From positions 35,774,001 through 35,838,000 of the forward strand of contig OZ281494.1 in NCBI GenBank assembly GCA_965637545.1: a stretch of 64,000 nt of DNA, given 5' to 3'. The notes beneath the pieces are model-generated. The model did not search any database, had not been told where the DNA came from, and saw nothing but the letters and a program-made list of their open reading frames with translations. The translations under genes were made by a program, and so were the position numbers. Shown one piece after another: positions 1 to 64,000 of the stretch; position 1 is the first letter of the stretch; every line of letters starts with the position of its first letter. This DNA is from Phallusia mammillata. Taxonomy: Eukaryota.

Positions 1-79
1 TCGTATTTTTTTCAGTAATTAACAAACCACTTTACTACTCCAGAAACACGTGCAACTATAATATATGTATTTTCGTCAC

Positions 80-2680
80 CTTTCGATACGATCTTTGTGA
101 TTCGGCCAATATGCGACAAACTTGCTCGGTTAATTCCCCGCTCCTTGCTACTAACGTCAGTCCAGAATACGTAATCCTTGTTGTAATCGGCACCGACTGA
201 CACAGCGACACCATGGAGACCCTGTACAGAGAAATTATAAGTTAGTTTGGTTTATTAACACCTAGAAGTTTGACTGTGAGTGTGATTGGTGACATCTGAA
301 TATGTTTGTCCCGGAAACAAAAAACAAGCGCCTAAGACTGGAATAGAACCCACAACCATGTGGACACAATGCAGTTGCTCTTAAATTAATTCCAGGAGTG
401 ATCGAGCTAAAATATATCTATTCAACCAAAACTACACAGGACGTTAGAGCACAATTTTGTTATCTTGTTTGGTAAAATCGGGGTACATACATTCGCTTTT
501 ATGTCTCGCATAGGCTGATGATATTTGCGATTAATTACAGACTTCACTACAATTGGCCTAATTGGCAAAGACACGTCATTTAATAGGGTCGTTCAAGATC
601 GCCCCCGCAGTGATTTCTTCCCAAACACAAATTCGGTTGTTAAAATCCTTGTTCACACAACAACACTACAAAGCGTTTGTTCAAAGAGGTTTTTCGTGAA
701 AGATGTTTTTTTCTTACTTGGATAAAGTTCTTTTTGTATCCATCTCCATTTTTAAGCAAAAACTTTTGAATCTTGTTTGTATCAGCAACAAGCATTTGGG
801 CATCTTCCCCTGAAAAAGCACACAAAAAACTTTCCAAACACGAACATTTGGTTAATTGTGTTTAATAAAACAGGAAACCACAGGTTTTTTATATATTTTG
901 TTTCAAACTTGCTAACTAAATAAATCGACATTACATTTTCAATCAGATTTAAAAGATTAATTGTAACTGTGTTTTTATATCACTTTTTTTCTATCAATTA
1001 AATGGTTTTGGGAAACACACTGGTTGCGACGAAACAAATTAATAATTTTCTCAAATAACATTTTTTATTATCAAGTTCTGATTATCAAGTATCATCTCAA
1101 TCAGGTTTTAATGATATAAATGTTGCAAGTTTGAGTCACTACGATTGCTTATGTGAACGTTTGTATCATATTGCGTGTAAAATTACATGTAACTCTGGTG
1201 TCGTTTACTTTATGTGAAGAACTTGAGATTAGACAAATCCTTATGTTATTAACAAGACGCAACTTGAAATGTGAAACCGCGCGCGACAGCCGTTGGCGAA
1301 TCGGTTACAAAATCCTGTCATAACAAACTCATACAAACTAACTTATATATGAGAGTTTGGCTTATTTTGTTGGATTAGTGGTTCTTAAACGGTCAAACGG
1401 AACGTCCGAAAAAAGGTGGATAAGTATGCAATATTAACAACAGAAGAAAACAAAAAAGTTGATAAGTATGTCGGCTAACATCAAATCCAAAATCCTAAAA
1501 TTTCTTTGACATTTATTTCACGACAAATTTTTCTCATTCATATCTTTGGTGCGTCCCAAAGTTTCAGTTATATAGCGCCCTGAGGTATAGTAAGTGTTAG
1601 ATGATTTTAATCTTACTTGACGTGTTGCATTGAAGTCTTGCTCCAGATTTTGTGATGAAACAAGTACAGCTGTATAAAGTGCTGTCTCCACGAAGTTCAA
1701 CTCTTGCTTGTCCGTGTCGATAAATTTCACCGTTGATTTTACATTGGGCTGCGAATTATAAACATGGTGATTAATGTGCTGTGTTTCATCATAGAGCAAA
1801 AGGATCTAACTTCTATCTGATGCATGATATAAAAACCTAATATGTGCATGCATAAAAAAACAAGCTTCAAAGTTTAAAAGAATACTGCAACAAAACGTTG
1901 CGCGCGTTCTTTATATCACACGTAACTTTATTATCATCTACGGCGCCAGTTTCATATTAAATGTTTTCTGGATATAAAAGTTTTACAAAAAAATCCGATT
2001 TGGTAATTGGTAACGAAAACGATTTCCACATTTTTGAACAACATAATATACTGCAAGGAAATAAACTGTCTAAAATTCTAGGTGTGCAAAAACCTATAAA
2101 CGTGTTACGGACTTCGCATGCGATAGGTTGTGCTCAAGGAACTTTTAAAGTTACGAATAATCAGAATATTTTCAAATGTTGCTTTTTACGTTTGTACTCG
2201 TTCAAACTTAACAAACTAAAAACTTGATGGATGAAAAAATGTTTTAACAAGCAATAAAAAATAATTCAAAAAACGTAACCGCGTGAAAACTCGCTTATTT
2301 TACAAACGTTTAAACGCTTCTGTTATTAACGAATTATGCAGGAAAGGCATGTGGGTTACAAGCGGTCCTGTGGCATCAACTGCGGCATTAACTACAATTA
2401 ACATTAACTTCCAAGGCCGAAGATAATATGACAGAAATATTTATTTCCACGAACACTAAAACACAATCGCTTTATTAATGCTCTCTAACAGTAACAGTTA
2501 TATTCAAAACCAAAGTACTTTTAGCACCGATTTTTCTAGAAGAGTTTTGTGAATTTAAAAATTTAGTCGAAAGTTAAAATACCCAGTCAACTTACTTGGT
2601 ACGCTGTTCACAGTGGAGTAGACGGTGAACCAGACAACAGATATTTTTACAAACAATTTAGCATCAATAAACCTGATCAT
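80..2680 (-). CDS. Secreted or membrane YWTD (LDLR class B) beta-propeller protein, LRP/pro-EGF/nidogen-like. 5' part only; the gene runs off the window start.
   Basis: Phase-consistent exon chain 2680-2596 (hydrophobic leader MIRFIDAKLFVKISVVWFTVYSTVNSVP), 2391-2360, 1805-1617, 1314-1278, 809-718, 221-80, all GT-AG. It encodes 'ARGEDAQMLVADTNKIQKF' and 'AVSVGADYNKDYVFWTDVSSKERGINRASL', a typical first propeller blade with FWTD. The two short exons are the least certain. Confidence 0.7.
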
Positions 2681-4002
2681 GTTCTCAGACGATCATGAGT
2701 TTTAACCCTGATCGACAAATGCTACAGTAAATCTGTAAAACAATCACAATTTCCAAAGTCCATCAATTGATTATTGGTATCTTTAAGTTTGTAAATACTA
2801 AAGCTAAGTCAACTGTCAAACTGCCTGCTCTGTTTCGATAGTTTTATAACATTTTTGCTTAGAAATAAGTCCACATACTTAACTTAAAACTTTAGATTGA
2901 GCATACAACATTATACACCGGCATGTAGATAAAGTCGTTTTCTAAACCTGCTCACAGAAAACCTACTGCAACCCAAGTAGCCTGACGTTTTATTTGAAGA
3001 AACCTCATTATGTAAACACTTTTGGTGGTTTTTTCTAAACACCTCATCCTTCTTCCCGCTTTATACAGGAGTAAATAAAATGAGGCTAAGCTATACACAC
3101 GTATAATTCTTTTCAAAACGTTTCATGACTGCACCTTCTTGGATATTCAAACGCTTAAGTCCAAAGAAACAGCAATGTTTTCAAACAATTGGCATCCAAT
3201 ATATGTTTAAACATGTAATAATAACTGCAACTGCACGAAGCGTATGAACAGACTACTGCGTTAAATCCATTGACGCATAATTTAAAATCCAGCACAAAAA
3301 GCACGTTTGTAAGTAAACAATCGCAGCAAGCTATTGTAACTAACAATCAACAATAGCCAACTAGGCATGTTGTTCTGTAAGTCGGTCAAATCCACAAACT
3401 CCTGACTGCGGTGAAGCTGATAACACGTAGACTGCGAAGTACGTGGACTGGAGGCGATTGACTGAAGCCGATTTTGCCGCAGGGCAAGAAGGCAACAACA
3501 CGCGCGGCAAGTTTTTACAGCTTTCAGAATGTTGACCTGACAAGTTTTGTGAGCGATTGGGATTATGCCACCTGATTGCGTTAAGGGCTCGCACAAAAGT
3601 TTCCACTTTCCACGAATTCGCTGCTCTTGGTTACTGTTTTGGTGAGATTGGATATACTTTCTGTCCACAAAAATTAAAACCCAAGCAACTAACAATTCAG
3701 TGCGGTCCGTTAAAGAAGCTTGACATATTCATATTTCTTCCAAATCGTTCCTTTTGGGGGAAACAGTGATTTTATTAAGTGACTGAAATAAAAATGAACG
3801 AAAGTAAAGTTCAATCCCTCCACCAAGAATATAGAAAGGCATTTTACACGCTATGTTCCGAAAAATGCGATGTTGAACCAACGTCTATTACGCACAGCAA
3901 TACACTAAATAAGAAAGCGATTCTTGCAGCTACCCCTATCACCTACGACATTGATGCATCACTTTGAAACTGGGTGACGTCACATATATTTAGTGACGTT
4001 TC

Positions 4003-6219
4003 TTAGGATTGTTGGGACACAAAGGTGGTTCGCGCCACTTCGTTCAAATTCCACTTCTCAACGAAATTGTCGAATTCGAAATTCATTCTTTTCGTCAACT
4101 TTGGAATTTCGTCTGTCGGGGCCGATTGTTCCAGCAGTATTACGTCATAACGATGCTTTCCGCTTCCTTTCGGTGGACTCGGACCTTCGTAGTCTGGAAA
4201 CAGAATATGAAATGCAACGCAACAAAAACCGTAAAGTAAATGTTTTTGCTTGGATAGATATTGGTTGTCAGAAAAAAATTTGCCAACATAAACACTCTTC
4301 TCCAACGTTAGGATGCATGATTAGCTTCATAAAACGCATTTTAGTAAATATGGACATTGAATTTTTGTCCAATACGTTTTCAACACACTAGTCATACAAC
4401 ACTATCTTGGTTTGAAGTTTTACGCTGCGCAATAGCGTCCTCTAGGCGTAATGTAAAACTAGGTGTCTTATACAAAACATCGGAAAAAGCAAAACAAAGT
4501 TGTTTGTAAAAATATCATTATAATGGGTGGAAAGTATATTAAACCAAGGTTTTGATATATTTCAAGAAAGAAAAACCTTATCAGGATTTGTGCTCGTGGA
4601 AATGAGAAAAAAAGTTACGTAACGCTGAAACGTTATGGGGTGACAAAACAAAGTGAAGGGCTCAATTGGTGGATTATAGTTGAACGCGCTACCGTATTAT
4701 AAAGCGTTAAGTGAAGGACGCTCACCATAGAGTGAGTTTAGTGCACTGTGAGTAGGATCACTACTAGGGCGTTGATGGATCGGTTAAGGTGCTCCTAGAC
4801 AAAGCGTATAAGTTGTCTTACCAACAAACGTTTCACCACTTCCGGTTTTTAAACCATGTATCAACTCTGCTCCAGCAATGTTCGTCACGCCCCAGTGAAT
4901 CCAATGACGAAATATAGGGTTTCTATGTGAAGGCGCATCAGGATCCAGCATCAACAAAGTGTAAAGTTTGTCCTGTGAAATATATGAGGAAACAGAGTGT
5001 AAAGCGGGTCTCGTTTAATAACACACTTTGTGAAGTGCAGATATGAACATCACTATAAATAATAAATTAAACCTTCCAGTTTCAGTGTAAAAAGCTTTCA
5101 ACCGTATACTTCGCTTAGGGCTTTATAATGGTTGGTTGATTAAACCCCACTACCACTTTATTTTTTTCCATAGACCCCATTTATTATACAGAATCACAAG
5201 TTTAAACTCATTACCAACTCGCTAATACAAAGTGAAACTCAATAAGATCACTTGCCTTAAAGACTTAAAATGTTTTCTTTATTGCAAAAACAATTTCATG
5301 CAATATTTGTTTTCTCAATTTTTCGTAATTCATTATTTTCTCGTAATTGGTAACAACGTATAACGACAGACAAACAATTATAAAGAAATTACGAATCCTA
5401 AAATTCAAAAACCTAGTGAAAATATTCTCAAATGAATAAAAACAGCGATTGTGGGAAATTTATGATTGTAGGAAGTTTATAATTACCTTTTAACAGAATT
5501 TTTAGCTCTTCCGGCAGTTTTTTATTGTAATATGCCAACGTTTCGATGTCCCATACGAAACACCTTCATCAGGGTAATGACATACATTGCAAACACAAGT
5601 TATTATAAAGCGAAAAGGGCGGCGAAACACACACAAAAAAGGCGATAGAAATAACGCAGTGCGCACCAATGGTCGTGTGATAATGCCGATAACTTATCGG
5701 TCGCTTTTGCACCATTGAGCCAGGTGTTATCACACGACCATTGGTGCGCACTGCGTTATTTCTATCGCCTTTTTTGTGTGTGTTTCGCCGCCCTTTTCGC
5801 TTTATAATAACTTGTGTTTGCAATGTATGTCATTACCCTGATGAAGGTGTTTCGTATGGGACATCGAAACGTTGGCATATTACAATAAAAAACTGCCGGA
5901 AGAGCTAAAAATTCTGTTAATACGTTATGCCTGGCAGCAACAGTGTATTTATAATTACCTTGTTTGCATTTTTCAACTCCACTTTTGGTTTGCTGGTTTT
6001 GTGTGAGAAAAAATAATCGAAGCCGATTTCCGGGCATTTCCAGGTTGCTGAACAAACACGTTCAACAACATCGTACGCATTTTCACACAATTCCGGCCCT
6101 TCGTCGAAATTAACCAAAAACTTTGCACCGAAACATTGGTCACCAAACAGAGAGATTCTAGCCAAAACTAAATTAGCCAGCAACAAAAATACAACGAGTC
6201 CAATTAAATGCAGCTTCAT
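4003..6219 (-). CDS. PEBP4: Secreted phosphatidylethanolamine-binding protein, PEBP4-like, about 200 aa, 3 exons
   Basis: Exons 6219-5959, 4972-4822, 4193-4003 join in frame (603 nt). Signal peptide [24 protein letters not shown] motifs [18 protein letters not shown] and [15 protein letters not shown]. Family is secure; PEBP4 orthology is inferred from the signal peptide. An alternative ATG lies at 6222. Confidence 0.85.
5490..5919. mobile_element. Penelope-like-element (PLE) terminal-repeat remnant arranged as a long inverted repeat
   Basis: Arms 5490-5683 and 5727-5919 are reverse complements apart from a 1-nt indel in a T/A run; the spacer is 43 nt. The arm carries CCCTGATGAAGG...CGAAACGTTGG followed by AATAAA, the usual 3' end of PLE repeats. 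Confidence 0.75.
5826..5884 (+). ncRNA. Minimal type I hammerhead ribozyme motif (mirror copy on - strand at about 5524-5583)
   Basis: CTGATGA 5838-5844, then an extra A. Stem II GGTGTT/GACATC, GAAA 5866-5869, palindromic stem III ACGT, cleavage triplet GUU 5871-5873. Partial stem I (GG/CC, then CAUA/UAUG). Confidence 0.65.
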
Positions 6220-7141
6220 CATGGCACAGTAACATGTATCTGCTGATTGAATGAAATGTATGATATTCTGAAACATAAGTTTAATAGGCGATCGATAACT
6301 GGACACTCCAGTGTGTAAGAGTACTTCAGTGTTTGTGTAGTGGTGCTTATACAGGTGTTATTATGATTTTGTTGGCGACAATGTCTGCTTTTGTCGCTCC
6401 AAATTTAAAAGGAATGGTGTGAATGAAAGAAAACGTCGTTTTTAATGTTAATAAGAAGCTGTGCTTTGTTTCTTGTTTAACGAAAATACTGAAAAAATCC
6501 AAATCTCTTAGAAACAATTACCTCATTCACGTTAATAAAGGCCCCATCTACGTTTTAGGCCTTTAAATTCTGAATTGCAACTGGTAGAATGTCTGAAACA
6601 GCGGTTGTTGTTACCCACAAAGACTAGTTAAATTATTTTCAGTAAAATAATATAGCGTTTTGCAACACAAAATAAGGTGCGAAAACTGTTTTTCCGTTTT
6701 GTATTGCGACCGTGCATCGGTTAATTCAAAGTGCACAGCGTCAGATTCTGCTTTGCATTTTGCAACCGTTTGTCGGTTCGGTTAAAGAACTGGCGTCAAT
6801 GGCTGTCATTAGAAACCTAAAAGAATAAAAATTAATAAATTAAAATGTAACATTGCTTTACTTTCGTTTGTAAATTTAAACTTAGGGTCTAGTGTACAAT
6901 CGTACGTGCTTAAACTATTTGGGAGTTACTGCGTAGTCTTTTAATGCCTCCCTATTGTTGTTTTTTGAGCATTTTTTTTACGTTCTGAAAGTTGAAAACA
7001 ATCTTTTTCTGATAATTAAAATAATGTTATCACCCTAAGTAACATAACATATAAATGACATCAATATCAAGGATTTTTGCAGTTATTTACGTTTTTGCAC
7101 ATATATGAAGTGCTCAATTTTTCAAATCAGTCTACTATACC

Positions 7142-7390
7142 CCAGTCTGCAGAGTATGGCAGCTGCACGCGCGATTTTTTTTTAATGTTTGCACGCCAAG
7201 TTTTGGGATTTGCACGCGAAAATTTTGCACCAAAGTCATTTAATTGGCCTGTCTTGACCTCTTTTACTTGCTTTGTGCCTTCTGAAATTGTCTTGCACGC
7301 GAACTTACGGGTCGTGCACGCGCGCACTCGGGACATGTAGGTCCTGCACGCGCGAGATCTCGTCGGGAACTGCCATGTTCTGCAGACTGG
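7142..7390. mobile_element. MITE-like element between the divergent PEBP and CRCP genes
   Basis: Terminal inverted repeat CCAGTCTGCAGAgtATGGCAG ... CTGCCATgtTCTGCAGACTGG (19/21). Internal repeated TGCACGC(G) motifs. No clear TSD. Confidence 0.6.
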
Positions 7391-7481
7391 ATTGTAGGGA
7401 TGTTAGAAGTCGACTAAAAGTCATTTTTATTTGTATATTTTTTAGCTTTTAAGCTTAGTTACAAATACTTTGTGCATAAAA

Positions 7482-7886
7482 ATGGAAGTTGAAAACCCAA
7501 ACGCTGCAATGTTGTCCAACTATGAAGTCTTGAAACTTCTCAATGAGTACATTGATGAACAGAAGAAAACTAAACAGACAAGAAGTGACCAAAACTTGTC
7601 GACAATAACTTACGAAACTTTAAAATATCTCAACGAAACTCCAGCTTCTGTACAAAACCAGGACAGTATAGAAACTGCCGTGAAGGCTCTAAGGCCATTT
7701 GGATTAACTAAAGCAGAAAAACTACAGATGATCAATCTCAGACCGACGACCGCTGTGGAAATTTCGCTTATAATTGAAGAAAGTGAGGAAAGAGTCACTG
7801 AGGAACAGATTGATGATATTATCGAAATTATTTCACATCTTCCTGAACTTCCTGCTGAGGAGACTATGGAAGAGGAAGAAAGTTAA
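7482..7886 (+). CDS. CRCP: RNA polymerase III subunit RPC9 / CGRP receptor component, 134 aa, intronless
   Basis: Single ORF with MEVENPNAAMLSNYEVLKLL, TITYETLKYL and LTKAEKLQMINLRPTTAVEISLIIEESEER, all hallmark RPC9 motifs. Confidence 0.93.
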   Translation: MEVENPNAAMLSNYEVLKLLNEYIDEQKKTKQTRSDQNLSTITYETLKYLNETPASVQNQDSIETAVKALRPFGLTKAEKLQMINLRPTTAVEISLIIEESEERVTEEQIDDIIEIISHLPELPAEETMEEEES

Positions 7887-8240
7887 ATAGTTTGGGAGTG
7901 TTTGTGGGAATATTGGCTGTTTGAAGCCAATGAAAAAGACCTAAAATTTGTTTTGCGTTTTTTGTTTATCAATCATATTGTTTTTTCCTCATTGCAAAAT
8001 ATCTAACCCAGTTTGCCTGCCTGCGTTTTCTGGTTTATTTTATTTATCTGTGCAAACAGTTTATTTGATAACATCTCGTGTATTGTGCATTATAACCAAC
8101 ATGTGAGTTACGGTATAAGTTTTTAAATTGCATTTGCCACTCTTGAAACCTAAAATTGAGTAGAAATCTTAACTGTTCAAAGTCAAACTACATTTTTTTT
8201 CCCAAAGTCATAGATAACAGCAGGTACAAGTTGCTCACTG

Positions 8241-11200
8241 ATGAGTGATAGTAATGGTTTAAATGGAATGTACTATGAAGCAACTGATTTGCTTCCGTAC
8301 CGATGTCCCTCATGTGGAAGTGGCAAACGGTTTCGAAGCCTCGTTGCTTTGCGGATGCACATGTCGGTCATCCATACTGAGCCATCACAAAACAACTTAA
8401 GTGGAAGCGGAGATGCTGGTGCTCACCAGGAAAAGGTATCATGCTGCTTGTGGTTGTCAGTTCAAATCTTAATAACCTGATGAAAAAATCCTGCTTAATA
8501 AACTTCCAAAAACGACAGATTTATTTTTAGCTATATCTATGTATTACAGTTGTCTAAGAACTTTACGAATCTTACTTTAATGGATTTTTTTACTAGGACT
8601 ACAATAAAGCATGTCACTTTTTCGTCTATTTCGGCCGTTATTATTACCATTAAATAACACTAAAATAATTCATACATTTTTTGCATTGTTGGTTGCACAA
8701 CAGCAAAACATTTTTTTTGTCTTCAGGACAAATGGGAAGAAATGTTAACGTCTGGAAAATCAGTTGATTCCATGCTTGACAAATATTCTGCAAAAATGGA
8801 CACAATCTTGAACAAATATGACAGGTATATAATTTAAATGGTTATGCACAAGCAAAAAAAACCAGGACCTTAGAGCAGAAAAACTGTGTGACAAACATGA
8901 TTTTGAAACATTACACTATTTAAACAAATATGGCATGTATGTAATTAAATTGGTTATGTTATGCTATCAAGCAAAAATAACCCAGGTCCTTAAACAACCA
9001 AAAAACCTGTGTTATAAAGATGTTTTTTACAAGGGAATCGCAAGAATTGGAAAATAAAGTGAGGATTGCTAAGCAGCTTGAAGAAATTCGTAAACAAAAG
9101 AAGGAACTAAAGAAGATGAGTGTTTCATGGAAAGCAACCCACGATATGTCGCAACTTATACAAGACACTGACCACTTGATCCAACGAAGGTTTGTTTATT
9201 GCTTTGAAAAATACTTCAAGAGTAAAGCCAAAATGTATGACCGTATGGTTATGGGGGATGTTTCCAGGATATCCACAGCAGATCCTTATTTTACCAACAG
9301 CCGCGAATTACCTGCTTGATTGTGTTTTAAAATTACTGATGTAAACAAATACTTTTGTACATATACCATCTCATAACACCCCAAAAGCCCAGATTAATTT
9401 CTAGCACAGACAATGGGCATACAAAAAGTCTGACAAATTTGGCTACTAGGCTTGCAATACTCTTTTTAATACCACAAACACTGTTTAGAGCAGTATAAAA
9501 ATTTATATTTTAGCAAAAGAGTTTTATTTATGTCACAGCCGCCAGTGCATATATTTTAATAAACATGTTCATGGCCGCACAAACTCGTCAGTGTGGCTGT
9601 ACGACACCCCTGGTTTAGCTCATAAATTAAACATGGCCGCTGGTTTTTATGCACATACAGTTGCTTGATGATTACCAGAAGTATGTTTTAGTTTGTATTT
9701 CTACTAATTTATTGCATTCATTTACATTCACTTTGTTTATAATTTCGATAAGATTGGTTTAGACATCATGTACAGGTTTGCTCGTGAACCTAATCATGAA
9801 AATAACAGCCCAATTACACATATAAAGCAACATTCTTTGCTGCTCAGATGTTTCGATGGTTTTAGTTTTTGATGTTTGCAATTTTCTTGTGTTATCAGGG
9901 TGGGTGATGGTGAACAGCATAATCCAGTTGAAAGCAAAACTTATGCTGCATTGGGAAATGAGAAGAACGGTGAGACAGAGTTGCAGAGACAAGTGGAACT
10001 AAGCATTGAGCTTGCTGCAAAATACAAATCAATGGCACTTGAAGCTGAAAACAAATTAAAGGAGAAAGAAATGTAAGTGAAAAAATACTGTTTTATAAAA
10101 ACAGCCCTAAATAAAAATTTTATCTTTCTTTCACATTGTAACGATACTAAAAGATAATTTGTAATTAGCTTTTACTTACTACTGGCCCAATTTGTTTACC
10201 TAACTTCTTTCAGATCAAAATTGGACTGGCTCAAGCTTAATTCTCTATAAAATTGTGTGTATATAATTTTTTGGCACATCAGTGCAAATGCACATTGGCA
10301 TACTTGCAGTTTTGCTAAATCCCATTAAAGAATACACCATATACAATCTCAGTGCAAAAATCATTTAGTCTAAATGTTTTCTTTTCCAGTGAGGAAAAGC
10401 ACATGAAGCAATACATCACCCATGTTGCGAAGAAAGAAAAAGTGGCAAGACAGCAACTTGCAGGATTTATGGAGGAAATACTGGAGAGAGCAGAATATGC
10501 CGAAGAAGAATTGGAAGTAAGTAACATTTATGCGACACAACTGTGCTTTCATTAGTGCAGAAATGTGCAACCTTTGTATGTATGTTGCCCAGAAAATGTT
10601 TTCGCGAGCCCTGGTTACTAATTTCACTGGCAAATTTATCCATTTATCATGGATATGTAGTTAGATAAAGCTTTCTCCAAAACAGTTTATTTGACATTGA
10701 TTTTTTACGTTTTTTTTTGTTTTTTTTTATTCCTGGTAGACATGCATTGATTAACTGACTCCGTTAGAATTACATCAATGCCACCGTCAAGCTGCCTGTT
10801 TCATTGCATATTCAAACATATTTTTTGTTTGATTTATTCACCTTTAAAGGTGACATAAATTAAGTTTAACCAAATAAGGCAGTTTTGTATTCACTGAAGG
10901 AAGTTTTACAGTCAGTTTGAACACACAAGTAAAGTAAAGAAATTCTTTCTCACGGTTTAACCACAAAAACATGTTTTCACCAACCTCACGAACCGTTGTG
11001 TGATGTGGCAAGTCAAATCAAAACACAAGCCTGTTTTTTCACCCATCATAACAATACAACAGCCACAGCTCTGGGAATAAATGATAACAATGGGGATTTG
11101 AATTCCATAGTATGTGGTTTGTTGGCTGGCTCTAACAAAAATATTTATATTGACCTGCAAACCTGGATAACAAAAAATACAATCAAAGTCAAACATCCAC

Positions 11201-14200
11201 CATGTTTTATACCACAGGCATGGAAATCTATGTTCCTAGGTAAAATAATGTGCTGTTTCGTTTCAAATCTGAAATTAATTCACCAATAAACCAATAGAAT
11301 TAACCACTGCATTATATATTTATGTGTAAATTCTTTATCACTATAAACACTATAATTGAGTGTGACAGGAACTGTTAATGTAAACTTGCTTTGATGTAGA
11401 GTTACAAGAGTCCATCAACCATTGGTGGAAGTGGATCCAATCGTAGCAGTTTAATGGACAGAAGGTAACGTTGCCACTTAGTTTTCAACCAGCATATTAA
11501 GGTGTTTGTACAATACTGTGCATATAATCCTACTGATCATGTTTGTATTTGTAGCAAGGTTGTTGCAATCTTTGTATAATACATAGTAGCCTGGCAATAA
11601 TAAAACTGTTTAAATTCAAAGTAATACTGTAAATTTAAAACTAGCTAATTTTTTTTTTCAGAATATCATTTGGAGGGTCACCAGCGTACACACCCAAGTC
11701 TTCTATTAAACAAAATCGCAGTAGATCTATGGTGAGAATTTTAAAATGTTTTAAGTAACTTAATATTTGCCTAAACTTTTTTAAAGAAATTACTTACAAC
11801 AACCATTGGGATTTTTATTGTGTTGCCGTCATAGAATTTTAGTGGGACAGTATTAAATTACAAGAGTGATGTAAAGCTGTGTAGTAAACATATGTTGGTG
11901 TTTGTCCTGCTTGCTTTGGTGAAAACATTAAATATATTTAAGTGCTTCATAAGTGGAAGTGGAAAATGAAAAATGGCAGCTGAACCAAGCATTGTCATTT
12001 CACAGCACTAACTAATTTGGCCAAAGTTGGGGTTAAAGTATTTTTAATAAGCCACTCTTGTTAGTTCATCTACACTTTCATTGCATTAAACCAGTGGTTT
12101 TCAAGTTAGCAATTGGTCGAAACACTGAACAAATACTACCACATGGCAAACTTTTATGTCTCATCTAATCATAAACAGTTTGATTTAGTATTTTCATAAT
12201 ATTAATGTTTGTTTCTCTTTCAACATGATACATAATGTATATGTAGACAAACAATTTTGACCATAAAAAAATTTATTTGTGAATTTTTTTCTTAGGTTTG
12301 TAAATAATCCAGCTATTAAGGGACAGTACAGAAAATAAATTTGGGAACACCACACTAAACCATAAGCGGTGGTTCGAATTAAAACAGAATTGCGTTTTGT
12401 TTTGTTATTCAGACAGTGGGAGATCTTCCAAGCACAACCAATGGGAGAACTAATGCAATGAAAAGAAATGGAAGCCACCAAAAAAGGTTTGAACTCCATT
12501 ACAATACAGCTATAAACTAACTTCAGAGGCAGTAAATTTTCTTTTACTGTTATTAATCAATGCAGTACTTTATACTTTAAGTTTCAGTAACTTAAATAGA
12601 GTAACTTTATTGCCCCAGATTTAATTTTAGCATCTGATACAAACACATGTTTTGCAGGGACCCATATGTGGAAGAAATGCTTGAAGCCCCAAGTAGTCAG
12701 GAATTACCTCGCCGAGCTGAGAAAATGAAAAGGCACTCTCAGAAAAGGCAACTATCTGGCGTTGACACCAGCAACCTTTTCGATGGATCAAATATGAGAC
12801 CATTCTCCAATGTTCAAAATAAGGCAAGTTGCAAGTGCTAGAGAATTTTTGGAGTGATATGACAACCTTAAATAAGCTGTTGCTGCCAGGCATAGTATCA
12901 AGTTTATAGAGCTATCCTTGTTTGGTAAAAATCATTTGCAAACCAAATTTAGGTGTTTTTTTTTGTTTTTTAACCACCTAATGCAGTAGTTTATAAGCAG
13001 GGGTGCACACAATCCAGAGGGGTGCAAAACCTGTACATTGGGGGGGAAGGACCCTAATTGTTCAGGGTTGGAAAATAATAACAACTTTTCACAAAACCTT
13101 ATAGGGGGTGGTTGATTATTTTAAAGCAAAATATGTAATAACCAACCTTCTAATATGTTTGCAGAGTTCACCATACGGTGCAGAACATCGTGAAGTCGTA
13201 TTATTTTATGTTTTTGCCCACTTGCCCTCATTGGATCTTCTACGATGCTCTTCCGTGTGCCATGAGTGGAGGGGTTTGTCACATGACCCACAACTCTGGA
13301 GTCGAATAAGCTTCGAAAATGTTTACCTCAATCCCAAGGTGAAATCTCACAACTACAAAGACTGTACTTTTGTTGTTAAAATGTTGCCAGGAAAGGCATT
13401 GAAAAACCATGTTATTTTTTTATCATAAATAGTCAAACAATTTTCCTACAGTGCAAAAACAATGTTGGCCGTTTTTTATTGTAGTTTTGTAGTACATTTT
13501 TTTGTTAGAACACTTTACTAGCAGAACGTTTTTACCGATGTACAAAGTCTAATACTTGATTTTTTGCAGCTTCTGCATTCTATTTCACATTGGGCCACTG
13601 AAACTTGCTTAATTAAACTGAGGAATATTGATGCAATTCACGATAAACAAGCTTCACTTGGTGAGTATTTAAGTTCATTCAATTATGGGCAAAGTTTTAC
13701 ACCACTGTTTTCAGACAGAAAGTGCTTTTTCTTGCAAATATTTTCCTGTTTAACATTAGGATGTTTTTACAATTACCTTAGTCCAGGGGTGTGCAACATA
13801 CGGCCCGCGGGCCAGTATCCGGCCCGCGGCACCTATTTTCGTGCCCCGCGCAGACTTCAAAGTACTCTATTAATTATAAATACTTTTTCCTGTTAGCAGT
13901 GGTTCTCAATCTTAAACGGACCGCGTACCACCCGACAACTATGTTTATCGCTGCGTACCACCTATCCTAAACCCTGTTTGAATGGATAGACCACGAAATA
14001 GGCCCATTTTCTCGCCTAGCATATTTAACAATTTCAAAGAGTTTCGCCCAAAACCTGGGCTGATCAGTTGGGTCAGTTGAGTTGCAATTTTAGATCGGAC
14101 ATAAATTAGGTATAACAGAAAGCTACTCGCGTACCACCTAGTACCACCTTCGAGAACCACTGCAGGGCTTCTCAAACTGTGGGTCGCGAAATATAATTTT

Positions 14201-17200
14201 GGGGTCGCGAAACATTATGTGTTATTATGTCAGTCACAATGAATGGTATACGTGCGTACATATATTGTTTAAATATCATTCCCGGCCATACCAGGGGTGC
14301 ACAACCTTGCGGCCGTGAGCATGTTTATTAGATTATATGTACTGGCGGGCGTGACGTAAATAAAAACTCTTTTGCCAAATATTTTCATTTTTAAACTGCT
14401 AGAAACGCAGCTTTGTGGAACTTAAAAAAGAGTATTACCAGCCTATATCCAAATACGTCAGACTTTTTATGCCTATTGTGTGCAACTGCAAACAATGCGA
14501 AAAAGCAGATACCGCAAGCGTCACAATATAGATTATGGCGTCATAAAAACTAAGACAGTCAATCTGTGTATCATGTCAGAAATTATTTTTTGGCGCCTTT
14601 AGATTAAGTATTTCCTTACATCAGTAATTTTCAAACACAAGCAAGCAGGCAATCGGCAGCCGTTGGTGAAATAAAGATTTTGTGATGTGGCCGTTGTAGC
14701 ATAAAGGTTGTACACGTTCCCATCAAGGGGTCGCGAAGAAATTTTTGTTTTAAAATGGGATCGCAGTGCAAGAAAGTTTATGTAGAGCATGGAATGTCAC
14801 TGGTATTTTTGACTTTGTACAACGTCACACCGTAATATGGTTTTATCCACTATGACGACATATTCCTGTTGTTGCATCATAGTGTAGTACATTTTGAAAG
14901 AACTGCCTTTCTAGCAATGATTCAGTAGCATGATTTATAGGAGGTGCAGTAAATATATTGAGATTTATTTTAAGATAAGGTTAGCAGATATCCCATTGAT
15001 AAAAGAGTAACTTGTTTGTGTGCGCTTTGCTTTTAAGTAAACTGTTTGAAAAAAACGTATATGTTGCTTTATTATCTGGCCCTCAGCATTATTTTACTGT
15101 AAATAGTGGCCCACTGCGATAAACAGATGCACGCCCCTGCCTTAGTCTGTAAAGCATTGATATTTAAATACTCTTGATAATTAAAGTTTGAAAATTTGCC
15201 AAATAGTTTTGATTTTTAAGTGATCTTTATTTGCAACAAAACAATATTGGTGTGGGGCAAAATATTACTTTAAAACTGGACACGTTTTTGACAAACAAAT
15301 ACATCCCTAGTATCTACATATTCCTACCTGAAACAATTTGAAAATTAGCTGTAAGAAACAAATAAATTCTTCTCTGTTACAGGTTCGTTTGAAGAGGGAT
15401 TGGAAGCAGTTCTGAAATCAAGCGGTGAAAATCTGTTGGTGATTTCTATAGAGAATTGTGACCCGGTGGTTACCAGTCGAACGATGTGGCTACTAACATG
15501 CTATAACAAGTTAGTGTGGATGAGTGGAAAGATTGTGTGGTTACTGGTAAAGTGGATGAGATAAAAGATTGATATTGTTATTGGCAACTACAGTTTATAT
15601 TGACCTAAACTGCATTGAAAAATATATGGAAAAAAAATGTAATACTGCAGTCAATTATGGTTAATAGCTTATTAGTTTGTCACAACAATCTGTTTAATTG
15701 CATACAGAATGTTAACCATAACTAACCTGTACTATTTATGCTAATTCTGGATAATCACATGTTAATTGTGTAAAAAAACTTGGGTAAATGGCAAATCTTT
15801 CTTTTCTTTTCAGTTTTGTTGTAACTTATTAAAAATATAGAAGCAATAAAATTGCTGCTGCCGGCAAATACAAAGGTTTTCAAACAACTGTGGCAGGAAT
15901 TATTAACTTGCATTACTTTGCACAGGAATGTGAGAAGTGTGACTTACAGAAGTTCCCTTGACCCTCTCAGTTATCAGGTTGCATGGGCAATGGGAACGGC
16001 GTGTAGAAACATAGAATCACTTGAAGTCGCACCTGTTCATCCATGGTAAGTCTACAATTAAGTTTCATTACTACAGCAGTTCAGCTTGTATCATGTATCA
16101 TATTTTTGTTATTACCACCTGGCGTTTTTTTAAGATACGATACAAAAGCTTTTCAACAATGATATTTATAACAACTATTTTTTGTCAGCAAGCAAAAAAA
16201 CTAACAGTTGCTCAAAAATCAACCATGATATCATTTTGACAAGTTGACTCCTGGTTTTATTGTATTGATTAAAACACAGCAGGATTATAGTAATGTTTTA
16301 CAATTCAGACAAATGGTTCAGCAACTTTATTACTCTGCGAATATTTTTAAGGAGAAAAACAAAAGAAAAAACAGTGACCTTTCTTCTGTATAATATACTT
16401 CCTCAAAAAAAGTTCACAGTACGAGATAACCAGTAAAATCTTATCGGACAAACTAGTACAAAGCAAATGCTTGTTGTTAACCAAGTGAATCATGCACTTT
16501 TAGTTTATCGAGTGATCTGTTCAATAACAACGTTGCGCGTCTCATGAGCTGGTGCTGGCCGGGTTTACGAGCTCTGAGCATTGGAGGTCCAGGAATAGAC
16601 GGATCGGGGCTACTTGCTGTGGGTATGAGATCTTTACTGTTTTACTTGTTTGTTCATTTTGTGGCTTGTAAATAGTAGCTTGTATATTCTCAATGTAAGC
16701 CTTTATTTCAAGAGTATACTGCATAGAAATGTCTTCATCTAGTATGATTGCAAATTTTAGGACCACAGTATATATGGAATGTTTTGTAAATAAGAATTAG
16801 TAGTTAATTGTTACTTCTTGGTATGAGCCAATTGCAACTAAAGCAAAACTTTTTTTCATTGTATTTTTACTTCAACACTCTGGCTTGAAAAATCCACTGC
16901 TGTAACCAGTGACATCTAACAAATAACTCTTTAAGCCACACAAACATTGCAAATGTCACATGCTACTTCTCTTTGCCTGAGGCAGTTGTGTTGACATTTA
17001 ACTACATAAAGATACAATCTCTACATTAACCAGAAAATTTTGTCAGAAAACTTCCCAACGTGATGTCGATTTTATCAGAAGGTGCAAAAATTTGTATGCA
17101 TCTGTTTATACCTTGCCATTATGCAAATGGTTTCTCACATATAGAAGCTTATGAGTTAATTCTTTTGTTCAACAACCTTAAAGGATTTATAATAAAGTAG

Positions 17201-18759
17201 AGATTGTGCCAAAACTGCAAATGTTTTGTTTGGTCGAGCACCAATCTTTTCACATTATTGCTGGGTGCATCGTGATGTCACAAACATTCCCAATTTCATG
17301 CTGGTTTTTTAGCTTGTCAAGGTCCCTTACGTCACCAGCGGTGTATTAAGCTACAGCCCCCCTGAAAGTATGTGATTTTCCATCATCTAATGCATTTAAA
17401 AAAAACAGTCGTGAACATGCCTGTTAATGCTCGGGCCAGTTTGTGCAACTGTTCAGCCTAGTACTGACTACCGAGCATTAAAAACAGCGATGCTCGGTAC
17501 CAAGTACTCGGGTTCTGGCTCTTCTTTGCCTATCCCGACATTACTTCCAAATGGTTGGAAACATTTACCCCATCCTTTATTTACAGCACTCAATTGTCAC
17601 CATCTGAAGGTTTTGGAGTTGGATCATGCGAAAGGTGTAACAGAGGATACTGCTCAATCTGCTTGTAAACATGGATTGAAAGGTAAAGCACCACCCTCAA
17701 TTACCGAATCATCATACCAAAAAAATTAAAAAATTAACTTAAAGCATAATTTACAAACTTGCATCAAAAGCTTGGTTAAAAACAAAACAGCCAAACAGCT
17801 TGTATGTAGTGAATACTTAAAATTATACTTTGAAATATTTCTGACTTAGATTGTTTTACAAATTGTAAAAAAACTCAACTTAGCTTATTGTGGACATTGC
17901 AACAAATATTATTGTCATGATCTGTAAGCAAAATATGAAATCATTTGTCATGATTAAGACTCTTTTTTGACATCATCAGTCCCAGAAAGACTCCTGCCGT
18001 GGGTTCGAATCCCACTGCAGCCTAGATTTTGCTATAGGCTACGTCTTGCGATATGGTGGTGAATGCTTGGTGACCGGCTAATTCGGTATGGCGCCTTCAT
18101 TGGGCCTGGCATACTGTGATTTCTTATGAGTGTGCCGTGATCTCTGGTCTGCATAGATGCTTCAGGGCTGATCCCAGTCATGAATTTATATTCATCTTAT
18201 TTTTTTGACATAATTGAGTTCATAGTGAATTGTTTTATCTGTTCAGATCTCCGCATTCTACTTTTCACCCACACACCAGTGCTAGTATCGACCGTTGTTG
18301 TGTTCCTGAAAAATTCCCCACTGAAGTTGCTTCAAGTGTCACTCGAACAACAAGACTTCTTCCCGAAGAAGGGAAAGCAAGCAAAGATCATCCCAGAGTA
18401 CAACAAACTACAAGCCTCTTTCCAGGTATTGTAATACTGAGTAACCTGTAGATAGTGTACACTTGTAACGCTAAATGAGTTGCAGACAGTGCACAGTTGG
18501 TTAAATTCTTGAGAAATGCCAGAATTGAACAAAATTTATACAGTGTGTCAAAACTGCTTATGTAGTACATTAACTTTTTTTTGTTCAACCCTGTAATTCC
18601 ACCACTTACTCTGTTTGCTTTACTTTCAAAGGATGTGGTAGACAATTTAGGGCTGGATTAAAAGAATTTCTTCGCTGCCAACCTTAACAACTTTTATTTT
18701 TTATCCAGAAACTGCAACGAAGACCAGAATTCCAAAGAGTCCTTCAAATCTCCTGCTAG
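8241..18759 (+). CDS. FBXO41: FBXO41-like protein (N-terminal C2H2 finger, coiled coil, F-box, LRR-like C-terminus), about 693 aa, 17 exons
   Basis: Exons 8241-8435, 8727-8824, 9034-9189, 9899-10072, 10390-10516, 11400-11464, 11662-11731, 12413-12486, 12658-12823, 13165-13338, 13570-13660, 15383-15509, 15926-16045, 16504-16622, 17587-17682, 18247-18425, 18709-18759; all phases are consistent (2082 nt). Motifs LPYRCPSCGSGKRFRSLVALRMHM, ELQRQVELSIEL, F-box VVLFYVFAHLPSLDLLRCSSVCHEW, VTYRSSLDP, CWPGLRAL and LKVLELDH match FBXO41 as recalled. Confidence 0.9.
13784..15139. mobile_element. Non-autonomous hAT (Charlie-like) element with nested MITEs, in FBXO41 intron 11
   Basis: Ends CAGGGGTGTGCA ... 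TGCACGCCCCTG. Exact 8-bp TSD CCTTAGTC (13776-13783, 15140-15147). Contains a CAGTGGTTCTC...GAGAACCACTG unit (13897-14162) abutting another CAGGGCTTCTCAAAC start at 14163, and a CAGGGGTGCACAACC start near 14292. Confidence 0.85.
17975..18185 (+). mobile_element. tRNA-derived SINE fragment in FBXO41 intron 15
   Basis: B-box GGTTCGAATCCC in CCAGAAAGACTCCTGCCGTGGGTTCGAATCCCACTGCAGCCTAGATTT. The sequence recurs, diverged, at about 59520-59595. Confidence 0.6.
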
Positions 18760-20571
18760 TGTTCAAAAAATCAACGTCCTCCACAACCAACAGCTGTTAA
18801 ATCAGTTTTGTACAAACGGCTTTTTACAAAAAAATGCTTACTGTGTAACAGGAATTTTTCCTTAGTTTGTTTTGGAGTTGGAAGATTTCTTCGGAAATGT
18901 TCGTAAAGTGTAGAATGTTAAATATTGCAAACATTTAAACATATTTAATGAAAAGTTGTTGGTTACATGTGTGTAAATTAACCTGATGGTGTTTTTGTGA
19001 TTTTATTTGTTTTTGTTAAAACACTTCCACTTATGGCAACAGCAAGTTTATGACATAAACACCAGAGTCTTCAAACTAATCTGCCTTCGTGGTGCAATAA
19101 CATATCCTCCTGCAGTAATATTGAGTTGAGTTGAGTTAAGTGTGTTCTTCCAACCCGATTTGCAATAATTACCCTCTTAACTGTGAACTGTATTTTACAC
19201 TGGTCCCAAACTGTGTAAGTTTATTGCAAGAATTCTAAAGTAAATCAAAAAATTTAACATAATGTTGGTGCTGTAATTGTCACTGTTATAATTTCAACTG
19301 TGACATAATTGAATAACTTTATTGATGTGTATTATGTTGTAGGTAAATGTATTTGCTTAATATTATTTTTTTAACAAATGAGCTTTGTGATTACCTGTTT
19401 ATAGATTTGTATTTACACTATGTACACAAATTATATTTTATCTATTACTCAACCTATTGTAGGTACTAAGTAAATATCATGTCATATATTTTGTACTTTG
19501 GTGGTTTATCATGTTGTGTATTTTATTATGAGCAAATGGGTGAATAAAACGTTGACAGTTATTTTATGGTCTGAGGTAAATGAAAACACTGTTTGTGAAT
19601 GTGGACATTGTTGCTATAAGATAAATCCGCCCACAGTCTGCCATAATTGATAACAATAAAGCAAATGCTTCAGACTCAAAATTCCTTATTTGACTCACAA
19701 AATCACTCATGTTGACTCATTAACACAAATGCGTTTACTTTTTTATTATCACTTACTAAAATAGTTTGATTTGATGATCAGTGACATAAAGATTCCTACT
19801 ATTAGAAGGTCAGACTCTGTAAAAAGCATTGGTATTTACCTAGTCTGCCATTGACAAGTTTTAGAAAGATAAAACAGGGGCAAAAGTCTGCAAATAACTT
19901 TCAAAATTTGATTACCAGAAAAGTCAAACTTTAAACTTCCAAAAAACATATTTCCTGGTAATGCGCAGACTGTCCTGCAAAACCAAATGCAACTTCATTC
20001 GCCTGAGGCAATAGCGTTGACATTTAGCTAATGTAGATAGCATCTACTGAAATCACGAAAAAAGTTCCAAATCCTGTACAAATTTTCCAGTATCTTTTCA
20101 GTTTAAACCGGTTTGCAAATAAGATGATCGCAAATTTTTGGCTAGGAAACTTGTTTCTGTTGCAGCGTTCGTTGTTAGTTTTTCTATCATTTCTTCTGCT
20201 AACTGCTAACACGAAATGCCATGGTGGGTTTCGAACCACCAACCTTACGAAGATGAAATAAAATCAGAAACTACTTTGTGCCGGAGAACTGAAAGCATCG
20301 TTCAACTAGTGTAGTACAATTAAGTTTTAACTGGACAAATGTGATCCAAGATCGTTTGCTAATTTCTTGCACTTTTTTTAAATATAACGCTGCTATTGTA
20401 AGAAACAAAAAGACTCGAAGATTAGCATAACTAAACACAGAACTGTTATCAAAATGTCAAAATTGTATACAACTTATCAATTGCTACGCATTTTGCTATT
20501 TTATTGGTTGTTTATGTCAGAGAAATCTGTTTAAAAGTTAAAAATCTCCATAAGTGATTGACTGTGTCAGA

Positions 20572-23500
20572 ATGAGATTTCTGCTGGTATTTTCATTTGT
20601 GTTGATTGCAACCGGGGTCGAGCTACCGAACACCAGCACCCCGAACCAATGTGTGCATGTTTTGACTTCGGTGTGCGATGGCAAGAAAGTAGATGGGGAT
20701 GTAAGTTACCAGGCAACGCAGTGTGGGGGAGTGAGCAATGAATTTGCAACTTTCAAGACAAGTGTTGAAAATGAAATGCGAGGTAAGTTGAAGTTTATGT
20801 TTCCTTACTTTGTTGAACCAAGCAGACCCGACTTACAACTTTGTTTTTCTATTTTGTGTATTCGATGTGGTCTTTTATTTTGATTTTGCGCTTTTTTTTT
20901 CAGCTAGTTCAACCGGTGTTTACAATAAGGTTAACGTGAATTAGGCTACAGTTTTAACGTGTTAATACTTCTTTAATTTCAGTTTGAACAAGTGGATATT
21001 TAATTTTTTTACAGCTCTGACGGTGGCTGTTCGCCAACTGCAAGACGTGGTTTCCTTGTTGCTGCAAAACACCCAACTTATACAAGCGACAGCCACACCG
21101 AGCATCGACCCTCTCAACACCGACTCCACTCCGGTTGGTTTGCCGGCAGATTGCTCCCAAACCACCGCGAACGGAATCGTAACGCTCCGATCTGGAAAGA
21201 GGGTTTACTGTTCAGAGGGTTGGTTGGTAAGTGGTCAACTTGGTCGTTTGGCATTTATTTGTTCGTTGCTTTTGACGCAGATCCATGTTGAAAAATGAAA
21301 ACATGACGGTCCGTGCTAGTAAAAAGTGTTTCGAATTCGAAGTTTTGGGTTGCAATTTATTGTTTTATGATTTCATGTGAATCATTGCTGAATGTTGCAT
21401 TTGAAATATCTATAATATGGTTTACGTTGAAATGACCCACCTATTAAGATTTCTGGTTAACTTTTTTCCAATGTAAGTATTTAATTTGGATCGACTTTAA
21501 GGTTACAACGTAACGAGAAAAAAACAAAACACACGTTTTTTGCAAATAGAAACAAAGCGACTGCGGTGGGATTAGAACCAACAACCTTGTGACGAAATAC
21601 CCACTAAAATCAATTTGAATAACTGGAATTGATCCAACTGACAACAAACATATTTGATTCAGGTTTTCCAATTCAGATTCAACGGTTCAATAAACTTTAT
21701 GACGTACACGTGGGAACAATTCAAGACAGGATTCGGAAAGTTGGACGCCGAATTTTGGCTCGGTATTGTTTCGTCATAATATGTTTGTAGCAAGGCCCGG
21801 GAAAGTTGAACACCACAAAGAAAATAAACGCATTGCCCAAAGACATACGAAAGGAGTCCCTTCAAAATTGGATAAAAAATCTTGTGTTGAAAAAAGTTGC
21901 CTGTCCAAATCTAAAATTATAAAAGCTAATTACATCTAAAATAAACATTCAAATTAAGGAAGGTTGGCTAGAAAAAAGATTCGAATGATTTGCAACAATA
22001 ACAACACCTTGTTCAGTATAAAGCTTCATAAAGAAGCCAAATTTATCGCAAAACAAAACCAAAGCTCTGTAATAAGAAACAGGTTTGATACAAGAAATAG
22101 GTGGTTGTTTTTAATCTCAACAAACTTGTCAAGTAAAATGTGTTGTTTGTTGCGTGTAGGACTGGACGAGCTGAACGAAATAACTTGGGAGAACAATTGT
22201 CGTCTACGGATTGACCTATGGGATTTCGATGACAGCCACGTTTATGCAGAATACAAGTGCGTATATATCTCAGCAAACTTATGTAGGGTTGCTGGAGTAA
22301 TTATGTGGTTTATTCGGCAAACAAGTTTAGCAGCAACCACAAACAAGTGTACACTGCGATCTAATATTGTGTCAGAAATGTTCACTCTGATATCGCATCA
22401 ATCGTAGTAATGTTTATTCCGAGTGTAAAATCCTGTCAGCTTTCCTATTATATTTGGCGACAAAAACATCATGAACGAGTATTACTCTTCCTTTAGGTTT
22501 TATTACAAATAACGGACGTTAAAAACATACGTTTCTAACCTTTTTTAACCCTTTGATAAGCACTGATAATCGTTTTGCAGCAACACATGTTTGTCATATT
22601 CAGGTAAGAATCAAAAGCTAACTTAAGGTTTTCTACAAATATAAAGAAGTTCATACATTGTACGGAAATTGTACCCTCCACTTTTTGCTCTCTACAACGT
22701 TTCAGCATTGCGTTGCTATTTCAGACTGCCTGGGTTTTAATGCAATTGTGTCGATGTGTTCTCTTCCACCCAACAAAATTAACACAACTCAACTGTTTTA
22801 AACAACATTAACATTGTTTTAACTCACTGCTAACTTAGTTTCTGTGTAGCTTTGTTCTTTTTTACCAAGTTTAAAGGAACTCAACTTAACTGTTTTAAAC
22901 AACATTGTTTAACTCACTCATATCATAGCGAGTTTTCGGTTGGCAACGAAACCGAGTTCTACCGACTCCGCATAAGTGGCTACAAAGGAACGGCTGGAGA
23001 CGAAATGTTCACCAACTCCGATTCGCAGAACAACATGCTTTTCTCAACAATCGACCGAGATCATGACAGGTTGGGACTTAAATACTTGTGGTAAACCGCC
23101 TTGAAGAGTTGTAGTCGGGGTCAAACTTTTTTAAACCCGAGATAGGCTCAAAGCTAAACTGAAAGCAGAACCTGAACCAGGGTGATTGAAATATTTGTAG
23201 TAAACCACTTCGTAGAGTTGTCAACGGCCCAGAACTTCTAAAAACAGAGTTGGGACCAAAGGGTGAACTTATACCACGGGTAGCATTTTGACATAAATAT
23301 GACCGAGTGTAAAGTCAGGTCTGAATCACCTAATTGGTTCGAACCTAACCTGAACCCGAAAATCCCTGACTCCCAACTCTGACATATCTTGCTGCTCCTT
23401 GTCATAAACCTATGCTAACAATAACATTGCTCAAAAAAGTGTTTCGTTCTTCAAAAACAGGTTTTTATTTTTAAATTCTGTTGTCAAGCGCACCATGAGT

Positions 23501-24312
23501 TTTATCGTTGGAAAGGTTTACAAAAGAAAAACATACAAACAAGTACCTATGTGCCATTATTAAAAACCAAATGCAGACATGTCCGGTTTAAACATTGTTT
23601 AGTTAATACTTTAGCCCAGCTAATCCGAAATTTAACCAAGATAATCTGATTCACGGGTTCAAACCCCATCCGAGGTTACAACATGCAGCCGTAAAAACTA
23701 GTTTAGCTCTCAAGGTTGTTCATTTCCAATACAACGCCCGTGTCACCTATTGTTGAAATTCGACCTTGACAATATTTTAACAAGAACCTATTGGTCATTT
23801 TTTTTACCAAGCGTAAACTTGTTTGTTTTTACGGTTGTTCATTTTCCAGCACACCAGCCTAGGTTACCCACTGTGGAATTGCGACTTTAACAATATTTTT
23901 TATCCCTAAAAACATGTTTAATTTCAATATTTTGTTGGCGCGTTTTATCGTTGAAAAGGTTTATGAAAGAAAATTGCATGAACAAGAACCTATGGATCAA
24001 TTTTTTAACCAAGCGTAAACTTGTTTGTCTTTATGTTGTTCATTTTTGGACGCACCAGCCTAGGTCATCGATTATTGAAATCCTTAAATTTTTTTCCATT
24101 TGTTTAGATCAAGGTACTACAAGTGCGCCAAAGACAAGGGAGCATGGTGGTTCAACGGTTGCAGCGGTGCCAGGTTGAACGGATTCTGGACGCGCAAAGC
24201 TTACGTGAAGAGCGCCATCGCGTGGGATAGTTGGAAGACCAAGCGAGGGGGAATCACCAGAACCGAGATGAAAGTTCGATGTGACGTTTTACCCACTCAA
24301 GTTCAAAACTGA
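20572..24312 (+). CDS. Secreted fibrinogen-related domain protein (angiopoietin/ficolin/FGL-like FReD), about 321 aa, 6 exons
   Basis: Exons 20572-20782, 21015-21226, 21663-21762, 22160-22256, 22929-23069, 24108-24312 join in frame (966 nt). Signal peptide, short coiled coil, then PADC..VYC..GWLVFQFRFNGSINF, GFGKLDAEFWLGL, RLRIDLWD, YRLRISGYKGTAGD, FSTIDRDHD and GAWWFNGCSGARLNG. Confidence 0.9.
23245..23381. mobile_element. Small MITE (CAGAGTTG...CAACTCTG family)
   Basis: 11-bp TIR CAGAGTTGGGA/TCCCAACTCTG. Related copies at about 37370-37545 and 38274-38425 have internal GGGTCGGGTTC-type repeats. Confidence 0.5.
23500..24075 (+). repeat. Degenerate direct repeats in FReD intron 5
   Basis: Recurrent blocks TTTATCGTTG(G/A)AAAGGTTTA (about 23500, 23943) and AACAAGAACCTAT...ACCAAGCGTAAACTTGTTTGT (about 23780, 23980). 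Confidence 0.55.
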
Positions 24313-25238
24313 AACACGTGGCCGGTTGTCAGCCAATCAAATTCAAGCAAAAAATAACTCATTGTTTAAACAAATCGTTAATAATTCTTACTTTAATAAG
24401 CAGTTTTTATAGACAAACCGTTAACCGAAAAATGCAATTAACCAAAATAAAACGGTATGATTTATTTTGTTACGGTTTGCAGTATGCGATTAAATAGCAT
24501 TTGCGTTTGACAAATAACAATTAACGTGTACCGCACGTAAACCAATTTTGGTCATAAAATGTTAACTCTTGCTTATTGTGTCTGTTCGGTTCGCTTATAT
24601 TGATGTACAAAGTCGCTTTGATCGCAACTAACGCGTTACATTGCTTCCGATCCAAGCATCGTCTTAATCAGTTACAACTTTTTCTAAAAAGTTAGTTATA
24701 AGTGCAAAATGGAAAATTGTATCACAAATTTATTCAGACTGTTTCAACTGATTGATTAAAATAATTCAACCTTCCATAGGCAACTATTACCTTTTGCGTA
24801 TTATCCATATTAGTGTTGTTCGTAGAATTACAATGTAAATGCACGACATAGTGCAGCGGTTGATTGGTTTTGATCAATAATTAACGGGGAACGGTTTTAA
24901 TAATGCTTTCCAGCATAACTGCAATTTTAAAACTTCACAGAAGAAATTATGTTTCTGCTTTTTAAATTGGTTTGTTAAAATGTCATCTTTCTGGAAGCTG
25001 AGTTCTTGAAACGATGTAAGGTTCCTATTTTAAAAAGTTTTTCAAAAAGGCCCATCTTTCGACATTGTAGTATAGGAAAATAATCATTTTAACATTGTCA
25101 AATAGGTTTTTAAACTTCGGTGGCCATGTATTCCGTTAAGTCTCGACAAAGAATAACAAGAAATTGTGGCGGGAACCGATACCCAATGGCACAAACATTG
25201 ACAAAGGGCAGGAAAAGCTGTTGTGCAACTGTCTATAC

Positions 25239-26337
25239 CAGTGGTTTTCAACCGGTGGTCCGCGGACCCCTGGGGGTCCGCCAAGCGTTTTCAATGGGTC
25301 CGCGACAAACTCTTAATTCCCACAAAACGAGAATAATAAATTGCGATTTGAATAAACCGCTATGGCGTTTTAAGAATAGCATAAAACTTGTTTGAAACCA
25401 TTCTTCGTAGGCGACAAACCACAGTGCATTATGACATCTAAACCCCATTGTGATGTAACAGACGTAAATTGTCAGTGGAAAACAACGTCACATTACACTG
25501 TAACGGCTCTTTCTTGTTGATTCCCTATGTCGCAACCCAGAAAAAGGGATTAAAACTTTGGTCCTGGACCGATTTTGGCTGTAACTTTGTAAGATTGAGG
25601 TCTTACGGCCTTTGCGTGTTCAGATTGGATATTAATTGCTCCAGAAGTTGATTGTTTTTGTAGTTTATTCGATTCTACTCAGAGCGAATCCACTTACATC
25701 AATTCAATGCAGTACAACAGAATAGTAGTACAAGTAGAATTAGACTGGAAGTAGAATGGAAGTAGAATGGAAGTAGAATGGAAGTAGAATAACGCTCGGC
25801 CTAACTTACTACGTATATATAGATCTAGACAAACCGTCAGTTATTTCAAATATTGTTTACCAACGCTCAACGGTTATGCAATATCAGGCTCTGAAGCTAT
25901 TGTCCAACTTAACGGTCAGCATCTTAGCAACTCTCCAACCAACCACTGCGCTTTTGTGGTGACAACGCAGTCTGAGTAAACACAAACAACTTCGTACACA
26001 ACGAGTTAGTAGGGGGAACAAAAGACCGTTACTGCATTCAATCAATCGGCTGTTAGTGGACAAACATTATTTAGGGCGTTGGACAAGATATCAAAAGGGG
26101 CTATTCAAATTCAAACGGTTCGTTGCTAGTAAACAACGGCCAAAATTTCACTAGTGGAAAATCCATGAAATCAGCACAAATTATTAAAACTCAAAATTAA
26201 TACGTTACAACTTTATGCACCATGTTTTGGTTGCTTGTTAATAAAAAAGGACAAATTACCTAAAACTTCTAAGGGCTCCGCAATTAGATTACAGTACCGA
26301 AAAGGGTCCGCGAAGGCAAAAAGGTTGAGAACCACTG
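25239..26337. mobile_element. Non-autonomous hAT (Charlie-like) DNA transposon, 1099 bp
   Basis: TIRs CAGTGGTTTTCAACC / GGTTGAGAACCACTG (14/15). Perfect 8-bp TSD GTCTATAC at 25231-25238 and 26338-26345, close to the Charlie NTCTAGAN preference. Confidence 0.9.
25747..25790 (+). repeat. (GGAAGTAGAAT)x4 minisatellite inside the hAT element
   Basis: Four exact 11-bp units seen directly. Confidence 0.85.
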
Positions 26338-28269
26338 GTCTATACGCATCATGTGTAAGTAAATCTAAGTCCAGCACCCGGTCACAAACTAATATGAAAT
26401 TCCCGGCGTGGTTTCAAACGTAGCCCAAGTCACCTAGCTAAACTAATCACAACATTTCAAGTGCTGTTTTAGATACTACATCTTGCAACGTTTTACATCT
26501 AGTTAGAAATCCATGTGGGATAAAACCCAGCGAATCTTAAACCTACTCCATGAACGTATTTTTTTATTACCCCATGTATGTTGTTTGATGTCTAGTGCCA
26601 ACATGCGGACAAAACTATCACTCCTACTGACTAATACAGGACGAATAACGTATCAATAAAATTAACATTCAGCCATGAAATAGAAATCAGCCTTACCTTG
26701 GGCGAGTGAAGTGGATTCGTCAGCGTTCCGCAAACCATGTAAACTAAATCAATATGTAGATGCCGCAGCAGTTGGTCTACACAATATATTCCATGTTGCA
26801 TCAACTTTCAAATTCCACTGCACTGCATTTAGCCACAGAGTAAACATTCCAACACATAACTAGACACAAACTGCTGTTGATTAATATTTGATGCAAACAA
26901 AATATTTATCACACACAAAAGTGATCAAACTTGTTCAAACTGCCACAATCCTATCTCTACATCACCAGCTGTTTTTTATTGCTTTCTTAACCCGTGCACA
27001 TAAAACCTTCCACTTGTTTTGCTGAAAAGCGAGATTTTCACAATTTCGACGCCGAACAATCAACGCGCTTCCACAAGCATTGTTACGTCACAAAAACGCC
27101 AGTTTATTTGCAAGACTTGAATTGAACCGAAGGCAGAGTTTATGTGTTGGTGAAAAACGCTCAAATACTTTGCACTGGTCGATGTGCGATGAATAAAACT
27201 GCAAACAATATGTGAATATATTTCAATTAAAAAAAAAACATAACAGAGACCATTCATGCCCCAACGAAAGATATATGCATTTTGAAACTGATTTAAAACA
27301 ACTTTTTTGTCTTGCTTCGGAAATGTAAAGCCAGTAAACATATGCGTCATCCTGCTCGACTTTTTTCTTTAGACTGATTGGATAACAGTGTTGCTATAAT
27401 AAATATCTTGGGCGATCTTAAACATGCGTTGTAACGCGTTACATAACATGTTGGTCACATGTTACCAACCTCCAAAGTGCCATTTTCATAAAATATCATC
27501 ACTATCACTGTGACAAAAAACCGCATTTTGTTTTACATTAAGTTAAAACAGAAAGTTGCACAGGATCCGGTTTCTTCAATAAAGTATTGTTAGCTTTCAA
27601 GGCGCAAAAATCACCGAACCTGGCCCGAAAAGCCCGGCCCGAGTAGAAACCTTAACTGATCTTATTTGTCACCAAACCAGCCAGTCCACCACGTTAAAGT
27701 TTCAAAACAAATGTGTTTGTAACAACTTTGTTATTTCTTACAGCAATAGACCACAGGAAACTGGCTAATTAAAGTGAAACAAGCTTATAAAGTTTTTGAA
27801 TCACTGCTTTGAATAATTAGGAAGGAAGTCTCTGGTATCAGATCAGATTGACTGGGTCGGGTGTGGTTTGTATGGAACGATCAACATTTCCATCTGAAAC
27901 ATACGAGAATCAATAAATCAAAGTTTCTGTCACCCAATAACCTTTGCTCGGGGTCAAATCGACACAAACCAGACCCTGTAGTGACGGATTAACAACATAA
28001 CTGCACAGTTGGTATTAAATCAATATGTTTAGGCATGCAACAGTTCTTTTAATATTTTGTAATTCATCATTTTTGTAACCAGATTTCACTCACAAACCAG
28101 AAATATACATAAAATTTTTGCTATACAACGCATTGCTTTTAGATGTTTACATTTTTTCAAAAAAATGGAACAAACAATAAAAATTTAAAATATACAATTC
28201 AATTGTTCTGCACTGTTACGTCACACGCACAAATAACTAATCATCAATAACAACAAACTATCAACAATT

Positions 28270-31200
28270 TCATGACGTCAGTGTTTCGTTTACAATCCGC
28301 AAATTGTTTTGGGTTCTGTCCATGAATCGCTTTCGCTCTTCCACGGTCATATCCTCAGATTTTCTGTAAACATTAATTGCTTCTCTGTAATATTTCACAG
28401 CGTCCTCATCACGTGATGTTTTCCCGCAAACGAACCCAAGGTTGTTCAACAAGTCACCGTAGACTCCATATTTGGCTGCATCATCTCCAAACTTGCGTTT
28501 CAACAAACTTATTCCTTCCCTAATAGTTTCTTCCCTCAGTTGATGGGAGCCGATCAAATTTAGACTGTATTCAATTTGATTCAAACACCTGGCCTCACAT
28601 TTACATCGAATTTTGTCGTCGACTTGTGGTAGAGTTTGAATCTGGTGACGCATGTCAGCGATCAAGGGGATCACGTGATCGCCCACAATCGGTTTGCTTG
28701 TGACGTCACTGATCATCATTGATTCGTTTGTTTCTTTCAATTCCCACGCACAATCCTTTACACCTCTCGCTGCGTCATCGGGACTTTGTTGCTTTGCATA
28801 GAAATCTGATGCAATATGGCAGAACAGGATCGACTCGGGATATTTATTCGCATTCCGAAGTTTTACGGCTAAAGTTGTCAAATCATTTGCTGTGGTTTTG
28901 ACTTGACCTTCAATTAACCTTGAAAGTTGTTGTTTTATTAAATGTGCTTCGTTGTATTTTCCCCGTTTCACAGAATCTGAGTATTTCTGGACCAACTGGG
29001 ATTTTTCGTTGCTTCCAGCTGAAAAAAGAAAAAAGCCTATAAATATACAAAGGTAGTTACAAATGCATTCTTTTACATGTTGGCTTTTCACGTCAATATA
29101 CGCCCTGCTGGGTACAAATATTTGCGTGACTAACAATTGTTGACAGATAGTTGTACTATGTAGCAGCAGAAAGGAGTACTAACCAATGGTGTCTAAAACG
29201 ATAAAGTCGGCTGACTATCGATGGCGGCTTATAATCCAGTGAATATGGCCAATTACAAAACAAGTGAAAACAGGAAGAAACAGAAACGAGGAAAACTTAC
29301 TTTTGGGTTGAAATATTTCATCGAGGTATGTGCTAGTGACGTCATCTAAAAAAATACATTTTTGTTTTTAGCTTTTTTTTCGGTGAATTACCTTTTGCGT
29401 TTTTCTTCTGATTATAAAAACAACGCACACATATAATTTATTAAGTTAGGTCAGTCAGTCACATTTAGTTAAACTACTTGACTTATTTGTCTTGTAAAGA
29501 ATTTCAGAACTGACAATATGACGTAACAATCCTTTTCACTCATGACGTAAGCAAGGTGGAACCGGAAACAGCACATTTACGCAATAGAAGGCCCAAAATT
29601 ATGGAATTCTATTCCTCAATATATCAAAGGCAACTCCCTCCACCTGTTCTGCAAATTATACAAACAAAAACTTTTGGATAACTATTTGACCCTGTGAGTT
29701 TGTTGCGTTTGTGCCATGCTTTTCATCCGCATTATTTTCGTGCAGTGAACATTTCGCTTGTATTCCTCTCGCCAGTTCCCTAGCAACCACGTGTTATATC
29801 TACTTACTTTAACAGGACCAATAGCGTACATCAATTATGTCATTGCAACCTGCGTACAATAACTAGTTTCCATTATCTAATTGCTCCAGTTGTGTGACTA
29901 TTATTTTTTCTTCTTTCCTGCCTACTTATATTTATTTCTGCATACGGATGGCTGATCTGATGACCGGTAAGGTCCCTTCGCCATCCGCCAGTTGCTTGAT
30001 TTTTGTATTTCATTGTATGCAATAACAGTATGCGCAACTGAAAATAAATATAATGAATGAATGAAGGAAATACCTCGTTGCTGTGGTGATGTGACGTCAT
30101 TCGCTGCTTCCATCTGTTGTGTTCGTGAACTTGGACCTCGTGGGGTGTCACGTGATGTGCTGGGAAGGTCGATGTTGCTTGCTGGTCTGCTCGATTCTGT
30201 CAATCAACAAACATCGGTTGAAAACACACTTGAATGGCGGAAGTGACGTAAATACATGACGTCATCGTGTTTAAACAGCGACAAAAGTCCAATAGTGGAA
30301 TATGTTTGTTATTTCCAAGTTTTGTGTCTCGTTATTCAACCAACATTCGATTTTACCTTCTGCTGTGTAAAATGTTTGGTCACGTGGTGAAAACTGGCGA
30401 ATCGGAACGAGTTGATTCTCAGCTGGTCTTTCAACTTTCAAATCCATTTGCCTCACAGAATTTGTCACTTGTTGCAGAATTGCTGCTGGGATTTGTGCGT
30501 CAACTAAACTCTGAAATTTGTCTCTAACTTCAGTTATATCTGGACGTTTTGTTGGATCGTGCTCCCAGCATCTTTTCATTTCTTCTTCCATCACTTTGGC
30601 TGCTAGTTTGTCGTCGTTGTTGTCGAGACTTGCTTTCAAATCATCAATCGCATCACAGTTTGGCCTCTTGCCGTTGATGATTGCATTTAACAAAGCAACT
30701 CCATCAGTTGGTGGATAAGGCTCTTCACAAGTAAGATACATATGGATTACCAAGCCAAACCCATACACGTCATGTCCCTTTCTCGGTTTCATTGTAATAT
30801 CTTCAAGTTTTTCTGGAGCGGTGTATAGAGCTGTGAATTGGATCTTTTCATCAGTGGCTGGAAGTCGAACAGTGGTTGATCCAGTTGTAGCAGCAAGCTT
30901 GGCCGAGCCAAAATCTGCCAATCTTGCGTGTAGATCTCTCGTCAGCAAGATGTTTTCAGGTTTCACGTCGCTATGAACCAATTTGTGACCAGGCAAGTTG
31001 TGAATGAAAGCTATTCCGTCCGCTGTTTCGACCAACTGACGAAGACGGAGTGGAATTCCTTTGGTGATTTCGTCATTGAGAAGGAAATCTCTGAGGTTAC
31101 CACCTTCATAATACTGCATGACAATTCCCATGCCACACGGCAGCGTCAACCAGCCATATGTCCTCACTACGTTTTCAGTTTGGGCGGATTGCAGCTTGCC

Positions 31201-32092
31201 TAGTTCTTTCATAACTCTGTTGAAATTAGAGTTAGACCGTTTGAGTCAGTCGTATACCAAAGACCAGACCGAGGGTAACGAACTAACGCGCAATCGCGCT
31301 ATTCTACAATCGACATGTGATGTCAGAAACGCCGAAAGTTATGTTAAATCGAGCCCAAATACCGGGGCTTTCAACTACATCTAAACAAGAGCAAAACGAG
31401 CCCAATTTGACTTTAATTACAACACGGTATGCAATGCTCATACATGAGAATAGATAAAAAGTGAGAATAGGTAAAAGTTTTTTGAAAGCATGCACTAAAA
31501 AGCGCAACCAGCAACACAAAGTCTAAAGCATTAATTTAAATATACATGTCACGACTGCATTAACTCGTCGTTGCAACCTGGTGCTGCAGTGCGGCCGCAG
31601 GTTGTGCACCCCTGTCTTAGACTATAGTATTTGGGAGGGAAAACCGCAACCCTGGCAACACTGTCCGCATTGTTTTGTCACACTGGCTTAATATGTTAGG
31701 AGAAAATAACATCACGTGATTGGTTCCACTCTGTTTTTGTTCGATCACAATCGTAAATTAAACTAGTGACGTAAAATGAATTAGCGTGGTGGTAAAAATG
31801 GACGCTTTTCCAAAACCAAAGTTGTATAGTTGAAAAACATACTTACGTATTTGTAAACAGTTTCTTAGCTTGCACTCCGCCATGGCATTCCATGACTTTA
31901 ACAGCAACTTTGTCGAGTTTTTTATGTTTTCCGACGAGAATCACTCCGAAACTTCCAGAACCCACAATACTTGACTTTGGGTCACACAGAATATCATCAG
32001 CATCAAATTCACCCAACTGAAAATTATCACAACATTTAACAAACTATAACTGAATTCCAAACTTTCTTACTTACATTAGATTGACTTGCCAT
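28270..32092 (-). CDS. RIPK-like (TKL) Ser/Thr kinase fused to a C-terminal helical/TPR domain, copy 1, about 654 aa, 6 exons
   Basis: Exons 32092-32075 (MASQSN), 32016-31847 (GSGSFG, VAVK), 31216-30357 (KE alphaC, HSDVKPEN, DFG, APE), 30196-30074 (S/P/T linker), 29345-29301 (45-nt micro-exon), 29018-28270 (helical; TPR-consensus LLNNLGFVCGKTSRDEDAVKYYREAINVY). All GT-AG with matching phases; total 1965 nt, open. Confidence 0.85.
29535..29700 (+). mobile_element. 3' end of a CR1/L2-group LINE in intron 4 of kinase-TPR copy 1
   Basis: Translates as AIEGPKLWNSIPQYIKGNSLHLFCKLYKQKLLDNYL, the G-P-K-L-W-N-x-x-P terminus of CR1/L2-group ORF2. Copy 2 keeps only the first part (about 42015-42090). 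Confidence 0.6.
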
Positions 32093-35000
32093 CTTTTTTT
32101 TTGTCACTTGAAGTTAAGGTTTTGAAAGCTTGCAAACTGTCAACCACTCCCTTATTTAGCAAAGTTTCAAAAGTTCCTCTCACAGCAGTGTGACGTTTCA
32201 TGAGGTTGGTTTCTCTTTTAAAGCCAATTGTGTCGTCACTTCCTGCCATCTTAAAGCTTAATGTTGAGACGACGTCAATTCCATTTCAAGTCAAGCGTTA
32301 CAAAACACCTTTTGTCAGCTCAATTATAACTCTTTTTTAATAGCCCATTCAAACGTCATTTATCAACTTAATTACATCGACTGTAATTATGGTGATGAGA
32401 ATGACGTCACATAAAGTGCAACAATTTAGTGCAGGTCCAGTAAGATCTAAAAAACATATCGTTCTGGAGTTCATATATTTTAAGATCGCTACAAATTCAC
32501 AACATCTCAAAATGTGAGTTTGTGTTGTTGATCCTTAACCTTTGGTGGAATGTTAACCAAACCATGCGCTCCATGTGGACATTTCAGGTAATACTGTTTT
32601 CCACTTCCACATTTTGAAATAAAGGTTTTGTTCAACCTGCCATGACAACTATTTATAGGATAAACAAGTTCCAGCTCTCAACACAACGAAACGTACAAAT
32701 CCATATGGAAAGCATGCGACCACCCCAAGCGCATGAGATAAGACGATGCTGCGTTACAACAACTAACGTGGTCACCCAACGTTTCCAAACAACAGACCGA
32801 GCATTAAACAACGTTTTCTTGTCACAAAGCAACAGGCAATGTCCCTATTGGATTTATGGGAACAAATGTAATGGAAAAATCGAGCCCATTATTCGCAGTA
32901 ACTATTATCTCCCACATTGTTGTATTAAATATACGTACAAAAATAAATCTTAAAGGTATAAAAAATCGTTTATTAAGGTAAGGTTTTAAAAGTTCGAAAA
33001 CTGTCAAGCACTCCCTTATTCAGGAAAGTTTTATCTAAGTTCAGCAGTGTGACGTTTCATGGGGTTTGTTCCGCTTAAGTAGCCAAGTATGACGTCGCTC
33101 AGTGATCTCGTACAAGTTGGTGGAGACGCCAGGTTCATTTTAAGCGTTACGAAAACACCTTGTGTCAGCCGAATTATAACTCTAGTAGCCATTGCGTGGA
33201 ATGAATTAAGGTTAAATATAACATGCCCCAAGTCTTTGTTGTTCGGGAACGTATTGTAGTATTCTGAAATCCCAATTTCGAACCCAAACAAACAAATTAA
33301 AACACTTGCTCTGTTTTATCGCATATCTCTTCGAAATTGTGTTTTTTGTTTGGTGTAAAGCCGTTGAATCGTGTTTTGCGTTCGTCGTTTCACTGGTTTA
33401 GAATATTTTTATTTTATTGTAAATAAATCCTGATAAGATTTCGATTCTTGTTTGGAACTGAATCGGTATAACGTTTTATTATATTGTCCAACCATAAACA
33501 CAGACTGATTCAAATGTACTGAAAGCCTCAGTATTGTATAACACTGAGTGTTAATAAGTTGCAAGGTTAAACCATTGAATGTTTAAAATTGTTTGACAAA
33601 ACATATAACCACTACCGACACCGCGTGGCTGACATGTGTTCCAGATTGGTCGTGTCTGATGGCCTCGTTGTTCCTTCTATCCTTGATACGATGTTTATTA
33701 TCAACATAGCGAATAAGCTGGCATCATACGTGGGCAGTATCTGATGTGATTACTCCACTGTCGAGCTGCAAAACACAATAATCGATGTTTTCATCAATTT
33801 TACAAGTTTCTGACGACTTCAATTCGCTACAACGATTTCGATTTGACCAGGTTGTTGATATGTCGTCACCACCGCCCCAAACCGCCCAATCGAATTCCGA
33901 GGTTGTCGAAGTAATTGAGCAACATAAACGCGGTGGCAAGACTCAGTCGATCACAGATCCAACATGAAATCCGATCCGGGCGATCGCGTGAAATTCGTTG
34001 ATCAACCAACAATCTATCTACTAAACGGGTATGGGAGCAAAATCGATGCGACCATTATTATGCAGAAGCTCATTTTACCCTGTTTCAAACGAACCTTCAG
34101 TAGTAACATAAAGTTTAAAACAATTCCAATTAATCACACCAAACTTCCACGATGAACTATTTCAACGACACCCATATATATTCTCGCAGTGTTAAAAGGT
34201 TTAGGGCAAGCATTTAGTTGGGCCACACATATTGTCTAACACGTCAGGACACCACAGTCACGTTGGCGCGTTCACACAAAGAAAGGGACTGTTTGTAATG
34301 TGTTTGTGATGCATATTAGCTTGAGTAAGGCTTCCTATATTTCAAAGTGACAATAATTCCAATGTGCCTTTTCATCTGTTAAACTCTTATTGCGCCGAAG
34401 CAACCGACAAAGTCAATCGGCATCTTATCACGGACAAAAAAGTCGGTGACAAAAGCGAAAGCCCAGTGAAACCGCCTCGCGAGTTTAACAACCCGACGAA
34501 ACGCCGCATGTACAAACCAAGTCTTCTATTTAACTTTACTGCGCGGTGTTCGCAATCGCCAGCTTGAGGCATCCCACGAGACCAGCCAACGCGATTCAAT
34601 GCAGCCAGCAGAGTGGTCGACATGCACGTGATATCCCATGTTCATCACGTGACAGTGATTCAGGATTCAACCGAACGGCGAGAGATGAAATCCATGCTGG
34701 CCAAGCTGGACAAACTGTGCAGCAAACAGCTTCCATGTTTCGTCGCGAACCCGGCCATGTCAGCCAAACTTCGCTGAAATACCTTGTCTATTAAGTACAG
34801 GGGAAGAAAAGCACCGTTCGGTGGTTCCCCAGTGACGTCGATTGAAATGTGTCAATCATTCTACTACAGTTTCACCCACTTTGAATAGGAGGTTTGTTTA
34901 AAAGATTTTTTCTCTGTGCGCTGTGAAGTAGAAACGTGGTGTTGATGAGACGTGGTAGGTTACAATGGAACATTTTGTGTCAGTATTAGGTTGTTTTAGT

Positions 35001-35179
35001 ATATGTCAACGTTAAGCGCCCACCATTTTAATTGCGGTGATATTGGCTTACGTTTTATATTGATGAATACAAATTTTAATTTAATTTACAAAACAAGTGT
35101 AACCGTTTTCTGGTATAAGATCGGATTTACTGACGTTGGTTTGTTTGAAAAAGTTAAAGTCACCCAAAACTACCAGACA

Positions 35180-35420
35180 AAATTACGAGGCTGTCAAAAT
35201 AATTTCGTACCAACACGCAGAAATTGGAATTGATCCTAAATAAGTTTGTGGGCACTTTTCACACAGAGAGGCGATGCATTTTGGAAGCCATGTTCCATCA
35301 GTTGCACAGCACAGATTGTTTCGCCCCTCGCATATACAGGTTACCAAAAATCCACAAAGGCATTCCTGTACACTCGCGAAATACCTGGTCAAGTTATCCG
35401 TTAGTGGGCAATACAGAGTC
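35180..35420 (+). pseudogene. Penelope-like retroelement reverse-transcriptase fragment
   Basis: Translates as TQKLELILNKFVG...LHSTDCFAPRIYRLPKIHKGIP, matching the PLE RT motif PRxYGLPKIHK. It is truncated. The higher-GC sequence at about 33600-34800 may be more of the element but I could not confirm that. Confidence 0.7.
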
Positions 35421-35879
35421 GCAATATCACATGTTCAAGATATAACACTGTAGGTTTCGTCACTGTTTAAGATTGTAACCGTTGAATAAGCAGTGAATAT
35501 CGCTTTATTAAGAGCATTGGCTGCTAAAAATCTCAAGAAAATACGCTTTTTCTCCTTATGAAAGCAGGTTTTTCGTTTGTATTTCATTCACGGCTGCATT
35601 GCAAATAGAAAGATGGGTAAATAACTAAATCCTCGGTCATAAGGGTTCAGAAACTTGTTACTTTACAGATGAGTGGATATTATAGGAGGGATGACAGTAT
35701 ATACCTAATCGTGGCACCCTTCCTTGTTGCAGCAATTTGTCGCATTGTAAAGGCCACTCCCGTTAAGGCATTAAGTCCTTTGCGCAAAGACGACCTCTGA
35801 TGCCGAACAGATACTGTCAAAAGGACTACCGTTCCAATTCCAGGAGGAACCGTCCACAAAACAGCCAGGTGTCAAAGCC

Positions 35880-37340
35880 AGTACTACCTCTACGGGAAGC
35901 CCTTGTAGTTATAGTCTTGGGTTCAACATTATGCAGCTAAATGTGGCAGGACTCATTTCATGCAAGCTTAACATCATCGAGCAGCTTGCCAATAACAACA
36001 AAGTCTCGATAATCCTACTCCAGAAAACACATCGGACAACATCGGACAAGCTAGCACTTCCAAATTTCATGCTAGCGAGATTTATCCACAGCAGAACACA
36101 CGTCTCGCCACATTCGTACAAGAAAACCCGAGCTGGACGCCTTCAAGCCGCCGCCCACACAAATGGCAACTTCGCCCTTCCCGGTGTTTCCAACCACATG
36201 TATTTACGCTGCTGACTTCAACTGCCAGCACACGACGTGGGGGTACAACTTAAACAACACAGACGGAGAGCAACTTGTAAACTGGGCCAGCAACACCGAT
36301 CTTACCCTATTTACCATCCAAAGGATGCCTGCAGTTTCCACTCTGCCTGTTGGAATACCGGAACCAATCCTGACCTGGCATTTTCGGCAACCGCCAGTGA
36401 TTTGCCACTCCCGGAGCGCGTGAAGGCGAAATTTCCTTGCTCTCAACACCGACCTTTACTGACCACTGTAGGCAAACAAGCCACGGGCAACATTTACGTA
36501 CAGTCTGTAAGAAATATGCATATACCTATGATCTGGCTATCATACATTCCGATAGTGACTAATACCCGTGGTAATCACTCATATCCATGACGTGTCAGTC
36601 CTGTCAGGCTACCTCCGGATGTGAAGGCTGAAGCGCAGCGAGACTAAAACGGTTTCGGCGGCCTTTCACTTTAACAACAAGAAGGCGAAATGCAAGTTTT
36701 CCGTTTAGACCAGGGACAATAAACTTGTTTTGCAGCGGGTCATACTTTGGTGATCCCTGGTGGAAGACTAATGTAAGAACTCTAAACTTTCACCCACTCA
36801 TTTTGACGTGTAGCTGGGCAGGTCATTCAACTACCACAAACATCTTGAAACTACGCGCAAAACACTCACATCACGCGTTGTTCTTGTCAGACGACTGACG
36901 GCCACTGCCTCGGGAGCGAGCGCGGACATCCTTCGCGTGTCTACCCCAGAACTTCAATACACCCCAGCCGAATGCTGCGCTCGAAAGTATCTTATAGATA
37001 GTGACGTAATGCGCATCGTCACTTCTTCCCTCGCCCAATACAAGTCAACCGTCTAGCCATCCTTGCAAGCATCCAGCCGACTGGCCTCCGCTGTAAAAGG
37101 AGCCACTCTAGGTTGACTTCGCGCCCTTATGGAACAACATCTTCTCCACTACAATACAGAGCCGACCCAGTGCACCACAGTCAAACATTACCACCAAGGC
37201 GCCCCTTTGTACTGGCTGTTAAGCTTCTCGGCGACAACAACAGCTTTTGACGGGCTTGGATGACGAGACAGTTTGTTGGCTGCTCGACAACTGCCCGGAT
37301 ATTTGAAAGTTGATAAAATCGTCCAACAGAAGAAGAGAAG
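35880..37340 (+). mobile_element. Decayed, internally deleted non-LTR retrotransposon (APE endonuclease type, tentatively Ingi/Vingi-like)
   Basis: Frameshifted APE motifs IMQLNVAGL..K, IILLQKTH (catalytic E to K), IYAADFNCQHTTWGY..DGEQLVNWA and SACWNTGTNPDLAF. Degenerate post-RT region (..ILASIQPTGLR..) and a GAA-rich tail at about 37327-37340. Confidence 0.75.
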
Positions 37341-40214
37341 TGGAAACCACGACCGCCAACACATAGTAGAGTTGTAAATCGGGTCGGTTTTTTCAGGTCG
37401 GGTTCAGTTTACTTCAGGTTACATTCGGGCTCGACACCACATTAGTGACGTAGAATCACGTTGGCAAATAAACTTTCAAATCTAACTCGGGATTTATTTT
37501 AAGTACATTTTGGGTTCGAGTCTTAATTTTGTGTCAGCTTACTCTGCTACATACGTTTCAGTACATATGTGCGCGGTAGCAGGTTGGGCATGGTTTTAAG
37601 GATCATTTTAACGTTTAGGGAAATACCAACAGCAGCTACAAGACACAGCGATGGACTAATACCGATGCAGAAAAGTCAGTTCTTGACAACTACTTAACAT
37701 TACAACGCCGCCACAATGATTTCAACGTAACATCTGTTGTAGCCAGCGAACTAACGAGAATCGTGGCGCATTCACCAGCGGTGCAGCATCAGTTACACGA
37801 AAACGTACATGCTATTAACTCTGCTTGCTACATTTAACCAATGCACATTGGAAGTTGCGATGCCTTTAGCTTATCTTGCTTTGTATTGCGTTGTTGCTTG
37901 CGTTTTTTGTTTCTTTTTTTCTACCTCGTGTATTCAAACTGTGATTTAAATGTCGTTTACCATGTTGAACCTAAATAAAACGTTCTATTGTATAAAACTG
38001 TTGTATAAAGAATACAAAAAATATTGTGCGTTTTTGCAGCTGTTTTTCCCATTAAGCTAAAGGAAATTGAACCGAAATACCACATCGGTATTTAGTCGAA
38101 GCGTTGAAGAGAGAAACAAAGTGTTAAGGACTGTTTTTGTCACCCCAGCAACATCACATAACTGAACTTGCCCAACAAGTTTCCCCACAATCATCAACAT
38201 GTTTCACACAAGTACTTTTTGGATGCGATTTTGCCACCTCTAATCCAATTAAACCGAGTAGTAATGTCAATGCCAGAGTTGTTAGTCGGATCCAAATTTC
38301 GTTTCCCGTAATTCGGGCCTAGATTCACACTCGGTCAAATTTGTGTCAAAATTTCAACTTGTATTATGGCTTAATTCGGGATTAAATTCAAAATCAACTC
38401 GGGTTCGGGTTCGCATGTAACTCTGGTCCATGACCAGTGCAGTGCGATGGAGGCTGTGCCCATGTCATGTTGGTTTGCACATCTTATTTCGGGTAAAGCC
38501 ATTTAACAAAGCACTCACCTAACAAAAACCCTGCGAATCTCAAACCTACCCCATCTACGTAATGTAACCTAATATGTGGTTGCATCTCTAGCGCCAACAT
38601 TCGGACAATAATATCACTGCTATACCGACTAATACAAGACGGTTGACGTATCAATAAAATTAACATTCAGCCATGAAATAGAAATCAGCCTTACCTTGGG
38701 CGAGTGAAGTGGATTCGCCAGCGTCCCGCAAACCATGTAAACTAAATCAATATGTAGATGCCGCAGCAGTTGGTCTACACAATATATTCCATGTTGCATT
38801 AACTTTCAAATTCCACTGCACTGTATTTAGCCACAGAGTAAACATTTCAACACATAACTAGACACAAACTGCTGTTGAATAATATTTGATGCAAACAAAA
38901 TATTTATCACACAAAAAAGTCAAACTTGTTCAAACTGCCACAATCCTATCTCTACATCACCAGCTGTTTTTTATTGCTTTCTTAACCCGTGCACATAAAA
39001 CCTTCCACTTGTTTTGCTGAAACGCGAGATTTTCACAATTTCGACGCCGAACAATCCACGCGCTTCCACAAGCGTTATTACGTCACAAAAGCGCCTGTTT
39101 GTTTGCAAGACTCGAATTGAACCGAAGGCAGAGTTTGTGTGTTGGTGTAAAACTCTCAAATAAAATTGCGTCATACAAAAATAAGACCTTAAATGAAAAT
39201 TTACATCGCAACGGTTGATTGAACAAAGCTCGTTCTCACTCAAGCGGCCTGGGTTTCCATGTAACCAACACTGACGCATTTGCAGACGAAATATTTGCTG
39301 CAAAAACTCGAATTACATCTCACGATCGCCGAGAGCACTATTATGACGTCACAGATGAATCGCGTCGCCTGAAGCGACTGAAACAATCGCTTAAATTCCA
39401 AAGGAAGATTAATCTTTAAAAAAGTTAAGCCCGAATTTATGCAGGTTTCGTTGCTTTCACAATTTTGCGGCGTTTCTGTGTTGCCAGGATTTAAGTTAGC
39501 TGCGCTATACAAAGGAATGCTGCTCGTGATTTCTGTCAAAGTTCCACTGCAAGTTCGTTAACCTTCCTTGCATGGTGAACCAATAGGTTACCTGGGATAA
39601 AAATGCTTTTTTTGCATTGGTTTGTCAGTGAATTTTACGTTTTTCAATTTGCAATACTCTGAAGAAACATAAAGTGAAAAAGTTTTAGAATAATACAAGG
39701 GGATAAGAGCAGTTTAAACCAGTTTCAGTATTTAAAATATTTAGTTTGGAAGATCTGCATTATATGTGAGTCCTAAAGGCAATGTAGAAAACCAGTAACA
39801 AATTATTCAATGTTTTTCAGCGAGCAGAGAATTGAAAACCAGGAATCATTATGAAATTGGTGTTTTCTTTGTTGTTCCTTGTTGTGCTTGCAGCCGTGAT
39901 CGAAGGTTAGTGTGAAAACCGATGTCGAGTTTGGGTGAGCAGCAAATGTAACATGTTATGTAAGGAACGGGTTAAGCTTGCGCGGGTCTGCGTTAAACTT
40001 CAATAAGGTTCGAGAAGGAGCAGAATTATAAAAACTAATTATCACACTGGTTCGGGTAACGTTATTACAGGGTTCAAAGCGTTTATAGCAGTGATTCTCA
40101 AACTGTGTGAGTGATTTCCAATTGTGTCGCGATTTTAGGGGATGACATAATGTGCATGATAAAGTAGAAACCTTCTTTGATCTCCTTGTTTAAAGCTGAA
40201 GTAACGTTTATGTT

Positions 40215-40292
40215 TCAAAATACAAATGCTTTGAAACCCAAAAAATATGTTTTTTTTCATATTTTTTGGGTTTCAAAGCATTTGTATTTTGA
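40215..40292. repeat. Perfect 35-bp inverted repeat with an 8-T loop
   Basis: TCAAAATACAAATGCTTTGAAACCCAAAAAATATG (40215-40249), T8, then the exact reverse complement (40258-40292). Confidence 0.9.
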
Positions 40293-40587
40293 TTTTTCTT
40301 GTAAGTGAAAAAAAAAAACGTTTCAACACTGAATTGCTGATCAATAAAATCCTTGGTTTAAACCTGTAACGTTTTTTTTCAAATTAAGTTAAGTTTAGTG
40401 CTGAGATTTCATCTCAATATAAAAATAAACATTTATAGCTTTGCTTTATAAAACAAAGTGAATCAAAATCGGAAAATACCAATGTACATTCAATTGTTTA
40501 TCACTGTTACGTCATACATATTACAAAACAAATCATTATTCACAACAAATAAATACAATAGGGTGACGTCATAATGACCCTTTTGGT

Positions 40588-43500
40588 TTATTTTTTTTGC
40601 ACAATCCGCAAGTTCTTTTGACTATTGTCCATGTGTCGCTTTTGCTGTTGCTTGGTCAAATCCTTAGATTTTCTGTAAGCTTTAATTGCTTCTGTGTAAT
40701 ATTTCACGGCCTCCTTATCACGTGATGTTTTCCCGCAAACGAACCCAAGGTTGTTCAACAAGAGACCGTAGACTCCGTATTTGGCTGCATCATCTCCAAA
40801 CTTGCGTTTCAACAAACTTATTCCTTCCCTGATAGGTTCTTCCTTCAGTTGATGGGAGCCGACCAAACCTAGACTGTATTCAATGTAATGCAAACATCTG
40901 ACCTCACATACACATCGAATTTTGTCGTCGACTTGTGGTAGAGTTTGAATCTGGTGACGCATGTCAGCGATCAAGGTGGTCACGTGATCGACCACAATTG
41001 ATTTGTTTGTGTCGTCACTGTTCATCATTGATTCGTTTGTTTCTACCAATTGCCACGCACAATCCTTTACACCTCTCGCTGCGTCATCGGGACTTTGTTG
41101 CTTTGCATAGAAATCTGATGCAATATGGCAGAACAGGATCGACTCGGGATATTTCTTTGCATTTCGAAATTTTGCAGCAAAATTTTTCAATTCATTTGCA
41201 GTGGTTTTGACTTGACCTTCAATTAACCTCGAAAGTTGCTGTTTTATTAAATTTGCTTCGTTATATTTTCGCCGTTTCACAGAATCTGAGTATTTTTGAA
41301 CCAACTGGAATTTTTCGTTGCTTCCAACTGAAAAACAAAAAGGCACATTATCATTTTTTGACAGTTTTAAACGCACATTAAGCTATATGCTGTTAAAAGT
41401 CCACCAAAAAGTTTACATCAAACTGATGGGAAGGATATTTATATATTTATTTTTATATATTGTGAGTTACTCATTTTCAACACACACTGATAGTTTATTT
41501 TTGGAGGCATGGTTTTCCCATAAACGATGAAAATTGTGACACATCAGTACGAAAACTTGAAAAATATATAGTGCTAAATTATGACAAGTTTTTTCCCACA
41601 TTATTGCCAAAATTTCAAACAATTTCGTTAAAATTTCTCCAGAAAAAAATTATTTTGACAAGAATCAAAGCACAGCTGTCCCACGACAACAAAAGACACT
41701 GAACATGTATATTGTAAATAATTGATGTAAAAAAAGAGTGCTTCAGTGGAAATTACTAAACAAGTGGAAGACAGGAAAAAACAGAAACGAGGAAAACTTA
41801 CTTTTGGGTTGAAATATTTCATCGAGGGCTTTGCTGGTGATGTCACCTAAAAACATGAACAAGTTTGTTTTTTGATACTGTTTATGAAAACCAATTAACG
41901 ACAAATTAAACTGCTTAAAACAACGCACACATAAAATTGATTAGGTAGGGCCAGCCAGTCACGTTTAGTTAAAACTAAACGACTTCTTTCGGGTGTAGCG
42001 AACTTCAGAACTGACAATATGACGTAACAATCTACTAACTTAAGACGTAAGCCAAGCGGCACCGGAAACAGCATTATTATACGCAATAGAAAGAAATACC
42101 TTGTTGTTGTGGTGATGTGACGTCATGCGCTGCTTCTATCTGTTGTGTTTGTAAACTTTGACCTCGTGAGGTGTCACGTGATGTGCTGGGAAGGTCGATG
42201 TTGTTTGCTGGTTTGCTCGATTCTGTCAATCAAAAAACATTGGTTGAAAACTCACTTGAATGGCGGAAGTGACATAAATACACGACTTTATCATGTATGA
42301 ACAGCGACAAAACGTTTATAAGCTAGAAAAATGTTTGTTATTTGCAAGTTTTGTGTCTCGTTATTCAACCAACATTCGATCATACTTTGTGGTGTGTGAA
42401 ATGTTTGGTCACGTGGTGAAAACCGGCGAAGCGGAACGAGTTGATTCTCAGCTGGGCTTTCAACTTTCATATCCATTTGCCTCACAGAATTTGTCACTTG
42501 TTCCAGAATCGCTGCTGGGTTTTGTGCGTCAACTAAACTCTGAAATTTGTCTCTAACTTCAGTTATATCTGGACGTTTTGTTGGATCGTGCTCCCAGCAT
42601 CTTTTCATTTCCTCTTCCATCACTTTGGCTACTACTTTGTCCTTGTTGTTGTCGAGACTTGCTTTCAAATCATCAATCGCATCACAGTCTGGTCGCTCTC
42701 CGTTGATGATGGCATTCGTCAAGGTATTTATTTCTGTTGGTGGATAAGGCTCTTCACAAGTAAGAGACATATGGATTACCAAGCCAAATCCATAGACGTC
42801 GTGCTCTTTTTTAGGCGGCATTGTCACTTTTTTAAGTTTTTCAGGAGCGGTGTATAGAGCTGTGAATTGGATCTTTTCTCCAGTGGCTGGAAGGCGAACA
42901 GTGGTTGATCCAGTTGTAGCAGCAAGCTTTGCCGAGCCAAAATCTGCCAGTCTTGCGTGTAGATCTCTCGTCAGCAAGATGTTTTCAGGCTTCACGTCGT
43001 TATGAACCAATTTGTGACCAGGCAAGTTGTGAATGAAAGCTATTCCGTCTGCTGTTTCGACCAACTGACGAACACGGAGTGGAATTCCTTTGGTGATTTC
43101 GTCATTGAGAAGAAAATCTCTGAGGTTCCCACCTTCATAATACTGCATGACAATTCCCATGCCACACGGCAGGGTCAACCAGCCATATGTCCTCATTACG
43201 TTTTCAGTTTGGGCGAATTGCAGCTTGCCAAGTTCTTTCATGACTCTGTTGAAATTAGTTAATTCAAAGTCAGCCGCTCACCAAAGATCAGACCGAGGGT
43301 AACGAATAACAATGCGCCATTCTACAATCGACATGTGATGCCAGAAACGCCTAAAGTTATGTCAAAGCGAGCCCAAAAGCCGGGGCTTGAAAAATTTTTT
43401 AAAAAGCAGCAAAACGAAACCCAATTAGACTAAAATTACAACACGGTATACAATGCTCATGCATGGGTAAAAAGTGTTTTATGTAAGCCCGCACTCAAAA

Positions 43501-44654
43501 AGCGTAACCAGCAACTCAAAGTCTAAATCAGGGGTGTGCAACCTTTTTCGTCGGTGGGCCATATAATCAATTTCGTACATCAAGCGAGGGCCACACAATT
43601 TTTTTCATGTACCGTATTTACACGTTTTTTTACCCTTCTGTTGGTGCGGCTTGCATTATAATATCATGTCGATATTATTTCCACCCCCTGCGTTTTGTTT
43701 TATTTTGCGTTTAAAATCAACTACAACACTCGCAACCCAGCACCCATTGCGAATAGAAGACCATAGGTCTGGGTGAATTAACTTCCATGCGCTGGTTTAG
43801 CTTATTCTTGTTACGTATAGCAACTTAGGAAATTCCGAAACCTAGCGCGGATTTTTTGTCAAAAGTGCATTTTTACTTGTTCTAAATCAGAGTGTTGTTG
43901 AGGGCCACACTAAACGGCTTAGCGGGCCGGATTGTGGCCCGCAGGCCGCGGGTCGCACACCCCTGGTCTAAAGCATTTGTGCGAGAAAACCGCAACCCTG
44001 GCAACACGTGATGTTAAAGCGTGGTGTTAAAAATGTACAAATGATTTTGCAAACAAAGTTGTAAGCAAACTTACGTATTTTTGAAAAGTTTCTTAGTTTG
44101 CACTCCGCCATGGCATTCCATGACTTTAACAGCAACTTTGTCGAGTTTTCTATGTTTTCCGACGAGAACCACTCCGTAACTTCCAGAACCCACAATACTT
44201 GACTTTGGGTCACACAGAATATCATCAGCATCAAATTCACGCAACTGTAAAAATGAATGAATTTACAAACAGGCCTGTTGCAAAAATTTGGTCAAGCAAA
44301 GCGGGAATATAAGTAACGAGACAAAAACCTTAATCTTTTTTTTGGCGTTTTGCAAAAAGCAATGACATGTTTGGCTGCACAAAGCTCGCCAAACCAGCTT
44401 AAAACGTGCAAAGTCAATGAATTTACAAAGTGGCCTGCTGCAATACATAAGCAAAGCGGGTTTCATAACGATCCAACAACGTTAATATGTTTCAGAAGTT
44501 TTACAAAATCAATTGCTATGGTGGGCTGCACAAAGCTCGCCTACAAACCCGCTTAAAACGTGCAAAGTCACGCATGCAAACATAATTATGCAGAATCAGA
44601 TTGTGTTTGGTCCAAAATACTTACATTAGGTTGACTTGGTTGAGCGCTTTCCAT
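40588..44654 (-). CDS. RIPK-like kinase-TPR gene, copy 2, about 655 aa, 6 exons
   Basis: Exons 44654-44625 (MESAQPSQPN), 44244-44075 (GSGSYG, VAVK), 43245-42386 (HNDVKPEN, DFG, APE), 42222-42100, 41846-41802, 41327-40588. Exons 2-5 have the same lengths and phases as copy 1; total 1968 nt, open. Confidence 0.85.
43529..43965. mobile_element. hAT MITE, 437 bp, in intron 2 of kinase-TPR copy 2
   Basis: TIR CAGGGGTGTGC(A/G)ACC. TSD GTCTAAAT/GTCTAAAG (7/8). Copy 1 has a single GTCTAAAG at the equivalent site (31521-31528). Confidence 0.85.
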
Positions 44655-46994
44655 GGTTGACGATTGTTGTCGTGAATCTTGCGATCTTCAGTATTTCACT
44701 CTGTTGGGCTCGACTGAATACTTCCTATTCAGCTGACGATCGAACGACTTCGTCACAACGGTTACAGTGGATACGACGTCACAATGACTTCGATTGTTCG
44801 GTGTCGCAATTGTGTAAACCATCTGAACGCGAACAACCGACTCCGCAACTTGAAACCTGCGTATTCACTCCTGCCTTTGTGCGCTCACACCGGGCTCTGT
44901 GACGTGATATAGAGCCTTGTTTCAGGCAGTGTTACGCCACAAGCGTGTCTGGGCTCTTGTTTCTATCGTTGGGTCGCAGAAACAAAACGCTATGTAGGCT
45001 GTACATAAGGACACAATGCTGGGGTTTTGCTATCACTACGATTAAATAGCACTTTGTGGCGACAAAACAACCTTGCAATATATTAGTGATGGGATGAGTA
45101 CCCCGTACTCAGTATCGACATATTTTGCCTCAGTTTTCGATACCAACCTTCGATGCCGAAGGTCGGTTTGCACTATAATAATACGGGCAACTTATGGCGA
45201 AAATTTGCTTCGGACAGTACAATTTGGGAAAAAGTTCGGCCAGGTTACGTATATTGTTTCGGATCGTGTGGAGATTACATTTTTATATATGTTTCTGCAT
45301 GTGTGTGTGTGCGCGTATGTACGCCAGCCATGGCAGATAAATTAACTATTGACACTATTTAAGTACTCGGTAATCGGTATCGAAGGTTTTACACGTGGTA
45401 CTCGCACTCGGTATCGGTACTCGCTTCAAAATCTGGCATCGCCTCATCATTACAATGTATGTTTGCATTACCATTAAAGGCAAGTCAGCAAAATAATACC
45501 GAGCATGAATCGTGAGGACAGTTTGATAATCGCAATTATGTGCAAACTATCCACTATGTCGAAATAGCCATCCAGTAGCCCTACGTTGAACTACCAAAGA
45601 TGATTTTGCTTGTCACAGTTCATTTGGTTACTGCAGAGGTGTCCAAACTTTGTTTAATGAGGGACAGTTTTCATCAGGTAAGGCCCGCGAGACAACGTTG
45701 TTTTGCAAAGATTTAAACCAAAGAATTAGAACACAAAATATACGGGATTTGAGGAAATACTGGGATTTTTGTATGCTTCTTTTTCACCGTGTACCATGTA
45801 TGCTTACTTTTTACCGGTTAATAAAGCCCAATGGAAAAGCTTTTGCGTGAAGTAGCCACAACCGAAAAAGCTACTCCAAGCTATGGCGGGCCATACACAA
45901 CACAATTTGAAACAATAGTGGCGGGCCGCACTTTTGTCACTCCGGGGTTAAGGAAAGCAAGTCCCACACAAATATGCGATTAGTGGCGATAAACAGAGAA
46001 AGTAATCTGACTGCTTTTAAGCAGATGTTCCTGACCAGGAATGCGCAAATTTTCTTGCCGGGGAGCTGAATCATTAAGGTTGGGAAATAATAGTTGCTTG
46101 TGTAAAAACATAGAAGAGGGTGCAAGAACTGGTTGGCTGACAGGCCGATGAGGTAAGGTAGCAAGGTTGCGCAACCTTTCAACAGCGCCTGTCAATTGCC
46201 TTATTATTTCCATGTGGTAACAACTTCGCGTGCCAACATTTTTTGTGGGTAATAGTGGTTTGTACCAGCTGATATCGGTGGTAAACCGACAGCAGACAGA
46301 TTTGCGCGGGTAGGTTGGATTTAAAGACTGTTGAATGATAAACACACTGAAAGCAAGCAGTGTAACAGTTTCAATTAATACTTCAACATAAACACGCAAA
46401 TCGGTTAGCGTGCCTTGAAATATCACCTCGAGTGCCAACTTTGACACGCGTGCCAGGGGTGCGGATCCCAAAATCACTGCTATAGCGGCAAAGATTTAAC
46501 TTGGATCTATTTCTGAGTCATACGGGGATAAACTAGAGTAAACTAAGAAAGTATTTAAATGATGTACGCATGTACCTATCGATTGATCGTTCCTTCTGGG
46601 TTATTACATCAACAGGTTTGGACTCATTAGCGAAAGAATTTCAACCAACAGCAAAAACAACACACAGCATCGGTAGGTTTTAACAAGCAGGGTTGCAACA
46701 AAGTAACGCTTTGATTCCACCTAACGGAACAACCATGGTTAGTTTAAAATGTTCACAGATTTTGGAAAGTTCTTTGTAACTTGTAGCAGCAATATTAAAA
46801 GCATTGTTCAGTGTACAAGAGATAAGGATTAACAACATAACGAGTTCAAGCCTTGAATATTCTAACAAATTAAGAAAAAGTTGCCAGTTACAGTTTCAGG
46901 CAAGGTTTGAAAGTTATTCAAATGTAAATTTATAAAATGCAACTTCAGTGATTAAAAACTGTTGAAATTGTAAATGTTGAAACACGAATAAAAG

Positions 46995-56366
<9,372 letters not shown>

Positions 56367-57399
56367 TGTCAACACATCCTCAACTTGTCAAAGACTTAAC
56401 CAGACTTGATTGGCACAATATGTGGGCGTGTGTGGGGTTACTACAGGCCAAACTTCACCATATTAAGTGCAGTTGTTATTGTAACAAACAAATTCGATTT
56501 ATAACTAATGCTGTTTGTTCAACAATGGAAACCTGTTAAATAACAAGTTTTTTGTTAACCCATTGTGTCGATGTTCCACAATAACAATCAAACACAAACA
56601 GCATTCTTAACATTACCAATCATGTTATACCAACTATGATATTACTATTGACAACTTATAACACAAACGTTCAATCAGCACAACATGAAATTTGCCTCAC
56701 TGCCAGAAGTTCTGCCGCAAGCAACCGGCTTAAGGTACCAAAATAATTTTCAGCTTTGCCGGAAAACATGAACCAATAAACCGCGGAATTTTGTGCGAAT
56801 TTGCGAGGCTGCTGTCATTTACGCTGCTAGCTAAAGATCTTCAACAGTTTGTGTTCGTGATTAGCCAGTGAACTTTCTATATCTGTGTCGTGCAAGTAAC
56901 ATAACTATGAAATGCAAATTCAAACTAACCAAGCAGATGTTTATGTTATGACAGACAGTGGCGGCTTACAACCTTATAACATCTACTAGTGCAACGTAGC
57001 TAAAATAATCTGCTTTAAAATATAACTTACATTATTCAATGAGTCGTTACTCGCATCAATTACTTGATAAGTGTCGCATAAAGTTATTGGTGCAATGACG
57101 TATGTTTTATGCAACTTTGACTCCTAAACAAAGCCAAGTGTTCTAAATCAGCGGTTGCTTGCAAAAAGGCTGGACACTAAGCTCCGTTAAAGAGAAACCC
57201 TAGCAGACACAGTAAAATTCATCTTGTTATCTGAAGTATTTTCCACACAAGAAATACATTTTACAGAACACAGCACCACTATCTCGATCTTACAAAGCAG
57301 GTCTAGCTTTTAACTGAGAATCCACAAAAATTTCGACTTTCACTTCAAACCACAATCAGGAATCTGTTTCTTGTCAAACAAACGGTGAAAAATGTTGCC

Positions 57400-57720
57400 G
57401 CGGAAACCATTAAGTCAAATGGCTGGTCCAGTGTCAGATAAGAAACAACTTCTACAAGCAAAACTGAACTGAACTCCAACTCGATCTGGGGTCTGGAAGC
57501 TTCCAGCCTTCGCTATCAGCAGCAACAGACGAACTGCGGCTCAACTGCCAACAACTCAATTCCCGAGCCGCGCAGATTGTGACGTCACAAGGCGTGCGTC
57601 GCGCTCTCCTCGCTTCGACGTCGGAATGTTGCGTCTGTGACGAAGCGCGATTTCAATTGTCGAGAGATGATGGCTGTGTTACGTCACAATCCGCCAGGTG
57701 TGTAAACTGGGTTCAGTCGA
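57400..57720 (-). promoter_or_regulatory. GC/CpG-rich island upstream of the ZAK-like gene; probable promoter or 5' UTR exon
   Basis: Local GC and CpG enrichment with TGACGTCA (CRE) at about 57580 and related ACGTCA motifs, between the TRRAP stop and the ZAK ATG. Function is inferred. Confidence 0.4.
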
Positions 57721-59205
57721 AAAAAATGTAATAGCAATTAGCAGTTAGGAAACACTACATACGACTTTGTAACATTTTTTTAGTTAAATCTTTGCTTTTT
57801 ACTGTCTCTTACATGGTGGAAAGAATTACAGACAATTTAAAGCGGCCAACATTTTTTTTATTTTAGCAGCCAACATCTAAGTATTTTATTTTTCTTCGAA
57901 CGTTCCTTTTTAGTCTTGCGGACCATTTTAAAAAACTAAAGTTTTATCGCGACCGGCCTTCAAAAAACAACAAATATTTAGACTTCTAAATTAGTTTATC
58001 ATAACCAGGAAACAAAATGCAATGTTTCAAAGAATTTAACCTGAAAAAGTATATGGCGCGGTAACGAACTTCTCGCGGACTGGCACCGGGCCGCGGACCA
58101 CCACTGACCTAGGCAACTAGGAATAAAGCGGGGGTTTCGCTGCAAAGAGCGACTTTGTTTTTTATTTGCCAACCGAAGTATAATATTTACAAACGTTTGC
58201 GACAAAGTTTTTGCTGAATTGTAACATTCGCTAGCACGTGCAGTTTATTATAGCGCTGCCCGCGAGTTTAGCAAAAAGCTGATCAGGTTTCATTGGAATG
58301 CGAATAATGGACGATAAGACGATATCACTACCCTAATCTACAGTAATGTACTGGTTGACATGTGTATTAGTGAGTTGTGATAAATATGTCAGACACTTTT
58401 GCGTGACAGTCTCCCGTGCGAACAAAACTTGACACGAAATTTCTTTTTTTAGTTCACTTTGAAATGGACCACCTGCTAAAGTTGACACTTCGCTGGCTGA
58501 CACCCTAACATTTAAGCAAAGGTTTCCAGGAGGTTCAGGTTCCTAAGGGTTGCAAAAATGCTGAATCATTGGGTAAAGAAAAACAGTTACGTTCCTGCAA
58601 ACACAGAAAAGGGTCCAAGAATAGTTGGCGGTTTCAAACGAATTGGCAAAGGCTGTTCTGAAGATCCTTAAACGGATTTTTAAACAACAATTTTATTTGA
58701 GAAGTAAAACGTATCTGATTCCATAAGCGGCAAGTACATTTTCAAACCTGGTCAAAATATCTCTATCAGAAAGCACAACCACCTTTCAATGTAATTTAGC
58801 CGTCTGCTTGTGTCTCGAACAGGCGATTTTGGATTTCTACTCTAATTTTTAAATAATTAAATTCTTTCTATTTGTTGGAACACAAGTTTTTACAAAAGAC
58901 GTTTCAGAAAGCAACATCAAAGACGCATTACTGTGCACGGCATATCGCAATTGAACAGAACTGTTGTCACTTTTAGCAGACCGCATTTCTGCACACGAAA
59001 GCAGAACTTCAGGATAAATGTTAGCAAACGAGCAAATAACCGACAAATAGTAACAAGGACACAATAAACTAAGTTGGCAATTTTATTTCTACGCACTCGA
59101 AAATCGGTTAATGGCACAATTCATTACAAATGTACAAAAAGCACACGAGGTTGGCAGTTAATGTTGCATGCTAATACACTGTGACGTACAATAGTGTTTA
59201 TGACG

Positions 59206-62200
59206 TCACAACCACGGATGCCAGGCCGGATCCATTCTGCACAAGTTGTCCAGCGAATTCGCTGCAGCAACAAGTGTCGTCACTTTGCTCTCTCCTCCTT
59301 CCATGGTGGCCAGAGTTTGTAATCGCGTCATCACTGACGTCACAGCGTGGTTGACTAAAGTCACCAGCTGATCGCTGCAAACAATTATGGCGTCACAATC
59401 AAACTACCGATCCTTTTTGTGAATGACAATTGTAACGGAATTTATTGTTTGTTTTACCTTGCATCCTTCAAGTTAAAATGGTACAAAAGAATATAACGTG
59501 GAAATGTTTAAATTTTTGAAGCTTAACTAAGAGAGAGCGCGAGTTCCGGAAAGACTCTGGTCGTTGGTTCGAATCCTACCGCAGGCTAGATTTTTCTTTT
59601 AAGAATGAGTAAATCGCTGGTCTTACATTCATGTTAATCTAAAGTTTCAGTATATATAACTAACTAAAATTTCTAACCTTTCCATTTCCGGAGGTTGCAA
59701 CGTGGTGTTGGATTGTGACGTGGCAGGCGCTGATTGGCTGCTGTTGTTGTCGTCCTGTTTTTTCTTGTGCCATGTGATTATCTCGTCACGCATCACTGCG
59801 CGCAATAAACCTTCGAACTAAAAATAAAACTGACACGTTAAACTTCTTGATGACGCACAATGGTTGATTACATTATCGTGACGTAACAAGCAAGTATAAA
59901 GCTTAAGAAAATGCTTTTAATCTAACAAAAAAATGTTACCTTGAAGTTTGGTTGAAGAAAACATCGGGCTGTTGCAATCATGGCCGCTGTGAGCACACTA
60001 CTGACACCCACCGGCGATAGGAACTCAGCAATATTCGGGGTGAGACGGAATGGAACTGGACGGTTCGCGTTTAATTCACCCCTCGCATCGCTCACATCAA
60101 ATCTGCGATAAAAACTTGGCGACGTTATGAATTAATCAAAAAACTTTGTAAAAACCGCCAGTATTGGTGCGCTATCACCGGAATAAGACAATGGGTAACT
60201 ATATTCCGCTTTAAACCGCACGTTTTTGGCTTTTACTGTATTTGATATTGTTCTTTTAAAATTTACTTTTTAGATTTTGCATGTGTCTCGTTGTTTAAGC
60301 TATATGCCAACTGGTCATTTAAAATAAAACAAAATTAACATTAATTTATCTATTGAAAAAAAAACTAGATGTAATTTCTCGTCTCACCGGAAGTAGGCCG
60401 CATGCAAATGACCGGAATCCTGCGCAATTTGCATCATTTCCGGTTTCAACCGAGTCAAGTAGAGTCCGAACTCTGCGAAACCAAGTAACGCTAGATGGAG
60501 CGAGAGAGACTTGCGGAATGTCCAGTAATCCGTAGCATCAGGAAATGCGTTGATCGCCCACTCCTTTAGCATACTGCGAGGCACAAGATTGCTCTGAACG
60601 TCTTTGAGAATATCACGCAGGACTTGATGTGAAACCTGCGTAGTGGTAGAGGTGATAAAAACTGTTCTGAGGCTCCAAAGAAGAAATTGTTTGTAAAAGA
60701 TTAAGCAAAATCCGAAACCAACACTAAGAAGAACTTGAAGGAATGAATTATATGGTTGTAAAGATCTTAGTTAGACTTGAAATGTTGCAATTACACCTAA
60801 AATTGTTGATGTAACTGCTGCAAACCGACTATCACATATTGTTTTAGTTTATAATGTCGAGAAGCAGGTTTGCATGACAGCGTCAAAGATCCAGTAGTTT
60901 ACACTATTTGTCATCAAAAGTAAACATATGTAAAGATGCAATCCAATTTCTTTGAACACTTTTTGAGCTTGCAAAGTGTGCGACGAACAATATTGTAATT
61001 TGTGAGTGTGCCACAAACAGTGAGGGTTGGGTAGCGCTGCTTAGCAGAATGTCAGTTTATTGTTTCAAATCAGCAACTTTCACAAGGAAAACAAACCAAT
61101 AAGTTTAAATAAACATGGCGTTTGTATCATGGTTTAAAATCACACAAGTTTAAAGCAGTGCAAAGGTTAGAACAACTAAGAAATGAAATACGACAGGAAA
61201 TACAACACCCCAGAAACTTTAAACTTTAACGTAACACACCTGGGTCGATCTTGCTTGAACCGTTGTGAGTCGTTCATAGAAGCGGGTTATAGGGGCGTCA
61301 TGCTCCACTGATTTTTTTGTGCATCTATTATTAATTTGAAATAAATATATGAGTGTGTATATATATATATATATATATAATGGCAAATCAAATAATTACT
61401 AAAGGATTTTACCCTTGATACAAACAGTTTGCCAGGTTTATTTAGCACAAAAAGTTATGTAAAGTTCATATCACCCCGTTTTTAAGTTAATATTTGGCGA
61501 TGTTCGGGTGACGATGGTTGTACGTCTGCTGGCAAACTTGCTCCAACATCACTGCAATGTTTGCACAACATACGTTCCACCACAGTCACAAAATATCCAA
61601 CGCTGTAGGGCAGGGGTCGGCAACCTTTTAAGAGGCGTTTGCCCATGTTAATTTCAGGATGGCTTTTGCCAACCTTTTTGTGGGACGTAGTGGATTGTGT
61701 CAGGTGACCTTAATAGTAAGCAGAGAACAAAGTGTTTTGTGCATGTAGGCTGAATTTTAAGACAATGGAATGATAAAAACCGAAAACAAGCAGTGTAACA
61801 GGTTAAAGTGTTACTTCAATATAAACACACATTTCGGTTGGCGTGTCATGAAAAATCACCATAGAACAGTAGAACCTCATCGATTTTGTTTTCCTGTTTA
61901 CTTGGGAAATCCGTAATTGAACGTACTCAAACAAAATTACAACGAAACCACCAAATCCACATGCTCACCTGATCTTGTAAATGTCGAGGAGCGACAGTGA
62001 AGAAGGGTTGTCCTCCACCAAACGCATTTGGGGAGAAACAGCGACCACTCGTGGCACAGTGAAGAGTAGTTGGCGTTTGGCGGTCTCTTTGCGCTTCTCC
62101 AATCCCGGGTTGAGGAGTCGGAGGAGCTGGAGGACTCTTTCCTCCCTCCGAGACTCGATCAGACATCCGTCGTTCATCACCTGTAACGTGATTGGCAGGT

Positions 62201-63478
62201 ATTAGGGGGCGTGACATTAGGCAGGTAAAAACATTCGAGGCAATAAGAAACAATTGTAATATTTTGATTTTAGGATTCGTTCAACGAGGTTTATTGGTTA
62301 ATTGCAAAAATGACACTGAGTCAACACCACTTTAGTTCCCAGGAAGTTGCTTGGTCATTGTGAGCCAGTTTACTCTGTGGTGTATGCCCAGTTGTGGCAT
62401 CGAACAGCTTGGTGAAGTTACAGTCTGGCAACACTATCCAATACAGCTAGTTCGTTGTCACCACCTGCACTGTTGAGACCTTATAGGATGAAACGGTGTG
62501 CCGTGTCTTCAGTTTATATGGATGTTTTTGACATTCTTTCATCAACAACCAAAAAATCGACAATCCAGATTTTTTTTCTTTAATATGCCAAAAAAATTAT
62601 CAAACAAGTAGCAGTTTTAATCTTACCAAATATGGATAAATCTTTCCGTTGTGTCCACGGATGTATAGTCTCCTAGCAGCAGTATTGTGTTTCTGCACCA
62701 CGTGAACACGAGGCATAAATCGAGCGATTTTGACGTAATAATGGGTGTGTTTGGGCATCAGAAATTCACCGGGAATTTCAACTTCCGCTGTGCTCGCAGA
62801 AAAGTTGCTCAAAAACCGACATTTTTCCTCGATCAAAAACGACTTCGGCATTATCTGTGGGTAAGCGTAATAAACTTGTTATTGTTAGCACGATGATACA
62901 AGCCAATGTTTTTGTGTAAAATATTACTACGTTGCGAAGTGGTCATTGTTGTTTTGTGATGTGCAATTGTCTTGTCATAAACGGCAATTAAAAAGACGCA
63001 ATCTTGGCAATTCGCGATGAGATTCGAACCAACAACATGAACTAAACCGGCTCAACCTCCAACAACTGAGGTACACGCTGATAAATTAATTCAGACAAGT
63101 TAAATTACATACACCTTTGCCAGCTAGACATCTGGACTTATTGCTTGGGGTCAGCAAATTGCACGCTAACAATATTCGATCACAAAAACACCTTTCAACT
63201 CTTTTATACAAAGCACCCCAAATTCAACAAAGTTTTGTGGAACAAACGCCGAGCTTGCAGTTGGTGAAACTTACAACAACATAATTGTAAGTTCCAACCA
63301 CACTGTGGCATGTAAACATAGTCAGAGTCCATACCTTGGTTTTTGCTTCCAATATTTTGATCCACTTCTTGAGTTTCTGTATGACGTTGTGGAGCTTCAT
63401 TGAACCCGGCAAACTGAAATCGAAGTCGGTTGTGAACTGCGTTTTCATCTTCTGGAAAACCGGGTCTTGCGCTGTGGC
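59206..63478 (-). CDS. TRRAP: TRRAP (PIKK pseudokinase), last 8 exons; the gene continues beyond the window end
   Basis: Exons 63478-63335, 62854-62627, 62180-61969, 61324-61240, 60635-60388, 60102-59940, 59817-59678, 59374-59206. Motifs ATAQDPVFQKMKTQFTTDFDFS, AARRLYIRGHNGKIYPYLV, RPVPFRLTPN and the FATC end DNLCRMDPAWHPWL*. Confidence 0.96.
59519..59595 (+). mobile_element. tRNA-derived SINE head in a TRRAP intron
   Basis: Degenerate A-box (GCTTAACTAAGAGAGAGC), stem-loop GAGTT-CCGGAAA-GACTC and B-box GGTTCGAATCC. Same family as 17975-18185. Other B-box fragments on the - strand at about 335-380, 20205-20250, 21560-21600 and 63010-63080. Confidence 0.55.
61358..61378. repeat. (TA)n microsatellite
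   Basis: About 10 TA units seen directly in a TRRAP intron. Confidence 0.9.
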
Positions 63479-63773
63479 CTGATATGCAAATAATCATATA
63501 TGACGTCAACAGGTCATGCCGGGGTCAAACATCATCCTGGCTCAGTGTTTCACGTTCATTAAATAAGGGGAGCAAACATGGTCAGTGTTGTTAAACCAAC
63601 ACCACAATTACTTTGCCCAGTGTGTTTACTACTGTAGAGGCCATGTCAACAATACAACATCAACATGTCAACAATATTTGGCGTTAAAAATTCGATGGAC
63701 AAGATCAAGCGCGTTGGTCGTCATCCGTATAAGCGTTGGATAGGCCTACTTAATTAAAATTAATGGCTTACAG

Positions 63774-64000
63774 ATCACGTGATACACTTACAAGCGTATC
63801 ACGTGACCTGCAACTGTTTAACGTGACTTAAAAGTGTATCACGTGATCTGTAAGTATATCACGTGATCTGTCAGTTTATCACGTGACATGCAACTGTATC
63901 ACGTGACCAGCAACTATATCACGTGACTTGTAAGCGTATTACGTGACCTACAAGTTTATCACGTGATCTGCAATTCCATCACGTGACCTGCCAGTTTATC
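63774..64000. repeat. 20-bp minisatellite with a palindromic TCACGTGA (E-box) core
   Basis: 11 units, 9 with exact TCACGTGA, consensus about ATCACGTGAYCTGYAASTNT. The array runs off the window end. Confidence 0.9.

Follow-up and report, generated by a model that had tools for sequence, protein, structure and literature searches.

Separate kinase and helical open reading frames lie on the minus strand of the window, the whole 64,000-nt stretch of Phallusia mammillata DNA that was analysed, and they raise the question of whether they are spliced into one protein and, if so, what a helical tail does for a kinase. An earlier note on this DNA had proposed a single kinase-linker-TPR chain in which a variable TPR sensor gates the kinase. 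Here we take the gene model, the kinase, the tail and the possible role of the tail in turn.

Two tandem genes with a shared exon plan

We found that splicing of the six exons of gene A gives an open 1965-nt coding sequence of 654 amino acids (aa), with GT...AG at every intron, and that the encoded protein consists of an N-terminal kinase, a linker of ~100 aa and a 248-aa C-terminal helical domain, in that order (Table 1). The proposed chain through a 123-nt and a 45-nt exon is therefore borne out by the open frame, the intron ends and the RNA joints described below, and the Gly-loop and VAVK do lie on an extra exon, as had been claimed. The earlier description of all junctions as phase 1 holds for the last three, but the junction of exons 1 and 2 is phase 0 and that of exons 2 and 3 is phase 2. 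Because both linker exons are symmetric in phase 1, they can be skipped without a break in the frame, and linker isoforms are possible. No Pfam family matched linker exon 4, no membrane helix was predicted in gene A, and the protein begins with MASQSN, without Gly2.

Paralogue B has the six-exon plan of gene A, as had been claimed for the two copies. The duplicated block (26522-32023 against 38525-44251) is 78-92% identical, introns included. Gene A and paralogue B lie in tandem, are both intact and encode cytosolic Ser/Thr kinases of the TKL group.

Table 1. Positions of gene A, its exons and paralogue B in the window.
Feature	Position	Strand	Description
Gene A	28270..32092	-	six exons
Gene A exon 1	32075..32092	-	18 nt; ATG at 32092-32090; GTAAGT donor, phase 0
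Gene A exon 2	31847..32016	-	170 nt; Gly-loop GSGSFG and VAVK catalytic lysine; RNA contig joins 31216 to 31847
Gene A exon 3	30357..31216	-	860 nt; alphaC Glu to kinase subdomain XI, and post-kinase tail with QLVPxRxFS
Gene A exon 4	30074..30196	-	123 nt, phase 1-1; Ser/Thr/Pro-rich linker; splice sites and RNA contig on both sides
Gene A exon 5	29301..29345	-	45-nt micro-exon, phase 1-1; ...LDEIFQPK; splice sites and RNA contig on both sides
Gene A exon 6	28270..29018	-	749 nt including stop; 248-aa predicted TPR module, 11 helices
Paralogue B	40588..44654	-	exons 44654-44625, 44244-44075, 43245-42386, 42222-42100, 41846-41802, 41327-40588; intact 655-aa ORF

The RNA evidence consists of assembled contigs, rather than single reads, from runs labelled 'RNA?'. 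These contigs link the TPR exon, the micro-exon, the linker exon and the kinase exon: they join 29017 to 29301, 29341 to 30072 and 30198 to 30369, in addition to the joint between exons 2 and 3, and all four joints coincide with the predicted gene A junctions, barring a few divergent edge letters. Past exon 2, the loose ends of the RNA carry a homologous first exon of the paralogue B type. At most variant positions the contigs match neither A nor B, so they stem from another copy, or from a divergent allele, that shares this exon plan. Judged from these contigs, which differ from both window copies, the kinase-TPR family is transcribed. In an independent Phallusia protein derived from mRNA (P0003), kinase subdomain XI is followed by a linker and then by the module, with 35% identity over gene A residues 276-648, and the post-kinase tail of exon 3 is conserved in it.

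A kinase with RIPK affinity

All of the catalytic elements that had been listed for the kinase (catalytic K, alphaC E, D, N, DFG and APE) were found in gene A: GSGSFG at residues 25-30, VAVK at 43-46, E67, HSD at 144-146, N151, DFG at 164-166 and APE at 196-198. Pfam matched exon 3 to PK_Tyr_Ser-Thr (8e-28) and Pkinase (1.4e-27). When we searched the PDB with the gene A kinase by phmmer, the best matches were RIPK1 (3e-25, 92 bits), RIPK4 (2e-21, 80 bits), RIPK3 (2e-18, 70 bits) and RIPK2 (5e-16, 62 bits); the next best kinase reached at most 59 bits, and SYMRK, TAK1, CTR1, MLKL and IRAK4 all scored below RIPK1-4. Judged by this best-match ranking, and not by a tree, the gene A kinase is closest to RIPK1-4 among solved kinases, and the earlier label of RIPK-like stands on that footing. 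The kinase is non-RD (HSD/HND), like RIPK1 (HKD) in the alignment. Its language-model neighbours (Atlas) are generic TKL kinases, mostly fungal.

Gene A resembles RIPK1-4 and ANKK1 in having its kinase at the N-terminus, a disordered middle region and a C-terminal interaction domain, and in RIPK4 and ANKK1 the tail is likewise a helical repeat array. In contrast, vertebrate RIPKs end in an ankyrin, death domain, CARD or RHIM tail whereas gene A ends in a TPR solenoid, and the likeness is claimed here as affinity to the family, not as orthology to any one RIPK. As the earlier note had stated, none of the vertebrate tails is present: Pfam gives kinase and TPR matches only in gene A, with no death domain, CARD or ankyrin, and the RHIM tetrad [IV]Q[IVLC]G was not found in A or B. 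In one survey, RIPK1 homologues defined by RHIM and death domain are absent from tunicates (PMC12119088).

A TPR tail shared with other ascidian proteins

The AlphaFold2 (AF2) model of the gene A tail has 11 helices with a pLDDT of 97.9, and Foldseek matched it to the TPR domains of LGN/Pins and KLC with probability 1.0, TM 0.5-0.62 and 13-17% identity, KLC1/2 TPR domains and designed CTPRs being among the best matches. In this model the tail forms five and a half hairpins, a TPR solenoid like those of kinesin light chain and LGN. The name TPR given to it earlier is thus upheld by fold but not by Pfam, in which the best match in the gene A module (TPR_1, a single repeat at residues 188-217) scores 21.1 bits, below the cut-off of 27.8; the module homologues P0001 and P0005 are above the TPR_12 or TPR_10 cut-offs. 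KLC and LGN/Pins carry no kinase, and their likeness to the gene A tail, at that level of identity, is one of fold. The TPR solenoids of KLC and LGN bind peptides in extended form along a concave groove, and intramolecular motifs regulate both of them.

A search for homologues of the module gave 747 matches, 129 of them at E<=1e-10, mostly over residues ~5-245. The named homologues are all ascidian, all filed as 'uncharacterized protein', and most are without a kinase. The family shares the motifs HVIPLM, CLHxIE and YGxLLNNLG in ~240 aa at the protein C-terminus, a pattern that gene A fits. In some Phallusia proteins, the module comes after an ectodomain rich in Cys and N-glycosylation sites (with a weak Sushi match, E 0.003), a membrane helix and a basic juxtamembrane stretch, in that order. 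In a tree of modules, those of the window cluster with the receptor-type modules and P0003, with moderate support (93/80, 87/69). Within 8-10 kb of the module exons, no kinase exon was found in Ciona (L001, L002), Styela (L003) or eukaryote-like metagenome contigs (L004-L017). A metagenome scan with an 8-row module alignment gave six loci, and protein searches for homologues of P0151 (residues 343-586), of P0003 and of an alignment led by P0002 recovered little beyond the Phallusia queries.

Docking, sensing and known kinase-TPR proteins

Since the module is found on receptor-like and kinase-less ascidian proteins, an interaction or adaptor module fits better than a sensor. The reading that we favour, by a modest measure, is that these are tandem RIPK-like kinase genes with a disordered linker and a TPR tail that serves as a protein-docking or assembly module and recruits the kinase. 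The module would occupy the place that a death domain, CARD, RHIM or ankyrin array has in vertebrate RIPKs, and would bind to a peptide motif or to a second copy of the module in its partners, among which the membrane-receptor-like proteins with the same module on their cytosolic tails are candidates. Docking would concentrate the kinase at the complex, with trans-autophosphorylation of its long Ser/Thr-rich activation segment and onward signalling as the result. Homotypic binding is, to our knowledge, not classic for TPR domains. A wider proposal, which we regard as speculative and rather doubtful, is that the ~240-aa module is an ascidian-specific connector that does the job of the death fold or RHIM, linking surface receptors, adaptor-like proteins and the RIPK-like kinase. 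If this were true, the connector would wire receptors to a kinase in a lineage for which no canonical RIPK1 has been found.

The alternative proposed earlier, that the TPR domain, like IFITs or the TPR arm of an NLR/STAND protein, acts as a variable sensor of ligands and keeps the kinase off until a non-self or danger ligand is bound, is in our view unlikely. It draws on the pattern of divergence, since the module outpaces the kinase between the paralogues: dN/dS of A against B is 0.84 in the TPR module and 0.28 in the kinase domain, which is under purifying selection between the copies. The substitutions in the module are concentrated in helices 3, 6, 7, 10 and 11, while helices 1, 2, 4, 8 and 9 are near-invariant, and the module family has grown greatly in ascidians. 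There is also precedent for a TPR domain that inhibits the catalytic domain fused to it, established in PP5 and reported in plant BSKs. However, a dN/dS below 1 is no sign of positive selection, and relaxed constraint could be the simple cause both of the module value and of the loss in copy B (HVTTLI, against HVIPLI in copy A) of an Ile-Pro conserved in the family. Gene A has no switch domain and, by Pfam, no NACHT/NB-ARC NTPase in any exon; NLR/STAND-TPR sensors have a central NTPase, where gene A instead has the linker, a region predicted to be disordered in P0003. In the AF2 model of P0003 (tail-linker-TPR), the linker has a pLDDT <50 and is not docked in the TPR groove. The nearest folds are the peptide-docking scaffolds KLC and LGN, not IFIT, and on receptor tails and the many non-catalytic proteins with the module there is nothing to gate. 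We found no sign of sensing or gating, and this part of the earlier proposal is not supported.

We consider it very improbable that the kinase exon and the TPR exon belong to two genes, as their separate open reading frames would suggest, and that their joining in RNA reflects read-through or chimeric assembly. In favour of two genes, a kinase exon within 8-10 kb is lacking for most TPR-module exons elsewhere, intron retention would let the kinase exon stop 28 codons past its donor, and the RNA consists of contigs; against this, four consecutive phase-compatible GT-AG junctions hold one frame in both paralogues, the small exons have no other long ORF, a single 465-nt RNA contig spans three junctions, P0003 covers the same join, and the linker motif LDEIFQPK of the micro-exon is the same in A and B. 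That the tail is a chaperone-docking TPR (PP5, CHIP or Hop type) tethering the kinase to Hsp70/Hsp90 EEVD tails is equally far-fetched: catalytic domains fused to a TPR for chaperone tails are well known, but the repeats are of the long KLC/LGN type that match TPR_12 and TPR_10, the module is ascidian-specific and not conserved, and no PP5, Hop or CHIP is among the best 50 PDB or best 30 Swiss-Prot matches listed.

A TKL kinase with a C-terminal TPR in one cytosolic chain is the arrangement of plant BSKs (RLCK-XII), whose TPR reportedly controls the kinase and its partner binding. BSKs are N-myristoylated RLCKs of the IRAK/Pelle type with short canonical TPRs, whereas gene A has a KLC/LGN-type TPR, a kinase that ranks with the RIPKs and no Gly2, and no BSK is among the 60 solved-structure matches listed for the gene A kinase; the likeness is one of convergent architecture and does not make gene A a BSK. 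Bacterial Hanks kinases (PknG-type, Pkinase with TPR_12) also place a kinase before a TPR in one chain, and such clusters occur among the structural neighbours of TPR proteins that resemble the gene A module; however, they belong to an unrelated kinase subfamily and share only the generic TPR consensus with the ascidian module. The kinase-TPR combination is therefore already known in plants and bacteria, and a RIPK-like kinase with the ascidian module is a new variant of it. A literature search for the kinase-TPR architecture and for the Ciona LOC identifiers of the module returned nothing relevant, in agreement with the earlier view that the architecture is undescribed in chordates. Tunicates are the closest living relatives of vertebrates, and a RIPK-like kinase with a lineage-specific TPR module would show the RIPK scaffold rewired in the vertebrate sister group. 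Lineage-specific reshuffling with new partner domains is likewise seen in an invertebrate chordate, amphioxus, whose RIPK-like expansions comprise LRR-kinase, DEATH-kinase and Zalpha-kinase proteins, with no TPR partner in a survey in which tunicates were unsampled (PMC9573974). The presence of one module on receptor-like tails and on a kinase offers a testable candidate link from receptor to kinase in ascidian immunity or allorecognition, and the predicted TPR solenoid provides a first structural label for an ascidian gene family in which every named member is an 'uncharacterized protein'.

Exon plan of the kinase-linker-TPR genes

In gene A, the minus-strand kinase-linker-TPR gene, six exons splice into a single open frame (CDS of 1965 nt, 654 aa), and all introns are GT...AG with a pyrimidine-rich tract ahead of each acceptor. 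Kinase, linker and TPR tail therefore lie in one chain that includes the two small exons, as the earlier note had proposed; its statement that all junctions are phase 1 holds for the three around the small exons, but junction 1 is phase 0 and junction 2 is phase 2. Because phase-1 junctions flank them, these exons are symmetric, and skipping either one would keep the reading frame. All of the catalytic residues that had been listed are found in exons 2 and 3; exon 3 holds the alphaC Glu (E67), HSDVKPEN (D146, N151), DFG (164-166) and APE (196-198), together with the subdomain XI CW...RP signature. Copy B, the tandem paralogue, is on the same strand, 12.4 kb upstream, and has the exon plan claimed for both paralogues, with small exons of 123 and 45 nt.

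To look for transcripts, we found 15 runs from the same organism and aligned contigs from RNA-labelled runs to positions 27900-32400. A single 465-nt RNA contig links the TPR exon, micro-exon, linker exon and kinase exon in that order, and the unaligned letters between its sides sum exactly to the predicted exon lengths. A second RNA contig joins 31216|31847, the exact predicted exon 3/exon 2 junction, and loose contig ends past exon 2 carry a first exon matching copy B exon 1 (44625-44654); these joins rest on assembled contigs, not single molecules. The majority of variant letters agree with neither copy, so the contigs derive from an additional copy or a divergent allele; what they establish is the gene family's exon plan, not transcription of copy A specifically. 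P0003, an mRNA-derived Phallusia mammillata protein (359 aa), begins in kinase subdomain XI and extends across a linker to the C-terminal domain that gene A also has, with 35% identity to gene A residues 276-648; it gives independent support for the kinase-to-module join.

Coordinates of genes and other features
Feature	Position	Strand	Remark
Gene A exon 1	32092-32075	minus	splice model
Gene A exon 2	32016-31847	minus	GSGSFG and VAVK (K46)
Gene A exon 3	31216-30357	minus	kinase body
Gene A exon 4	30196-30074	minus	123-nt linker exon
Gene A exon 5	29345-29301	minus	45-nt micro-exon
Gene A exon 6	29018-28270	minus	TPR module
Copy B	44654-40588	minus	same six exons; intact 655-aa ORF
Copy B module	40588-41327		
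Duplicated block, copy A	~26522-32023		
Duplicated block, copy B	38525-44251		
650-bp downstream segments	26522-27167, 38525-39162		
Ser/Pro/Arg-rich ORF	46995-49568	minus	uninterrupted, 857 aa; just beyond copy B
ORF with kinase Gly-loop and VAVKK	55262-55723	minus	
TGACGTCA, example sites	28273, 28701, 29337, 30092, 30257, 32402, 48261-48442, 49629-49735		

A RIPK-like kinase and a TPR solenoid

The kinase exon matches Pfam PK_Tyr_Ser-Thr (8e-28) and Pkinase (1.4e-27). Against all solved structures, RIPK1 (92 bits, 3e-25), RIPK4 (80), RIPK3 (70) and RIPK2 (62) outscore every other kinase (next SYMRK at 59 bits and TAK1 at 57, then CTR1, MLKL and IRAK4), a best-hit ranking, not a phylogeny, that agrees with the RIPK-like assignment made earlier. 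The RIPK1 alignment spans the catalytic loop, long activation segment and C-lobe, and both kinases are non-RD (HKD in RIPK1, HSD in gene A). Language-model neighbours of the kinase are generic TKL kinases. The usual RIPK C-termini are missing, as had been noted: Pfam gave no death domain, CARD or ankyrin match in the gene A linker or tail, and a motif search found no RHIM-like tetrad in either copy.

In the module, the C-terminal 248-aa domain of gene A, Pfam detects one TPR repeat only, below threshold. A library-wide HMMER search found 747 homologues (129 at E<=1e-10), most aligned over nearly all 248 residues. AlphaFold2 with a 61-sequence alignment gave 11 helices (pLDDT 97.9, pTM 0.93), and the Foldseek matches for this model are TPR domains from LGN/Pins and from kinesin light chains (probability 1.0, TM 0.5-0.62, 13-17% identity). 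Thus, as modelled, the tail genuinely is a TPR solenoid, of the type with long repeats that grips peptides, and the TPR fold first read from the sequence stands. Its sole close neighbour in AlphaFold DB clusters is a Phallusia fragment.

Distribution of the module

Named module homologues are all ascidian "uncharacterized proteins" (Ciona, Phallusia, Styela), and unnamed ones lie on gene-sparse, eukaryote-like metagenome contigs. A RIPK-type kinase precedes the module in 0 of 28 scanned homologues, and at two Ciona, one Styela and 14 metagenome loci the 8-10 kb around the module exon contain no kinase exon. Three Phallusia mammillata proteins (P0002, P0151 and P0156) have a Cys-rich stretch rich in N-glycosylation sites (weak Sushi match), a hydrophobic membrane helix, a basic juxtamembrane stretch and then the module, and are predicted to be single-pass membrane proteins with the module on the cytosolic side. 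One of them is labelled "E-selectin-like" by its source. In the module ML tree, copies A and B cluster with P0002 and P0155, two Phallusia proteins of that same group (93/80), then with P0003 (87/69); a hydrophobicity scan found no membrane helix in P0155. P0144, an unrelated 1186-aa protein on a Logan contig, carries an N-terminal TPR array, a protein kinase and a Ribonuc_2-5A (KEN) domain, the content expected of an RNase L/IRE1-type effector with TPRs replacing ankyrin repeats; one copy in its array is similar to the module.

In Ciona, stretches that encode the module form tandem pairs at two loci (L001, 12244-12900 and 20845-21567; L002, 8313-9023 and 11416-12099), one overlapping gene call at L002 has a faint ZU5 match, and Ciona P0001 (1277 aa) holds four module copies.

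Possible docking or sensing by the tail

In gene A, a RIPK-like kinase with its full catalytic set is connected to the TPR solenoid through a flexible linker. We infer a docking or assembly role for the module, because its nearest folds are peptide-binding scaffolds, because it is C-terminal on receptor-like, adaptor-sized and kinase proteins within one lineage, and because it comes without a switch domain to control. Death domains are likewise interaction modules spread across protein types. If the module recruits the kinase, the enzyme would become locally concentrated and would then trans-autophosphorylate its long activation segment, which in gene A contains the Ser/Thr-rich stretch TTGSTTV.

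The earlier note instead had the module as a ligand sensor gating the kinase, which we consider unlikely. The copies share 78-92% identity over the duplicated block, introns included, indicating a fairly recent tandem duplication, and between them dN/dS is 0.84 in the module and 0.28 in the kinase, with 46 module substitutions concentrated in helices 3, 6, 7, 10 and 11, as sensing would favour. However, the module value is below 1, copy B carries Thr-Thr where the family conserves Ile-Pro in its HVIPLM motif, relaxed constraint accounts equally well for the substitution pattern, and an AlphaFold2 model of P0003 shows a disordered linker with nothing pointing to cis-docking. The architecture and RIPK affinity proposed earlier stand, but the gating mechanism is unsupported.

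No RIPK1 homologue with RHIM and death domain is reported in tunicates (PMC12119088), and amphioxus RIPK-like kinases are paired with LRR, DEATH, Zalpha and other domains but not TPR, in a sampling that lies outside tunicates (PMC9573974). Our literature search found nothing on the kinase-TPR-module architecture or the Ciona LOC identifiers, nor, in line with the earlier reading, a characterised chordate RIPK-like kinase with a TPR tail. Plant BSKs and bacterial PknG-type kinases also carry kinase and TPR in one chain, and RIPK4 and ANKK1 join a RIPK kinase to another helical repeat, so the general design is already known; the novelty lies in the pairing of a RIPK-like kinase with an ascidian-specific TPR module, and in the presence of that module on receptor-like proteins.

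The C-terminal end of the copy B module differs from that of copy A and is shorter. The downstream segments of the two paralogues are 91.7% identical, a higher value than in the coding exons, pointing to either a common 3' element or a repeat. The Ser/Pro/Arg-rich ORF has no Pfam family. The Gly-loop ORF, ~10 kb from copy B, best matches ZAK/MAP3K20 (MLT) among solved structures (4e-14) and probably represents the initial coding exon of a ZAK orthologue. There are 22 copies of the CRE/ATF-type palindrome TGACGTCA in the window, where shuffles predict 0.95 and never exceed 3; they are spread over exons, introns and flanks alike, and several fall in gene A coding exons.

Follow-up and report, generated by a model that had tools for sequence, protein, structure and literature searches.

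A TPR-like domain with excess divergence between tandem RIPK-like kinase genes of Phallusia mammillata, and under diversifying selection in Ciona intestinalis

RIPK-type kinases are of the cell-death and inflammation type, and one of them, RIPK4, carries C-terminal ankyrin repeats after the kinase. In plants, the BSK kinases consist of a kinase fused to a C-terminal TPR tail, while the vertebrate IFIT proteins are TPR-like immune effectors with adaptive changes in the binding groove. The long-helix TPR domains of kinesin light chain (KLC) and LGN/Pins bind peptides in a concave groove. In fungal NOD-like receptors, the TPR, ANK and WD repeats carry positively selected, hypervariable sites on the concave face (PMC4986451). 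Here, we compare with these systems a gene pair from a stretch of 64,000 nucleotides of Phallusia mammillata DNA (the window; assembly GCA_965637545.1, contig OZ281494.1, positions 35,774,001 to 35,838,000), in which a sequence-only reading had proposed diversifying selection on the ligand-binding groove of a TPR exon, as in immune receptors.

Judged by their sequences, the two genes, A and B, are young tandem duplicates within a large, fast-evolving sea-squirt gene family, with a silent divergence of approximately 0.12–0.16. Each is predicted to encode a RIPK1-like non-RD kinase, followed by short linker exons and a single-exon TPR-like domain of approximately 245 aa (Table 1). The boundary originally placed at 29018 proved to be an exact splice acceptor, with the AG at 29019–29020 and codon 1 (G) of the last exon of gene A read from 29016. 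The frame of the mini-exon of gene A fits both adjoining exons, this exon is conserved in copy B, and the glycine-loop exons of the two copies are 93% identical.

Table 1. Predicted features of genes A and B, in window coordinates.
Feature	Position	Strand	Evidence or remark
Gene A last exon, TPR-like helical domain, 248 aa + stop	28270..29018	-	intact ORF
Gene A helix 11, C-terminal cap helix, codons 225–247	28276..28344	-	
Gene A codon 188, D in A / L in B	28453..28455	-	two nucleotide changes; TPR position 2, concave-face position
Gene A helix 7 segment, codons 136–156	28549..28611	-	6 A/B residue differences
Gene A predicted linker mini-exon, 45 nt	29301..29345	-	AG + GTAAGT sites
Gene A predicted linker exon, 123 nt	30074..30196	-	splice sites and phase fit; conserved in B
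Gene A kinase exon, C-lobe and most of N-lobe	30357..31216	-	Pfam Pkinase / PK_Tyr_Ser-Thr, E ~1e-27
Gene A exon with glycine loop and VAVK lysine	31847..32016	-	translation, splice sites
Gene A putative first coding exon, ATG..AAT then GTAAGT	32075..32092	-	sequence only
Gene B last exon, TPR-like domain, paralogue of 28270–29018	40588..41327	-	frame intact
Gene B kinase exon	42386..43245	-	
Gene B glycine-loop exon	44075..44244	-	

The kinase part retains the GSGSFG, VAVK, HSD/HND..N, DFG and APE motifs, and the catalytic loop of gene A is non-RD (HSD). Among solved proteins, RIPK1 gives the best match to the kinase exon of gene A (E=3e-25), followed by RIPK4, and on the strength of these matches the kinase is here termed RIPK-like. 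As in RIPK4, a helical repeat domain follows the kinase, but the tail is TPR-like. When the two large exons of both genes were scanned with Pfam, kinase and weak TPR matches were the only ones returned, with no death domain or ankyrin repeats, and the small linker exons leave no room for a domain. Similarly, no NACHT or NB-ARC NTPase domain was found in the exons predicted for genes A and B. The likeness to the BSK and IFIT proteins is drawn from architecture, and the systems differ in lineage, ligands and domain numbers.

The AF2 model of the gene A domain (pLDDT 97.8) comprises 11 helices, arranged as five helix pairs and a cap helix, and its best Foldseek matches are the TPR domains of LGN and kinesin light chain (probability 1.0, TM approximately 0.6). 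It shares with these an all-helical right-handed array of helix pairs closed by a cap helix, but at only 14–17% identity and with a single repeat of the 34-residue consensus. This one canonical TPR motif, at residues 187–220, was recognised by the helix-turn-helix consensus with small or large residues at positions 4, 7, 8, 11, 20, 24 and 27, and its residues L190, L193, G194, C197, A206, Y210 and A213 are in register with consensus TPR proteins. The family profile matches an engineered TPR protein at E=2.4e-55, a value summed over repeated matches, and matches the KLC1/2 TPRs across residues 142–220, while a single domain sequence falls under the Pfam gathering cut-off (21 bits versus 27.8) and no TPR profile was matched by sequence in the first 140 residues. 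The motif, in one repeat, and the predicted fold together place the domain in the TPR-repeat superfamily.

An exhaustive representative search recovered 747 relatives, the closest of them in Ciona and Phallusia, while a word-index protein search with the exon gave no match in its length band. Many of the Ciona copies stand alone without a partner domain, and one Ciona protein carries four copies in tandem. Relatives from metagenomes sit on sparse-coding eukaryotic contigs, and the range of the family is not bounded by them.

The sequence-only reading had counted approximately 46 differences in approximately 245 aa between the two TPR-like exons and had found them less conserved than the kinase, and both statements hold. 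Residues differ at 46 of the 245 aligned codons, and identity by BLASTP is 82% for the last exons (199/242 residues) versus 88% for the kinase exons (276/314; 90% by tblastn). The last three codons (243–245) are among the 46 differences, and their homology is doubtful because an 18-nt indel adjoins the stop. Identity at the DNA level is approximately equal in the two exons (90.5% TPR, 89.6% kinase), and the lower protein identity of the TPR-like domain therefore reflects a higher ratio of replacement to silent changes (56:17 versus 37:28 in the kinase, Fisher p=0.018; dN 0.103 and dS 0.122 versus dN 0.058 and dS 0.163). Exon-wide dN/dS is 0.84 (NG86; bootstrap 0.47–1.64) or 1.0 (ML; LRT against 1, p=0.9), while the kinase has an ML omega of 0.37. 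Sliding windows and per-helix estimates along the TPR exon gave no segment significantly above 1, and no test on the two sequences of the pair alone reached omega >1. A McDonald–Kreitman-type count over the variants listed (TPR 4 replacement:1 silent, kinase 11:8) was set aside as too small and as possibly including variants from other copies.

The changes that had been described in one helix segment, nine replacement and one silent at i, i+3, i+7, i+8, i+14 and i+16, are present exactly so (K139V, A142V, R143 silent, N146H, Q147Y, N153G and I155V). They fall in and just beyond helix 7, an inner, A-type helix spanning codons 134–154, where the segment has an omega of 4.5 (p=0.11, post hoc). 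Clustering on one face was seen for this helix (angular R=0.70, p=0.045, uncorrected with six helices tested), but the others lack it, and differences affect inner and outer helices alike (16/91 residues in A helices versus 14/97 in B helices, cap helix excluded). The reported C-terminal swap of EDMTVEERKRF for KDLTKQQQKRH is present. Helix 11 has eight differences up to codon 242 and three doubtful ones at 243–245, spread round the helix (R=0.23; omega 1.6, p=0.5). By secondary structure, periodicity and TPR numbering, the differences of the exon as a whole appear scattered rather than clustered on the concave surface. A dN/dS not above the neutral expectation and scattered variable sites are the two outcomes that the sequence-only reading had named as refuting it, and for the exon as a whole both count against it; overall, the interpretation is only partly supported.

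Replacements in copy B also strike family-conserved sites (I116T, P117T, T164P and R228Q, as well as L53). Since the differences lie round most helices and at such residues, constraint appears to be relaxed, and most of the excess TPR divergence looks like relaxed constraint. Family entropy failed to discriminate between sites that vary in the A/B pair and those that do not (p=0.36), a test made uninformative by the great divergence of the family. It could be argued that relaxation is the whole story, that is, that after duplication one copy or both lost most of the constraint on the TPR-like domain and that every difference is neutral drift, with no positive selection in the pair. The exon-wide omega is indistinguishable from 1, it remains approximately 1 in the conserved, middle and variable family classes and when sites are split by hydropathy, and most helices have no preferred face, all of which is consistent with this reading. 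Yet the reading frame of both copies is clearly maintained, as neutral change would leave it without a stop with a probability of 0.045 and without an indel with a probability of 0.0024, and apolar core positions change half as often as others (7/74 versus 36/168). Sites at which selection had been detected independently, in another species, bear on the same question.

Very strong diversifying selection acts on this domain in Ciona intestinalis. Codon site models were fitted to 13 copies with our own code, branch lengths being fixed up to a scale factor and the M0 likelihood equalling that of iqtree2. M0 gave an omega of 1.43 (p=0.001 versus 1), and M2a was strongly preferred to M1a (LRT 277), with 10% of sites at an omega of 8.8. 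The signal was kept with separate trees for each of three segments (LRT 11.5, 108 and 91). Approximately 20 sites are selected, among them 188 (posterior 1.0), 195 and 198, which correspond to TPR positions 2, 9 and 12, positions of the concave face (PMC1261162). In addition, inner helices carry stripes of i, i+4, i+7 spacing at sites 143/147/150/153 and 87/91/94, "concave" being defined by TPR numbering for one repeat and by helix periodicity for the rest. The proposal of diversifying selection, which fails as an exon-wide statement about the pair (omega 0.84–1.0), gains support from the Ciona paralogues.

When these sites, defined in another species at approximately 37% identity, were mapped onto the Phallusia pair by alignment, genes A and B were found to differ at 8 of 22, versus 33 of 209 elsewhere (p=0.023). 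With a shared silent rate, omega is 3.3 at the selected sites versus 0.70 elsewhere (LRT 16.8), and omega=1 at the selected sites is rejected against the exon dS (p=0.0035). This subset result depends on the exon silent rate as the neutral yardstick: pN at the selected sites (0.257) exceeds pS (0.118, p=0.016) but is not significantly higher than the divergence of alignable introns (0.187, p=0.13), a point in favour of drift alone. When only sites with a posterior >0.9 were kept, pN was not significantly above pS (p=0.16), although it still exceeded that of other sites (permutation p=0.019). Codons 147 and 153 in helix 7 and codons 231 and 234 in helix 11, the latter two with double hits, are selected sites that coincide with A/B differences.

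Six of the nine mapped double-hit codons fall within the 22 predefined sites (p=2.6e-5), and at least six double hits in 22 codons would be unexpected even at the intron rate (p=0.03), although such codons can also be produced by multinucleotide mutation or by gene conversion over short tracts donated by other copies. Sites of the Ciona constrained class differ in the pair about as often as neutral ones (14.8% and 17%), as relaxed constraint would have it. Of the 33 other mapped differences, 16 lie in helices having a selected face, with 4 on that face versus 3.9 expected. Taken with the concentration of replacements and double hits at the predefined sites, and with the intact frame and spared core, these data leave drift as the sole cause of the divergence a possible but rather unlikely account.

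Another account would have the excess divergence reflect the degeneration of gene B (40588–44244), as a duplicate that is decaying or no longer functional. The replacement of the family-conserved I116, P117, R228 and L53 in B, the proline that T164P places in the middle of helix 8, and the lack of an ATG in B at the position equivalent to the putative start of gene A could all be read in this way. However, open frames and splice sites are kept in all B exons that can be aligned to A, and the absence of stops and indels is unlikely even if only one copy drifted (roughly 0.2 x 0.05). Changes polarised against the family are approximately even, A being the nearer to the family at 14 sites, compared with 12 for B, and in the helix 7 stripe it is B that has the family consensus and A that departs from it. 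We therefore regard the decay of copy B as improbable.

Patches copied from other members of the family could also have produced both identical blocks and clusters of differences, without any selection on amino acids. Exon depth is 5–15 times intron depth in three DNA runs, which implies many near-identical copies as possible donors, and several variants in other individuals or copies place the residue of B in the context of A (for example, R211T). The two exons also have no differences over codons 58–91, but a conversion origin of this 34-codon block was rejected as not significant, since approximately 2.5 silent differences would be expected and the estimated chance of none is approximately 0.08. 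Moreover, the differences at selected sites occur one codon at a time and not in tracts, and a mosaic would leave unexplained why the replacement excess is confined to predefined sites. A mosaic origin of the divergence is accordingly very improbable.

The explanation that we prefer, with a probability of roughly 0.6, is that the excess TPR divergence combines diversified groove sites with relaxed constraint elsewhere, in young tandem kinase-TPR duplicates. Diversifying selection would act across the family, as seen in Ciona, on a few specificity positions of the inner helices. In the pair, approximately eight of these positions would have changed faster than the silent rate, six of them by two nucleotide changes per codon. 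The approximately 35 other replacements, which occur on inner and outer helices and on every face and include normally conserved positions, would reflect weak or relaxed constraint after duplication (omega approximately 0.7), with selection still holding the frame open. From the behaviour of the pair at the selected sites, it follows that the pair would sample the regime of the family, with hypervariable sites in the groove and loose constraint on the scaffold. By analogy with other TPR domains, the concave groove is most likely a binding site for a peptide or protein ligand, through which the domain would recruit or regulate the attached kinase, separate copies recognising separate partners.

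A resemblance of the domain to immune receptors would be by analogy only. The domain and the repeats of the fungal NOD-like receptors both have highly similar copies with a few hypervariable inner-helix positions at which omega exceeds 1, but the diversity here lies between paralogous genes, whereas in the fungal proteins it lies between repeats within one array. The partner is a kinase (or, in many Ciona copies, none) rather than a NACHT or NB-ARC NTPase, and the lineage is an animal one.

The locus carries a caution, in that low identity in one exon together with a one-face helix pattern does not amount to proof of positive selection; the real signal emerged only with independent paralogues. 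No invertebrates are more closely related to vertebrates than the tunicates, which, to our knowledge, lack antibody-type adaptive immunity, so that their receptor-like diversified families are candidates for the recognition of pathogens or non-self. As a tentative suggestion, sea squirts may possess a large set of intracellular receptor kinases, encoded in the germline and serving innate immunity or self/non-self recognition, in which a TPR-like groove with approximately 20 hypervariable positions would be the recognition module wired to a RIPK-like kinase, and this pair would represent two recently split specificities. According to the Ciona data, an uncharacterised and much-expanded sea-squirt domain family carries what looks like the classical mark of diversification in a binding groove, and in the Phallusia genome the domain is fused to a RIPK-like kinase.

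The window has the composition of AT-rich, intron-containing animal DNA, in which genes A and B, each joining a kinase to a TPR-like helical domain, are predicted as tandem paralogues on the minus strand. All exon junctions carry AG/GT sites with phases that are consistent in both copies, and linker exons are also present between the matched exons of B. No ATG was found in B at the position matching the putative start of A (44253-44350 versus 32024-32120; GATGGCAAG in A, GATTAAGG in B), and similarity between the copies stops just upstream of the glycine-loop exon.

Predicted exons of the paralogous genes A and B, placed from sequence only
Feature	Position	Strand
Gene A putative start exon	32075-32092	-
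Gene A glycine-loop exon	31847-32016	-
Gene A main kinase exon	30357-31216	-
Gene A short linker exon	30074-30196	-
Gene A short linker exon	29301-29345	-
Gene A last exon, TPR-like	28270-29018	-
Gene B exon matching A glycine-loop exon	44075-44244	-
Gene B exon matching A main kinase exon	42386-43245	-
Gene B exon matching A last exon	40588-41327	-

Past the stop codons, the 3' flanks (28000-28270 versus 40310-40588) share short conserved blocks, TGACGTCA and then TGACGTAACAGTG..AACAATTGAA, in otherwise diverged sequence. Shuffles predict 0.95 copies (maximum 3) of the CRE-like palindromic octamer TGACGTCA, whereas the window has 22, for example at 28273, 28701, 29337, 30092, 30257, 40564, 42118, 48261-48442 and 49629-49735; five copies fall in gene A, among them copies in coding exons and at the very stop codon, and some sites are conserved in gene B. 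An 857-aa open frame for a serine/proline-rich low-complexity protein lies just upstream of gene B in the GC-richest region of the window (46995-49568, minus strand; about 47-48% GC), and an exon for the N-lobe of a different protein kinase, not an A/B family copy, was found at 55262-55723 (minus strand).

The kinase exon matches the Pfam protein kinase family (E about 1e-27), and among solved structures RIPK1 is closest (E = 3e-25); RIPK1 and RIPK4 are the nearest known kinases. The DFG and APE motifs are intact, and the catalytic loop is of the non-RD type (HSD in A, HND in B). Of the RIPK accessory modules, neither a death domain nor ankyrin repeats were detected by Pfam scans of the large exons. 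Because the NTPase domain is absent, the product is not an NLR.

For the last exon, single-sequence Pfam matches to TPR families fell under the curated cut-offs and covered residues 188-219 only. An exhaustive search recovered 747 relatives of the domain, the nearest being proteins of Ciona intestinalis and Phallusia mammillata. The AlphaFold2 model, built on 57 rows (55 of these relatives plus A and B), is all-helical with 11 helices and very confident (pLDDT 97.8, pTM 0.93), and its top structural matches, the LGN/Pins and kinesin light chain TPR domains (probability 1.0, TM about 0.6), are the closest known domains by fold. Residues 191-216 are in register with consensus TPR proteins in the family profile alignment, and the TPR position in this last full repeat is therefore the residue number minus 186; the register makes helices 1, 3, 5, 7, 9 and 11 inner (A-type) and helices 2, 4, 6, 8 and 10 outer (B-type).

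The sequence-only reading had proposed diversifying selection on one helix face of this domain, lining a ligand-binding groove. The observation behind it stands: the TPR exon is more diverged in protein than the kinase (199/242 residues identical, 82%, versus 276/314, 88%), codons 136-156, most of helix 7, carry exactly nine replacement changes and one silent change at the spacings described, and the charge swap is indeed present in the last helices. DNA identity is similar in the two exons (90.5% TPR, 89.6% kinase), so what separates the exons is the balance between replacement and silent changes (56:17 versus 37:28, p = 0.018). In the kinase exon, omega was 0.36 by NG86 (dN 0.058, dS 0.163) and 0.37 by maximum likelihood (Goldman-Yang; LRT against 1, p = 0.0005). 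Diversifying selection over the whole TPR exon was not borne out, as omega was 0.84 by NG86 (dN 0.103, dS 0.122; bootstrap interval for omega 0.47-1.64) and 1.0 by maximum likelihood (LRT against 1, p = 0.9), differing residues showed no inner-helix excess (16/91 inner, 14/97 outer, cap helix excluded), and helical-wheel clustering was nominally significant in helix 7 alone (R = 0.70, p = 0.045, six helices tested). Differences numbered 1, 1, 6, 0, 3, 6, 5, 2, 1, 5 and 11 in helices 1-11 and 5 in loops, and those on helices 3, 5, 6 and 11 were scattered around the wheel. No segment of the A/B pair had an omega significantly above 1: values were 4.5 for the helix 7 segment (p = 0.11, picked post hoc), 1.6 for the last helix (p = 0.5) and 3.4 for codons 91-118 (p = 0.19). 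When sites were split into thirds by family conservation, omega was about 1 in all three.

Decay as a pseudogene is very unlikely, given the absence of indels, the open frame and the sparing of apolar positions. The alignable intron is 18.7% diverged between A and B, with one indel per 11 substitutions, a ratio at which about six exon indels would be expected within the 242 codons (0 seen, P = 0.0024). When substitutions were placed at random, at the density observed, only 4.5% of simulated frames were free of stops, and apolar positions changed half as often as others (7/74 versus 36/168).

As the protein collections contained no closer same-species relative (best match 47% identical), site models were fitted to 13 intact domain copies from eight Ciona intestinalis loci (assembly GCA_018327825.2), where the domain is a single exon, as in A and B. 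These loci also hold several truncated copies comprising the first 83-150 residues only, many annotated Ciona products of 230-300 aa comprise nothing but the domain and lack a kinase, and at one locus (L007) a neighbouring gene encodes SH3 and kinase domains. By eye, the aligned copies are near-identical, with isolated hypervariable columns between. Codon models were run with our own code on an iqtree2 tree, the M0 likelihood matching that of iqtree2 exactly (-4012.41). M0 omega was 1.43 (LRT against 1 = 10.6, p = 0.001), and M2a was favoured over M1a (LRT 277), with three site classes at omega 0.13 (44% of sites), 1 (45%) and 8.8 (10%). Site tests can be inflated by recombination among tandem copies; to guard against this, three segments were compared separately, each on its own tree (LRT 11.5, 108 and 91). 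Nineteen sites had a posterior >0.9 and 22 had >0.5; in the numbering of the A/B exon these are 33, 87, 91, (94), 143, 147, 150, (153), 158, 161, 163, 165, 184, 188, 195, 198, 203, (211), 217, 231, 234 and 241. Sites 188, 195 and 198 are TPR positions 2, 9 and 12; the variable concave-face positions of TPRs are 2, 5, 9, 12, 13, 33 and 34 according to Magliery and Regan, and Hop contacts its ligands through positions 2, 5, 6, 9, 12 and 13 (PMC1261162). Sites 143/147/150/153 (helix 7) and 87/91/94 (helix 5) follow i, i+4, i+7 spacing, as would a single stripe on an inner helix, and from the register of apolar positions we infer that the helix 7 sites are TPR positions 2, 6, 9 and 12.

The 22 sites, defined in another species, served as an independent prior set for the A/B pair, which differs at 8/22 of them and at 33/209 of the mapped sites outside the set (p = 0.023). 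Nine mapped codons differ by two nucleotides, and six of them belong to the set (94, 147, 153, 188, 231 and 234; hypergeometric p = 2.6e-5), although multinucleotide mutation or micro-conversion could also produce such double hits. With one exon-wide silent rate, omega was 3.3 within the set against 0.70 outside it (LRT for equality 16.8; omega = 1 at the 22 sites, LRT 8.5, p = 0.0035), and counting gave pN 0.257 versus pS 0.118 (p = 0.016). Measured against the intron divergence of 0.187, the excess at the 22 sites was not significant (p = 0.13), while the six double hits were still unlikely (p = 0.03); in the stricter 19-site set, pN (0.189) was not above pS (p = 0.16) but was above that of other sites (p = 0.019).

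As for the proposed helix face, helix 7 is an inner helix and its changes at 147 and 153 are at family selection sites. Its other four changes occupy a second stripe, offset by about 80 degrees, which is semi-conserved in the family (L139, A/V142, H146) and on which A, not B, departs from consensus. Among the changes in the last helices, F231H and R234N (residue in A, then B) are the only ones at family selection sites, to which the acidic-to-basic swaps at 221-228 do not belong. Differences outside the set are not enriched on the selected-site faces (4 of the 16 within helices having such a face, versus 3.9 expected) and are as frequent at sites constrained in Ciona as at neutral sites (14.8% versus 17%). 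Copy B departs from family-kept residues through I116T and P117T, both in the VIP motif that the family conserves, through T164P within helix 8 and through R228Q, and H146 is lost in A. The pair therefore probably samples the regime of its family, a large, weakly constrained scaffold surface with a few hypervariable inner-helix positions, with additional relaxation after duplication that is more visible in B.

In three DNA runs, exon depth over gene A (28200-32100), summed over contigs, was 5-15x intron depth, a value that is not a copy number, while depth over the final ~190 bases of the TPR exon (28270-28461) was near intron level. This suggests many near-identical exon copies elsewhere in the genome, with a copy-specific C-terminal part, and variants in the DNA runs include R211T, the residue of B at a family selection site. 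Our literature search found no published work on this domain family; the nearest described phenomenon to its hypervariable sites is in fungal NOD-like receptors, whose TPR, ANK and WD repeats have hypervariable, positively selected concave positions (PMC4986451). Domain relatives at about 30% identity were also found on three metagenome contigs (ENA, JGI; 19-43 kb) with very sparse gene calls. As these contigs are probably environmental DNA of unidentified eukaryotes, the domain family may extend beyond the named sea squirts.
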